DNA from: Ginglymostoma cirratum
Lineage: Eukaryota
Assembly: GCA_024137785.1 (NCBI GenBank)
Contig: JAHRHZ010000025.1
Span: 32,220,024-32,284,023 of the forward strand
Length of the DNA stretch: 64,000 bases
Direction of reading: 5' to 3'
Position 1 is the stretch's first letter. Each line of letters opens with the position of its first letter. Under the pieces are notes generated by a model. That model made no database searches, was not told where the DNA came from, and saw only the letters and a program-made list of their open reading frames with translations. Shown here in pieces: positions 1 to 64,000 of the stretch. The position numbers were made by a program, and so were the translations under genes.

Positions 1-604
1 TTAGTTGGATTTGGCAGAGTGGATCCATTAATGGAGGCTGAGATTTTTCACACTTAGCTCCAGATAACCTTGCTAGCCAAATAACTAAAAGGGTAGGTTT
101 GACATGGCTGTACAAACAACATGACCCTTGCCAATTCTCTGTATGGCAAGCTGCACTAATCTTAACTGGTTGAAAACCAGCAATATCCCAGTTCACATAT
201 GGAAACCTTAAGCCTTGGTTCTTGCCCAGTTGGGCCTGGGGGAAAATGTATGCATTTGATGGAGGTGATTTTCAACAATTGCCTGCATTGGAACTGACTG
301 TGGTTGGAGTTATTAATATTTCCCATCCAATACAAAGCAGCATTGAGGCCCGAACCCATTCCAGAAGAAGTGTTAAATTCATGGGGAAGGAAATCTTATT
401 TCGGGAAATTATTTAAGGCTGTTTATGGGTGACTGTTAATTCAATAAATAAAAACTGAATGCACATAGACGGGGTGGGAGAGGACAATCATTGCTTAATT
501 ACTTATGCATAGATTTGGAAGTATTTATAATTATATATACATATAAACTATTATGGACCAGACCAAACTCCCTCCAAATATATTAGGAAGATAGTCTTGA
601 CCCT

Positions 605-880
605 TAATATTTCTTATTTTAAAAGTATGTGTTCCAGCAGTGGCAGCACAGCGAATGCAACTCAGGCCTGGCCACCAGGCCATGGCAGGGCACTTGATAA
701 GAAGGCCTGTAAAGTCAAACACTTTTCCTTTATTTCTTCACTTTTCTGCCTTTATGCTCTGTGTTTTGGTTTATTTTTCTGTGTTTTAAGATGGCACCAG
801 AGAGTGGTGACACTATCCAACACTTTTCACTGCATTTTGTACCAAATTACATGTGACGATGAATAAATCAAATCAAATCA
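605..880 (+). mobile_element. Unclassified non-LTR retroposon-like element with (AATCA)n tail
   Basis: 3' end AAGATGGCACC...CTTTTCACTGCA...TACATGTGAC..AATAAATCAAATCAAATCA. The same terminal motifs occur at 16450-16528. Confidence 0.5.
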
Positions 881-1189
881 GGTGACCACTTAGAGGTCCA
901 GGCCACATATACTACACCCTACACTCTACACTCCTGTGACTATGGCCTTGCCTGGGTATACTTATGCTTGCGATAAAATGGCATTTATTGGCATGCATGA
1001 AGCTGTCCATGACCAGTCCATGCCAGAGCAGCTGAGAGATGAGAGTGTGCTAAATTGCATTATCTCCACCCACAATGACACTAATTTTAAATTTTTAGTT
1101 TGCTTTGAATGTTTGTGGGTTTTTTTCCTATTACAGTGCCCCTTTAAGAGACTCTTTCAATTATTGTTTTTTTAGAGATTAAAGAGACG

Positions 1190-1306
1190 GGCTCTCCTGT
1201 GGCACAGCAGTAATATCTCTAACCCTGGACTGGGAAGCCCATTTCAGGTCACGCCTGCTGCAGAGGTGTGTAATACCATCTCTGATCAGGTTGATTAGAA
1301 AAAAAA
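1190..1306 (+). mobile_element. Short (~110 bp) tRNA-like SINE, copy 1
   Basis: Degenerate A-box/B-box-like head, body CCTGCTGCAGAGGTGTGTAATACCATCTCTGATCAGGTTGATTAG and A-tail; similar to 1484-1600 and 46902-47005. Confidence 0.6.
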
Positions 1307-1483
1307 TAGTTTAATAAAAGAAAATTAAGGATGCAGTTGAAGGATTTGAAACCAGAGTTGAGTATTTTTCAAAACAAGACTTTAGTGCATCCTTGGTCTC
1401 CTTGTTCATAAGGTGTTACCTTCTTCACTTAAATGTAAATGCCCTCTTATCTACAGACAAAATAAAAAGTCAGCAAAGAGAGG

Positions 1484-1600
1484 AGCTGTCTTGCAGCACA
1501 GTGGTAATGCCCCTACCAGTAGACTAGCAGGCCATGGGTTCAGGTCCCACATGCTCCAGATATGTGTAACAACATTTCTGAAAGGGTAGCTCAGGAAAAA
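1484..1600 (+). mobile_element. Short tRNA-like SINE, copy 2
   Basis: GCAGCACAGTGGTAA (A-box-like), GGTTCAGGTCCC (B-box-like), TGCTCCAGATATGTGTAACAACATTTCTGA and A-rich tail. Confidence 0.6.
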
Positions 1601-1920
1601 ATTGGGTAGAGGGTAAATAGGTGTTGATACTGGTGGGGGGTGGAGGGTAGCGGAGATGGAGTTAAGAGCATGAGTAAAATATCTTACTTTGTGAACTGAG
1701 TAATGATTGACCTTTGGCCTCCTTTGTCACCTATAAGAAAGTTGTAAGAAGTTTAACATTTCTTTAAAGAACTATGGATGAGAGAAGGAGTAACTGAAGA
1801 ATGGGTGGTGTGTACTTTGTTGACTGTTTCTGAGCTTTGCAAATGATTTGGTACAATTAGTAAAGGATAACATGCATGTCTAAAAGGTTTACGTTTGTTG
1901 CAGATTGATATTAGGCCAAA

Positions 1921-2015
1921 TAACAAGCATGGGGCTGGATGAACACAGCAGGTCAAGCAGCATCATAGGAGCAGGAAAACTTGACATTTCGGGCCTAGAC
2001 CCTTCATCTTATCTC
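1921..2015 (-). mobile_element. Penelope-like pLTR fragment with truncated hammerhead motif
   Basis: Nearly identical to 33792-33880; flanked by a perfect 15-bp direct repeat TGATATTAGGCCAAA (1906-1920 and 2016-2030). Confidence 0.8.
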
Positions 2016-3599
2016 TGATATTAGGCCAAAGGTTGTTTTGCTTCCTTTTTCAATGGCAGCTGAAAATTGTGCCCCGTATTGTGTGTTTCTCAGCACATGA
2101 TTTAAAGACTTTTAAAAGTGATTGGTTTTCACTTGCAGCAGGCTTCATACTGACCAAAAATGGTATTCAGGCAAAGGATTTCTATTGAACTTTGCAGAAT
2201 TTACTTTCCACATGAAGTACGGTGTGTCTGGGAGCATGAGGGTTAATTTTTAAAATGCTCCCTTTATCTTGGCACAGTGATTTTGGTACAGAAATGATGC
2301 ATTGATACAGTTGGGGCCAAATGCGTCATAATTAAACAGCCACAAACAAGAAGGCATGCATATATCAAATGTTTTACCACGTCATTGATTATTTTGGCAA
2401 AAGGCAAAGCTGACAGCTAAATCAAGCATGTCTCATTGTAAACAACTTTGTATTCCCCACCTCAAACCACTCTTGTACTTTTTCAGTAACCTTAAACAAA
2501 AAGTTATACTTAGTTAAAATAACAAATTACAAATAGTCATCTGGTAGAACAGAACCTGAGTGTTGCTGAACAAAAGGCATTTTGTTGAAGCTTTTTGGCT
2601 TGCAGTCATCAGCACAATTCTCTTTGGTATTAATAATTGGATTCTTGCGAATTGTTCTGATGAGTGCAAGACAAGAAGCTTTGAAAAACGTGTCTTTTCT
2701 TTGAAGAATAACAAATTATGTACAAAATAAGTACAATGTAAACTGAAATTGAGAAATGGCTTAAGCAAGAGGGACAATTAGGCATGCTGATAATAAGAGA
2801 ACAATAAAAATTACTCTACATATTTGCTCAACATGTACTAGGAAATTAATTTTCTGTTGTCATAATAAATCAAATGGAGTAATGCCTCTAATTGACTAAA
2901 ACATCAAGCAAAGGGATATAAGTAATATCGAAGGTAAAATGTGCTTATGCTTTTGCACATTGCACTGGATTCCTCCTGTACACTCTGATTATTTGATTTC
3001 TCTGCTTTACTTTTGTCCCAACTCGTAGGGCTCACACATCTTTTAATTTCCCACAAAAATGAATTTGTAATTTGGTTAATATTATTTAGATTTATTTAAT
3101 TAATCAATTTTTTTTTCAGGACACAGTTCCTAAGTTCACATGCATCAACAATGTCCAGACTACAGGGTTTTCAAAGGACTCTTTGAGCCCACAATTTCCT
3201 GCTCCTCATGTTAAAATGGACCTGCTGACTGATACATAGCTCACAGTTTTATATGAAATTAAAATTGCAGACTAATGCAGATAATTCCTCCATGTGGAAA
3301 TCCAGTAAGGAGACTCCTTGCATGTAATGCACTTTTGGGACAGTAGATTGATGAAGTAACCATAGAAAAGCACAAATCTCGATATATAGCAACATCTATC
3401 AGTGAAATGGACAAAATAGTACTGGTCTGTATGAATTTTGATTAAGAGAATTAAGTTAAGCTATATAAACATAAATCTAGTAATTTTAGATTGTTAATGT
3501 ATTGTCTGATTCCAAAATTGTAATTTGAAGTAAATTGACAGAGTAAATACATGAAGGAAATTAGTTTAGTTTCAACTTCAGACCAAAAGGTTCAAATTT

Positions 3600-4143
3600 A
3601 CAATTCAGAGGAATCCTGAGTTCAGTTCAGAAAATAGAATAGTTTCTGTTAGCAAGGGAATCTAGTCATTTGTGGGGAACCGATCATCTCAGCAGAACTG
3701 GTTTGTGGAATTTCCAAGGCAGAAAAGTTGGGAAATAAATCTTCATGCTGTCAGAGCTATGACATTTTAGGCCATAAGAATCGAGAAAGGTACACACCAG
3801 AAAGGAATTACAAAGTGGATTTCATAGTTCAAATTAAAACTGGAAAAAGTTAGCAAAGCAAATATCTTTTTAAAAAAAGTTGACATGGGAGTGATTTTTT
3901 TGGGGATTGAGTCTCTCATGGAGACAGATTGAAGTTTTTGTTTTATGCTTGTGTTAGGGTCATTCTAATTGTCTCTCATATATGTAGTTTTGTTTGTTTA
4001 TTTCTTTTGTGTAATAAGTTTGATTCTGCTGTTAAACAATTATCTGCACCTATGTGTTAGATTTTTTAAAAATGATCTATCAAGCCAGGCTTCAAGTTGG
4101 AGATCTGACTTATCTTGTAGTATCATCAGCTAGTATCATAATA
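3600..4143 (+). mobile_element. LTR-like repeat, 3' part (family shared with ~39183 and ~50013)
   Basis: Shared 3' block TGATCTATCAAGCCAGG...GATCTGACTT.TC...ATCAG.T..ATCATAA(C)A in three copies; 5' boundary uncertain. Confidence 0.5.
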
Positions 4144-6479
4144 TAATTGAAAATTCACTGGACGTTTATAATGCCTTACTCTTCTCCAAGCATCAGATCT
4201 CACACCAGGTTTTTGTTTATTCTTGCTTGCGATTTTAGTGCTCACTTTGAAGAAAGATTCCAATTGTTAAATATATCATGTTGATCAGTAAGATTCTAAC
4301 TTAGCCAACTTTATTTCTGCCTATACATTTTTAAATTTCACGAAAGGTGTTACAGAATTGAAATTTACTGTGAAAAAAGACATTAACTAATAAAGAAATC
4401 TCTTGACCTTCCAACATGTGTTTCTTCTAATGTTTGGCAAAGCTGCCATCAGAAATCTCTGTTAATTGTTTTCTTTTGAACATCTATATTTGTTGTGAGC
4501 GCTTTATTTCACTTTTGAAAGTAGAATGTGAAAAGGAAGAACAAAATAGCAAAGCCAAATGTGGACACCTTACAGTTTGAAAAAGAAGAATTGATAATAA
4601 AGAACAAGGAAATGGCAGAGCAATTAATCAAATATATTTTGTCTGCATATTTTTTACTTTTTCTTTGTTGCTGCTCTACTGATTTTGGTTCATTTCAAAC
4701 TGCTGCCCCAATGGCCCTTGCTTGGATAAAACTGTTCTTTTAAGAAGCGCAGGCTTGTAATAGCTGATCTCTGTCTACAGCTAGCATACAAACCAAATAA
4801 GGAATGATGATGTCACACAGGCATTTTTATCTTTTTTGCTAATTTGAAGAAAACAAATGGTTGAACTGGTTGATATCTTGACACAGATAAGCCTTCTTAA
4901 CGTGGAAAATTGATCTTTTAATGTTTAAAGCTGTATTTACTCCTTGAAGTACTTTGGAGCTATACTTTCAAAACCATTTTAACTGCCTAAGTTAATACTG
5001 AATTAGCAGCCTTTTGTCTTTTTTTTATTTAATGAAACAGAGAGAGATAGAATACTGACTGCGTTGGAGAATGTGTCTGTAGCCTTCAGTTTTGGTTATA
5101 AGTGTAACTTCAGCCTGTTCTTGTTTTAAGTAAGTCATTCTTAGTAATTTCTTGTATTTTGAAAGATATGCTTTCGAATCAAATGTAACCTAGTTCTATC
5201 TTCTCACTGGTTAATGCCATATCCACAGATCTGTCCAGCCATTTGTAATCTCATAAACTGATGTTGCAGATTGTCTGTACTCTCTGATGTCAAAAGCTAC
5301 TGTTTGGTTGGTCTTCAATTAATGTTTAAAAGATTTATTACTAAGATGGTGGAATCTTCTTTATGGATGGTCACTGTTGTTAACCATAATGTGATTTTGT
5401 CTTCAGCATGGTGTTTTTGGTTGATGCAACAATTCTTATGTTATCTCTCATAATATAAGAAATTGAGCATTCATATCATAGTATTACAGAAGCCAACAGA
5501 TATTTACTGTAACTATCACAACAAATGTTAGATTACAACAGAAAGTACTGAGCAGCATGATTCAGTAACATGCCATGCTTCAAGTGATCCAGATATGATG
5601 GAGTATGAGACCTTTATGCCATCAGGACACAACCTATTATGATTTACAATCATGTTGCTTAAAGTAATGCCAGTATATGTACAGTTTGACATTGCACAAC
5701 ACTCAATGTTTCAGATTTGAAATTCTCATTTGCCTGATTAGATGTATACATGTCTTACTCTCTTCCTATATCTGTCATTCAATCTTGTTCATAAACTCTC
5801 TGTTGCTCTGACACCAACATCTCTACTGAGAAACAACTGATGTTTAATCCTAATTTAATGAATATTGTGAGGATTAAATTCTTAGATGGGAAAAGAAAGT
5901 GAATATGGCAATTATTACCAGGCATCATTTCTTTGTGATTCTGAGAGCTTTATCAAAGTTCAAAGCAGACTAATGACCCCAACAGAACGTGTCGCATGCA
6001 GAGATGTTGGGCAGAATTTCATGTACCCTCTTCACAGATTGTAAATGATTTACTTATTTCAATATTTTCTGTTCTATTGTGCAAGTTTTCATCTGTGCAT
6101 GTTTCATTCTACTTGTCATTGGCAGACTGAAACATTTAAGCACTCAGTGTTTTGTTGTCACTGGTGGCAAGACAGCTCACTACAAACATTTTCAGGGCAA
6201 CTAGGGATGATAATAAATTCTGGGATATAACAGCACCCAGAACTGAGAATTAAAGAAAATATATTTCATACCAGTTTATTATATCAGTAATCCTATTGTC
6301 CAGACCTTAGCACGCAAATATGAAGAGGCACTTCAGTTGATTGTGTTAGTTGGCAACTTGATTGAGCCAACTGTTCTCTTTGTCCAAGTAATGAGTGCGT
6401 GCATACTTCAGTTAATGCTGTGGAGAAACGATTTAATAGCCTAAACTGAAAAAGTTATTTGATAATGCAAGGGCAAGGG

Positions 6480-7235
6480 GTGACAGGGAAAAGCAGATGA
6501 TATAATCAACTGGAGAAGGTGTTTGATTATGAATTGACAAAAAAGAATAAAAAACAAATGATAGGGCAAAGATCAGTTATTCAATTTGGAGAAAGACAGA
6601 CCTTGTGTTCCACATGAGATCTGTGATACATTATTCTTAGTCCATAATTTGCATGAATGATATAGGAAAAAATGACAATTTAAAAATCACTTAGGAGGGA
6701 TGGAGCGTAATAAGGTATTAGAAACTTGTAAACTGAGCTGTTAACTGACAAATGAACCTTAACAAGGACAAATATGTATGAATCAATGGATATTTTACAA
6801 GTGCAAAGGTCTGAAAGAGTTAATATTGAGGCATGCTTAATCACAACTCACTATTTTGATTTGATGGGAGAACAGCTCAACCTTCTTGAAGAAGAAATAA
6901 AATAATGAGAGGTACAGATTGAGTTAATGGTAGTCCTTTCCCTAGAATGGGGGTTTTCAAGACTAAGGGACACATTTTTAAGGTGAGAGGAGAGAGATTT
7001 AAAAGAGAACTGAAAGCTGAATGTTTTATATAGTGGATGATTTGCAAGTGGAATGATCTGCCTGAAGAAGTGCTGGATGTGGGTACAATTACAACGTTTA
7101 AAAGACATTTAGATAAGTAAATGAATAGGAAAGATTTGGAAGGATATGGGCCAGGAGCAGACAGGTGGATCTAGTTTAGTTCAGCATGGACTCGTTGGAC
7201 CAAAGTGTCGGTTTCCATGCTGTATGACTTCATAA
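6480..7235 (+). mobile_element. Degraded CR1 LINE 3' fragment
   Basis: AAGGTGAGAGGAGAGAGATTTAAAAG and TACAATTACAACGTTTAAAAGACATTT blocks, ending GTTTCCATGCTGTATGACT, typical of a CR1 3' region. Confidence 0.7.
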
Positions 7236-7769
7236 ATCTATAAGAATGACCTCGCATCTGGGTGCTCGTCGCAGTCTCTTTAACAATCTCTATCATAATA
7301 ATATAACTTGTACAGAATTGTTAACATGCAAAAAACTACATTTTGCTTGAGACAAGACCATCTCCTTGTTAGACTCCCAATATCTCTATTGGAAATTGTG
7401 GTAGCAGCATATCTACCAGATAGCTCTGACAACATGATGAGCAGTGATGAGGTTTCATTACAGCAACACAATTCAGTCAATAAAATAGAAACACCAGCTT
7501 AGAAAATGTGAAACTAAGTGGAATTAAAGAACGAACAGTTCTAGGAATGCAATGACCAAATCATTAACAGTGGAATCACAAGTTCACAAAGCTTTGGAAA
7601 ATGTGAATAAAGTGCTAGAATGTATTTATCAATATGAAGGAGTTCAAAAGTAGTGAGATTACATTAAAGTGTAGAGAATGAACAGGATGGGTATTTTCTC
7701 TTTTGAAAAGAGAAAACATGAAACAAAGCAGATAGATGTCTTTAATCATAATTCAGTAGCAATCTGGTT

Positions 7770-8466
7770 TCTTTCAGACCAATGGGAATCTCACCAATAG
7801 GATGGAAATCCGAAAGGGAACCCCTGACAGACAGAACTACCCTTCAGGCACTTAATTGTCCATCTTTGGGCTTTCTCCAAACTTTAGCATGGAACGCTTC
7901 ATTGCCAAGAGCCGTTGGCCATCAGACGCTGGTACTCCCTGTGCCACCACTAGCAGCAGGATTCATAGGGGCAGCAATGTACCTATCACAGGCCCAGGAT
8001 CATTATGGGACTCCAGACCAACATTGAATATGGGCAGGATGAAGATCAAGGAGTGGAGGTTGAAGACAAGTGCAGGGGTGCGGCTTTAAGCATCCCACTC
8101 ACCCTGATGCCAGGTCCTCAAAATGGTCACGAGGTGCCTGACTGTGAGTAATGCCTTCTATGCGCCCTGAACGCCCCATGAGGCCATTGGTAAACCTAAT
8201 ACAGTTTGCTTGGTGGCTGTCAGATAATGCAGGAAACTGTGTAGGTCCCATTTAATCCCAGAGCATCAGTCAATTGCAGTGAGATCATCGATAACGGATG
8301 CTTATTTGCTGATTAATGAGCTTAACTGACATCCCACTAATGATTTCTGGGAATGCTGTACCAGTCCCTTCCAACTTTTGAATTAGCCAGAATATTTTCT
8401 CTCTGACAAAGCAGTGGGCAAATCTGCAATGATTCCCACCGCAACAAACTGGATTAAATTCAGCCC
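7770..8466. mobile_element. Putative Harbinger-type non-autonomous DNA element
   Basis: GC-richer block ending in AAATTCAGCCC, a terminal motif that recurs at 25198-25208; left end not resolved. Confidence 0.35.
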
Positions 8467-10207
8467 AATTTTAAAGTGATATCATCGCCATCACTTAAAG
8501 CAGTTACCAAAACAAAAATCCAGTGTGCAAATGTGAGGCGCTTCTTCACTCATCACAAACTTTTCCACAACAAAAAGAGATTCGATTAAATACCTTAGAT
8601 ACTTTCAGAATGAGAAAAAGAAAGATATATGAGAAAACAAAAGGAAATAAAAAGTTATGTTAAAAAGATGTGATGAAGTAGAAATGTAGAGAAACTCGCT
8701 TCTGCATCACAAAGTAAATATTGGCCTTTGTAAGTGACGTCTACATCCTTTGAAAGAATTTTTAAAAAATATGTGGAGTATATACAGCATCACAGAATAT
8801 TTGTGCTGAATGAGCTATTCTTGCGCTATCTACTTCATGTAATTCCATGTAAAGTGGTGCCAACATCGTATACAATACCATCTAAGTTGGCATCAACAGA
8901 AAATATTTAAGATGGCTCCGGGTGATAAATCAGGCAGTTTATCGGAACAAACAAAGCTCACATTTGGATGAGTGCAGACACCATTTGCTTACATAAATAG
9001 AATAAAAAGCTTCCTCACCAACATATACAAAGCGAAAAGACTTTTAGACAAAAAAATTGCAGCATTTCATTCCTTAAATTTCAAATACTTGATTCAGTGA
9101 CTACAGGAATTCATTCAGGTTGAGCATCACATTCAAGTAATTTTGGGATTGCAAAGCCACGTAGCATCATCAAACTGTTTTCTTTTGCACTTGAAATAAT
9201 TTCATTATCAATGTGCAATTTCCTTCAATTAGTTTAGAAAGTGATATTCAGTTTGTCCACGTACATGCAATCTTTTAGTCAACTGTGTGCATAACCCAAA
9301 CCACCAATGACCATGACAAATCCAGAATCTGAAGAATTCTTTAAGAAGGAAATTCCATAAGTTCTTAATTATAAAGGGCATGGAAGAACATAGGACCAGG
9401 GGAAAAAAAAGATAAGATGCCAGATGGTGAAATCTGAATAGAATGTAAAAATTGTGTTTGTATTTTATAAAATAAATTAATTCACTAGATCCTGCAATTC
9501 TCAATTTGCTTTTTCAGTTGATTTGCAGATCTAAAGGAATTGAATTGACAACTTGAGCAAAGTTTAATGAGAGAATGGGAAACAACAAAAAGGTTTGTTT
9601 TATCAAACATTTGAAGTTAGTTAAATTGCAAAATTGCACTATTGAACTTTCCAGTAAATAATAAAAGATTTTTTTTTCCAACTGTAATACTTAGCTTTAT
9701 ATAATTGTATGCAAAAATCAAATCTTGTGTACTCACTTATCAACTCCTATGCTTTACCTGGCTGTTAACCTTTGTCAATGGTTTGCAAGACATATACAAC
9801 AGTTGTTCCTCTCTAGCATGTGAGCAAGGATAATCTCCCAACAGGCAGAGAATCAGCAATTGTACATTACCAGGAACAATCAAAAGGAGCAAATATATTT
9901 CAGAATTTGTGATCACTGGCCAAGTTATGCAAATATTTGGAGTGTTACGTATATTACAACACTTAGCCATTTGGCCTTGCCTATTCAATTACCGGTAAAG
10001 CCAGTGTTCTGTAATCATCTTTTCAATTGTAGCACTCTAATGTATTCCAGTGGCTGTTTGTCAATTTAGAAAACCTGATTGAAAAGTGTAAACAATGTGT
10101 TGACATATTTGACCAGGGAGCACTAGAACCTTAACAAATTAATTTGAAGACAAGGTATGAACACCATCCAGAGCAGCTGTCACCATGTAGAATGGTGACC
10201 ACGAAAT

Positions 10208-10485
10208 TATTAATTCGTGGGATGTGTGCTACGTTGGCTGGTCAGCATTTATTGCCTGTCCCTAGTTTGCCCCTTGAGAAGGTGTTGGTAAGCTGTCTTC
10301 TTTTACCGCTGCTGTCCATGTGCTGTGGGTTGACCTACAATGCTGTTAGATTTGAATTCCAAGATTTTCAACGACAACTGTTAAGGAATGGTGATATATT
10401 TCCAAGTCAGAATGGTAAGTGACATTGATGGGAGCTTGCAAGTGGTGGTTTTCCCAAGTATCGGCTGCCCTTGTCCTTCTAGATG
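10208..10485 (-). mobile_element. LINE 3' fragment (CR1/L2 group) sharing its tail with the SacSINE1-like SINE
   Basis: CAGCATTTATTGCC..TCCCTAGTTGCCCTTGAGAAGGTG and TATTTCCAAGTCAG.ATGG blocks, also at 19740, 56290 and 59963. Confidence 0.75.
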
Positions 10486-10577
10486 CAATTGAACAAGTAA
10501 AAAACCTGATATATCATGACAGTTCACCAACAAACAGCTAAAGTTGCCACAAATGACTTGCTCACAAGCCACTTTCT

Positions 10578-10922
10578 TAAAAAAGTCATGGGAGTGGGGG
10601 CATTGTAGTCTTGGCCAGCATTTATTGTCCATCGCTAATTGCCCAGAAGGTAGTTAAAAGTCAACGACATTGCTCTGAGTTTGGTGTCATGTGTAGATGG
10701 TATACGTAAGGACTGCAGATTTAATCCTGTAAAGGACATGAATGAATCAGATAGTTTTTTTAGGACAAACAACAGTGGTTATACGGTCACCATTGGACTA
10801 TTCATATTTATTTCAGATTTTAATTGAATTCAACTTTTACCATCAGCCATGATGGGATTTGAACTGCTGTCTTCATAAAATTAGTCTGAGGTTCTGAATT
10901 ATTAGTTCAACCATTGTCGTCC
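10578..10922 (-). mobile_element. SacSINE1-like (Deu-domain) SINE, degraded
   Basis: Reverse-strand similarity to 14477-14812 (tail, ACATTGCT.TG.GT.TGG.GTCA.GTGTA and GTAAGGA..GCAGATT blocks, tRNA-like head). Confidence 0.7.
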
Positions 10923-11542
10923 TACAGTTCAAGCTTTCACTTCACATGCTTCATTTTCCAGCTCGATCACTCTAATCCACAAATTTTATTGGAAAGAAAA
11001 GAGGTCAATTGGATTAGTTTAACTGTTTTCTTCTGATTGTATCAGAGGTAGTTCTTAACTTCCTTTCTTCTTTTTTTTAACAATAGGCAATAGTTTCTGA
11101 AGTCCAACATAATAATGACATGGAGCAAATTATTTAGAGTTGAAAAAAAGTACAGTTCATCATTGGATTCAAAACCTAAGGGAATACTTTGCAACACACA
11201 TTCAAATAGACATGCATCTAAGGATAGGAGAGAAGTTGCACATGGTATACTGTTTAAAATCAAGGTTAAATCAAGTCATTAATTTGTGCGAAAAGGAAAG
11301 ACCAGTAAATGAATGTCTCCTGGAGGTTCTGCCAATTGACTATGTGTTGTAGTTCCTTTCACAGTTAAATTGTAGGTTAAAGTTCGTCAGTGGTAAATTG
11401 GGAACTTGTTCACTTTGCAGGCGAAATATATGATTGGTTCCAGAACTTTCCAGAAGCTTTCAAGGGGAAAGATTTTCTAAGCATCTACTTAGCTGAATCC
11501 CTGAACTATTATATAGGCAGAAATGCCTATATAATGCCTATA

Positions 11543-11888
11543 GCATGGTGACTCAATGATTAACACTGCCGCCTCACAGCACCAGGGATCCAGGTTCAAT
11601 TCCAGCCTTGGGTGACTGTCTGTGTGGAGCTTGTACATTCTTTCTGTGTCTGCGTGGGTTTCCTCTGGCTGCTCAGGTTTCCTCGCACAGATTAGGGGAT
11701 TAGGGGATTAGTTGAATTGTCTGAACTAAATTCCTCAAAGTGTCCAGGGATGTGTAGGTTAGGTGGATCAGCCATGGGAAATGCTGGGATAGAGTGTGGG
11801 GGTGAGTCTGGGTGGGATGCCCTTCAGAGAGTTGGCGTGGACATGTTGGGCCAAATGGCCTGTTTCTACACTGTAAGGATTCAATAAT
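11543..11888 (+). mobile_element. HE1-like V-SINE
   Basis: tRNA-like head (GGTTCAATTCC B-box), V-core CTGTGTGGAG.TTG.ACATTCT...GTCTGCGTGGGTTTCCTC and CR1-like tail GGCCAAATGGCCTGTTTC. Confidence 0.85.
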
Positions 11889-12129
11889 CATGTTGGGGTC
11901 TGAGTGAAATGATTTCTGATAAGATGTCCAGCAGAACTGGACAACAAGTGCAATGATGATTATCTTGATGTCAGGAACAACCTGTCTGCTTTTCAAAAAA
12001 GGTGTGGCGAGTTCAAAATTTGATGGCAATTATTTCTTGTTAAATAACTTATGTACAAACTTTCCTTATTAATGTCCAGTGCCCCCATCTTACCAAAGTC
12101 ATCAAATAAGCTGGACTTTGGGAAAACTC

Positions 12130-13500
12130 AGTAAGAAAACTAAAGTGAGTAGGTGGTGGGTTCAGCTTGTCAATTTCTCCAAATGGATTCTATGTTGCCC
12201 ACGACCAAAACCTAATGTACAATCCATGAACACCAGCCATATTCTACTCGCGTCCACAAACATTGACACCAAGCTTCTGCCAATGCTACATGACCATCCG
12301 GGTCTCTCTCCAATGCACTGGCAGTGTGCTCTTGATGCACAGATACGCACTACAGGACACACTGGCAACTGGCATTGGAAGGCTGCAGAAGGTGTCACAT
12401 TGTACACAGACTGCATCTCAGGCCTGGGGTTCATTTGCTTTCTTTGTGCTTGCACACTAAGCACCTCACAGGATGCTCATAGCATGCCTTGCCTTGCCTC
12501 ATGTTGTTGTGCCAATTAGCACAGTCACACAAACAGGCAGCTCGCTTAGCTGGTCATCAGTCCTCTATTTGGGGGCACTACTCTGCAGTATGGCAGTGTG
12601 CTCCATCAATCTCACACCTGCTTCATGTTCTAGCAGCGTATGTAGCCAACTCAGTGCATGTTAGACAGTCATGTCTCAAACATGTACAAATGGACACCAT
12701 GGAGGCACCCTACAGTCCTGGTCCAGTAAGTCCAGGACAGCCTCCAATACCATCCTGGGGAATGGCCACAGTGTCGGGTCTGATAGGGAATGCTCTCAGT
12801 CATAGTCCATGCTTGTGCAGTCCGGGGAGCAGGTCATGGTCACTTCCCTGTCTCCAAAGTGGCCGGTCCGGGGTTAACGGTTAATGTAGTCAGGGGGATG
12901 TACAGCAAACAGTCAGGGTCTGGGCACTTCTTGTCTGGGGCTGCCCAGCTATGTCAGGAGAAGAGTTGGACCATGGTTAATTCACCAATCAGATCTGTCC
13001 ACAAAATGAAGGCAGGGGTCAAGAATGGTCAATGCCTCGAGACAAAGCATGGCTGGGAAGGAGAAACTGCTGGGAGGGGGTGGAGTCAGCCTCTGTAACA
13101 GCACCCTGGCTTCAATGGATGTGAATGACCATACCTAGGATGGTCACCTCCTGTGCCAGGTGTCTGGGGGAGGTGGAGGTGGAGGAGGGTAGGCTGGTGG
13201 GAATGTGTATAAATGAGTTGGGTAGGAACTTGGAGAAGTGTGAAGCCTGTGGGGTTAACAAGGAGGCTGCAGGAAGGGAAGATGGCTGTTTGGGAGCTCA
13301 ACAGCATATTCAGACTAAGGCAGGAAGCCACTTGTTGAAGAGCAGTCACTGTCACTTTCCTAGTGACTCAAAAACACACAATGGGGAGAAAATGACTGCA
13401 AGGATACTCAGAGTAGCTGGGGTAGGTAACTTGACCTGTGAGAGAGGGGGCTGCAGCAAACACCAATCACGAGGCTTTTAAAGGAAGATAATGTTGGTCA
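12130..13500. mobile_element. Highly decayed GC-rich element, possibly a Harbinger relic
   Basis: Abrupt GC-rich block. GGAGGCACCCTACAG near 12700 reads GGTLQ, reminiscent of the HARBI1-type GG(A/T)LQY motif. No continuous ORF. Confidence 0.3.
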
Positions 13501-14476
13501 CAGACCCATGCACTGTCCAGCTAACAGGCTATCTTTCAGCATTGACCCTCTGTGTGTGTTGCAGCTCCTTGGCACAGCCACTTTGGACAACTCAGTGACA
13601 ATCCCAGCTTTGCACATTAGGGGAGCAAAACAAAACGAATGTTAAATGAGGAGGGAGAAACATAACACTAGGACCCATTGCCAGGTCTATGCGTTGTACC
13701 CCCTGCTTCCAGATAGGACAGTCACTCTCAGTGGAAACCTCCTTTCACGGACTCTTGTCTGTGGGCACAAAGATCTGCTGATGGTGTAAGGATGTGTTTA
13801 GCACTTATACAGAAAGACGCATAAAGACATGACTGCTAATATCAAGAACATTTAAGCATCAACCGAGAGTGATGTACAAGCCATTCTCACCTGTACCCAC
13901 TGAAGTGCCCTCAATAACATTTTTTTCTTTCCCTTGTTGTAAAGTGAAAGATTGTAAATGTGCCCTGACTAACTTTGCATGTTACATTGTGAAATAGACA
14001 AAGAGGACAAGAGACGGGGAAGTTCCAACACAACTTTATTGAGCACTTTATCAAGGAAAATCAATATTTAGCAGACTGTAGTATTGTACTTTAATTAAAC
14101 TTTGTCAAATTCCATCAATCTCTTCACGGGAATCTTCAGTAAACAGTCTTAAATCTCTAAGTGAACAATTTCTTATCTTCACCAGCTACCTACTTCTGAC
14201 ATGCGCTTCTGAGGGTTTGCATCACCCTATCCACAGGTCCCTGCTGCTGTATTTGAACTGTTTGTTTGAAAGGTAATATCTGTTCGATTAGGCTGGGACA
14301 GGCTGGTCCTTAGCCTTTGAGGTATGGCTCATGTTTCAGAATCAACAGTCATTGATTTGGGTTTCCCTCTCATCTAGGACTGGTTCGAGTCCTGTCTGGT
14401 TTCAATGGGAAGATGATTGTCCAGGGCCTGGTTGCATGAATACTGTCTGTTCCATCTCCATAGTTTGCAAATAGGC

Positions 14477-14812
14477 GAGGCAATGGTATTATCACTGGAT
14501 TGTTAATCCAGAGACCCAGATAATGTTCTGGGGACCTAAATTCGAATCCTGCACAGCAGATGTTGGAATATGAATTCAATAAAAAAAAGTCTGGAATTAA
14601 GAATTCAATGATGACCATGAACCCATTGTCGCAAAAACCCATTTGGTTCGCAAATGCCCTTTAGGGAAAGAAACTGCCATCCTTACTTGGTCTGACTTAC
14701 ATGTGACTCCAGACCCACAGCAATGTAGTTGACTCTTAACTGCCCTCTAGGCAATTAGGGATGGACTATAAATGCTGTTGGCGACACCCTCATCCCGTGA
14801 GTGAATAAGAGA
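14477..14812 (+). mobile_element. SacSINE1-like (Deu-domain) SINE, near full length
   Basis: tRNA-like head (TTCGAATCC), core CCCTTTAGGGAAAGAAACTGCCATCCTTAC, TACATGTGACTCCAGACCCACAGCAATG and tail GGCAATTAGGGATGG..ATAAATGCTG. Confidence 0.8.
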
Positions 14813-14829
14813 AATTGCAAGAGATCAAT

Positions 14830-15200
14830 ATTTCTGTAAGATCATGGGTCACTTGACCACAGTCTCCATCCCACTATGTCCTTGGCCCATTCCTTGGTTC
14901 AACAGCTAGGGTGGAGGAAGCATACTCATCTGTTGAGCCTGAAGGTCTTGTCAGTTGATCCTGGGCACCAAAGTCTGGCCATTCTTCTTCAACTTGGAGA
15001 TGGCATTGACCCACTTAATGACATGGGACCACACTTCCACAATCTGGTTGTGCGGTCTTCTCTGTCAGTCACCCAGAAAGAGGATTTCTCTCCTCTGGAC
15101 TACCCTGCCCAGCAGGACTCACAAGACCTTGCCTTTATCCTGTCTCCAGGTCTCTGTTTTTCTTGCTCTGCCATGTTCTGATGCTGTACTTCAAAAAGCT
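14830..15200 (-). pseudogene. Harbinger-type Myb/SANT-like ORF relic
   Basis: Minus strand reads LLGRVVQRREILFLGD*QRRPHNQIVEVWSHVIKWVNAISKLKKNGQ, resembling the N-terminal Myb-like domain also seen at 42931-43135. Confidence 0.5.
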
Positions 15201-15479
15201 GAGCAGCATTGGAATGGCAATGCCCTTATTGATCAGAACAGCCTTTTAAAGATCATAAAGGTACAAGTGATGCCAGTCTTTTGGGAGATATCTGCTGAGT
15301 GGTGAGTTGTTCCAGGAATGGCAAGATATAAAGTGGGGCAGAGATTGGACACAATGGATGTCATAGGGATGTGATCAGTAATAAATGACAAAAATTTGTC
15401 GAAATCCCCGATCCCATGACAGGGCAATCCTGCTCTTTAGAGTCGTACCTGAGGCATTTTTAAAGTCAGCAGACTGTGA

Positions 15480-17060
15480 TTTGTGGAATGGTCTCAGAAT
15501 CAGTGCTAGGCCCTAAGCTGTTTACATTCTATGTTAACGATTAGACATTGAGACATACTGATGCAGCTATATTTGCTGACAATACAAAGCTACATGGGAA
15601 TTCAAGCTGTGAGGAGGAAACAAAAAGGCTGCAAAAAGACATAAACAGATAAAGTCTGTGGGGAACTAGGTGGCAAATGAATTCCTTATCATGTGAACCT
15701 GTTCACTTTGTTGTAAGATCACAAAAGTAATTTTATTTGAAAAGGCACTGAATTTGTCCAAGTGAATTTTAAGAGAAATGAAGGGGTACTTGTTCTGCTC
15801 TTTCTCTATTTTTTTTTGTTTTATTTTGTTTTCTGTGGTGGGTTGGTTGGCGGCATCAAAAGAGCGTGCTGCGTGTGGAGTAGCAGACATGGCTTTACCT
15901 GGTGATTGAAGGCAATGGCAGCGGCAGCGACACTCCTCCAGTGACCAGGGACGATGGAACTGGCGGCACCGGACTTTTCAAGATGACGATATTGGCAAGA
16001 CGATATCTGTAGCTGAAGCAGGATGCTTGGCCTGGCCTAGCAGCGGAGCCAGGGACTCCTAGTTGCAGTAGGCCCAGAGTAGGGACTCCTGGCACTGATG
16101 CGGCAGCAGCAGCAGCATGTTTTGCCTGGAGTGGGGACTCCTGGTGTGATTGAGACAGCAGCAGAGCTGGGGGCTCCTGGTTGTAGGGCGAGTGTGTGTT
16201 CAATGGCGTGAGCAAGATGAGCTCAGCAATGAAGAGATGGTGCCTCAAGATGGTGACTCCTACATTGGTGAGTTCGGCACAGGCAGCGGTAAGGCAGTGG
16301 AGGCCACTTTTCCAGTCACTGAAGGTTAGGTGCCAGCATGGACTGAGTTGGACAAACTGTTATTCTGAACTTCTTATTTATTTCTTTTTCTAATTTTCTT
16401 TTCCTAAGAAATTGTTCTTAAGAATCTGTACTTAGATAGCTTTGTATCTAAGGTGGCACCATAATATGTAAAGTTTCCACTGTACTCATTTGAATACATG
16501 TGACAAAAAAGCTAATTCAATTCATTCATCCAATTCTGAGAGCACAAAGCAAATGGTACATCAGTTTTTATTGAAAGAGAATTTGGGCTGCAAGCATAGC
16601 AAACTCTTGGAGACTTGTTGAGTATACACCTGGAATTTTGTGTTCCATTTTGGCCTCCACATTTAAGGAAGGATGTATTTTCACTGAAGGTATTACTGCA
16701 AAGTTTCACTAGATTCGTCCTGTGGATGAATGGGTTGTCCTATAATCAACGGCTGAGTAAATTAGGCCTATGACCTCTGCAGTCCAGAAATATAAAAAGT
16801 AACCTCATGGAAACATTTAAAATTCTGAAGCGTTTTAAAGGGATACAAAGAGGTTGAGAATGAACAATAAGGAGGCATAATTTCAGAATAGAGGTCGATG
16901 ATTTATGATTAAGATGAAGAGAAATTTCTTTAATCAAAGCATTATGAATCTTTGCATATATCTACCCAGAGGGTTGTGGATATTTCAATAAATTTATGGA
17001 TGGGTAGACAAGATTTTTGGCCTATCGTAGAATCAAGGGATACGCAGAGTGGGCAACTTA
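15480..17060 (+). mobile_element. Degraded CR1 RT/3' fragment interrupted by an insertion at ~15795-16528
   Basis: TCAGTGCTAGGCCCTAAGCTGTTTAC (SVLGP.LF) and TTTGCTGACAATACAAAG (FADNTK); resumes with CACCTGGAATTTTGTGTTCCATTTTGG (HLEFCVPFW). Confidence 0.75.
15795..16528 (+). mobile_element. Unclassified retroposon-like insertion with internal GGGACTCCT repeats and (AATTC)n-like tail
   Basis: Splits a CR1 fragment. T-rich start, GC-rich body with four GGG(A/G)CTCCT units, and 3' end AAGGTGGCACC...TTTCCACTGTAC...TACATGTGACAA...CTAATTCAATTCATTC. Confidence 0.6.
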
Positions 17061-17412
17061 TTGTTTTGTAGCCCATGATCGTGGCTCGACAGTTCTTGAG
17101 AACTTTTCCTGCAATTTTTATATTAATTGTTCTTTGACTGAAAGTCAACCATTAATCTATTATATTGTATTATCCATAATCTGGTGAACTCTAGTGTATC
17201 ATAACTTATGTATGCTGCACATCATCTTTAAATATTTTTAAGTAAGTATTTTACATATATGCATTAAATATGATATGTTTGGTTATACAAAGTATGACGA
17301 AAGTTCATGATACTATTGTTGACAGCTTAGGTTCTAAAGTAGAGGAACGATGTATGGATTTCAGTCTGACTTGAATTTGTGCATTGTCTATGTTAAGAAA
17401 TGGGAAGGCATT

Positions 17413-18034
17413 GGGCTAAATTTTATGGGTTTTTTTGGCTAAATCTGAGTTTTTGGATGGATTTCTATCATAAGGGCTAGTGATCTTCTCACCATACCTT
17501 ACCAAACTTACCTTCTTCACTAGTGTGGAGCTGGAGGAACACAGCAGGCCAGGCAGCATCAGAGGAGCAGGAAAGCTGACGTTTCGGGTCGGGACCCTCG
17601 GAAGAAGGGTCCAGACCCAAAACGTCAGCTTTCCTGCTCCTCTGATGCTGCCTGGCCTGCTGTGTTCCTCCAGATCCACACTGTGTTATCTCAGACTCCA
17701 ACGTCAGCAGTTCTTACTATTTCTTACCTCTTTCACTACCTACCCCACCCCATGACATCCGTCATGTCTGATTCCAGCACCGTCTTATCACACACTGCAC
17801 CCAGAGAAACTTAGCACTTAGCAGATATCCTGTTGTGCACTCGGACAAGCACTGTCAGTCTGTAGCTGTCTTGCAAGGTTCCTAACATTTGCCTGGACAT
17901 GGAAGATAGGTGGAAATCTGTTTAACAGTTCAATACTCTAAGAGGGATCAACTTTGAATCTGTGCCCTCCGATTCTGCACTCAGAGTCTAAGGTAAATAA
18001 TGTGCCTCCAACAATGCCATTTAAATTCCAGCTC
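17413..18034. mobile_element. Putative Harbinger-type MITE hosting a Penelope-like palindrome
   Basis: Imperfect inverted termini GGGCTAAATTTT and AAATTCCAGCTC. Confidence 0.35.
17522..17725. mobile_element. Penelope-like pLTR inverted pair (77-bp arms, 7-bp spacer)
   Basis: Arms 17522-17598 and 17606-17682 are near-perfect reverse complements. The centre is a degenerate hammerhead motif (CGGAAGA-A-GGGTCCAGACCC-AAAACGTC). Confidence 0.8.
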
Positions 18035-19739
18035 TTGATATTTGGAAGGCCTTAATCTCTCATCATCATACAATGTTCATTTTCTCCAGTAAAAAGAATT
18101 TATATCCTCCTCTCTTCTCCATAGATATAAGCCCCGCTATTATTCTCTGACCCTGCCCCTGTGCATCAATGAAGTTATGAAGATATACTATGCCCCCAGA
18201 TATAGATGGTAGCTTTGTACCAGCCAAATACCTTATCACGAATCCAAGAAAACTGTCAATTAGCCAAATTAGCCAATTGGCGATGTTTGGCACAATTTGC
18301 TTTCCTCGTACATGCATCATGACAGGAGTTATATTTTTAAATCAAGACAGACAATGATTTACTTCAGCCTATGTATTAATATTTTATTTTCCAGTATAAT
18401 AATCTACTGTTAAAAAGAATCCCCAGCTTTTTAATACTTAAAAGCTAAGAGTCAAGAGCAGTGTTGAACCTAAAAGCCATGTAAGTAGGAGGTCTAATTG
18501 AAGTGTTCAGAAATAGAATGGACTTGATAGTTTCTCCCAATGTTTCCACTGACATAAGTACACAGCTTCAAAGACAAATAGTAAAAGACTGCGTTTCCCC
18601 TTTTGTTTTTAAATATACCTGTGGTTGTAATCTGAAATGGATGCTCAGAAAGGGTAGTGGAAGCAGATTCTAAATAACTTTTGAGGGTCTACTTGAAAAG
18701 GAAGAATGGTATGTTCAAGAAGAAAATACTGACTATTTGTGCTCATGAAATAGCTCTTTCGGAAAACTGCCACAGGCAGAATAAACTGAATAGCTCTATA
18801 ATATAACAGAGTAGAATTGGACATATGATAGATAGGTCAAGGTGGAACCAAACACTTGGACGTGACAGTGAACGTAGATGATATGTTAAAGCATTCCAGA
18901 GAAAAAGAATTGAGTTTCATAAAGCCACAAGTGTTCACTCAATGGGAACTTCCAGCTCCTGAAAATGGTTCTGGTTTGTCCTTCTCTGTGTGCCGTGCCG
19001 GTGTGTCATAATTGTTTCTCCCAATCTGTTCCATCAAAAACCAAAGGATCGAGCTTCATTTGTGAAGTGTACTCGATGGTCTGCAAATGAGCACAGTTAG
19101 TTGGTGTTTATTTCAGCCTGGGGCCTAATCAATTTTGTGAAACAGCACTGGCTATCTTCAGTGCTTCCGAATGTATCAAAATTTGACCTCGACTCATAAG
19201 CAGTTTGTAAATCAGTTTTTTAATGTATTGTATCCATAAAAGTTAATAATTTGTCCAAACCTTCCTCTATGTTTAAACCTTTAATTCTGAAAAAACTCCT
19301 TTACTTATTACCCTACTTTTGCACATCTCCAGAGCAGAAGCAATGCAGGCCCACTTGATTACTTCATTCTTCCATTGAACATAAGGTTCACATTCAGGGA
19401 ACAAGGGAGGCTAATCATATCCTGATTCTTTATATTTTGATTCAGTTGAAGTTTTCTCCAACTCATGCTTTGTTAGAATAGTTCTTCATTTTCATTCTTT
19501 GACTTATAAACAACTGAATGCTAGGACTGAGCGCTTGCAGTTGTTGGGCAAGCAAGTCTAATTTCCTTTATTGTAAAAAAAGTTTCTTTTGCTTGTTTTT
19601 AGTTGACTTTAAATTCAAATATACAGTTTAAATTCTGTAGCTGCCAGTCGAGTTCTAAGGTTCTAACAAAGCCTCGAGTGGAAAACTAACAAAGCCTCCA
19701 GTGGAAGGCCAGTTAGGTTTTATTAAGAAAAACAGAATT

Positions 19740-20236
19740 TTTTTTCGCTAAATTGTGGGATGTGGACATCACTGGTTGACCATCCCTAATTGCCCTTGAG
19801 GAAGAGGTGGTGGTGGTGAGTTGCCTTCTTGAACCTCTGCAGTACCCTCAGTAGGCTGACGCACTATGCCATTAGAGAGGGAATGCCAGGATTTTCATCC
19901 AGCAACAGTGAAGGAACAGCAATATATTTCCATGTCATGGTGAGTGACTTGGAGGGGAGCTTGAAGATGATGATGTTCCCTTATATCTGCTGCCCTTATC
20001 CTTCTAGCTGAAAGTGGTTGTGGGTTTGCAACATGTCTAAGGATCTTTCGTGAATTTCTGCAGTGCATCTTGTAGATAGTACACACTGCTGCTACTGAGC
20101 CTCAGTAGTGGAGGGAGTGGATGCTTGTGGATGTAGTGTTAATCAAGCGGGCTGCTCTGTCCAGGATGGTGTCAAGCTTCTTGGGTGTTGTTGGAGCTGC
20201 ACTTATATCAGCAAGTAGGGAGTATTCCATCACATT
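19740..20236 (-). mobile_element. LINE 3' fragment (CR1/L2 group, SacSINE1-like tail)
   Basis: Highly similar to 59963-60430. The minus frame encodes CTIYKMHCRNS..ILR.H..NPQPL..RR.RAAD. Confidence 0.8.
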
Positions 20237-21229
20237 GGATCCTCATTAAGTTAGTCAGGAGCATGGAAACTGGCTAGGAAACTCAGATGGATCTAGGACT
20301 GAATGCTTGCAGTATTTGAGCAAGAAAGTCTCATTATTTGTGTTATACAAGTTGACTTTGTTTGCAGGTTGTAGTTGACATTAAACTGAAATTGGCAGTT
20401 TAAATTCTGTCAGTCTCCAATGGGACAGGTGTTGGACTAAATGAAGACGTAGCTGAAACTGAATCCCTATAAAGTGAATCTGATAGGCATTTTAACTTAG
20501 GAGCATATAAAACTGGCAAACATTGTGTAAATGGGCACTTGAGCACACTTAGAATAGAGTGCCAACATTCTGTAGTTAAGGAAATTAAGAGGAGGAAGGG
20601 AAAAATAAGTTCTGCTTTTGTTAAACATTTTCAGCCTCAAGAATTGATATCTAATCTGCTACAACAAAAACCAATTATTTGGTAAGTATCTGGCAAGTGT
20701 CTCAAAGTTATTCCAAAGTGCAACAATAAAAGTAGAACTGGTGGTAAGGTTAGTACAATACATAAAAACCTTTATAAATATATATTTTAGGTAAATAGCA
20801 ATAGAAATCCTTTATATATCAAAATCAATAATGGTTTAATTAATTCATTGGTGACTAAACAAACTTTTTTTAAAATCATGACTAAATGAGAAAGGAATCT
20901 TAAATTCTCAAAAGTAGTCACCTATTCTAAAAAAAACAAATAAATTACTATTTAATAAACACAAAGACAAATAAGCCTTTCATAACGTGTGAACACAGCC
21001 CCCTCAGGAGCTAAGAGGGTCTGTAGCTTTTGAAACTGAACTAAGAATTCATGATGAGCACATTGTCAAAACACACCATTATGCCTCAAAGACAATGAAA
21101 ACTAATAATACTGCAAGCACCAAGTTTTTTTTTTCTAATATGCGCTGTATATCCTGTCACTTAAATCAGTCCAGGAGTAAGTACCTGTTTCTAATTTTTG
21201 CAAGAGATGCCTTCATACCAACATAGGAG

Positions 21230-21455
21230 TAAATCACTGCAGATGCTGGAATCTGTACTGGGAAAGCAAAAAAAATGTTGGGAATCACAGCTAGTCAGGC
21301 AGCATCCATGTAGCGAGAGTTAACTGACGTTTCAAGTCGAGATGACTTTTCATCAGGGCTCTGATGAAGAGTCATCTAAACGTTAAAAGTTAGCTTGCTC
21401 TCTGTCCATGGATTTTGCCTGACCTGCTGTGATTTCCAGCATATTTTTGTTTTCC
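21230..21455. mobile_element. Penelope-like pLTR inverted pair
   Basis: CTGCAGATGCTGGAATCTG start; inverted arms meet at TCATCAG-GGCT-CTGATGA (21350-21367). Confidence 0.75.
21326..21356 (-). ncRNA. Minimal hammerhead ribozyme motif (core intact)
   Basis: Minus strand CTGATGA-A-AAGTC-ATCTC-GACTT-GAAA-CGTC: conserved core, 5-bp stem II and GUC cleavage triplet. Confidence 0.6.
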
Positions 21456-22639
21456 TGCATACCAACCTTATTTTTCTTTTGCTCAAACATAAAAGGCTGA
21501 GGACTTTCAAATCATTTCTCTCATGATGTGAAATTCCTATATACTATTGCAACTCAGCACCTATACCAAATTACACCTTCTAATCAATGTAATGATCAAA
21601 TTCCTTTTTAGCGCAAAGCCCTGTAAACAAATGCCTTAAAAACACATTTATTTTAAATAGTAACATCAAATAATGATATTTGAAGCTGTCAAATCATTTA
21701 AAATATACTCTTCAAAATTATCCTGAATCCTCAAAGGGCTTTCCTAAAGGTTCATGACCTGTTGCACAAAGGGCTTTTTCAGAAATGTTGCAAAACCTGG
21801 CCAACACTAAGAGACGGGAAAAACAAACTTTACAGGCTGTTAATGGTGAACCCAATGTCAGTCGACATGCATGCCAGATCATGACTCAAGTCATTCTTGA
21901 CCCATGAAAAGGCATACAAAAATAGTGTAGGGTCAGGAAAGCACGAGAGTCAATATTCTGGCAAAAGAAAAGAAAGTATTTGCCATTCCGATGCCATTCT
22001 CGCCTCAAGGAAGGGTTGATCAATACCCTATGTTTCAGCAGGCGACAACACACTAATGATATTAAAAAAGGATGTTGAACATTGCACATTTTGCATGGTG
22101 TTTGATACTCCAAAGATTATGAATTACTTTAATATTCAGGTGTACACATTTTCTACTTGCAATGATATTTTATTGTAGCATGATTTGAATGAATTTATGG
22201 ATTCAATTGTTACACAAGTGCTCACAACGCAATGATTATAATTAACTGTCACATTTAAACCTAGTTCAATAACAAATTAATTCTGTAATTGTATAGTGTT
22301 GTGTTTGTTTTGCCTAAAAATAACAGCCATATTTTAGGCTAGTTCACAACTTGTCCTTGGAAAGGCTTATTGCGTGATTATATTAAAACATTATGTTTGA
22401 TTCCAAATTCCAACAGCAAATTGACTAGTGAGCTGATTCTTATTGCTTCAGTTCAAGCTAGTAAATAAAGTGTTCCAACCATGGCTGGAAAATAAGAAAA
22501 AATGCAAGGATTACTTTAGATAAAAAGAAAAAGACCGATAAAGTTGCCCTCATCCACCACTCCCCCAAAGAAAAGCCTCATCATTGGGAGAATTTTAAGA
22601 TTCCATTAAGGAGGACACAACTTACATGATTAAGGAAGA

Positions 22640-23125
22640 GAAAATGCAATAAGAATAAAGCAGTTAGAAACATAAAGATGGACTGTAAAAACTTCTTGGG
22701 GATCTAGAAAGGAAACAGGAAACAGAAATTAAAGTATGGGTCCATTACCAATGAAGTCCAGTGAATTTATAATAGGGAATAAGGAAATGGCAGAGAAACC
22801 AAACAAATTCTGGCAGGGGTGGGGGGGTTCCAGAATCAGGTGACAGTTTCAGAAAAAGGGGCACACCATTTGGGACTGAAGTGAGAAGCAATCTTCCCAC
22901 CAGAAAGAGGCAAATCATTAGAATTGTCTGCCCTAGTGGCCTATGGGGACTCAGTCCTTGAGTAAGCTGAAGGTTGATATTGATAGATTTCTACATGTTA
23001 AAAACATCAAGGGACACAAGAATAGCAGAGGAAATTATCTTGAAGCAGAGGTTCAGCTATGATCTAGTTGAATGGCAGAGGTGGCTCAAAGGGCTGAATG
23101 ATCTACTTGTGCTCTCTTTTTTATT
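22640..23125 (+). mobile_element. Degraded CR1 fragments
   Basis: GGGAATAAGGAAATGGCAGAG, CCATTTGGGACTGAAGTGAGAAG and GGCTCAAAGGGCTGAATG blocks. Confidence 0.6.
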
Positions 23126-23175
23126 AGTAAGGAATGAAAGTGATATGTGCAAGTTAACAATCTAGAAACTAGTTT

Positions 23176-25208
23176 GGGTTGGATTTTACAGCCCTCTTCC
23201 AGGTGGGGTTTGGGGGAGGTGGGGGTGAATGGGTGGCATATGAAATATAATGGATAGGTAGCCTTGCTGGCCACTCTATGAACCATTTCCTACCCAGTGC
23301 CTTAAATACAGTAGATGGGTGAGCACCAAGCTTAGCACCACACACACTTTTCAAAAATGAACAATTGAGCTCATTTGTAAGCCAAATGATCAAAAATAAT
23401 ACGTGGCCCATGCCATAAGATAGCTTCATACAGTCATACAGCACGGAAACAGATCCTTCTTTATACAGTAGGCTTGAGCATTTGGATGAGATTCAAAAGG
23501 TCATATCTTAAATAGCTTTGTGAGAAAGATGCGAAGGACGGAGGGAAGATCCCGCCCAAAAGGGAAATCATGCTTGACAAATCTTCTGGAATCTTTTAAG
23601 GATGTGACCAGTAGAGTGGATGAGGGTGAATCAGTAAATGTCATGTATCTAGACTTTCAAAAGGCTTTTGACAAAGTTCCACACTAGAGATCATTAAGCA
23701 AACTTATAGCTCATGGTATTGGAGATAATGTATTGACGCGGTTAGAGAACTGGTTGGCAGAGAGGAAGCAGAGGGTTGGGATAAATGGGTCCATTTCAGA
23801 GTGGCAGGGAGTGATGAGTGATGTACCGCAGGGTTCAGTGCTCGGACCTCAGTTGTTAACAATATACATTAACAATTTGGATGAAGGAATTGAATACAAT
23901 ATCCCCAAATTTGCTGACAATATCAAGCTGGTTGGCAGTGTGTGCTGTGAGAGAGATGTTAAAAGGCTGCAGAGTGAATTGGACAGGCTGGCTGATTGGG
24001 AAAATACTTGGCAAATTCAATATAATGTGGATAAATGCAAGGTTATCCACTTGGTGGCAAAGACAGGAAGGCAGATTATTATCTGAATGGTGGCAGTTTA
24101 GGTAAAGGTGAAAATGCAAACGAGACCTGGAGTCATGATGAAACAGTTGCTGAAGGTTGGCATGCAGGTGCAGCAGGCAGTGAGGAAAGCTAATGGCATG
24201 CTGGCCTTCATAGTGAGAGGATTTGTGTATCAGAGCAGTGGTGTCTTGCTGCAGTTATACAGGTGAGACCACACCTTGAGTATTGTGTGCAGTTTTGGTC
24301 TCCTAATCTGAGGAAGGACATGCTTATTACTAAGGGAGTCCAGCGAAGGTTCACCATACTGATTCCCAGGATGGCAGCACTGACATATAAGGAAAGATTG
24401 GATCGACTAGGCTTGTACTCACTGGAATTTAGGGGGATCTTATAGAAACACATAAAATCTTAATGGGACTGGAGAGGCTAGATGCTGAAAGAATGTTTCT
24501 GATGTTGGCGAAGACCAGAACTAGGGCTCACAGTCTAAGAGTAAAGGGTAAGCCATTCAGGACTGAGATGAGGAAGAATTTCTTCAGTCAGAGAGTTGTG
24601 AACCTGTGGAACTGTCTACTACAGAAAGCTGTTGGGGCCAGCTCATTGGATATATTCAAGAGAGAGCTGGACTTGGCCCTTACGGCCAAAGGGATATTGG
24701 GATATGGAAAGAAAGTGGGAGTGGGATACTGAAATTGCATGGTCTACTATGATCATATTGAATAGTGGTGCACGCTTGAAGGGCTGAATAGCCTACTCCT
24801 ACACCTATTTACTGTGTTTCTATGTTTCAAGATTTAAACCCCATTGTTCTTTGCTTGTTCTTCAAAATCTGTCCAGCTTTCAAAACTAACCCCTCAGCAC
24901 GCACAACCTGAGCTATAAATCTACTCCAAAACCTTAGAAAACTAACCCCTGCTATACCCCAATTCTCTGCCCCTCCTACCTAGGCTGCCCTCTCCTTTCT
25001 CACACTAGAAACTCTGGTCTTACTCTGGGATCCATTGTAATGCCTGTTGCTGAGGGGTAGAAGTCCAACTCTCATCTACTTAAGATCACTCGCAATGTAT
25101 CATTGCTGAAGGGTAATCTTGTTGAATATTAGTTGGTGCACCACAAACTTCCCTTTCTGACAATAAGGTGGTGCAGGTGAGGATGCTCCTCCCAGCAAAA
25201 TTCAGCCC
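23176..25208. mobile_element. Putative Harbinger-type element split by a CR1 insertion
   Basis: Inverted termini GGGTTGGATTTT (23176) and AAAATTCAGCCC (25197-25208), flanked by TTT on both sides. Confidence 0.4.
23565..24830 (+). mobile_element. CR1 LINE, 5'-truncated (RT C-terminal half and 3' UTR), frameshifted
   Basis: [44 protein letters not shown] and FFSQRVVNLWN; tail TTTCTATGTTTC. Confidence 0.95.
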
Positions 25209-27129
25209 TTTATCTCATTTTAATACATCTTCCACATTAAAATTGAGAATAACCGGAGATAGCTATCTATGATCTGAATCCTGTGGATGCATTATTTATT
25301 TTAACCAGCAGTCCAGTGAGCAATGTCCAGACTGAATGCGTTAAAACATCAGTCAATTTCCTGCCTTAGAGGAAAGGGCAAACAAATGGATCCAATACCA
25401 TGTGGTTCAGTTTTGTACAAGATCACGTTAAGGAAATCATGACACATCCCATTGTTAATGCTGTCAACGAGGTTTAAATAGATTTCAGCAATAAGGATGA
25501 CTAACAAAGGCTAAGTAAGCCTATTAGAAAAAAAGGTCAGTGTGGCTTTTACTTTTCACATTCGTGGGACAGAGACAGAAGTCATTTGAGTTCAGGTTAG
25601 ATTCGATTGCAACTGTTGCCATGTCTATTCAATAGCTACCATAAATAAATCAGCTGATCCAGAGGGTAAATAAAGCACACAATAAATAACCAGTAATACT
25701 TGGAAATGAACGTACTGCAGCTCCGTTTTGAAACGTACATGATTATTCACCAGTCTTAGTATTTTTTTCTTCTTCTGGAGATTGATTTGAGTTGCACCAG
25801 AAATCATCTCACATTTAGTGGAGCAGTTACGGTTGTGAAAAACATGAGATTCAATTCAGATCACAAGAAATAATAAATATACTTATGCTTCGACCGTGAC
25901 TAAACATGAGCCGTGTGGTTGCATTCTTCAGTCGAAACTGTTTGTTTAGAGTGACCAGCATTGCTGAACCCAAGACCAATTCAAACTTGTCACAGGCACT
26001 TGTGGTGTTTATTTTTGTACTATGACCACACTCAGCATTGCAGGACAACTTTTGAAAAGCTCCATTTGGGATTCAATTATTATTCAGCTATGGATTTAAT
26101 TTTTGTCCTGCAAGATAAACCTGTTCCTTTTCAAAATAAAAACAAAGATTGGCAACAATATAACCTAAAGCATCAGTTTCTGTCACTGCAGCCAAAACAT
26201 ATTTGTAACAGCACCTGCTGAGCGAAACGAAATATTGTGGAATTTTATGCAATATTATTGCAGGTTATAATAAATCAAGTCAACCACCCAATTCCAAGGC
26301 TGCCAAAAATTAATTTGTCTGTTTTTAAATATGCTTGACATTAACCAAATATTCTTGGCTTCAATACAAACATGCAGTTTCACCTGAAAATGTGAATGCA
26401 TACTAGTACGTAGATCTTGACCTAGAAGTAAGAGGGAGAAAATTATTGCTCAACTCTTTAAAAAAAAGTTACGTCAATACATAAAGATTAACCATTTTAA
26501 CAGAAAAGGAAGGGAGAAATAAAAATGCATTATCTAACTAAGAGATTGCTCAAAAGAAGGAATCCTTAAGCCTAAAAGGGATCTATTAAAATGGTAAATG
26601 AAAGGAGTCCACCTTAGAGAATTGCAAGGTAAATGAACTATGAAGAAAATAGGGAAAAAGTTCCTGTTAGCATTAGCACTGGGAATGTTTGGGTAATTGA
26701 ATGAAGATTCTCTCTACAAAATACAATTTTCATCCTATTACAGGGCGCTCGTTCTACATAATGGGTCTCTGTGGAGAATATTATTACTTTGGGCACCGCA
26801 TGGATTTCTACAGTATCGGCATTGGAAGGAAAATGCAAACAGAAAGAAAAGCTTCCAGGAGTCAAAAATTCGAACTTCAGTTTGGCTGGATCATACTGTG
26901 CATAGACACAGCAATTAATGTGGTATTGAAAGATGAACAGGCATTTATTATAGCTCATAAATATATATATAAATATCACATTTGCTGGCACATCCATGTA
27001 TGGGCTAACATTTAGCCATTTTGTTGCAAAGTGCATGACGCTTCTATCAACTTGTCATGCTTCAAGAGGCCAGATTTGACAGGGAATCAGAGGCCTTGAA
27101 AGACTCACGATGTGGAGCTGCCTGTGTTG

Positions 27130-27708
27130 GACTGGGATGGAAAAGGTCAGAAATCGCACGACACCAGGTTATAGCCCAACAGGTTTATTTGAAAACACGG
27201 AGTCTCACTCCTTCTTCAGGTGTTAGTGACAGAGGTAGTATCAGACCACAGAATTTATAAGTAAAATATCAAAGGTTCACACCATTGATTAGGATGTTCT
27301 AAACAAACCTAAGACGCTGTTAAATCTTTAATCAGCTCGAAGGTTTTAACAGATTAATATGTATATGTAAATCCCCAAATTCCTTTGAAGTCACTGTCCT
27401 GGGAGAGCGAAATGTTTTATCAGCATAAAGAAGGGGTGACATTTTAGGTCAGACAATGCATGTTAGGTGTGAGACCATGTTTAGAATCTGTTTGTTGTTT
27501 TGGTTTGGAGTCAGACTGGTTTTATTTCTAAAGTAGGAATTTATAAAACACTACATCGATTAACTGTCTATAAATTGTGTGCTTTTTGAACAGAATAGAG
27601 TGTATCTGCAAATACAAATTCACCCCATAGATTTACATGTGGCGGACATGTGTGTGTGCGTGTGTGTGTGGGTGTGGGTGTGTGTCTTTGTGTGTATGCG
27701 TGTGCGTG
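27130..27708 (-). mobile_element. Penelope-like element terminal region (second family) with internal (TG)n
   Basis: Minus strand AATAAACCTGTTGGGCTATAACCTGGTGTCGTG preceded by a decayed hammerhead CTGAAGA-A-GGAGTGAGACTCC-G (27198-27219). Confidence 0.7.
27648..27708. repeat. Imperfect (TG)n microsatellite abutting the assembly gap
   Basis: Direct reading; followed by N run 27709-27849. Confidence 0.95.
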
Positions 27709-27849
27709 NNNNNNNNNNNNNNNNNNNNNNNNNNNNNNNNNNNNNNNNNNNNNNNNNNNNNNNNNNNNNNNNNNNNNNNNNNNNNNNNNNNNNNNNNNNN
27801 NNNNNNNNNNNNNNNNNNNNNNNNNNNNNNNNNNNNNNNNNNNNNNNNN
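27709..27849. other. Assembly gap
   Basis: Run of N. Confidence 1.
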
Positions 27850-28050
27850 GATGAATGAATGGACACTGCACAACAATCGGCAGACAGGGATGTTCCCTTC
27901 CAGTGGAGGAACACTTCAGCGGTCAGGAACTTTCGGCCTTGGATCTTTGGGTAAACGTCCTCCAATTTGGACTTCAATAACACAACAGCGCAGAGTCGTT
28001 GAGCAGACGTTAATAGCCAGGTTCGGTACCCATGAGATGGCCTCAAATGG
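27850..28050 (+). pseudogene. Penelope-like GIY-YIG endonuclease C-terminal relic
   Basis: Reads MNGHCTTIGRQGCSLPVEEHFSG..SALDLWVNVLQ, then (frameshift) QQRRVVEQTLIARFGTHE, typical of the PLE ORF end. Confidence 0.75.
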
Positions 28051-28757
28051 GATCTTGAATTTGTATTTTCAGATACACTTTATATTGTTCAAAAATCACG
28101 CAAAAGTCTCAAGTCACATTCTATTATACAGTGCTATCACGAGTATGAGATCTGAACTTGCCCTAGCAGATTAACCATGAGACATAATGTGACAATTATT
28201 AAACATATGTATTTGATATCTTGATTATTATTAGTTTATTCTGGTTCCTGTGTAGACCAGATTTTTCTTAACTTGTTGTCACTCCAGATTCTTCAAATTT
28301 ATCACATTCCATTGTATGCTTCATAATTTTTCTGTCAAAATGACATAAGCATGTAGCACTTTGAAGAAATGGATACTTGTCTGCAGCTTAGAGTGAAGCA
28401 AGGCGAAAATGGAGAGAACATAAACAATTCCTGGGTAAATATTCCTGTAGGAATTAAAAGCCTTACATTCGATTCTTCTAAGTCTAATCTTCACATGAAT
28501 TATCGCTTTTAAATATAAATGCTACATTTGTGAAAAACACCTCAGTAACATTAGCTGAATTAGCCCCGATAACTTCCCTTTCATCTTTTATTAAATGAAT
28601 GCTCAGTTCAAGAAATGCGACATGTATGGTTCAAGTAAAGTCCATCTAAATGTAAGTATGCATAAGTTGTATCTGTCTTTACCCATGTTTCTTAATTGTT
28701 ATTTTCATTTGGCAATTTTGTATTGACAGCCTTAGAACTTTAACCAAGAGGCAGAAG

Positions 28758-29088
28758 TCATATAATCCCCACAGTGTGGAAACAGGCCACTCAGCCCAAC
28801 AACCGCACACTGACCCTCTGAAAAGCATCCTACCCAGACACAACCCTACCCCACCCTATCCCTGCCCCTCCCGTCCATCCAACCTACACATCCCTGGACA
28901 CTATGGGCAATCCACATAGCCTGCACATCTTTGGACTGTGGGAAGAAACTGGAGCACCCGGAGGGAACCCTCACAGACACGGGGAGAACGTGCAAACTCC
29001 ACACAGACAGTCACCCGAGGTTGGAATTGAACCCGCGCCCCTGGTGCTGTGAGACAGCGGTGCTAACCACTGAGCCACCGTGTCATCC
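28758..29088 (-). mobile_element. HE1-like V-SINE
   Basis: GGACTGTGGGAAGAAACTGGAGCACCCGGAGG...GGGGAGAACGTGCAAACTCCACACAGACAG, plus tRNA-like head CTAACCACTGAGCCACC. Confidence 0.9.
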
Positions 29089-30269
29089 AAGTCATGGTTA
29101 TTGGTGCCTGCAGAGTGCCAGTTGTGGTCGATCTGGTCCTGAAACTGACAGGTGGCTATCCGTATGCATGCTTCTGCCATGTACCTTGAAGCTGGAGTAA
29201 ACTTCTGCAGGGATATTGGAATTCCTTTCAGAGAACACTATGGCCACAGTGCCATGTACAATAATAGCTATGTCTATGGATTGTGCTTCTTCCACAGACT
29301 CAAATTTTCACGATTGTCCCTTTGAGGAGTCCATATACTTTTTGTTCTCTTGGGCATTGGGTTTTTGTTTTGGACTCTGAAAGTTTGCACCATTTGACTG
29401 GACTGTTACTGCTCTGAGTCCGCTGTATCTCTAATTTATCCTTAACTCAGACCAAGTCTCTCTCATTCTCATTGTCTTTTTTTCCCCTTATGCAGCAATA
29501 TATATCATACTGCAGGTTTCTATTATATACAGTGTTTCTCTCAAGTCTACCTTACATGTTTCTCTCCCTCTTCTGCTGTGATCTGTTCATTTCTGATAGC
29601 AGAGTATTAACTTCAATAATATCGATGCCATTGATACATTAATTTCCAGTTGTACTTCAGGCATGTGAGACAACAGCATCATTAGCAGTCTCCTAGCTGT
29701 GTCCCTCCAAATGGACATTGTCTCATAAAAATCAGATGTCCATGTGTGACTCAGTCCCTGAATAGAAAAGACCTAATTAAGATCCCATATTTGTTGAAAT
29801 TGCCTGATTTCCAAGCCTCTACAGCAACATTATGAGAATTTATTAGTCAGATGCTACAGCTCAGCTTAGAATTATCATGAGCAAGGACTTTTCTGCAGAT
29901 AGTTATATATACAGTGGACCACAATTCCAGTAAATCTCACTGTCAACCTAACTTAAATGCTTTGGCTACAAGAACAGTTCAGAGACCAATATGAATGTGC
30001 ATACAAATCTTTAATGGAAATACAACATGATGATGAAGTAGTCAAAAATGTTTACAAATTCAGAATATACATTGTACAAATAGCATCAATTGTACAGTAC
30101 AAAAGCAGATTCTGAATTTTTGACCATGAAAAGCAAAAGTGAAGTACTGAATGGTGGTAATCTGAATAAAAGAAATAAATTTGAACATAACCAGACTGAA
30201 AGCTTCCATAATGAGAAAGTTAGCATATCTGGTCAATGTTTAGCCATTAGAACTGAGAAAAGATTAGAT

Positions 30270-31100
30270 ATTGCCTAACCTGCTGAGTGCTGGCCTCAGT
30301 AAAAGTGTTACTTTCAATTTTGGGCACTGTGCTTTAGGAAGGATGTCAGAGTCTTAGGATCCCTACAGGGTGGAAGCAGGCCTTTAAGCACATTGAGTCC
30401 ACAATGACACACTGAAGAGCAACCCCATGCAGACCCACACTCTTACCCTATCCCTGCACTTCCCATGAATAGTCCACCTACACTGCACATCCCTGGACTC
30501 TTTAGCTTGGCCATTCCACCTAATCTGCATGTCTTTGAACTGGGAGGAAACTCACACAGACATGTGGAATACATGTAAACTCCACACAGATGGTTACCCA
30601 AGGCTGGAATTGAACCCAAGCCCTTGGTACTGTGAGGTAGCAGTGCTAACCACTGAGCCACTGAGCCACCATGCCACACTTGGAGAGGGTGTGGGAGAAA
30701 TTTACAGGAATGATTCCAGGGATGAGGGAATTTCTGTTAGATGGAATGAAGAGAGAAGTTAATTTGTTCTCAAGGGAAAACAAAACGAAGATTTAATAAA
30801 AGTTTAAAGTTCTTGAAGGGTTACGCAAGGAGAAATCAATTTGACTGGCAGGTGGATCAGTCATCGAACTACAGACCAAAGGCAATTGGCAAAAGAACCA
30901 ATTGCAAATGGGAAGAATTTCCAAAACAAGTCCTGGAATCCAAAATATGTTGGATGAAAGGATAATGGAAGTAGATTCAGTATTAAGTTTCAAAAGACAA
31001 TTGGATAAGTATTTAATAGGAAAATGATAGGAAAATGGATCAATTAGATAGATCTTTCAGATACAATGAGTTGTATGGCCTCCTGTATCATTCTACACCT
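30270..31100 (+). mobile_element. Degraded CR1 3' fragment interrupted by an HE1-like SINE
   Basis: TTTTGGGCACTGTGCTTTAGGAAGGATGTC before the SINE continues as TTGGAGAGGGTG..GAAATTTACAGGAATGATTCCAGG after it. Confidence 0.65.
30357..30678 (-). mobile_element. HE1-like V-SINE
   Basis: V-core AAACTCCACACAGA, head GTGCTAACCACTGAGCCAC (with a short duplication) and tail CCCTACAGGGTGGAAGCAGGCC. Confidence 0.85.
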
Positions 31101-33853
31101 ATAACCATAACAGTTCAGTCTCTAGGTAGGGGACCAGGCATACAATGAAAGATGTATTTCAAGATCCCTTGAGAGTCCTGACATGTGGACCTCTATGGTT
31201 ATTGTCCAAGAAAATGCAACTTCTGATAATTGAATAGCCTGCTCCCCAGGACCATCTGTGAAAGCCTGCAAACACAAGTGACAGTCAGAGACACAGGACA
31301 GATCCTTCTTACTGACCTGAATAGCTGCCCAGAAAATGTTAGATAAACTAAAACCTGGTGTAACATCAGGCTAATTTCACAATTGATCCCACTTCAATTA
31401 CCTCACCAAACTATCTCAGCTTCCTAACCACAACCAACACTCCCACCACAACTAGCCCAACACTCAGTCCCTTTAGCCACAAACTCCTTCTCCATCTACC
31501 CTATTGGCTATCCTCCTAAACAACAACCTACTCCTCAAACCAGACCTGCTTACCCACTCTTCTACCTCAAAGTCTTCCTTGCCTATTCAAAACATTCAGA
31601 TTGGACCTTTAAAAATATCCTACAGCAGCCAATGCTGCAAAAAGGAAACAAATCTTGTCTGACGATCCCCTTTACATATGTTCGCTTGGATTTCTGTTCA
31701 GAATATGTTCTTCAGAATGCTATAGCAGACTCTTGTAAATGCAACCAGATAAGTATGCCGTCTTTTTCACTAAGCAGTATCAGAAACAAAAGGAGTGAAT
31801 GTCACCAGATTGTGGCTAAGTTTCCACTTCAAAAAGTTTCTTGGAGGATTTCTCTCCATGATCTCTCGTGAGATATCTGACACAACCGTCCACTGCACAC
31901 CCCATTGTGTATGTGTCACACTCACATGGTGCTGTGTTTCCCTTACCATGTAATCTCCAGCAGCAGGAGTGCTCACTGGCACCAGGACTGTCATGGATTT
32001 GCAAGGCCAACACTATACGTAAAGTCAGTTACACGCCAGGTTAAAATGCTGCCGACCATCAAAGTGCGAGTAGTGGGAGGAAAACTAAAAGGAAAACATT
32101 GTGAGGGCATATAGGCAGCACAGGTGGCACTCTAATGGAAATAGAAGCACCAGATTGTTGATTTACATCATCAGCTCTCTGCTCGACAGTCATTGTAACG
32201 GCAGCTACAAGAATGAAGCCATAGAGGTTACCCATCCTCTCACAGATCACATCTGCCTGTTCAGACTTTCATGTTGGAAATTGTCACTGTCTAGTTTCTG
32301 ACTACTGTCTGATGAAATAGTAAAGTACATATACGTAAGGAAAGAGTAGGTAATAATGAGACATTAATGTATGCAAATTGGTCTCTCACTACTCCCTGGT
32401 GAGATTCTCATCTCGGCACTAAAATTGTGGATTGTTTGTTGTGAATCTCATGTTTCTGATCTCATGATAATTTCCCAACTCACTCATCATTACACATGTC
32501 ATTCAAGGCTGCAAAGATTCCACTCAATGATTCTGGCATATGTCAGAAGATTTGGGCCACTGTGTGCAATAAAAATGAATTGTTTTCGGAAAACACAGCT
32601 TTTGTTATTTCATGTGTTAAGTGTTGATAATCTGCAATTGTTCCGAACATAGATTCCTGTATTTGATATTTTGTTCAAAGACCGTTTATTAAATGACAAT
32701 GTGTTGCAGTTCAACTTTTAAGGGACAAATATAACTAAGTCCTCAAAAGTTCCAATCTTCCAAGCATTTAGAGTATAAAACTACTTCATAATTTAATGTA
32801 TGGAAGAAGCCAGTTTAGAACATAGAACATGGAACTGTACAGCACAATACACGCCGTCCAGTCCATGATGTTGTGCCAAACTTTTACCCTAAACCTAAGG
32901 TCTATCTAACCTCCACCCCTCCTAATGCTATCATCCATATGCCTATCTAATAGCCACTTAAATGCCCCTAATGAGGCCGACTCCACTACCCTCTCCGGCA
33001 ATGCATTCCATGCCCCTACCACTCTCTGAGTAAAGAACCTACCTCTGACGTCTCCCTTATATCTACCTCCACTCACTTTAAAACTATGCCCCTTTGTAAT
33101 AGATACCTCGGCCCTAGGAAAAAGTCTCTGGCTATCCACTCTATCTATACCTCTGATCATTTTGTACACCTCTATCAAGTCACCTCTCATCCTTCGTCAT
33201 TCTAAAGAGAAAAGCCCTAGCTTTCTCAACCTTTCCTCATAAGAGCTTCCCTCCATTCCAGGCAACATCCTGGTAAATCTCCTCTGCACCTTTTTCAATG
33301 CTTTCACATCTTTCCTGTAATGAGGCGACCAGAACTGGACACAATGCTCCTGATGTGGCCGAACCAGGCTTTTGGAGAGCTGGAGCATAACTTCTCGGCT
33401 CTTGAACTCAATCCCTCTATTAATGAAACCTAATACACCATACACATTCTTAACAACTCTATCCACCTGGGTGGCAGCTTTCAGGGAACTGTGGACATGA
33501 ACCTCAAGATCCCTCTGCTCCTCCACGCTGCCAAGAATCTTTCCATTAACCCTGTATTCTGCTTTCAAATTTGTCCTTCAAATGAATCACCTCACACTTT
33601 TCAGGGTTAAACTCCATCTGCCACTTCTCAGCCCAGCTCTGCATCCTATCAATGTTCCTTTGTAACCTAGAACAACCCTCCGCTCTATCCACAACTTGAC
33701 CCACCATCATATCATCTGCAAACTTATTAATCCACCCTTCCACTCCTACATCCAGAGATAAAAGGTACTGCAGATGCTGGAGAATCTGAGATAACAAGCA
33801 TGGGGCTGGATGAACACAGCAGGTCAAGTAGCATCATAGGAGCAGGAAAACTT

Positions 33854-33881
33854 GACGTTTCGGGCCTAAACCCTTCATCAG
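33854..33881 (-). ncRNA. Minimal hammerhead ribozyme motif (core intact)
   Basis: Minus strand CTGATGA-A-GGG-TTTAGG-CCC-GAAA-CGTC. Confidence 0.65.
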
Positions 33882-34093
33882 AAATGGGTGAGGGGAAGAG
33901 GGTTCTGAAATAAATAGGGAGAGAGGGGGAGGCGGATAGAGGATGGATAGAGGAGAGGATAGGTGGAGAGGAGGCAGACAAGTCGAAGAGGCGGGGATGG
34001 AGCATCATCCCGCCCCCTTGACCTGTCCGTCCTCCCTGGACTGACCTATCTCCTCCCTACCCCCCTACCTACACTCACCTTTACTGGCTCCAT

Positions 34094-34494
34094 NNNNNNN
34101 NNNNNNNNNNNNNNNNNNNNNNNNNNNNNNNNNNNNNNNNNNNNNNNNNNNNNNNNNNNNNNNNNNNNNNNNNNNNNNNNNNNNNNNNNNNNNNNNNNNN
34201 NNNNNNNNNNNNNNNNNNNNNNNNNNNNNNNNNNNNNNNNNNNNNNNNNNNNNNNNNNNNNNNNNNNNNNNNNNNNNNNNNNNNNNNNNNNNNNNNNNNN
34301 NNNNNNNNNNNNNNNNNNNNNNNNNNNNNNNNNNNNNNNNNNNNNNNNNNNNNNNNNNNNNNNNNNNNNNNNNNNNNNNNNNNNNNNNNNNNNNNNNNNN
34401 NNNNNNNNNNNNNNNNNNNNNNNNNNNNNNNNNNNNNNNNNNNNNNNNNNNNNNNNNNNNNNNNNNNNNNNNNNNNNNNNNNNNNNNNNNNNNA
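34094..34494. other. Assembly gap
   Basis: Run of N (~400). Confidence 1.
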
Positions 34495-34643
34495 CCCCCC
34501 TACCTACACTCACCTCTACTGGCTCCATCCCCGCCTCTTCGACTTGTCTGCCTCCTCTCCACCTATCCTCTCCTCTATCCATCCTCTATCCACCTCTCCC
34601 TCTCTCCCTATTTATTTCAGAACCCTCTTCCCCTCCCCCATTT

Positions 34644-34671
34644 CTGATGAAGGGTTTAGGCCCGAAACGTC
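34644..34671 (+). ncRNA. Minimal hammerhead ribozyme motif (core intact)
   Basis: CTGATGA-A-GGG-TTTAGG-CCC-GAAA-CGTC, identical to the inverted copy at 33854-33881. Confidence 0.65.
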
Positions 34672-35774
34672 AAGTTTTCCTGCTCCTATGACACTCCTAC
34701 ATCCAAATCATGTACAAAAATCACAAATAGAAGAGGACCCAGAACAGATCCTTGTGGTACACCACTCATAACTGAGCACCATGTTGAATATTTTCCGTCC
34801 ACTACCACCCTTTGTCTTCTAAGGTTCAGCCAATTCTGAATCCAATCTGCTACATTTCCCCCTATCCCATGCCTCCTTTCTTTCTGCATAATCCTACCAT
34901 GGGGAACCTTATCAAACGCCTTACTTAAATCCATGTTTACCACATCCACTGCTCTACCTTCATCCACGTGTTTGGTCATCTTTTCAAAGATTTCAATAAG
35001 GCTTGTGAGGCATGTTATCCCTATTCCCTTTTTTGAACAAGGGAGTGACATTTGCCTCTCTCCAATCTTCTGGCACTATACCCGTGGACAATGAGGATGA
35101 AAAGATCATCACCAAAGGCCCTGCAATCTCTCCCCTCGCTTCCCATAGAATCCTTGGACAAATCCCATCAGGCCAGGGAGACTTATCTATCTTCAAGTTC
35201 CTCAAAATTCCTCATACATCCTCCCTACTAACATCCACCTCCTCTAGCCTATCAGCCTGTTTCACACTGTCCTCCCCTACAACTAGGTCCCTCTCAGTTG
35301 TGAATACTGAAGGAAAGTATTCTTCAAGGATCTCTCCTATATCTTTAGGCTCCATACACAAATTCCCTTTACAATCCTTGATCGGCCCTACCCTTTCTCT
35401 GGTCTTTCTCCTATTCCTCATGTACGTGTAAAAAGCCTTGGGGTTTTCCTTGATCCTATCTGCCAAGATTTTCTCATGCCCTCTTATAGCTCTCCTAAGC
35501 CCTTTCTCCAGCTCCTTCCTGGTTAACATGGACCCTTCTGGAGCCTTTTCCGATCCTTGTTTCCTGAACCTTATATGAGCCTCCTTCTTCCTCTTAACCA
35601 GTCGTTCAGCCTCTCTTGAGAACCAAAGCTCCCTCACTCCATCACATCTTCCCTGCCTGCTAGGGACAAACATACCAAGCACACACAGTATGCATTCCTT
35701 AAACAATCTCCACATTTCTACCGTGCTCCTCCCTGACAGCATCTGTTCCCATTTTATGTTACCCAGTTCTTGCC

Positions 35775-36536
35775 TAACAGAATTAACAATCTCTCCCTAT
35801 TTCTTACCTCATTATCACATGGCACTGGTAGTAATCCAAAGATAATTACCCTGTTTGTCCTGGACTTCAGCTTCCACACTAACTCCCTGTATTTGTCTTT
35901 CACATTCTCAGTCCTTTTTCTACCAATGTCATTGGTACCGATGTGTACCATGACTGCTGGTTGCTCACCCTCCCCCTTAAAGATCTTGAAGACACGATCC
36001 AAGACGTCATGGACCCTGGCACCCGAGAGGCAACATACCATCCATTCGTCTCGTTCGCATTCACAGAACCGCCTGATGTGCCTCTAACTATTGAATCCCC
36101 CACTACAATTGCTCTCCTATTCTCCCCCTTCCCTTCTGAGCCACAGAGCCAGACCCTGTACCAGAGACCCAGTCCCTGTGGCTTACCCCAGTAGGTCCCT
36201 GCCCCCCACTGACCACAACAGTATCCAAAACAGTATACTAATTGTTGAGTGGAACGACCACAGGGGATTCCTGCACTGACTGTTTCCTTCCCTTCCCTTT
36301 CCTTACTGTCACCTAACTGCCTTCATTCTTAGGGGTAACTATGTCCTTGAAGCTCATTTCTATCACCACCTCAGCCTCCCGAATGATCCTGTAGTCACCC
36401 AGCTCCAGCTCCAGTTCCCTAACGCAGTCTTTGAGGAGCTGGAGTTGGGTGCACTTCCCACAGGTGAAGTCAGCAGAGTCACTGCTACCTCCCACATCCT
36501 GCAGGAGGAACATTGCACTGCCCTGACTGCCATCCC
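35775..36536 (-). pseudogene. CR1 ORF1 relic (Cys-rich/leucine-zipper region plus SGNH-type esterase)
   Basis: CxxC...CxxC motif, ELELEL heptads, GDS block I and GTND block III, spread over several frames. Confidence 0.85.
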
Positions 36537-36954
36537 CTCTAAATTTAAACTTGCCCGAAAGATTTGTAATGTCAATGAGTACATCTCTGATGAAATGAAG
36601 AAGACATAGAAATTTGGTGATACTTTCTAGTCCCTGTCACAGTGAGAAGAATGGTGCAGTTGAGCTTTCTCAGGCAAGAGACAAAAGATAAATCAAGGTC
36701 TTCAATCAGTGATTAAATCCTCTCCAATTATCTGGCAGGTTGAGTATGTCCTGAACAATAGGCAAGATGCCTATTGTTGTACATTGACCTGGAAGGGTTA
36801 ATACTGAGGAATGTCATAAGTACCACCCACTACAATGATCTTATGTGGACAGAATAGTTCAGTTCTCAAAGGAGTGAGACTCTAAGATCTGGTCCTCAAA
36901 GTCACTATAGCAATGTCTACCACATCAATGTAGCCCACAACTAGTTGCTAACAT

Positions 36955-37311
36955 GAATCATAGAATACCTACAGTATGAAAGCAGGCTGTCAGCCTATTG
37001 AGTCCATACCTATCTCTGAAAAGCATCCCACCCTGACCCATCCCCCTACCCTATCCTGTAACCTTGCACTACCCGTGGCTAATTCACTTAGCCTGCATGT
37101 CCCTGGATACTGAGGGCAATTTAGCATGGCTAATCCACCCAACCTGCACATCTTAGGACTGTGGGAAGAAACCAGAGCACCCAGAGGAAACCCACACAGA
37201 CACAGGGAGAATGTGTAAACAGAATGTAGACAATCATCCAAGGGTGGAATCAAACCTGGGTCCCTGGTGCAGTGAGGTAGCCGTGCTAACCACGGAGCCA
37301 CCATACCACCC
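36955..37311 (-). mobile_element. HE1-like V-SINE
   Basis: GGACTGTGGGAAGAAACCAGAGCACCCAGAGGAAACCCACACAGACACAGGGAGAATG, head GTGCTAACCACGGAGCCACC and tail GAATCATAGAAT. Confidence 0.9.
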
Positions 37312-38549
37312 ATGAAACAATCTACACCTTATCTGATGTGGGAGCCTCTTCTCAGATGTGGAAGCTTTTCCTCTCCCACAGTAGTCCACACACCCTTCAC
37401 TTGAGAACCCTGCACTTGAGGAGAATGATGACAGCAAACTTGGTCTGAGGTACAGCCTCAGTTTTGCTGCATAGACAACACCCATCTACAACAACTTGGC
37501 ATTTCATTAATATCACATGTCTGCCCAGTCAAGAAACTTGATGCCTCAACAGCAACAAAAAGGCAGGTGTGCACTTCTTCAGTTACTGCTGCTTTGTCCT
37601 CTGAATGATACAGCTTTAAACGATGCTTGCGGTCAGGAATACTATCATTTCTTCATGCGTAGTTGACGTGTCCAAATGGAGCAAAGCAGCCTGTCTCCCT
37701 GGGCCATCTCCAAGTCCAACTGGTACATGGAAAATTGGGAGGATGGTTCACGGAAATAAATGGCCATTTACAGTCGAGCTGGAAAGTGGGAAGCAAGGGT
37801 TGGCTTTGTCTAAGTGGCATTGAACTGTAAAAGCAATACATGGGAGGAAGGCTAGCATATCTGGCAAGAACGTGCTCCAGCCAGTGAAGAGAGGGTCAGA
37901 TTTCTGAAGGTGGAGAGGGTTAGTGAATGTCTGCCCATGTCACCCAAACTGAGGGAAATGCCTATCTGGGGCTCAGCCCATGGTGGTGCTTGGTAATGTG
38001 GCAGAAATGGCCACTGGGAGAGGGGAGAAGTGATATCCTGTAGTCTGGCACTGGAAGGCCAGGAGGCCATTCTTAATAATGACAATGATTTCCAGAGCAC
38101 TAAGGAAGGGAGAATGAAAGAGCACAGGAGCAACATGGATGGTAAATCACTGAGGACGGAACAGAATTGGGGCGGGGCGGTTGTGTGTCATGGTGGGTCA
38201 GGTTGATCATTTAAACAGCTCAATGAGCAAGCTTAATCTCACCATGCTGAATTTCTCTCAAACTGACTGCATGATATTCTTTCAAAGTAGGAATGGATGC
38301 TAAAATGGGGAGTTTTTTTATTGAGGGACTGAGTTACATCTGTGTATCAACATCATTTTTGGAGTTTGGATTTTAAAATAGTGGTGTTAATTGCTTTTCT
38401 GAAGGGTTTAGAAAATAATAAGGTTAGATATTCCTTCCTAATCCAATATGCATTAAAGGCCAGGCGATCCCTACCCTCCACCCCTGAATTGTTAATGGAA
38501 ATTATTTTTATTGTGGTAGTTTATGATAGATGGGGTAAAAATTGAAGGC

Positions 38550-39183
38550 CATGAGCTTGTTTTTGGTTTACGGTAATCAAAGATTAATTATAGCTTAGAA
38601 AGTTCAGAGATTGAAAGTTTTAAGGCAGATTGAAGGAGACCCGATAGGAATAAAAAACAATATAGTTTCTCTCTCAGTAAGGAATCTATAGTTAAGGGAA
38701 AGGATTGTTACCTTGGTAGAAATATTTATTTTGTGAAACTGCCAAACCAAGAAAATTTGATTAGAAATTGTACACTGTGAAAAGCTGAGAAAGACTAAGG
38801 TCTCAATTTTGTGAGTATTTTTGTAAGGAGACTTCAGAATTCACAGAAAACAACTGGGAAGAATCAGTTAAGCCAACCTTAAAGATTTGACACAGAGAAA
38901 CCATTTTTCTGAGTTTAATTTCTGTAAAGTGATGTGTTGAGGAATAGATTGAAACTTAGTTCGAAGAATTTTACAACACCCGACAAAGTGCTCTATAGAC
39001 GTTTTTTGTTAATTTTCCTTTCGTTCTTGTTGTTTGTATAATGAACTTCTGTGCTGTTGTCAAAGAAATGCTGCAGCCTTGTGTGGTCATGTTTCAGTGA
39101 ATGACCAACAAAATTATCTATCAAACCACATTTCATTCTGGGATCTGACTTGTCGAGTTGTACTATCAGTTGGGATTATTACA
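38550..39183 (+). mobile_element. LTR-like repeat, 3' part
   Basis: Ends TTATCTATCAAACCA...GGGATCTGACTTGTC...ATCAGTTGGGATTATTACA, matching the copies ending at 4143 and 50013. Confidence 0.5.
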
Positions 39184-39937
39184 CATGTTTTTTGGCCAAC
39201 TGAAGTTTCCCCCTTTTCATCAGGAGTCTAGTGAATCATGTCCAGCTACCCTCAGCAGTTACAATTTCAACAGGATGTAATAGTACTCCAACAAGATCTC
39301 TTGAAGTTGTGAATTCAAAGTTCATTTTTGCCTGATTACGATCTCATAACCTCTCAGCTATCTGGTAAGCATTGCAGGAAAGGAGACGAATAAAATCTAG
39401 AAACTGCTCCATTGGCACAAGCCAACCATCATAAGCACTGCACAATCTGGCGCCCTGGATGAACGCTGCACACAGGGAAAGGTGGCGAGCTTAAGATTAA
39501 GGAGGGTTGTTGCTTCTGGCAGTGCCATTATACCAAGGCCATTTTAGAAAGTCATTCTGGTCCAACCTCCCTGATAGCAATCCAACTATTGTACATGGGA
39601 ACATGGACTATGGTGCTTTTAATACCTCCGACATGCGTACTGCCATAATAAACATCAGGTTGCGATCATGGAGCTGTCCTATGAGACTATGTAGGATACA
39701 AATTCCCACAGAAAGTATTAGAGCTTGAAAGGAGGCCTAGTGTGAAGCATTGTGATATTGAGACTTTCTTAGGCTTGATGTTGGGCAGCTTGACGACACG
39801 AAGGTATAGGAGAAGTAAAACTACCTGCATGACAATATCAATGTTATATTAGCCCATGTAAAATCTACCAGAGACTTAGGTTCTTATTGAGTCACATATC
39901 TGGAAGTTTATTAACAAATAATTCTGCGAACTAATGT

Positions 39938-40046
39938 AGAGTCATAGAGTAATACGGCATGGGAACAGACCCTTCGGCCCAAACTGGTCCATGCTGACCA
40001 TAGTGCTCATTTAGCTAGTTCCAATTGCCTGCATTTGGTCCATATC
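39938..40046 (-). mobile_element. CR1 3' tail fragment
   Basis: AGAGTCATAGAG..TAC.GCATGGGAACAGACCCTTCGGCCCAA and TTTGGTCCATATCCCTCTAAA blocks. Confidence 0.7.
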
Positions 40047-40722
40047 CCTCTAAAATCTTCCCATCCAAAAGAAAGGACTGCAATGCATTGGCTGGGGATA
40101 TGACTTCTAACACTTTAAAAAAATTCTGGGTTATATGTTTAATTAGATCACTATTATAGACATGTTTGACTGGCTGATTAACAGAGGTTAACTGCTTAAT
40201 TAACTGATAACCGATTGACTATACAAACAATAAGATCGAGACATGTCACAATGTCATCTAATTATCTGAAAATGTGTACATCATTTGCACAATAATACAA
40301 CGCACTTCTTTTTTCCTACAAAGAATAGGAAATTTGTTCTGACCAATATATTCATAGATGCATATTGTACATTACTTTATACATTAACACTGTTTTTAGT
40401 GAATGTACAAGAAAAGTAAATTTAGTCTACTAAATAATAGGTTACAAGGGTTAAGGTACAGGTAGGAGGCTTGGGTAGATACTTGTCAGGTCTGAGGACT
40501 GAGGCTAGAGGAAGAGGGAACAAAATTATAAATGGGAGAAAGAGTATTTGTAAGGCAACAAGGGGAAGGGGGTCTAATGGGAAGAGTTCATCCACGTTTA
40601 GAAGGGTCTAGACTTCAAGGTGTGGGTGGTCAGTGCATGAACACATGGTCACTTCTTATGCCAGGAGCTCGGGGGAATGGTGGGTATGTGCAGAGTTGAA
40701 CAGGGAACTGAGAGTTAGAAAT

Positions 40723-40921
40723 TGTAGTGACTGGAGCTAGGTTGACCTGATTGACTACGAGATCCCTTATTAGGGTTGTTAGCCCAAGCCAATCAGGGAG
40801 CCCTAGGTGGCCAATATCAACAGGGGATTCAGAATCTCCTTATTCCAGGGACTGACTCCAAGCTGACTGTAAATACAGGGGGACTTGGTGACAGGATACC
40901 ATCCTCTGTGCAGTTATTTCA
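40723..40921 (+). mobile_element. Solo LTR (199 bp)
   Basis: TG...CA termini, imperfect inverted ends (TGTAGTGACT / AGTTATTTCA), perfect 5-bp TSD GAAAT (40718-40722 and 40922-40926) and two CCAAT boxes. Confidence 0.8.
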
Positions 40922-41023
40922 GAAATCCAGCAGATTCACGGGAAGGGCCAATAAAAAGGGACTCTATCTACATATAGAGGCAGAGGTTAGAAGCCACTAA
41001 GCGCTCACAATCTCCTTCTATTG

Positions 41024-43408
41024 TGGTGTGGATTGAAATCCTGTGATGGAAAACAAAATGGCTCCAAACACACCCAGATTGCATCCATTGAAGGAAGAAG
41101 CTGCAGGGCTCACCAGCATGATACCCTTTAAAAGAAAACAAATTTGCAGACCTGTGTATTGTACAGGACACAGAGCTGTGGGCTGCCTAATCCTTAGTGA
41201 TCCTAAAGCATTGGGTCCCTGTGTGTTGCACACTTTCCTGTCCCAGGCATATTTGACCACCTCATTCACATCAACAATTTGGGACAAAGGAGCCAGAGAA
41301 AGAATGGGGATGTTTCAGGACAAGGGATAATTGTCACAGCAGGACACATTGCCCCGTATATGCCTTGTTCATCTTTCTTCCACATGCTACAGCAGCCTCT
41401 GAACACAGACATCGATACATGGCACATCCTGTACGGCCATTGCACTGACACAATTACATTTGTAGCTAAACAGAGACTTGTGCAAACCGGCGTAGTGCCA
41501 AAGCAATGATATTTAGGCGAATATAAGAATTCATACGAGTGCAATATCACCTGTGTCACCAAAACCCCCTCAGTAAGTTTTGTCTTTCTCTCCATGCCAG
41601 ACATGCTTGAGTTCTGTAACTAGGGTGGAGCTCATTAGACCTGGTGGTTTGTTCGGGCAATCCTCCCCCTCCCCCCACCGCGAGCTGCCTTTGTTTGATC
41701 AACCCAGTGGCAAGTGGACCCTCCTTGGCTTGAACGTCCAAGGGTTGGAGGGGAGATGTTGGACTGGAACTGAAGGGGCTGCCATCTTCTGGAGTTTCCT
41801 GGGAGAAGACCACTGAGGGGCTTGCATGTGATTGCTCTTCTGGCTGTGTGCTTCCTAGCAATGCCTTAACTCCTTGTTGAAGGGCAGCTTGCGTGTAATA
41901 CCAGGTTGCCAATTCTCTTGTCTCCATGCTTTCAGTCATGAGGATCAAAGGCTAGGGTGCAAGTGTGTGTGCCTCTCCAACGGTGCCTGAGAGTGCTAGA
42001 CGTGGCTCTCCACGCCAGCTGTCAACCTTTCTGTGGAGGCAACCAGATGACGTATACATAGCTGCATTCCTGCAGCTTCTGGGCACTGGGACGTAGTGTC
42101 CCACATAGCTGTCTGCCGCTTCTGCTCCTCCATGTGCACAAAGTCCCTCTTCACTGAAACCACAGGATCCTCTCCTGCCCTGGGGCTGAACAACTGCATG
42201 GTCCCTGTCAGTCCTGTGAGTGATCCGGGGCACTTCTTTTTCATCAAGCTGTGAGCTGTTGCAGTGATGTGCTGTCCAACACATGCACCAAACCCCGCTT
42301 TGTCTGATACCTCCATTCTCTCGGCCTCAGAGATTGAGAAGTTGCCTGCTGGTAGAGCCCACCATTTCTCTATAAGGTAAGTGGCTAGCATCCCACCAGT
42401 ACTGCAGACAAAAGAGAGAGAAGGTGCTGCGGCCATTCATTAGGAGGGGTGTGCATTGATTGATAATGACACCTGGGTTCCTGCCAGTGCAATGAAGAGA
42501 GTGAGTTACTCAGTTTATTAGATATGGATATCTCACCATCCATGCAGGAGCAATCCCCAGTCTTCTCCTGTGAGGGCCAAGATTTTTCCCTTGTAAGGAC
42601 AAGGACACAATATTGAGCACCACCCACCCATCTGTGCCCTCCCTGCCCAATATTGGACTGTCCCCTCCTGGAATGAGAGGGAGGTAGGGCTTGAGTGAAT
42701 TAAAAGTTGATGATATGGCTATTAATGCTGGTGCAGATGGGGGTAAGGCAGTGAGGTGTTCAGAGTAAGTAAGGGTTAGAGTTGTAGGAGTTGGGGTGAG
42801 AGAGCGTGAGTGAATGAAGATTCTGCAGGCAATAGTGAAAGTGGCAGAACTTGAGCCTTGATGGGGAGATGGATGCAGCAATAGAGATAGTACAAGTCTA
42901 AGGTGGATGAGAGGGGACTGTGACACTTACCCAGGTGGAGTGTAAAAGGTCATTGACTTATTATATGCTCCTGGCTGTTACTCCAGACCACTGGGACCTC
43001 ACCTACCTAGATAGTAACCTTGGACCAAGCTGCCATGGTCTTGTGGCATGATGTGCTGTGCTAGCTCGCCAGGAAGATGATGCCCATTCTTTGAAAAACT
43101 TTATCTGTCAGGACATCCAGGTCCCTGTCAGAGAATCACAACATCATCTCCCCTCTCTCCAATTTGTTCTGAATCGGTCCATAACCGAGCAGGGCAGTTT
43201 TGGCATGCCAGTGCCTGTCCAGGTGCAGTGGCCTTTTAAATATGGTGTGGCAACATGGATGGACAGTGAATGAGAGGCGAGTTCTTTCTGTAAGAAGGGG
43301 CTAGAATCAGAACGTAAGGGACATCATTCAGGATAGGTAGATAATAGGGCAAATTTGGTAAGATGCTATGAGCCCTTGTTGCATGAAACCCTCCAAGAAA
43401 CTCAACCC
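41024..43408 (-). mobile_element. Harbinger/PIF DNA transposon relic
   Basis: Contains a spliced Myb/SANT-like relic; degenerate termini GGTGTGGATT and AAACTCAACCC resemble the GGGCTGAATTT motif. Confidence 0.6.
41700..43135 (-). pseudogene. Harbinger Myb/SANT-like gene relic with two GT-AG introns
   Basis: Exon 1 FSDRDLDVLTDKVFQRMGIIF...AAWSKV...(shift) VNDL..STW|GTAAGT. Intron 42668-42930 ends CTCTCATTCCAG. Exon 2 42510-42667 (..DCSCMDGE..). Intron 42402-42509 ends TTTGTCTGCAG. Stops and frameshifts present; 3' end uncertain. Confidence 0.6.
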
Positions 43409-44149
43409 AATTTTTAAATAGCCTGAAATATACAAGATGAAGCCCTTTGAGTCTTTCAGAGGGAGTTTCTTCATTTCCACGATGATCATAGAGGAAGTAA
43501 GTCTGCATATGCCAAGACATGAATGCACAGGCATTAATAGACGCACTTTCAATTTGCTTCATTGTGTCAGAGTTTTAGATTTATTACTTATGTCACATAC
43601 TTTATGTTAAAACTTACTGACAAAAGGTCCTAATCTTTTACTTCAATGTGACGGTGTTGTCAGCAACTTGGAAATGTGAGTGCTTCATTCTTTATTGTTA
43701 ATGTAATAAGCTGAAACAGACCCAGGAATTGGTGGCCAGCTAGTCACATACATCAAAGCTTAATTGTTAAAAAAAAAAGTCAGGTTTATTCACCCACAGC
43801 ATTAAGGTCTTTTAATTGCTGCACTGAATCCAACAGCAACAAAGAATAAATTCCAGCTTGCGAGTTTCTCGCTCTTAGTTCCTTCTTGTCCAACCCTGAC
43901 TTAGGCTGGGAGTTGTTCCTGATTAAAAGTAATTAAGATCAACAAATTCTTAAAGCTACTCTGCTCTGCATTTATCATTCAAACCTTTCATACTCCTCAA
44001 AGTCATACTGCTTAACAAAATTCTATGGCTTACACATTGCAAACATTTTGTTCCCTCTTTCATGGCGCGTTTAGAAGTGGGACGATCATTTATTCAGGTG
44101 CAACAATAGTGTACAGGCTCTCTATCTCTGCATTAGGGTGACATGTGTC

Positions 44150-44500
44150 AATTAGTAAATATGTTAATTGGGTGAGGTGGGGATTTGGGTCAAGAGTAGT
44201 GAGGGGGTGGTAAGGGGTTAATTAGATTGGTTGGGGTAGTTGAGACAATAGCTGGTTTGGCTAAAGATTGTAGTTAGGTCTTTAGGTGGTTAGGTGGTAG
44301 TCAGCGATCAGAGTGGTAGTTGGGAGGTAATTGAATGGTTGAGAGCAAGTAAGGTGGCCTAGGGTGTAGTTGGGTTTGCTGTGTAGAGTAATCATTTGGG
44401 TAGTTGAAGGGACCATTTGGCACAGTTTTGTGATATAGTCAGAAGGCCAAAGTGTAGTCTTGTTGAGTTGGCAGTGTAGATGAATGGTCAGGGACATAGA
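44150..44500. repeat. G/T-rich degenerate repeat (TAGTTGGG-like units)
   Basis: Strong strand skew with recurring TAGTTG/TAGTC; complementary C/A-rich block at 31380-31600. Confidence 0.5.
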
Positions 44501-45084
44501 GACAAAAGATATGTGTTCCTTCTTATTGACAGTGATCGATATATTTATAATTAAGCGGTATTTTTTTAACTACAGCATGATTGCCCCAATTAAATAATTA
44601 AAGCGGTAGCATCTTGTGAGTTTAAAAGTAAAAGAGGTTATTTATTATTACATGCTTACTTCAGAGATTTAAAACACATTATCTTACTTTTACATCTCAC
44701 ATATGCAATGATTAGATAGAGAAGAACGTAAAACAATGCAATTACAATTTGCAATTGTCTCAGTTCCTTTAGGCAGGTCTGTCATTTCTTAGATAAGTTG
44801 AAGTTTAGATAGAAGAGGTAAATGGTGGCATAATGGCAGGTTAATTTAACACAAAGAAATCAATTTATTTGCATACAAGAGGGAATAGTGGATGGCAGAT
44901 TTACTCCATAAACATCGAAACAGCTAAAGCTGCATTTAAAAGGGATCAAAGAGTATTATTAAAGTTAAAACTGAATGTTGTCAATCATTGTAAGGTAACA
45001 ATCGCCAAAGAAAAAAGACTAACAGCTTGACAGTCAGCGGAGCATAATACAAGACAGAGTGTACTATACTTGAAGTAGACCATT

Positions 45085-45263
45085 AAAACAAAACAAAGAA
45101 CTATGGTTGCTGGAAATCTGAAACAAAAACAGAAATTTCTAGAGAAATTCAACAGATCTGGCAGCACCTGTGCATGAAAGCAGAGTTAACATTTCGAGAC
45201 AAGCAATAGAACTCCAGTCAAAGCCAAACTTGCTGAGTTTCTCCAACAAATTCTGTTTTTGTT
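45085..45263. mobile_element. Penelope-like pLTR fragment with short inverted arm
   Basis: GCTGGAAATCTGAAACAAAAACAGAAA...TCTGGCAGCA...CAGAGTTAACATTTCG, followed by inverted TGCTGAGTTTCTCCAACAAATTCTGTTTTTGTT. Confidence 0.7.
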
Positions 45264-46901
45264 AAAGTGAAGCATTCTCTGGTTAGGTTACAGGTTCAGA
45301 GCTCACCTAGTTCTAGTCAGTAAAACAATTCAAATCCAGGAGGCAGTAAACAGAAAAGTCACCAGATTGACCCCAGCATCTAAGTTATGAAGAAATGTTA
45401 AAGAGTAAAGCTTGGGAGGGATTGTGTAAAGCAGTAATTACAGCAAGCAATACAAATTCAATCTAAGTCCAGGGCATAATTTAAAATTAAAATATGACTG
45501 CAAAATGGGCGAGCACAGCTTGAAACTGCTGACCTAAACACAAGAAATGGACAGGTGGGACTTTGAAGGTAACAGTCCAGGTGATCTTACACTCTAGAAC
45601 AGCCATCTAAAAATACTGTTCCCTTCAATAGCAACACTCCATAGATTCAAAAAAATACTTTTCAGAGCCAAAGCCAGTAGGCACCCACCAAAAATGTGTC
45701 ACCCATTCCATCATTGAAAATTAATTAAAGAGAATTAAGCATGGAGCTTCGCTTTCCGCACTTCCTCAATCAAATCTATCTTATGTTCTTGTGAACTGCA
45801 TATGAAAATCAAAAGTAACCTACAAATGTCTGTGGGTAATTCGATTAAATGAAATAGGAAAAGTAATAATAACAGCCACTGGCAGTTTTAAGAGAAGCCA
45901 TTTGGCACACTTAGCAGCAACATGTAATGATAGAAGATTGTTATTCTGTAATGGATTGTAAAGCAAGTTTGTTTTATGGGTTATGTTTTTTTTCAAGGTT
46001 TCTGAGATAATACATCCTGTACCTGTCAGCCTACAAATCTCTAATAACCTGATTAAATAACACCATTTGCAGAAACGAAACTAAATATTCAACCTGGTAA
46101 CAATCAAATGCATCATTCAGACATTTTGACCTGCCAAAAAATTAAAGTCTTTAGGTCTAGCATGTACATGAATTTGACATTATCAAATGTTTTTGGCAAG
46201 CACTGAACCAATATTTCTTGGATGTTAAATGATTGGCCTCAGAAAGGAAATAATCACTGCTCGGGGCTGGCAAACTAATATGGAAAATGTCATGATTAAT
46301 CGGAGATGTTTGAACTGAATATGAGAAAGATTTCTAAAATGAAAGGTCACAATTTCATAGCTGTGTTCATTGATTAACCTGGTAAAAGGCATTCAGGGCT
46401 AGGTAATCCGAGATAAAAAGCAGGATTCATTGTTAGCAGAGAACTGTAAAAACATGGAAGACAAGTAAAAGAATGAAATATCATTACTAGATGAGCAGGT
46501 TGATTGTCAACCTGTAAATTATTCCAAAATGCCCATGGTAAGTGTGAGAGTGAGAGATATGAGAGATGTGTGGTTAGCCAGGCTGTGACTCCCAGGGCCA
46601 GATAAATGGAGAGGGTAGAGTAAGGACAGGACAGCCAGTTGTTTCAAATCCTCCCCAAAAGAAGTTTTTTCAGATCGAGGTGAGCAAAACTAGCACTGTG
46701 ACAGCCCCATTAAACATGGAGAAAAGCAAAACAGGGAGAGCAAATAGGTTGACAAATAGTAAAATAATTAAGAGATATACTGATGAGGCATAAGATATCA
46801 TAAAAGAAAAACAGAAAGAGAAACAAGAAAAACACTAAGAAGCTATTGTTATTTAATGAAGCAATTATTTAGAATAATAGGATGAAATTCATTGTTGAAA
46901 G

Positions 46902-47005
46902 GGCGCTTACGGTGGTAGAAACCCTGCCTCTGGCCCAGATGCAGGTTCCACCTATTGCAGAGGTATGTAATAACATCCCTGAAAAGGTTGATTACTAATA
47001 CCTAG
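46902..47005 (+). mobile_element. Short tRNA-like SINE, copy 3, with TSD
   Basis: Body GCAGAGGTATGTAATAACATCCCTGAAAAGGTTGATTA; flanked by AATTCA(T/C)TGTTGAAAG (46886-46901 and 47006-47021). Confidence 0.7.
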
Positions 47006-47089
47006 AATTCACTGTTGAAAGCAGATATATCAAAACTCAATCCAATGGGGCTAGTGTAAGGCTGGCTTAGGTTCAAGCAGTTAGTTGTA

Positions 47090-47480
47090 ATAATGACAAC
47101 TTAAATAACACCTTAAATATCGCAAGCTATACAAAATTGTTTCTCACAAGCATTATGAATACAAAATCTTGGCTCCAAGCCACTTAAGGAGGCATTAGGA
47201 CAGGTATCAAAAGCTTAGCCATAATGTTTAGGTTTTAAGGAGTATTTTACAGGAAGACAGAAAGGTAGAGATGCAGACAACATTAGGGAGAGAAATGCAA
47301 TTTTATCAGCTAAAGGCACAGGTGCCTTCAGCAATCAGGCACACGCAAAAGGTCGGAAATGGAAGAACAGAGTCCTTGGAAGTTAGGCGAATTGGAATAG
47401 GTTGCAGAGATAAAGAGGACCAAGTCCGTTGTTGTATTTGGACACAAGAAAAACTTTAAATTTTAAGCTACCACGGGTAC
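47090..47480 (-). mobile_element. Decayed L2-like LINE 3' fragment
   Basis: CAAAAGCTTAGCC...AGGTTTTAAGGAG and AGGTAGAGATGCAGA...TTAGGGAGAGAA blocks (recalled resemblance only). Confidence 0.45.
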
Positions 47481-47711
47481 TTCAAAAGCCAAGAAGCTGG
47501 ACTGAGCAGGATGCAGTGCAGCAGGTTAATAGAATGGTTGGAGGAGAAATTAATTATATATACAAGCAACTGAGACATAAAATGATTGGAGGAGCTGTGT
47601 TCCTAGGTAAGGAGCTAACATCTTGTGGAATTCTCAAGGAAGTCTATCACATTTAAGAGCTAAAAATCTGCAGGGGCGTACCAGCTGGAATGAACATTTG
47701 TATTAAGTATG

Positions 47712-47925
47712 GAAGTGGTGTTGTGTGATAGTGTCACTGATCCTGTAATCAAGAACAAGGAGCTAATATTTTCAGTGAATGGCTTCAAATCCCATCATGG
47801 TAGACGGCGAAATTTGAATTCAATACACCTCTAGAATTCAAAGACAAGCTACTCTAGTGTTGTAAGAATCTGTTCACTCATGAAGGCAATCTGTAATTTT
47901 TTTACCTGGTGTAGCCTCACTTCCA
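47712..47925 (+). mobile_element. SacSINE1-like SINE 5' fragment
   Basis: TTCAAATCCCATCATGGTAGA.GG.GAAATTTGAATTCAATA and GTTCACTCATG-AAGG.AATCTG, similar to 14477-14700. Confidence 0.6.
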
Positions 47926-48167
47926 ACTTTATGACCACTTCCTTCCCATCAACCTGCTCCCATGTGTTCATAAAATTCACCCCTGATTACTACAGGAAGA
48001 TTCAAATGAAACAGTTGAAGTGATCTCTGTTTCTTGGCTTTCTTTGACTCTTTAGAGGGGCTGAAGTTATATATTCTGCAATAGTTATATGGATTGGGAT
48101 TATTGTTCTTCACGGTCAGTTTTACTCTGCACTGGAAGGATAGCTTGGGCTGTATGACCTTTCAACA

Positions 48168-48633
48168 GAATCATAGAATCCCTACAGCATGGAAGCAGAC
48201 CATTCAGCCCATTGAGTCCATGCTGAATCTCTGAAGAGCATCTCACTCAGACCCACCCCCCTAACCTATCCCTGCAACCTTGCATTTCCTATGGCTAACA
48301 CGCCTAGTCTGCACATCCCTGGACACGATGGGCAATTTAGCAAATAAAACCCGAAAGAACTGAGGATGCTGTAACTCAGGAAGAAAAACAGAAGTTGCTG
48401 GAAAAGCTCAGCAGGTTTGGCAGCATCTGTGAAGAAAACAATCAGAGTTAATGTGGGCAATTTAACCTGCACATTTAACCTAACCTGCACCTCTTTGGAC
48501 TGTGGGAGGAAACCCACGTAGACACGGGGAGAATGTGCAAACTCCACACAGACAATCACCTGAGCCAGGAATCAAATCTGGGTCTCTGGTGTTGTGAGGC
48601 AGCAATGCCACCCACTGAACCACCGTGCCAACC
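48168..48633 (-). mobile_element. HE1-like V-SINE interrupted by a Penelope-like fragment
   Basis: Tail AGAATCATAGAATCCCTACAG, V-core GGACTGTGGGAGGAAACCC...AAACTCCACACAGACA and head CACTGAACCACCGTGCC. Confidence 0.9.
48340..48453 (-). mobile_element. Penelope-like pLTR fragment nested in the SINE
   Basis: AAAACAGAAGTTGCTGGAAAAGCTCAGCAGGTTTGGCAGCATCTGTG; 11-bp TSD TGGGCAATTTA (48329-48339 and 48454-48464). Confidence 0.8.
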
Positions 48634-49429
48634 CTTATAATGGAGTACAGGCAAATTAATTTCTCTCTGAATCCAGGTACAGGCCAAATATCAGATGTTC
48701 TGTTACATCCCTGTTGTACTGGAGCCACATCAATTGCAGGGAGAGCTGTCCTTCACTGAAGTGAGGAGGATTCACTTTCTGGCAATAAGTAGTGAGAGCT
48801 GTGCCAACCTGCTAATTGGGTAGGCCCAGCTTGTACTGAGCTGGAATCCTCTGACTGAGGTCAGGCGTTGCAATGGATGGAGTAGAAATTATGCTTAGTA
48901 AAACAGTCAAAAGCTCCAGGAAGGATCTGGTATTTATGAACAAAGTGTAATGTTAACGGGAAAGCAAGGAACATTTTGTCCCAGTGATTATATTATTGTG
49001 GTTAGAATGTACAACATAGTGAGGTTAAATGCCATAGGCTGTTGAATTACTGTGTTGGAACTATAATTAAAGAGAAGTACAATGTGTGATGGGGCGATTA
49101 GGAACAATTCATTTTCAAATTATGTCCCAAGGCACAATAACTTTCCAAAATAACGTTTGAACATATTATTTGAAATAAACAGAGCTAGCAAGTGATTTGT
49201 GCAGAAGCCTATCATTTCAATCTGCCACTGGTTACCTAATGTGGGCACTAGAGGAGGAGAAAGATGCTGACAGCTCCTTTCACCGCATGCGGTAGAATAC
49301 TTCATAAAAGCACTCGGCTGAACAATATTCCATTGTTGTTTTACTGGGATCGTGCAGGTGATTTATTTAAGTGTGAAGTCCCTTTAAAATTATGCCAATG
49401 TTAAGAGCCGATGGGAATTCTCAGTTGGT

Positions 49430-50013
49430 CACAAAAACAGTTTAAGTTCTTTTTAGCACAAGGCTATACCTTTCTCTAAACCAAGTGTTGTTAACTAATT
49501 TTCACCGTAAGCATTGGATAAGTGATATTTTGGTGACTGTAAAAGAAGTCTGCGTTTTGGTACAATAAAAGGCTGTTTTGTTTCTTTACAATTCATCATT
49601 TTTTTGGGATTAATGTGTGCTGACAAGTCTTTGAATTTTTTTCGCAAGTAGCTGATTTAGTTTATTCTGTTTTATCTTTATTTCTTTCATATTAAACTCC
49701 TGTTGTATTGTTAAGGCAATATCAGCAATGTTGCGTGCTTACATTTCAGACAGAGATTATTTTGTTAAAACCTAAACTAATCACAATATGATCTGCCAAA
49801 AAAGAAAGTGCTGGAAAAGCTCAGCAGGTCTGGCAGCATCTGTGGAGAGCAAGCAGAGTTAACATTTTAGGTAGAGTGACCCTTTCCCGGCAATTCTTGT
49901 TTTTATTTCTGATTTATAGCATTCACAGTTCTTTTGTTTTTAATGATCTACCAAGCCAGGTTTCTGTTAGGGAGATGACTTGTCTGGTAATAAAATCAGT
50001 TGAGATCATAACA
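49430..50013 (+). mobile_element. LTR-like repeat 3' part interrupted by a Penelope-like fragment (~49799-49942)
   Basis: Ends CCAAGCCAGGTTTC...GATGACTTGTC...ATCAGTTGAGATCATAACA; the insertion is flanked by ATGATCT(G/A)CCAA. Confidence 0.6.
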
Positions 50014-50093
50014 ATAAGCCTGCCAGAGAATAATAAATGATGAATTTCCAAGTTATGTTATATCATTGTGACACCAGCCCTGTAAGTAACTTT

Positions 50094-51332
50094 CAAAAAA
50101 AGCAGAAATTGCTGGAAAATCTCAACAGGCCTGGCAGCATCTGTGGTGAGAAATCAGAGTTATGCTTTGGGTCTAGTAACCCTTCCTCAGAACTGATGGC
50201 AGCTAGGAAAGCTTTTTTATGCAGAAGATAGAGTGAGGGGTGGGGGTAAGGAGTAAATCATATGTGGAGATAGAGTCCAAAGAGAGAGAAAAACTGTTGG
50301 ACAGAAAAAAGAGTGGATGATGGTTAGTTTAGGAGAATGAATAGCTGCTAATGGAGACTGTTAGTGGTTAACAACGTGTTGCATGTAATAGCAACCCATG
50401 TAATAACAAGGCCGAGGATGTGGTGTTGAGTAAGGACATGGGAGAAGGTGCTCAGGCCCTAAAATTGTTGAATTTGATTTTGAGTCCAGAGGCTGTAGAG
50501 TACCCAAGTGGAAAATGAGGTACTGTTCCTCCAGCTTGCACTGAGCTTCACTGGAGAATTGCAGCAAGCCTGAGACAGAGATGCTGGCCAGGGATCAAGG
50601 TAATGTGTTGAAGTAGCAGGCAATGGAAAGCTCAGGCTCTTTTTTGCAGACAGAACGTAGGTATTCTGTGAAGCTGTCCCCCAGTCTATGGAGTCTTAAC
50701 TTAAAATATGTGGACATCTACATGGTTGATTAATTGTAATATCAGCCTGCCCACTGGATAATGTGAATTACAACTCTAAATCTGGATATTCCATATTCAG
50801 GCAGTTTCTTCATTGGTCAATCAGCAAACAATATGCGTGAATCTCCCTGTGGACTGTGTATGAATATTATTTCAGGGGCAAGGTAACCAAATTGCAGTTA
50901 CCAACACCTCATTTTCTACTTGGAGACACTGCAGCCCTCCAGACTCAATATCGAGTTCAATAATTTTAGGCCTGAACTCTCCCATGTTCTAGCACCTTAC
51001 CCCACACACCAGGCTTTGTTATCACACAGTCTGCCATTACACACTACCCATTGTTAGCTACTACCAGAGTAGAAACAGCAATTCGCCCTCCTAGCCAGAT
51101 CAATATCTACTCCTTTGTCTGTCAAACTGCTCCTCTCTCTCTTTGGGGACTATACCCAACTATCATTTATTCCTTACCCTCTCCCCTGACCCTATATGTC
51201 TGCATATAAACCAATATTTTCTTAGTTACCATCAGTTCTGAGGAAGGGTCACTGGACCTGAAACATTAACACTGATTTCTCATCACAGATGCTGTCAGAC
51301 CTGCTGACCTTTTCCAACAACTTCTGTTTTTG
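50094..51332. mobile_element. Penelope-like element: inverted pLTRs, each with a GIY-YIG C-terminal relic
   Basis: Minus strand LLQFSSEAQCKLEEQYLIFHLGTLQP; plus strand QHLIFYLETLQPSRLNIEFNNFR. Termini AAAAGCAGAAATTGCTGGAAAA and TTTTCCAACAACTTCTGTTTTT are inverted. Confidence 0.85.
51238..51268 (+). ncRNA. Hammerhead-like motif, partly decayed
   Basis: CTGAGGA-A-GGGTC-ACTG-GACCT-GAAA-CATTA; the ACGT palindrome is changed to ACAT (consistent with CpG decay). Confidence 0.45.
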
Positions 51333-51479
51333 ACTCAACCTGCAAGTTTACCTTAAGAAAATCCTGGACTAGAACTCCCAAGTCTCTTTGCACTTCAGAT
51401 TTCTGAGTTTTTTTCCCATTTAGAAAATACATCTCGTCTGTATTTCTAAAGGAGTCGGTGGAGAGGTAAGAAGGGATTG

Positions 51480-51845
51480 GAATTCACTCTCTAAAGTTTA
51501 GAAGAAAAATAGGTGATCTCATTAAAACTCACAAAATTTTAAAAGTCTAAATAGGAGACAAGCCAGGGAACACTTTATCGGAATAAGGGGAAAACCATTT
51601 AGGATTGAGAAGAGGAGCTTTTTTTCACTCAGAGGATCGTGAATATTTTGAATTCTCTGCCTTAAACAGTAGTGGAAGCTTGATCATTCAGCATGTTCAA
51701 ATCAAAGATTAATAGGTTTCCTGATACCGTTGACATCAAAGAATATGGAGATAACATAGGAAATGGCATTGAGGTAGATTATCAACATAATCTTAAATGG
51801 CAGAGCAGGTTGAAATGGCCTACTGTTACTCCTATGTTCCTATAG
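51480..51845 (+). mobile_element. CR1 3' fragment
   Basis: GGTGATCTCATTAAAAC and CCATTTAGGATTGAGAAGAGGAG..TTTTTTCACTCAGAGG, tail GGCCTACT..TACTCCTATGTTCCTAT. Confidence 0.75.
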
Positions 51846-52749
51846 GGAACATTATCATGAGTTCATAATGTATTTGCTACAAATTATCCATGTATTGGGG
51901 ATTCTTGTTTGTTATTAGTGTCATGGACAAAGGGGGAAATTCAATGATGATTTTTTTCCCTCTTACGCGACATTTTGTTTGATTTGTTCTTTTCCTTTTT
52001 TGTTCCCACAGCCATATAAGTTAGGCCAAGGTGTGATCTGCAAATCCTTTTTTGTTTTCAATTGTAAAAATAGATTCACAATGAATCTTTTAAGATGAAA
52101 TGAAAGATAGAGTTTATATATAAAACATTCAAAAGGAAAGGGAACTCCTTTGCTGGTTCATTCACACACACAAGTATATGGGGTAAAAACTGAAAGGAAA
52201 GGAAGGAAGGAATTTACAAATTATGAATTTCTTAAAAACCAAAGATGTTAGTCTTAAATTAACTGACTTAGAGATCAGTAAGTTAATGTCCAACTATGAA
52301 TCTATTAGTTGGTTGAACATATAGCAAGTCTTTGCCTGAAGGCTAGGATGTCAATGGATGCTAGTCAAAGGTGCAGGCAATATTTCTTGGACTCACAGAA
52401 TAATGTCCAGTTTTGGCAAGAGAAGCCAAGGTCTGCTTTGAAGATGAGTCCTTTTTGTAAGACAAAGATAGAGAGTAGGCCTTCCAGCCACTAAGAGCTG
52501 GAACTACTCATCTCATTGCTATTCTCTTCTCATATTAAGACAGTTACCACATTCAGATGTCAAAACTATACACTTAAGTGATTCAGCAAGCTCAGGTTGT
52601 AATTCTATGACAGGGTGGTATTTGTTAAGCCATTTAAGAAATGAGGTACTTGATTTTCCTCAAAATGTGAACACGTGATTATTGCCCAACTCAGTGGTTA
52701 ATTGGAATTCCATTATCATCTTGGCATCAGACAAGACTAATTTACAATT

Positions 52750-53180
52750 CATAGAAGCATAGGATATAGGAGCAGGAGTAGGCCATTCAATCCTTTGAGT
52801 ATGTTGAACCATTCAATATGATCATAGCTGATCATCTAACTCAATTTCCTGTTCCAGCTTTCTCTCCATATTCTTTAATCACTTTAGTTCTTAGAGTTTT
52901 CTCTTCATCTTTCTTGAAAGATTTGATGTTTTGGCCTCAATGGTTTCCTGCAGCAGATAATTCCACAGGCTTATCACTCTCAGGGTGAACAATTTCTCCT
53001 CATCTTTATCCTAAAAAGGCCTATCCCTTAGCCTTAGACTGTGACCCCTGGTCTGTACTCACTGGGCATCAAGAACACCCTTCCTGCGTTTACTCTATCT
53101 AATTTTGTAGGTTTCTATGAAATCCTCCCTCATTCATCTAAACCTCAGTGATAGATTCCTAACTGATCTAGTCTATCCCT
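52750..53180 (-). mobile_element. CR1 3' fragment
   Basis: ATAGGAGCAGGAGTAGGCCATTCA and TTCCACAGG.T.ATCACTCTC.GGGTGAA, CCTTAGACTGTGACCCCTGG. Confidence 0.8.
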
Positions 53181-56100
53181 GTGTCTTCCTTTGCATCATT
53201 GTCTTCTTAGGAGTTTGAACATTTCTAGGTAACTTACAGTTGCAACACATAGCAGGCCAAATCTCCAGGAATTAAAAGAGGTGTTAAAGGCTCAGCTGTC
53301 TTGTTTTGCAGAAAGTTCTGGATATTTCTGATTAATTCTAATCATGTGTTTATAAAAACCATCTTAAGAGTCTGGCAGTTTTAACAACATTTTTTTTAAA
53401 AAATGTATTAAAACTATAAGAGTCATGATGGGAGTATAGTTTAAAAAAATTTTCATGACCTCTGGCAACTTCAACAATTATTCTTAATGGCAAGAAAAAT
53501 TTTGATAACTACCATGATATTCATTGTTAACACGATAACATGACATTTATTCCCATGACCCAAAAAGCATTTACAAACATGGTATCTGTTTGTTTCACTG
53601 TGTCTCCAGTGGTCACTATAAAATGGACAGTCGACAGCCCCCATCTATCAGCAATTAATACAGTATGGCATAAATTATTAATTCTTCTGAGAATTAATAT
53701 TTTCAGGTACTAAAACATTCACCTCTTCCCCGTCTTGATTAATCTTACTGAAAATATTTCAAATTCTAAATATTATTTGGGATAATTACATAGAGTTAGG
53801 GATGATACATCAATATAAAATAAAGTTTGAGGGATGTTCAGAAACTCCACAATAACAGAAAGAGTTAATCAGAATACCAAGTAATAACTGAGCATAGTTA
53901 TCTCTTCAATGGAGAAATGAGCCATTGGTGAAATTATTCTTTTCTATGAATTACTTTTTCCTTCAGTTAATTACTTTTACTTGAATGTCATGTTACTTTT
54001 TTTTCCAGATTTCTGTACTAAATTAGTCAGGCTGTTTGGGTTGCCATGACACCTTTTTTGCCTGCTGTGTGTTTTAAGCAAGTAATGTCACCAAAGACTC
54101 AAATCATGCGCATGTTTTACCCCACAAGAACAAGTTTCATTACCATGGCTATAATGAGAATTGGCCCGAATGGAAGCAACAACCCCAGTAAAAGCAATAC
54201 AAACTCAAAAAGTTGTCGTGTGAAGCTATTTAATTACAACATTATTGTGAGAAGGTAGGAAGTCAATACTGTAAACAAGAGAATTAGGAAATCGTGCAAA
54301 CTAACATGAATAAGGTGGAAGGGTAATGCTGTTGGAACGATGAAGAGAGCAATAAAAGGCAAAAAGAACAGGAATCCATTTAATTTTACAAGTAGAGTAT
54401 TTTTTAAAAATCGAACTGTAAACCAATCCAATTTTTTTCCTGATATCTAACTAAAATCTCAGCAGGAACGTAAGGCAACAACCTGCAGAAAAAAGATCAA
54501 ATTTAGAGGAAATGCATATTGCAGAAATTAGTCTCATAGCATTTGCAAATAATATTAAAATATTATCAACGGAACTATCATGAAGAGGTTGTAAAAAAGC
54601 CATCAACACTTATATTCTTACAGGTGACTAAGATCACAATAATCATTGGATGCTGAATATAAATTTGATGATCCTCATGTGATGAAATATGAGGCACGTA
54701 AGCTTGATGACACTTTCCAACAGGTTGAAAGCTGCCCTCAGCGTTATATCGTAGCTTCCCAGTTTGCTTTCTCTATTTTTTGATCAATTCATTGAAACCA
54801 GTCATTCAAAGCTTAAATATGACCATCTAGAGTATTTCTGTGCACCACCACATTCTGTATTTGTCCCATTATTTTCGGTGAACCTACCTGACCAACAAAA
54901 TTTGGCCAGATATTACTCCAGATTTTAAAGATCGTAGTTTGTTCAACAAAGCACAACAAGTTTATGTCTTGCTTGTGATACAATGTGGGTTCTGACTGTC
55001 CATAGGATTCATGAGCTTGAAAAGCCACAAGGGATTTCTACCACTCTCTCACCTTAACTGCCCTGTGGACGGTTGCCATTATTTTCTGGATTTTTGAGGT
55101 TGTTTGGTAAAGGATGGGATTTCTGCCAAATCGTTATAGTTAAATGTCATGGGGAACTCTACACTGTGCTTCCCATTTCCCTGAACCAGATAAGTTTTGT
55201 TCTTGTACTGAAAGCCAGATGTTGTGTAAAAGAAGGCACTCCAGTCTCCGGATGAGCACAAGTTGAAGACAGAATATCAGGTAAGTGACCTGGTTACCTG
55301 AAGAAAAGGATCCATTTAAAGAATCCACTGATCATCCTATAAATGACAGAAAGAAATTTTGCAAGGAACTTCTGGAACAGAGCCAAGATCTTGTAGCTAC
55401 ATGCGGCACGTTCTAAACTATCATGACACTTGTATCCCCCTTTCCTAATGCATACCCAATACAAACTCCAGTGAGATCAATGCTGCAGTGCAGCAATGGA
55501 TGTTATAGATAATGGGATCAGAACTTGAGCATCATTGAGGGCTCATGTTAACAGTATTTGGGGAATGAACAACATCAACCAGTAATAGATTTTGCTGAAC
55601 TTTGTCTAAATCTTCCACTTCAGATCCCAGAAGGTGAGAACTATCACTGCATAGGCTGGAGAGCCAATATAGTGACTCCACCCAATATTTTGTATGCTTA
55701 CCCAACCAGGAAACTATGTACAAATTCTGAACAATTAGGCCCTATATTATTCACTCATTCGACAACATGACACAAGGATAATTTATGAACCTAAATTATT
55801 TGGTAAAATGCCATTGCAAACGAAGCAAGAGTTTAGAAAAAACATTTAGCAATCTGTCACCAATCTGGCTCCATCCCATTATGACTTTAATGGGTCAGGG
55901 TTCTGGATAGTTTTATGATTGTACAACAGTGTTGTCACAACTTCGTAATTATGATATTATAAATGTTTTCAAAAGCTAATGTCTCTTCAAACGGATATAA
56001 ACAACCTAAAACTATGCTCTCAGAAGTCACACAACTGTCCGTTGTTAAGTCACTTCAAAAAGAAAAATGTATTATCTCAGCATTAACCACAAAAGGAGAC

Positions 56101-56289
56101 AGAAGTCAGTGCAACTGTTGTATTTGGGCTTCATGTTTCCAGCACCATTAACTTCAGAAAGAGCATCTTAAAGCAAGCAAAAGCCTGCAATAGTAACAGA
56201 TTACTCTTGTTTTCAGCTTTGTCGGTATATTTTATCTGTATCTGCTTTGAATCCTTGTACCCACATTTTATTGAATAACAGCATTACTT

Positions 56290-57348
56290 TTATTTTATTC
56301 TTTCATGATCTGTATTTATTGTCCATCATTACCTGCTCTTGAGAAGATTGGAGTGAGCCACCTAATTAAACTGCTGCTACTTAAACCTACTTAAACCATG
56401 TTCACTAGGTAGACACACAATGCCATCAGAAAGGGATTTCCAGGACATGGGCCAGGTGACATTGAAGAAATGGCAATATATTTCCAAGTTAGGATAGTGT
56501 GTGGCTTGGAGGTGAACTCGCAGCTCCCATAGATCTTCTGCCCTTGTCTTTCGTGCTAGGTCCTGAGTTTGGAATGTGCTGTCTCAGAATCTTTGGTGAA
56601 TTTATATAGAGCATCTTGTAAAGGACACACACTCCAGCTACTAAGCATCGGTGATAGAGGGAATAAATATTTCTGGATGTGATGCCAATTAAGTGGAATG
56701 CTTTGTCTTGAATGGTTTTCAGCTTCTTGAGTGTTATTGTAGATGCACTTATTTAGGCAAGTGCGTAAAACATTCATCACACTCCTGACTTGTGCCTTGT
56801 GGATGGTAGATGGGCTTTGAGGAATCGGGAAATGAGTCAGTCGTTGCAGGATTCCTAGCGTCTAACCTTCCCTTGTGACCACTGTCTTTATATAGCTAGT
56901 CCAATTTAGTTTCTGAACAATGATAACCCTAGGATATTGATAGTGAGGTACTCAGTAATAATAACACCATGGAATGTCAAGGGGCAGTGGTTAGACTGCT
57001 CTCTTAGTAGAGATGGTCATTGCCTATCATTTGTGTGGTACAAATGTTACTTGCCACGTCTCAGCTTATGCCTGGATATTGTCCAAGTCTTGCTTCATTT
57101 AGGCATGGACTGCTCTGAGGAGACACGAATGGTGCTGAAAATTGTGAAATCAACAGTTAACATCCTCAATTCTGACCTTATGATGGAGGGAAGGTCATTG
57201 ATGAAGCAGCTGAAGATGTTTGGGCCTAAGACCTTAATCTGAGCAACACCGACAGAAATGTCCTGGAGCTGGGATGACTGATATCCAACAACAACAACCA
57301 TCTTCCTATGTGTCAGGTGTGATTCCAACCAATGAAGAGTTTCTCCCT
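56290..57348 (-). mobile_element. LINE (CR1/L2 group) RT C-terminus and 3' end
   Basis: ESHLTHRKMVVVVGYQSSQLQDISVGVAQ..VLGPNIFSCFINDLPSIIRSE; 3' part matches 19740-20236. Confidence 0.85.
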
Positions 57349-57349
57349 A

Positions 57350-57428
57350 GTGCTGAAGAAACTCAATAGGTCTAGCAGCACTTGTGGAGAGAGAAACAGC
57401 GTTAACATTTCTAGTCCGATATGACTTA
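57350..57428 (-). mobile_element. Penelope-like pLTR fragment
   Basis: TGCTGAAGAAACTCAATAGGTCTAGCAGCA...GGAGAGAGAAACAG.GTTAACATTTC. Confidence 0.6.
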
Positions 57429-58084
57429 ATGTTTTTCTTTAACTTTTTAATCATTGTCCATTAAAATGTCAGCAGAATGCAGTGGGTGATCACTCGTCTC
57501 TTTACTTTTGGCCCTGGCTAATGGATGTCATTGAATTTATTTTATTGAATGTACTCTTATATATGTACTCAATTTCATGTCAAAATCTCTCCAACATGTT
57601 TCAATCCATCTGTACGTTGATTCAGTTCTTGCAGAAAACCTATTGCTTTTTTAACAATGTGTACTGTTATTGATGAAGAACTGCTCAGAAAATTCAGGGA
57701 GATATGACATAAGTTGTGAATCTCAAACATTTGCTGGTCCACTTATACCAGTGCTTCTACACATGGCGTCTCACCATCAGCTCTTCTGATGCTTTTAACA
57801 ATTTGTTTAATTTGCATATTAAATGCCCATTAAGTTTGCCACAGTGCTTGCTCTTTGTGAAGCAAAACAGCCTGCTAACTGGGCACACTGCAAGATGCCC
57901 TGCATCAGTCCACCCACCGGAGGATCTAATTTGTCTAGCTTTTCCAACGACAGTTAAAGCTTTCCTTACAAATGAATAGTACCCACTATTAAATTGGGCA
58001 TACCAATGCCTGTTGAACTTCATAATATTTTGTTTAGCAAGCAGGAGATGGATAACAATGTTGCCCTGTACAGGACTGAAACAT

Positions 58085-58450
58085 GTAGGATTCTTAGGGG
58101 GACCCGACAGGGTCAATGCAGAAATATTGCTTCCCCTCGCAGCAGAGTCTAGGACCAGAGAACACACTCTCAGAACAAGAGGTTGCACATTTAAGATAGA
58201 GATGAGGAGAAATTTCTTCTCTCAGAGGGTAGTGAAACTGTAGTATTCTTTACCATAGAGGGTTGTAGAGGTTGGGTCTTTGCCTATATTCAATGCTCAG
58301 AATTTTAATCAGTCAGAGAATCAAAAGTTAAGGGGGTAACGACAAGAAAGTGGAATTGAGGATTATTAAATCAGCAATGATCTCATTGAATAGCAGAGCA
58401 GACTCAATAGGCTGAATGGCCTACTCCTACCTCCTACATCTTATGATCTT
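58085..58450 (+). mobile_element. CR1 3' fragment
   Basis: DRVNAEILLPLAAESRTREHTLRTRGCTFKIEMRRNFFSQRVVKL; tail GGCTGAATGGCCTACTCCT..TCTTATGATCTTA. Confidence 0.85.
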
Positions 58451-59962
58451 ACAAATACTCAGACTCTTAGTGATCCCAATCATACCCTGTGTATCTTCTT
58501 AATCAATTAGATAGAAGGAATATGAAATGAGCAGCATAAGATCTAAAGAAAATATAAAATCAGGTGCAGAAAGAAGTAAAGAGAGAGACAAAGTGTGGAT
58601 AGAGGGGGAGAGTGAGAAGAGAAACAGAACTTTTTTTTAAAAAAAGCAAATGATATTGTGTTTAACAACTCAAATAACAATTGAAACCTAAGAAAATTGT
58701 GTTCCACACTTGGAATCTTTAACTATCGGTATCAAAGCGGTTGAGTGGTAGCAACTAACACTTACCAAAGAAAGGGCTTAACTTTGAAATTACTTAACTT
58801 GCAGTGGCAAATTTATTCCATACCTACGATGCATGTACTGGAACATCTTGCCATTGAATGAATTTCAAGGGAGATCCAGACAGCTGGATGCCATTTTAAT
58901 GAAAAATGAAGTTTAATCAGCTGCCTGCCCTTGATTGAAGTTGCGGTGATATTTAGCTTTAAGTAACAGTGGGCATTATTTACTTCACCATTACTTTAAC
59001 TGAAAATTCAGGGTCATTCGTTGTACTCATTACCTGCCCACAGAAAGTTTCAAATGTTACAATAATACAACAGAAACCATACCCCATGCCATCCATAAGT
59101 AATATATACAGTTGACATCCAGAACAGATTTGCACGGAACTGAGCTATTTCCTTTTGCCAGCCACACATTTTCCATTAAACATCATCCCATGACTTTTGT
59201 TGACAATCCAGTTATCAATCCATCCAGACATTCTGTCAACTGTTCCATGAGCTTTTAAGCTTCTCCACAAGAGTCATGTGTGGAAATTTGTCAAATGTTA
59301 TTTAATCCTTCTTGTCTTTGCAAATCGCTTTCTTTCCATATGTGTTATGGATCACTTAGTCCTATTTTCTATAACTGGAATTTTTCTGCATCACCCTTTC
59401 TGGAAACTGATGTGAAAAATCCATTTGCCATATGCTGATCATCTGTAAAAGTTTACCCAATAAATCCTTTCAAGGACCCACCTGTTCCCTGACCTTCATT
59501 TGACTATTAGCATAACTATAAAAGTTTTTTTTGGATTCCTTCTTCCCTCCTTTTTTTTATCATGGTATTTATTAATTGCTTTTTTCATACTTGGTTGGCT
59601 ATCTTGTATTCTCATTTGTAAGAGTCACAATCCTCCCCTTTTTTTGTTTCTTGTACCTTCTGAAGAATTTCTGGTTGTTTTTATAAATTCCTTCTGAACT
59701 TCTTATTAAATCAGTGTGAGTTATTCCTTTTTTTTAAATGCATGTTTCCCTCACCCTTTATGCAAATTCACCCAGACATCAACTAGGAGCAGATTTTTTT
59801 CATGACTGAGATTGAAGAAGGAGACCAAAGATTGTTCTAGAAGAAAGACTGACTGGCACGACAACTCAAAAAGCACTAATCTAACTTGGTAAAAATGTCA
59901 ATCACATTTCCTAACATTCAAGATTTTTAACTGACTGATGCTTAGATAAAATTATTACCTTT

Positions 59963-60430
59963 TTTTATTTATTCATTTGTGGGTTGTTGGAGTCGCTGGC
60001 TGGCCAGCATTTATTCCCCGTCCCTAGTTGTTCTTGAGAAGGTGGTGGTGAACTGCCTTCTTAAACTGCTATAGTCTTCCAGCTGTGTTGACCCACAATG
60101 CCATTAGGGAGAAAATTCCACGATTTTGACCCGGTGACAGTGAAGGAATGGCGATATATTTCCAAGTCAGGATGGTGAGTGATTTGAAGGGGAGCTTGAA
60201 GGTGGTGGTGTTCCCATATATCTGCAGCCCCTGTCCTTCTAGGTGGAAGTGGTTGTAGGTTTAGAAGGTGCTGTCTGAGGATGTTTGGTGAATTTCTGCA
60301 GTGCATCTTCTAGATAGTACACACTGCTGCTACTGAGCGTCAGTGGTGGTGGGAGTGGATGCTTGTGCATGTAGTGTTAATCACATGGGCTGCTTTATCT
60401 TCAATGGTGTCAGGCTTCTTGAGTGTTGTC
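59963..60430 (-). mobile_element. LINE 3' fragment (CR1/L2 group, SacSINE1-like tail)
   Basis: MHCRNSPNILRQHLLNLQPLPPRRTGAAD...SFTVTGSKSWNFLPN; tail TTCATTTGTGGG...GCTGGCTGGCCAGCATTTATT. Confidence 0.85.
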
Positions 60431-60949
60431 TTCCTATAACCTCCTGAAAGTAACAAATTAAGACAATGTGGTTGTCAGAACCTACACTGTTGCTATCAAA
60501 ATGCTAAAACAAAGCTTGTAGTATCAGATTTTTAAAATGTCTGAATCACAGTCTTCACTTCATTCATTCCAGATGAAAAATGAAAAAGTCTTACAGATAA
60601 AAGATTGAACCTCCATACTGCATTTTTACAAGAAGAAGCAATGATCAATTTTTAAAAAAAATATTCATCCATTTTGTTTTAGACATGAGATACTACCTTT
60701 GGAAAGAATTCCTCCTCTGCTTGTAAATCACGTCAACTATGTCCTTGGAGTCAAAATGGGAATTACAGTTGGTCATAGTCAATATCTCATAAAATTTCCA
60801 TCTGAGAGTTTGAAATTGATCAACAAATGGAACTTCATTGACCAGAAAATTGACTTTCTGTTTGACGGTCTTAATAAGTGAAGTGACAGATGAGTTTTAG
60901 TGGAGATAATGGAGTACTCAAAAAAGAAAATAAGACAAGAGACAAACAG

Positions 60950-61450
60950 ATTTCCTAAATGATATGGAAGTAGCTAAAGAAAAAGCTGATAATCTTAATG
61001 TTTAATGCAGGCAAGTAATGCAGAACAGCAATCAGCAGAGCCAGTTGGATGCTGAATTACATATTCTAAATAATTGAAAACTAGTGAACAGACATCGCAA
61101 TCAGTCCTTATAGATCTCTGAGAAACATGGTAGAAGAAGAATTAGCGACAGTGAAGCAAGAACCATAAATTGTCAAAGATCTGAGCTATAATGAGGCATT
61201 GAAGTGTCTCCAGATATTCAGCCTAGAAAAATGTTTTATGCGGGACAATGCTATGGAGGTATATGAAATAACTCAGGGAATGGGAAAGGTAAATCTTCAA
61301 CATGACTTCAAACAAACTGCAAAATTAGAACAAGGAGTCATACGGTTCAAGCTGGCTTGAGGTAAATTCGAGCTTTGAATTATGAAGTACTTCTTTTTCA
61401 CAAAATGTGATCAGCACGCAGATTGGCCGCTAAGCAGTGTGTGTCTCTGG
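60950..61450 (+). mobile_element. Old, highly degraded CR1-like fragment
   Basis: TTTAATGCAGGCAAGT, TTCAGCCTAGAAAA and GAAGTACTTCTTTTTCACAAAATGTG blocks in CR1 order. Confidence 0.45.
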
Positions 61451-62009
61451 AACATTGTTACAGATTTAAGAATTTGGAGTTTGGAGTACTAGCTTGAGGG
61501 TATGGCAAAAATGATGTAACTTAAATCTGGATAAGTAATAAAATGATCCCTGTTTGTGTGTGTAACTTGGCAACCTATTACCCCCCTGCTGCATAGTGGG
61601 TAGGTCTCAGCCAGCATGAATAGTGGAAAAACCTTCAGGAAGTTCGGCCAATTTGTGCTTGATTTCTTCAACTGTTATCTATCAACACTTATTGGGTAAT
61701 TAACAGATTTTAGAAGGACTTCTGTTTCATATCTTCATTCTTCTACTTTGTTTCTCAGTAAAAATAGTAAATTTCCTTTTTCATTACATCCACATGCTGC
61801 ACGCCATCTCTTTTGGGACAGCAACAGTATCCAAGTCACCTACTTCTAATTGATATGACATGTCTGTAAATTGTCAAAGCATCTTGTTTGGAAAAATGCA
61901 GTTATGCTTAAGCTCTTAGCTGACTCATCACAGTTATGTAACATCTACATCTGCTGGAACTTGCTTTCACTTTAGTTTGTAGCAGCCATTGCACACAATA
62001 TTTGAAGCA

Positions 62010-64000
62010 TGATGTCAGAAGTGCTCAGCTAAAATTGACTGAATTTTCAGAGATGTAAGAGAGCCAGCCACTGTGAAGAAAAACAAGTAAGAATTAAAAC
62101 TACGCTGTAGAATTATTATAAATTTTCCACTTCTGGCTGCTGTGGTAAAGAAAAGTGATATGTGGCAGAATCGGAATCCATTCCACTTTTAGTGGCAATA
62201 TTACGAGACAGCTATGGAATTGAATAAAAGGACTGAGCAAATAAGGGTTTGCAAACTTCTTATCATTGCTAGAGAAAGACTATCACAGGATGTTTGCAAT
62301 CGAAAACTCACTAAGATGCAAAGAACCCACACGGGGAACATTTTGATAGTTTTGAAAATGTGCTTTGAGCTCAATTTTATTTGCACTTTTGAACAGCACA
62401 TATTCAACATCACAGCTCGAATGAGAGTGAAGGTATTGATCAGAACATGATGGTACTGACTACGAGCTGAATCCTAAGCAGTTGATCAACTGAAAGACAA
62501 TGTCATCAGAGATAGGATTGTGTTAAACATAAAAATATCCAATGGTGAGAGCGCAACTGCTGAGAAAAAGGAACTTTACTCTCACTGAAGTTGTCAATCA
62601 TCAACTGGAGATTATTAATGGGTGAACAGTCAATGCTTTGTTGAGACAACTTCCAGGTCAAGCAAGGCCAACTTATGAGAGAAAAGAGAAGAAAGAAAAG
62701 ATAGTTAGAGAAGAAACAGTCAAAAAGTCAAGGCAAGAATGAAGGATAGCAACATTGAGGAAGAAAGCACAAGAAAATAAGACATGTTCAGTGTGGAGGA
62801 AACAGTGCTCCAAGGAGTTAAGTAAAATCCATACATCACAGCTGAAACTGGTCAAGGCTTGGAATAGAAATCTTAGATATGCCAGAAGGGGTTTGCAGCA
62901 TTTTGCAAGTCCTGAAGCCATGAACTGCCGAACAAATACTAAAGGATTCCAAAGAAGGTTTTCCAGATCTTGTGTGTCTTCCCGGTGAATGTCACCTCCG
63001 AGTAAATAAGAATATCAGACCAACTTAGCATCTGCCATAGAGATTTCCAGCTGCCCCAAACTCGAGGCCAAAAGACAAAATAAAAGAGCTGGAACAAAAA
63101 ATGCAGGAATCAGAGAAGTGACAACTCCTTCGGACCAGATTAGCAGCATGGTAGCAGTGACAAAACTGGAAATCTGGGAGTATGCATAGATTTAAAGGAT
63201 TTCAAAAAACTTTGAAGGGATCTCACTGCCCTATGACTATTATTGAAGAAATTTTGCCATAACATGCCAAGGCAAAGTTTACCATTTTTTTGTTTTGGTT
63301 TTGTGAGCTAATTAGCAAAACCTTGCCTATATTGTCGTCAGAGTCTAAGCATCTGTGCAAACTCATTGCTGAATATGCAGAATAGGATTGGAGCACAGAA
63401 CAAGAAGCAGCTTTCACTAGAACCATATAACTAGTGATGATAACATCAGTGCTGAGGAATCCAGTGTCAACGATAAAGTCACCTTGTATTGTGAGCAATG
63501 TCCCCTGTAACATCTTTTACTGATATATGGCCTTCAGAGGTTTCTGCATGTCAGTGGCTTCTGGAAACAGAGCTTAATGCATCGGCGCACCGTTCAGCAT
63601 GCACGTGACCTCCCAGTGACTGTACAACCACACAGCTTAGATTTTGATGCGAGTGAAATCAGGCCTGTAGCAATCTTTACTCATCAAAGACAACCAGTTG
63701 TATTTGCTTCTAGGGCATTAACACAACCCGAACAACACTACGCTCAGATTGAGAAGCTTTGACTAGCAATTGGCTTTGCCTAGGAGCAGTTTAACCAATA
63801 CCTGTTCAGAAGAGACAAAGAGACAGTGGAGCCAAACCACAAGCCGTATTGGAGCACATTTCACAAATAGCTTCCAACTACTCTGAAACATCTGCAAAGG
63901 ATGCAATTTTATTTGGAAAAATGGAATCCGGATGTAACATACAACCAATTTAACAGATGTCCAGCATGCTGCTGAGAGTGGCAATCTCTATGACGAAAGT
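62010..64000 (+). mobile_element. Gypsy/Ty3 LTR retrotransposon internal relic (gag, RT, RNase H), runs off the window
   Basis: PBS-like TGATGTCAGAAGTG at 62010; gag-like LKDNVIRDRIVL; RT-like IREVTTPSDQISSMVAVTK and CIDLKDFKKTLK.SHCPMTIIEEILP; RNase H DASE...PVVFASRALTQPEQHYAQIEK..LAIGFA.EQFNQYL. Confidence 0.9.

Follow-up and report, generated by a model that had tools for sequence, protein, structure and literature searches.

The insertion at 33741-34705 of the window, the 64,000-nucleotide stretch of DNA that we analysed, belongs to a set of short inverted leftovers, tens of thousands strong, from a single Penelope-like family. We read this locus, with a probability of about 0.88, as a 5'-truncated, inverted insertion of the pseudo-LTR (pLTR) of an abundant protein-coding Penelope-like element (PLE), and its two hammerheads as passengers with a predicted loss of activity in read-through RNA. 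The observations behind this reading are the target-site duplication (TSD), the inverted arms, the membership in the family, the layout common to most of its two-armed copies, the single source of both arms, and the reverse transcriptase (RT) and GIY-YIG frames present in other copies. The insertion likely entered an older LINE through the family's own reverse transcriptase-endonuclease.

Organization of the insertion and its target

The insertion is bounded by two plus-strand copies of a 14-bp TSD (33741-33754 and 34692-34705), identical over all 14 bp with identity extending in neither direction; the final 2 bases of the left copy equal the family sequence beyond the tail, a 2-nt microhomology. 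In family coordinates, where position A k is window position 34004-k, the minus-strand pLTR arm (33755-34003) spans A1-A249, has a complete outer end, is 5'-truncated at 34003, and is 96.4% identical to the natural tandem copy L095. Its outermost part is a tail of about 33 nt (A217-A249; 33755-33787, minus strand), which is found on this arm only, corresponds to the bimodal outer ends of the family, and resembles the tails described in parts of PMC8557442 and PMC3846280. The inversion junction 34003/34004 sits in an imperfect palindrome (33989-34016; DNA hairpin of -8.6 kcal/mol). Next come a plus-strand segment from the 3' non-coding part of the family (34004-34093; A-83 to A7), a run of 400 N (34094-34493), and the short pLTR arm (34494-34691, plus strand; A-27 to A170). 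The arms stand head-to-head and differ at 3 of 170 nt (33834-34003, minus, against 34522-34691, plus). They are unequal: the minus arm reaches the family's full end at 33755, tail included, while the plus arm stops 20 nt past the cut site, earlier than the family's usual A206-224. The original prediction of a young Penelope-like insertion with a perfect 14-bp TSD, inverted arms, and no open reading frame (ORF) in its visible part is borne out on each of these points.

The TSD interrupts the RT frame of the older LINE. The upstream half of the RT domain, split at the TSD, lies on the minus strand at 34706-35075 (RVT_1, E=2e-14), and the rest of the same frame, now in broken frames at 32906-33740 on the same strand, resumes past the TSD with a FADD motif in the translations. 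Within this remainder, a Pfam search gave no match at 33200-33577. An SGNH/GDSL esterase-like frame of the target LINE (35757-36083, minus strand) scores below the Pfam cut-off; an esterase ORF1 fits LINEs of the CR1/L2 type.

The protein-coding family in the genome

A 39-mer of the family has 54,726 exact matches in the genome and a 35-mer of the intact ribozyme has 29,029, with 0 matches for the reversed control in each case; all 40 scored matches lie at 96-100% identity. The visible pieces are 96-97% identical to the non-coding stretch that runs from the ORF stop to the next ORF start in a protein-coding family. Upstream of the same arm, L075 has a frame of 699 aa without stops, in which a DKG-region, YIDD, a Zn-linker of the form C-x4-C-x2-C, and GIY-YIG are present. 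Among three family frames, Pfam GIY-YIG scored above cut-off in two and RVT_1 below cut-off in two (E 1e-5 to 6e-6), and the Atlas look-alikes at 0.98 bear RVT_1/GIY-YIG/HTH_animal. A single ORF with RT and C-terminal GIY-YIG is thus found for the family, though not in the visible part of the window copy. The arm lies after the endonuclease (EN) and, in tandem copies, leads into the following ORF at its 5' end, as expected of a pLTR; the first ATG of the long frame is near A290, about 40 nt beyond the tail. Among 20 long loci, none showed the pLTR-ORF-pLTR structure of a complete source element intact and free of frameshifts.

The C-x4-C-x2-C motif upstream of GIY-YIG agrees with the CX2-5CxxC linker definition given in an excerpt of PMC8557442. 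Judged by its sequence, the family is probably an EN+ PLE of Neptune/Nematis-like type, the linker being one that does not separate those two clades. Our literature search returned no study devoted to this family, a result that does not prove absence. The layout, the opposite-strand hammerhead pairs, and the extra A are already published (PMC4209133 and parts of PMC3846280 and PMC8557442).

The locus had been proposed to be a non-autonomous ribozyme-bearing retroelement. This proposal is contradicted by the match of its pieces to the non-coding end of a protein-coding family and by the inversion breakpoints, which vary from copy to copy; the locus is therefore a truncated insertion product and not a family with a structure of its own.

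Insertion layout and a possible mechanism

Head-to-head arms, a 14-bp TSD, and a one-sided tail of about 35 nt are the family's normal insertion product. Of the head-to-head pairs with a confirmed TSD (55 in all), 53 combine a tailed arm with a short one, and the TSD measures 10-19 bp (14 bp in 23). The outer ends of 100 arms fall at A203-227 (48) and A242-268 (51), with one longer. Short arms end at A206-224 in 51 of the 55 pairs and earlier in four (A152, A169, A193, and A198); the window copy, ending at A170, lies outside the main cluster.

Both arms of an insertion come from one source. At subfamily sites, the two arms disagreed within 1 of 17 insertions at A63, 3 of 36 at A135, and 4 of 50 at A180, against random expectations of 6.6, 16.9, and 17.9, respectively. 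Linked differences at A71/A76 had hinted at different RNA templates for the two arms, an idea that we rejected: the A71/A76 allele pair has just 33 occurrences genome-wide and was enriched by the first query, and at true subfamily sites the arms agree.

We likewise rejected the idea that the ribozyme cut sets the copy ends. The front edge of helix I, not the cut site, is where the 5' truncations concentrate: among 68 clean 5' junctions (C1/C2 sample, leaving out 32 of 100 arms whose junction lay at an N run or within 30 nt of one), 1 was at A148-153 versus 17 at A116-123. A second set gave 7 of 113 at A148-153 (3 at A151) versus 35 at A117-123, and, having been chosen partly by a query starting at A151, it bears neither way on a minor peak.

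By analogy with a Poseidon-clade element, from which the double-priming mechanism is taken, the protein would cut both target strands about 14 bp apart, and cDNA synthesis would be primed from each free end, with a single source RNA as template and a start at one or the other of two internal sites spaced about 35 nt. The usual start sites would be A216 and A249; the window copy would have used A249 and, unusually, A170, and because its short arm ends there, this step fits the copy on one side only. Both cDNAs would end early and be joined head to head at a short palindrome. Any role of the hammerhead would be confined to tandem source elements, in which the core might be completed by two same-strand copies or by the element's protein, and copies like that in the window would decay neutrally. 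Passages of PMC11167929 describe two internal RT start sites that bound the tail, the cutting and extension of both strands, and insertion in vitro without need for the ribozyme. Parts of PMC8557442 report an inverted 5'-truncated copy with a one-sided 30-40-bp tail in PLEs, and parts of PMC3846280 report an inverted pLTR, a tail, an 8-10-bp TSD, and palindromes at junctions.

A more far-reaching proposal, which is conceivable but in our judgment rather doubtful, is that one RNA is copied twice, from each end of the 14-bp stagger and from fixed starts 35 nt apart, with copying stopping mostly at A116-123, the front edge of helix I, which would be the RNA's 5' end, and not at the ribozyme cut. 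The ribozyme would then mark the RNA start or regulate tandem transcripts instead of setting the template end, and same-strand tandems beginning at A118-123 would be nascent retrozymes.

Hammerhead motifs and their predicted folding

Both arms carry CTGATGA-A-GGGTTTAGGCCC-GAAACGTC exactly, and two minimal type I cores are intact, as predicted: copy 1 at 33850-33885 (minus strand; C3 at 33881, predicted cut between 33854 and 33853) and copy 2 at 34640-34675 (plus strand; C3 at 34644, predicted cut between 34671 and 34672). The core motif had 0 matches in 100 shuffles with up to 3 mismatches allowed. Each hammerhead consists of a putative 4-bp helix I, the core, the extra A, a putative 4-bp helix II, and ACGU, and both copies show the core CUGANGA...GAAA, G10.1-C11.1, an NUH site, a palindromic 15.2-16.2, and an extra nucleotide after A9. 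The palindromic ACGU in place of helix III and the extra A between A9 and stem II were both anticipated and are both known in metazoan PLEs (PMC4209133). Helix I, thought to be only about 3 bp, measures 4 bp (AUUU/AAGU, one G.U), and helix II has 4 bp with a U.G closing pair. The hammerhead call is based on the core motif and not on a covariance model: Rfam gave 0 matches at gathering score in the window, and none of the 37 matches at E<=10 in 33700-34760 was to a hammerhead family, so the suggested covariance-model check came back negative. The miRNA-family Rfam matches near the junction were discarded, since they score far below cut-offs and reflect the G-rich/C-rich hairpin. Stem II varies with pairing retained in other families of the genome, in a search that itself required pairing.

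In isolation, the motif has an active-like fold of -4.0 kcal/mol versus -9.3 for the best fold. In read-through RNA of either strand, folding prediction with an equilibrium model puts all 36 ribozyme bases into the duplex between the arms, with a mean probability of 0.999. The two mirror-image halves are thus predicted to pair and switch the hammerhead motif off in RNA of the locus; the hammerheads would be inactive because their bases are buried in the antisense arm duplex. The claim that RNA read from either strand includes one copy of the ribozyme is literally correct, but in the prediction every base of this copy pairs with the antisense arm.

RNA reads on L095 were equal from both strands, in a poly(A) library that is apparently unstranded. 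Of these reads, 77% continue into unlike sequence and many derive from a sister family, which shows read-through of many copies. There was no pile-up of read ends at the cut site among the poly(A) reads on L095, a library type that shows such ends poorly. The organism of the RNA runs is not established as the species of this genome, and the reads bear on family copies, not on the window locus.

Conservation of the core

Genome-wide, the six core sites were changed in 971 of 30,000 copies (3.24%) and six control sites in 1,412 of 36,756 (3.84%), a small but significant gap (P=3e-5) measured against a control stretch that is possibly constrained itself. A match to the core pattern needs two intact CpGs, a requirement biased towards younger copies and perhaps the cause of the gap. 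The core bases have no real excess conservation genome-wide, and the copies decay near-neutrally. Earlier counts had suggested a conserved core, with 1 change in 970 versus about 1.2% in 97 long arms (permutation P=0.00035) and 2 in 1,675 in a count that carried alignment-edge bias; we set this reading aside on the genome-wide rates. The original prediction had itself named a lack of preferential conservation of core bases or stem II pairing across copies, together with a lack of cleavage, as grounds for refutation, and for the core bases, at the copy level, such a lack is what we find.

Alternative explanations

Intact cores with no visible ORF could also belong to a non-autonomous, ribozyme-driven (retrozyme-like) retroelement that multiplies as one unit and relies on its pair of hammerheads for processing. 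The family does include, at other loci, short same-strand tandems that carry a pair of hammerheads (L085, L093, L097, and L098), and retrozymes are reported as derived from PLE pLTRs in part of 10.64898/2026.07.22.740005. However, non-LTR retrozymes are defined by same-strand tandem units in PMC7229834, and such units with hammerheads do not occur among the visible letters, the 400 N being unread. The visible cores lie on opposite strands and are unable to release a unit, and the visible part is the family's non-coding end. Daughter copies with the 34003/34004 junction were absent from the 30 loci nearest the plus arm, the window's own place aside. This explanation is highly improbable and already largely refuted.

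The gap itself and the origin of the inverted arm leave room for variants of the truncated-insertion reading. A 35-nt direct overlap flanks the N run on both sides (34 of 35 identical), and this could mean either that the gap is spurious or that it conceals a partial tandem, which would supply a same-strand hammerhead as the third. In the latter case, the insertion would be a "partial tandem plus inverted copy" with two same-strand cores on the plus strand. The form seen most often in D. virilis is a partial tandem with inverted repeats on its sides (PMC2377424), and it is found in this family too. The 400-N stretch, however, resembles the assembly's standard gaps: 400 is the commonest length (37 of the 52 N runs inside the retrieved loci), such runs lie inside 14 of 37 head-to-head pairs, and overlapping flanks occur at 5 of 37 400-N gaps, that of the window included. 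Gaps of this kind are expected where an assembler fails on a palindrome, and assembly trouble at PLE inversions is noted in a passage of PMC8557442. The antisense arm would compete for the cores even with a tandem, and we regard a hidden one as unlikely. About equally unlikely is an origin of the inverted arm in fold-back (self-primed) synthesis, with one cDNA or an antisense template being copied and no second priming at the other target end. The imperfect palindrome spanning the junction, the subfamily alleles common to both arms, and the A170 end, which is not a usual start site, would suit such copying, and self-priming on an antisense template has been proposed from such palindromes in part of PMC3846280. 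Against it, the plus part starts at A-83, upstream of the minus-arm stop at A1, and so contains sequence absent from the first cDNA; moreover, the family's short arms share a fixed end (51 of 55), which coincides with an internal start site.

Significance and comparison with known systems

The locus itself has little weight, being a routine dead copy with two ribozymes predicted to cancel each other. Its interest lies at the level of the family, in the single arm source, the outer ends at two sites about 35 nt apart, and the truncations at the front edge of helix I. PLE insertion mechanism and the role of the hammerhead are open questions in the parts of PMC8557442 and PMC11167929 cited here, and the family offers a large, young set of insertions with sharp ends in a clade that has no in vitro system in the literature cited. 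Its ends yield testable positions, namely starts at A216 and A249, an RNA 5' end near A118-120, and a 14-bp stagger. If the double-copy reading is true, the family would be a natural record, in tens of thousands of young insertions, of Neptune-type Penelope integration.

With EN+ PLEs of the Neptune/Nematis type, as described in parts of PMC8557442 and PMC3846280, the family shares RT, the C-x4-C-x2-C linker and C-terminal GIY-YIG, partial tandems, heavy 5' truncation, an inverted 5'-truncated copy with a one-sided 30-40-bp tail, a TSD, a junction palindrome, and assembly gaps at the inversion. The window copy departs from this layout in its short-arm end, at A170 instead of A216, and the rotifer examples in those parts have TSDs of 8-10 bp versus the family mode of 14 bp. 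Poseidon of Anolis carolinensis (PAc; Frangieh et al. 2024, PMC11167929) is alike in its two end points bounding the tail downstream of the hammerhead and in having no read pile-up at the cut site; it belongs to another clade, and its ORF starts inside the hammerhead whereas the family's first ATG is near A290. Animal non-LTR retrozymes (parts of PMC7229834 and 10.64898/2026.07.22.740005) are similarly non-coding, with a type I hammerhead, a TSD of >4 bp, and kinship to PLE pLTRs. They are same-strand tandems whose canonical hammerheads release monomers and circles, unlike the window insertion, whose minimal cores lie on opposite strands and which does not multiply as a unit.

The motifs agree with minimal PLE hammerheads in the extra nucleotide between 9 and 10.1, G10.1-C11.1, the palindromic 15.2-16.2, the 4-bp helix I, and the lack of helix III, and pairs of such ribozymes on opposite strands about 100-700 bp apart have been published for PLEs. 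According to Lunse, Weinberg and Breaker, PLE hammerheads reportedly cleave as dimers; here the helix II 12-mer is self-complementary and may offer a second dimer interface. Helix II has 4 bp in the family versus 7-8 bp in Schistosoma hammerheads, and the family's ribozyme copies, at least 29,029 of them exact, outnumber the 4,000-9,000 reported in coelacanth and Xenopus.

Structure of the insertion

The insertion in the window is genuine, correctly described, and an ordinary copy of a known kind. As the original prediction had it, the insertion is flanked by a perfect 14-bp target-site duplication (TSD; 33741-33754 = 34692-34705), which cannot be extended, and carries inverted arms (33834-34003, minus; 34522-34691, plus), which differ at 3 of 170 sites and each hold an exact hammerhead core. 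Allowing at most 3 mismatches, a 25-letter hammerhead motif matched the window three times and 100 shuffles not once; Rfam models did not recognise the cores of the insertion. Helix II is 4 bp long, and helix I is also 4 bp rather than the proposed 3 bp or so. The extra A after A9 is also present in the CChMVd hammerhead. Minimal cores of two other families lie at 51238 (plus) and 21356 (minus), with stem II sequences that differ but pair.

The target is the reverse transcriptase (RT) of an older LINE (32906-36636, minus), long and decayed, with esterase-like and RT frames; its frame is interrupted at one copy of the TSD and continues past the other.

The minus arm is numbered so that A k is window position 34004-k; core position C3 is then A123, and the predicted cut comes after A150. 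What is visible of the insertion matches A-83 to A252 at 96-97%, and in the family, too, this region is non-coding. The missing ORF is a product of truncation, and the proposed non-autonomous ribozyme element is not supported. The short arm ends at A170, and the copy is otherwise typical; among 55 TSD-confirmed pairs, four short arms end before A200, one of them at A169.

The N run inside the insertion (34094-34493) has a 35-nt overlap between its two flanks. Among the retrieved loci, 37 of 52 internal N runs have exactly 400 letters, and overlapping flanks occur at 5 of these 37, including this one. N also occurs inside 14 of 37 head-to-head pairs. The 400-N run fits an assembler placeholder at the palindrome, which would make the real insert about 500 bp; less probably, it hides a partial tandem. 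A second N run in the window (27709-27849) has 141 letters.

A protein-coding family behind the arms

Genome searches covered the 4.36-Gb assembly. With the plus arm as query, all 40 scored matches were at 96-100%; exact matches numbered 54,726 for a 39-mer from the arm, 29,029 for the intact ribozyme 35-mer and 0 for reversed controls. In other copies a GIY-YIG endonuclease (EN) is encoded upstream of the arm, preceded by an RT in 20 longer loci. A 699-aa frame free of stops at one locus (L075) contains YIDD, GIY-YIG and a C-x4-C-x2-C linker; such a linker is described as a mark of the clades Neptune and Nematis (PMC8557442). Where copies are in tandem, the arm continues into the following ORF at its 5' end, with the first ATG near A290. 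Since the endonuclease lies upstream and the arm runs into the next ORF, the arm is the pseudo-LTR of a protein-coding family. A search of the 20 long loci found no complete frameshift-free source element. Two RT-EN copies at L079:1496-9321, nearly identical and separated by 3.2 kb, flank a 400-N run, and are either a genuine tandem or an assembly duplication.

Short same-strand tandems occur at L085, L087, L091, L093, L097 and L098 (each around 1180-2930). Here the arm starts at A118-123 (or is interrupted by a gap), passes the tail, enters the 5' ORF and then returns to A117-120, so that two hammerheads on the same strand are separated by about 550-1,600 nt. Within the family, these loci are the strongest retrozyme-like candidates. 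Searching with the 5' ORF gave 1,781 candidates, versus 166 for the RT start.

Insertion layout and proposed mechanism

The two-armed inverted layout is the family's routine insertion product. In a sample of 100 arms, picked along two contigs in genome order, outer ends are bimodal (48 at A203-227, 51 at A242-268, 1 longer). Among 55 head-to-head pairs whose TSD is at least 10 bp (loci L032-L245, the window's place excluded), 53 combine a tailed arm with a short one, and 23 have a 14-bp TSD. Within the 100-arm sample, 23 of 37 candidate pairs have a TSD of at least 8 bp, and those without are likely mostly chance neighbours. Inner breakpoints differ between copies, and of the 30 closest loci none but the window's own place has its inversion junction. 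At three subfamily sites, arms of one insertion were discordant in 1/17, 3/36 and 4/50 cases, where random pairing predicts 6.6, 16.9 and 17.9.

These data show that both arms have one source, with outer ends fixed at two sites roughly 35 nt from each other, inner joints that vary, and a duplication of 14 bp. In PAc, the Poseidon element of Anolis carolinensis, both target strands are reported to be cut and extended, and two internal start sites bound the tail (PMC11167929). By analogy, each target end would prime cDNA on the same RNA, both cDNAs would halt early, and the two would be joined head to head, in the window's copy at an imperfect palindrome. Fold-back copying could also give an inverted arm, but the plus part starts at A-83, a sequence absent from the minus arm. 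Priming from both target ends is the reading we retain.

Of 68 clean 5' junctions in the 100-arm sample, 17 fall at the front edge of helix I (A116-123) and 1 near the cut; in a second set, which is partly biased, the counts were 35 and 7 of 113, respectively. The A116-123 cluster may mark the 5' end of the RNA. Of the whole case, only the family's end statistics could bear on how Penelope-like elements insert and what their hammerheads do. A second cluster in the sample lies at A127-130, just past CUGAU, where several junctions adjoin gaps.

Two related insertions lie in the window. In the tiny same-family insertion at 1906-2030, a short arm (A125-214, minus) meets 7 nt from the end of the tail (plus); the TSD is 15 bp long and the core lacks C3-U4. 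The other, at 17525-17724, is an older pair from a sister family, arranged head to head, at 78-91% to the arm and with a decayed core.

Conservation and function of the hammerheads

Among 97 long arms, one change was seen in 970 core bases versus about 1.2% in the flanks; the CpG of the ACGU palindrome was changed in 7 and 8 arms. Genome-wide, six core sites were changed in 971 of 30,000 copies (3.24%) and six control sites in 1,412 of 36,756 (3.84%), which leaves no real sign of the preferential core conservation across copies that the original prediction had expected. The gap, although significant, is small, and age bias may account for it, so copies decay nearly neutrally. Other families of the genome keep the core and vary stem II (193 sites, reversed control 1, in a search that demanded both). 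Taken together, these sequence comparisons suggest that it is the source lineages that are under selection, and not copies such as the window's.

Minimal cores are reported to require a partner to complete helix III, with no cleavage by monomers and weak cleavage by dimers (PMC4209133), and the PAc core to cleave only with the element's protein (PMC11167929). Because the window's two cores lie on opposite strands, they cannot partner within one RNA. Read-through from either strand transcribes the antisense arm first, and this arm is predicted to engage every one of the 36 ribozyme bases in pairing (mean probability 0.999). A transcript of either strand would indeed carry a ribozyme copy, as proposed, but one predicted to be wholly sequestered; in this model, only transcripts initiating inside the element would escape. 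Aligned to a natural tandem copy, the reads of a poly(A) run indicate read-through on either strand, without a pile-up of ends, which is weak evidence either way.

The helix II 12-mer (34652-34663, 33862-33873) is self-complementary in both common variants, with duplex energies of -17.6 and -22.6 kcal/mol versus -3.7 for the hairpin. The best modelled hammerhead dimer uses this pairing, and two hammerhead copies could additionally pair via helix II.

Comparison with known elements

Inverted 5'-truncated copies, a one-sided tail, TSDs and junction palindromes are already in print (PMC8557442, PMC3846280, PMC2377424). The hammerheads described for Penelope-like elements in PMC4209133 include opposite-strand pairs 100-700 bp apart, as in the window's insertion, and an extra nucleotide after A9, as in its cores.
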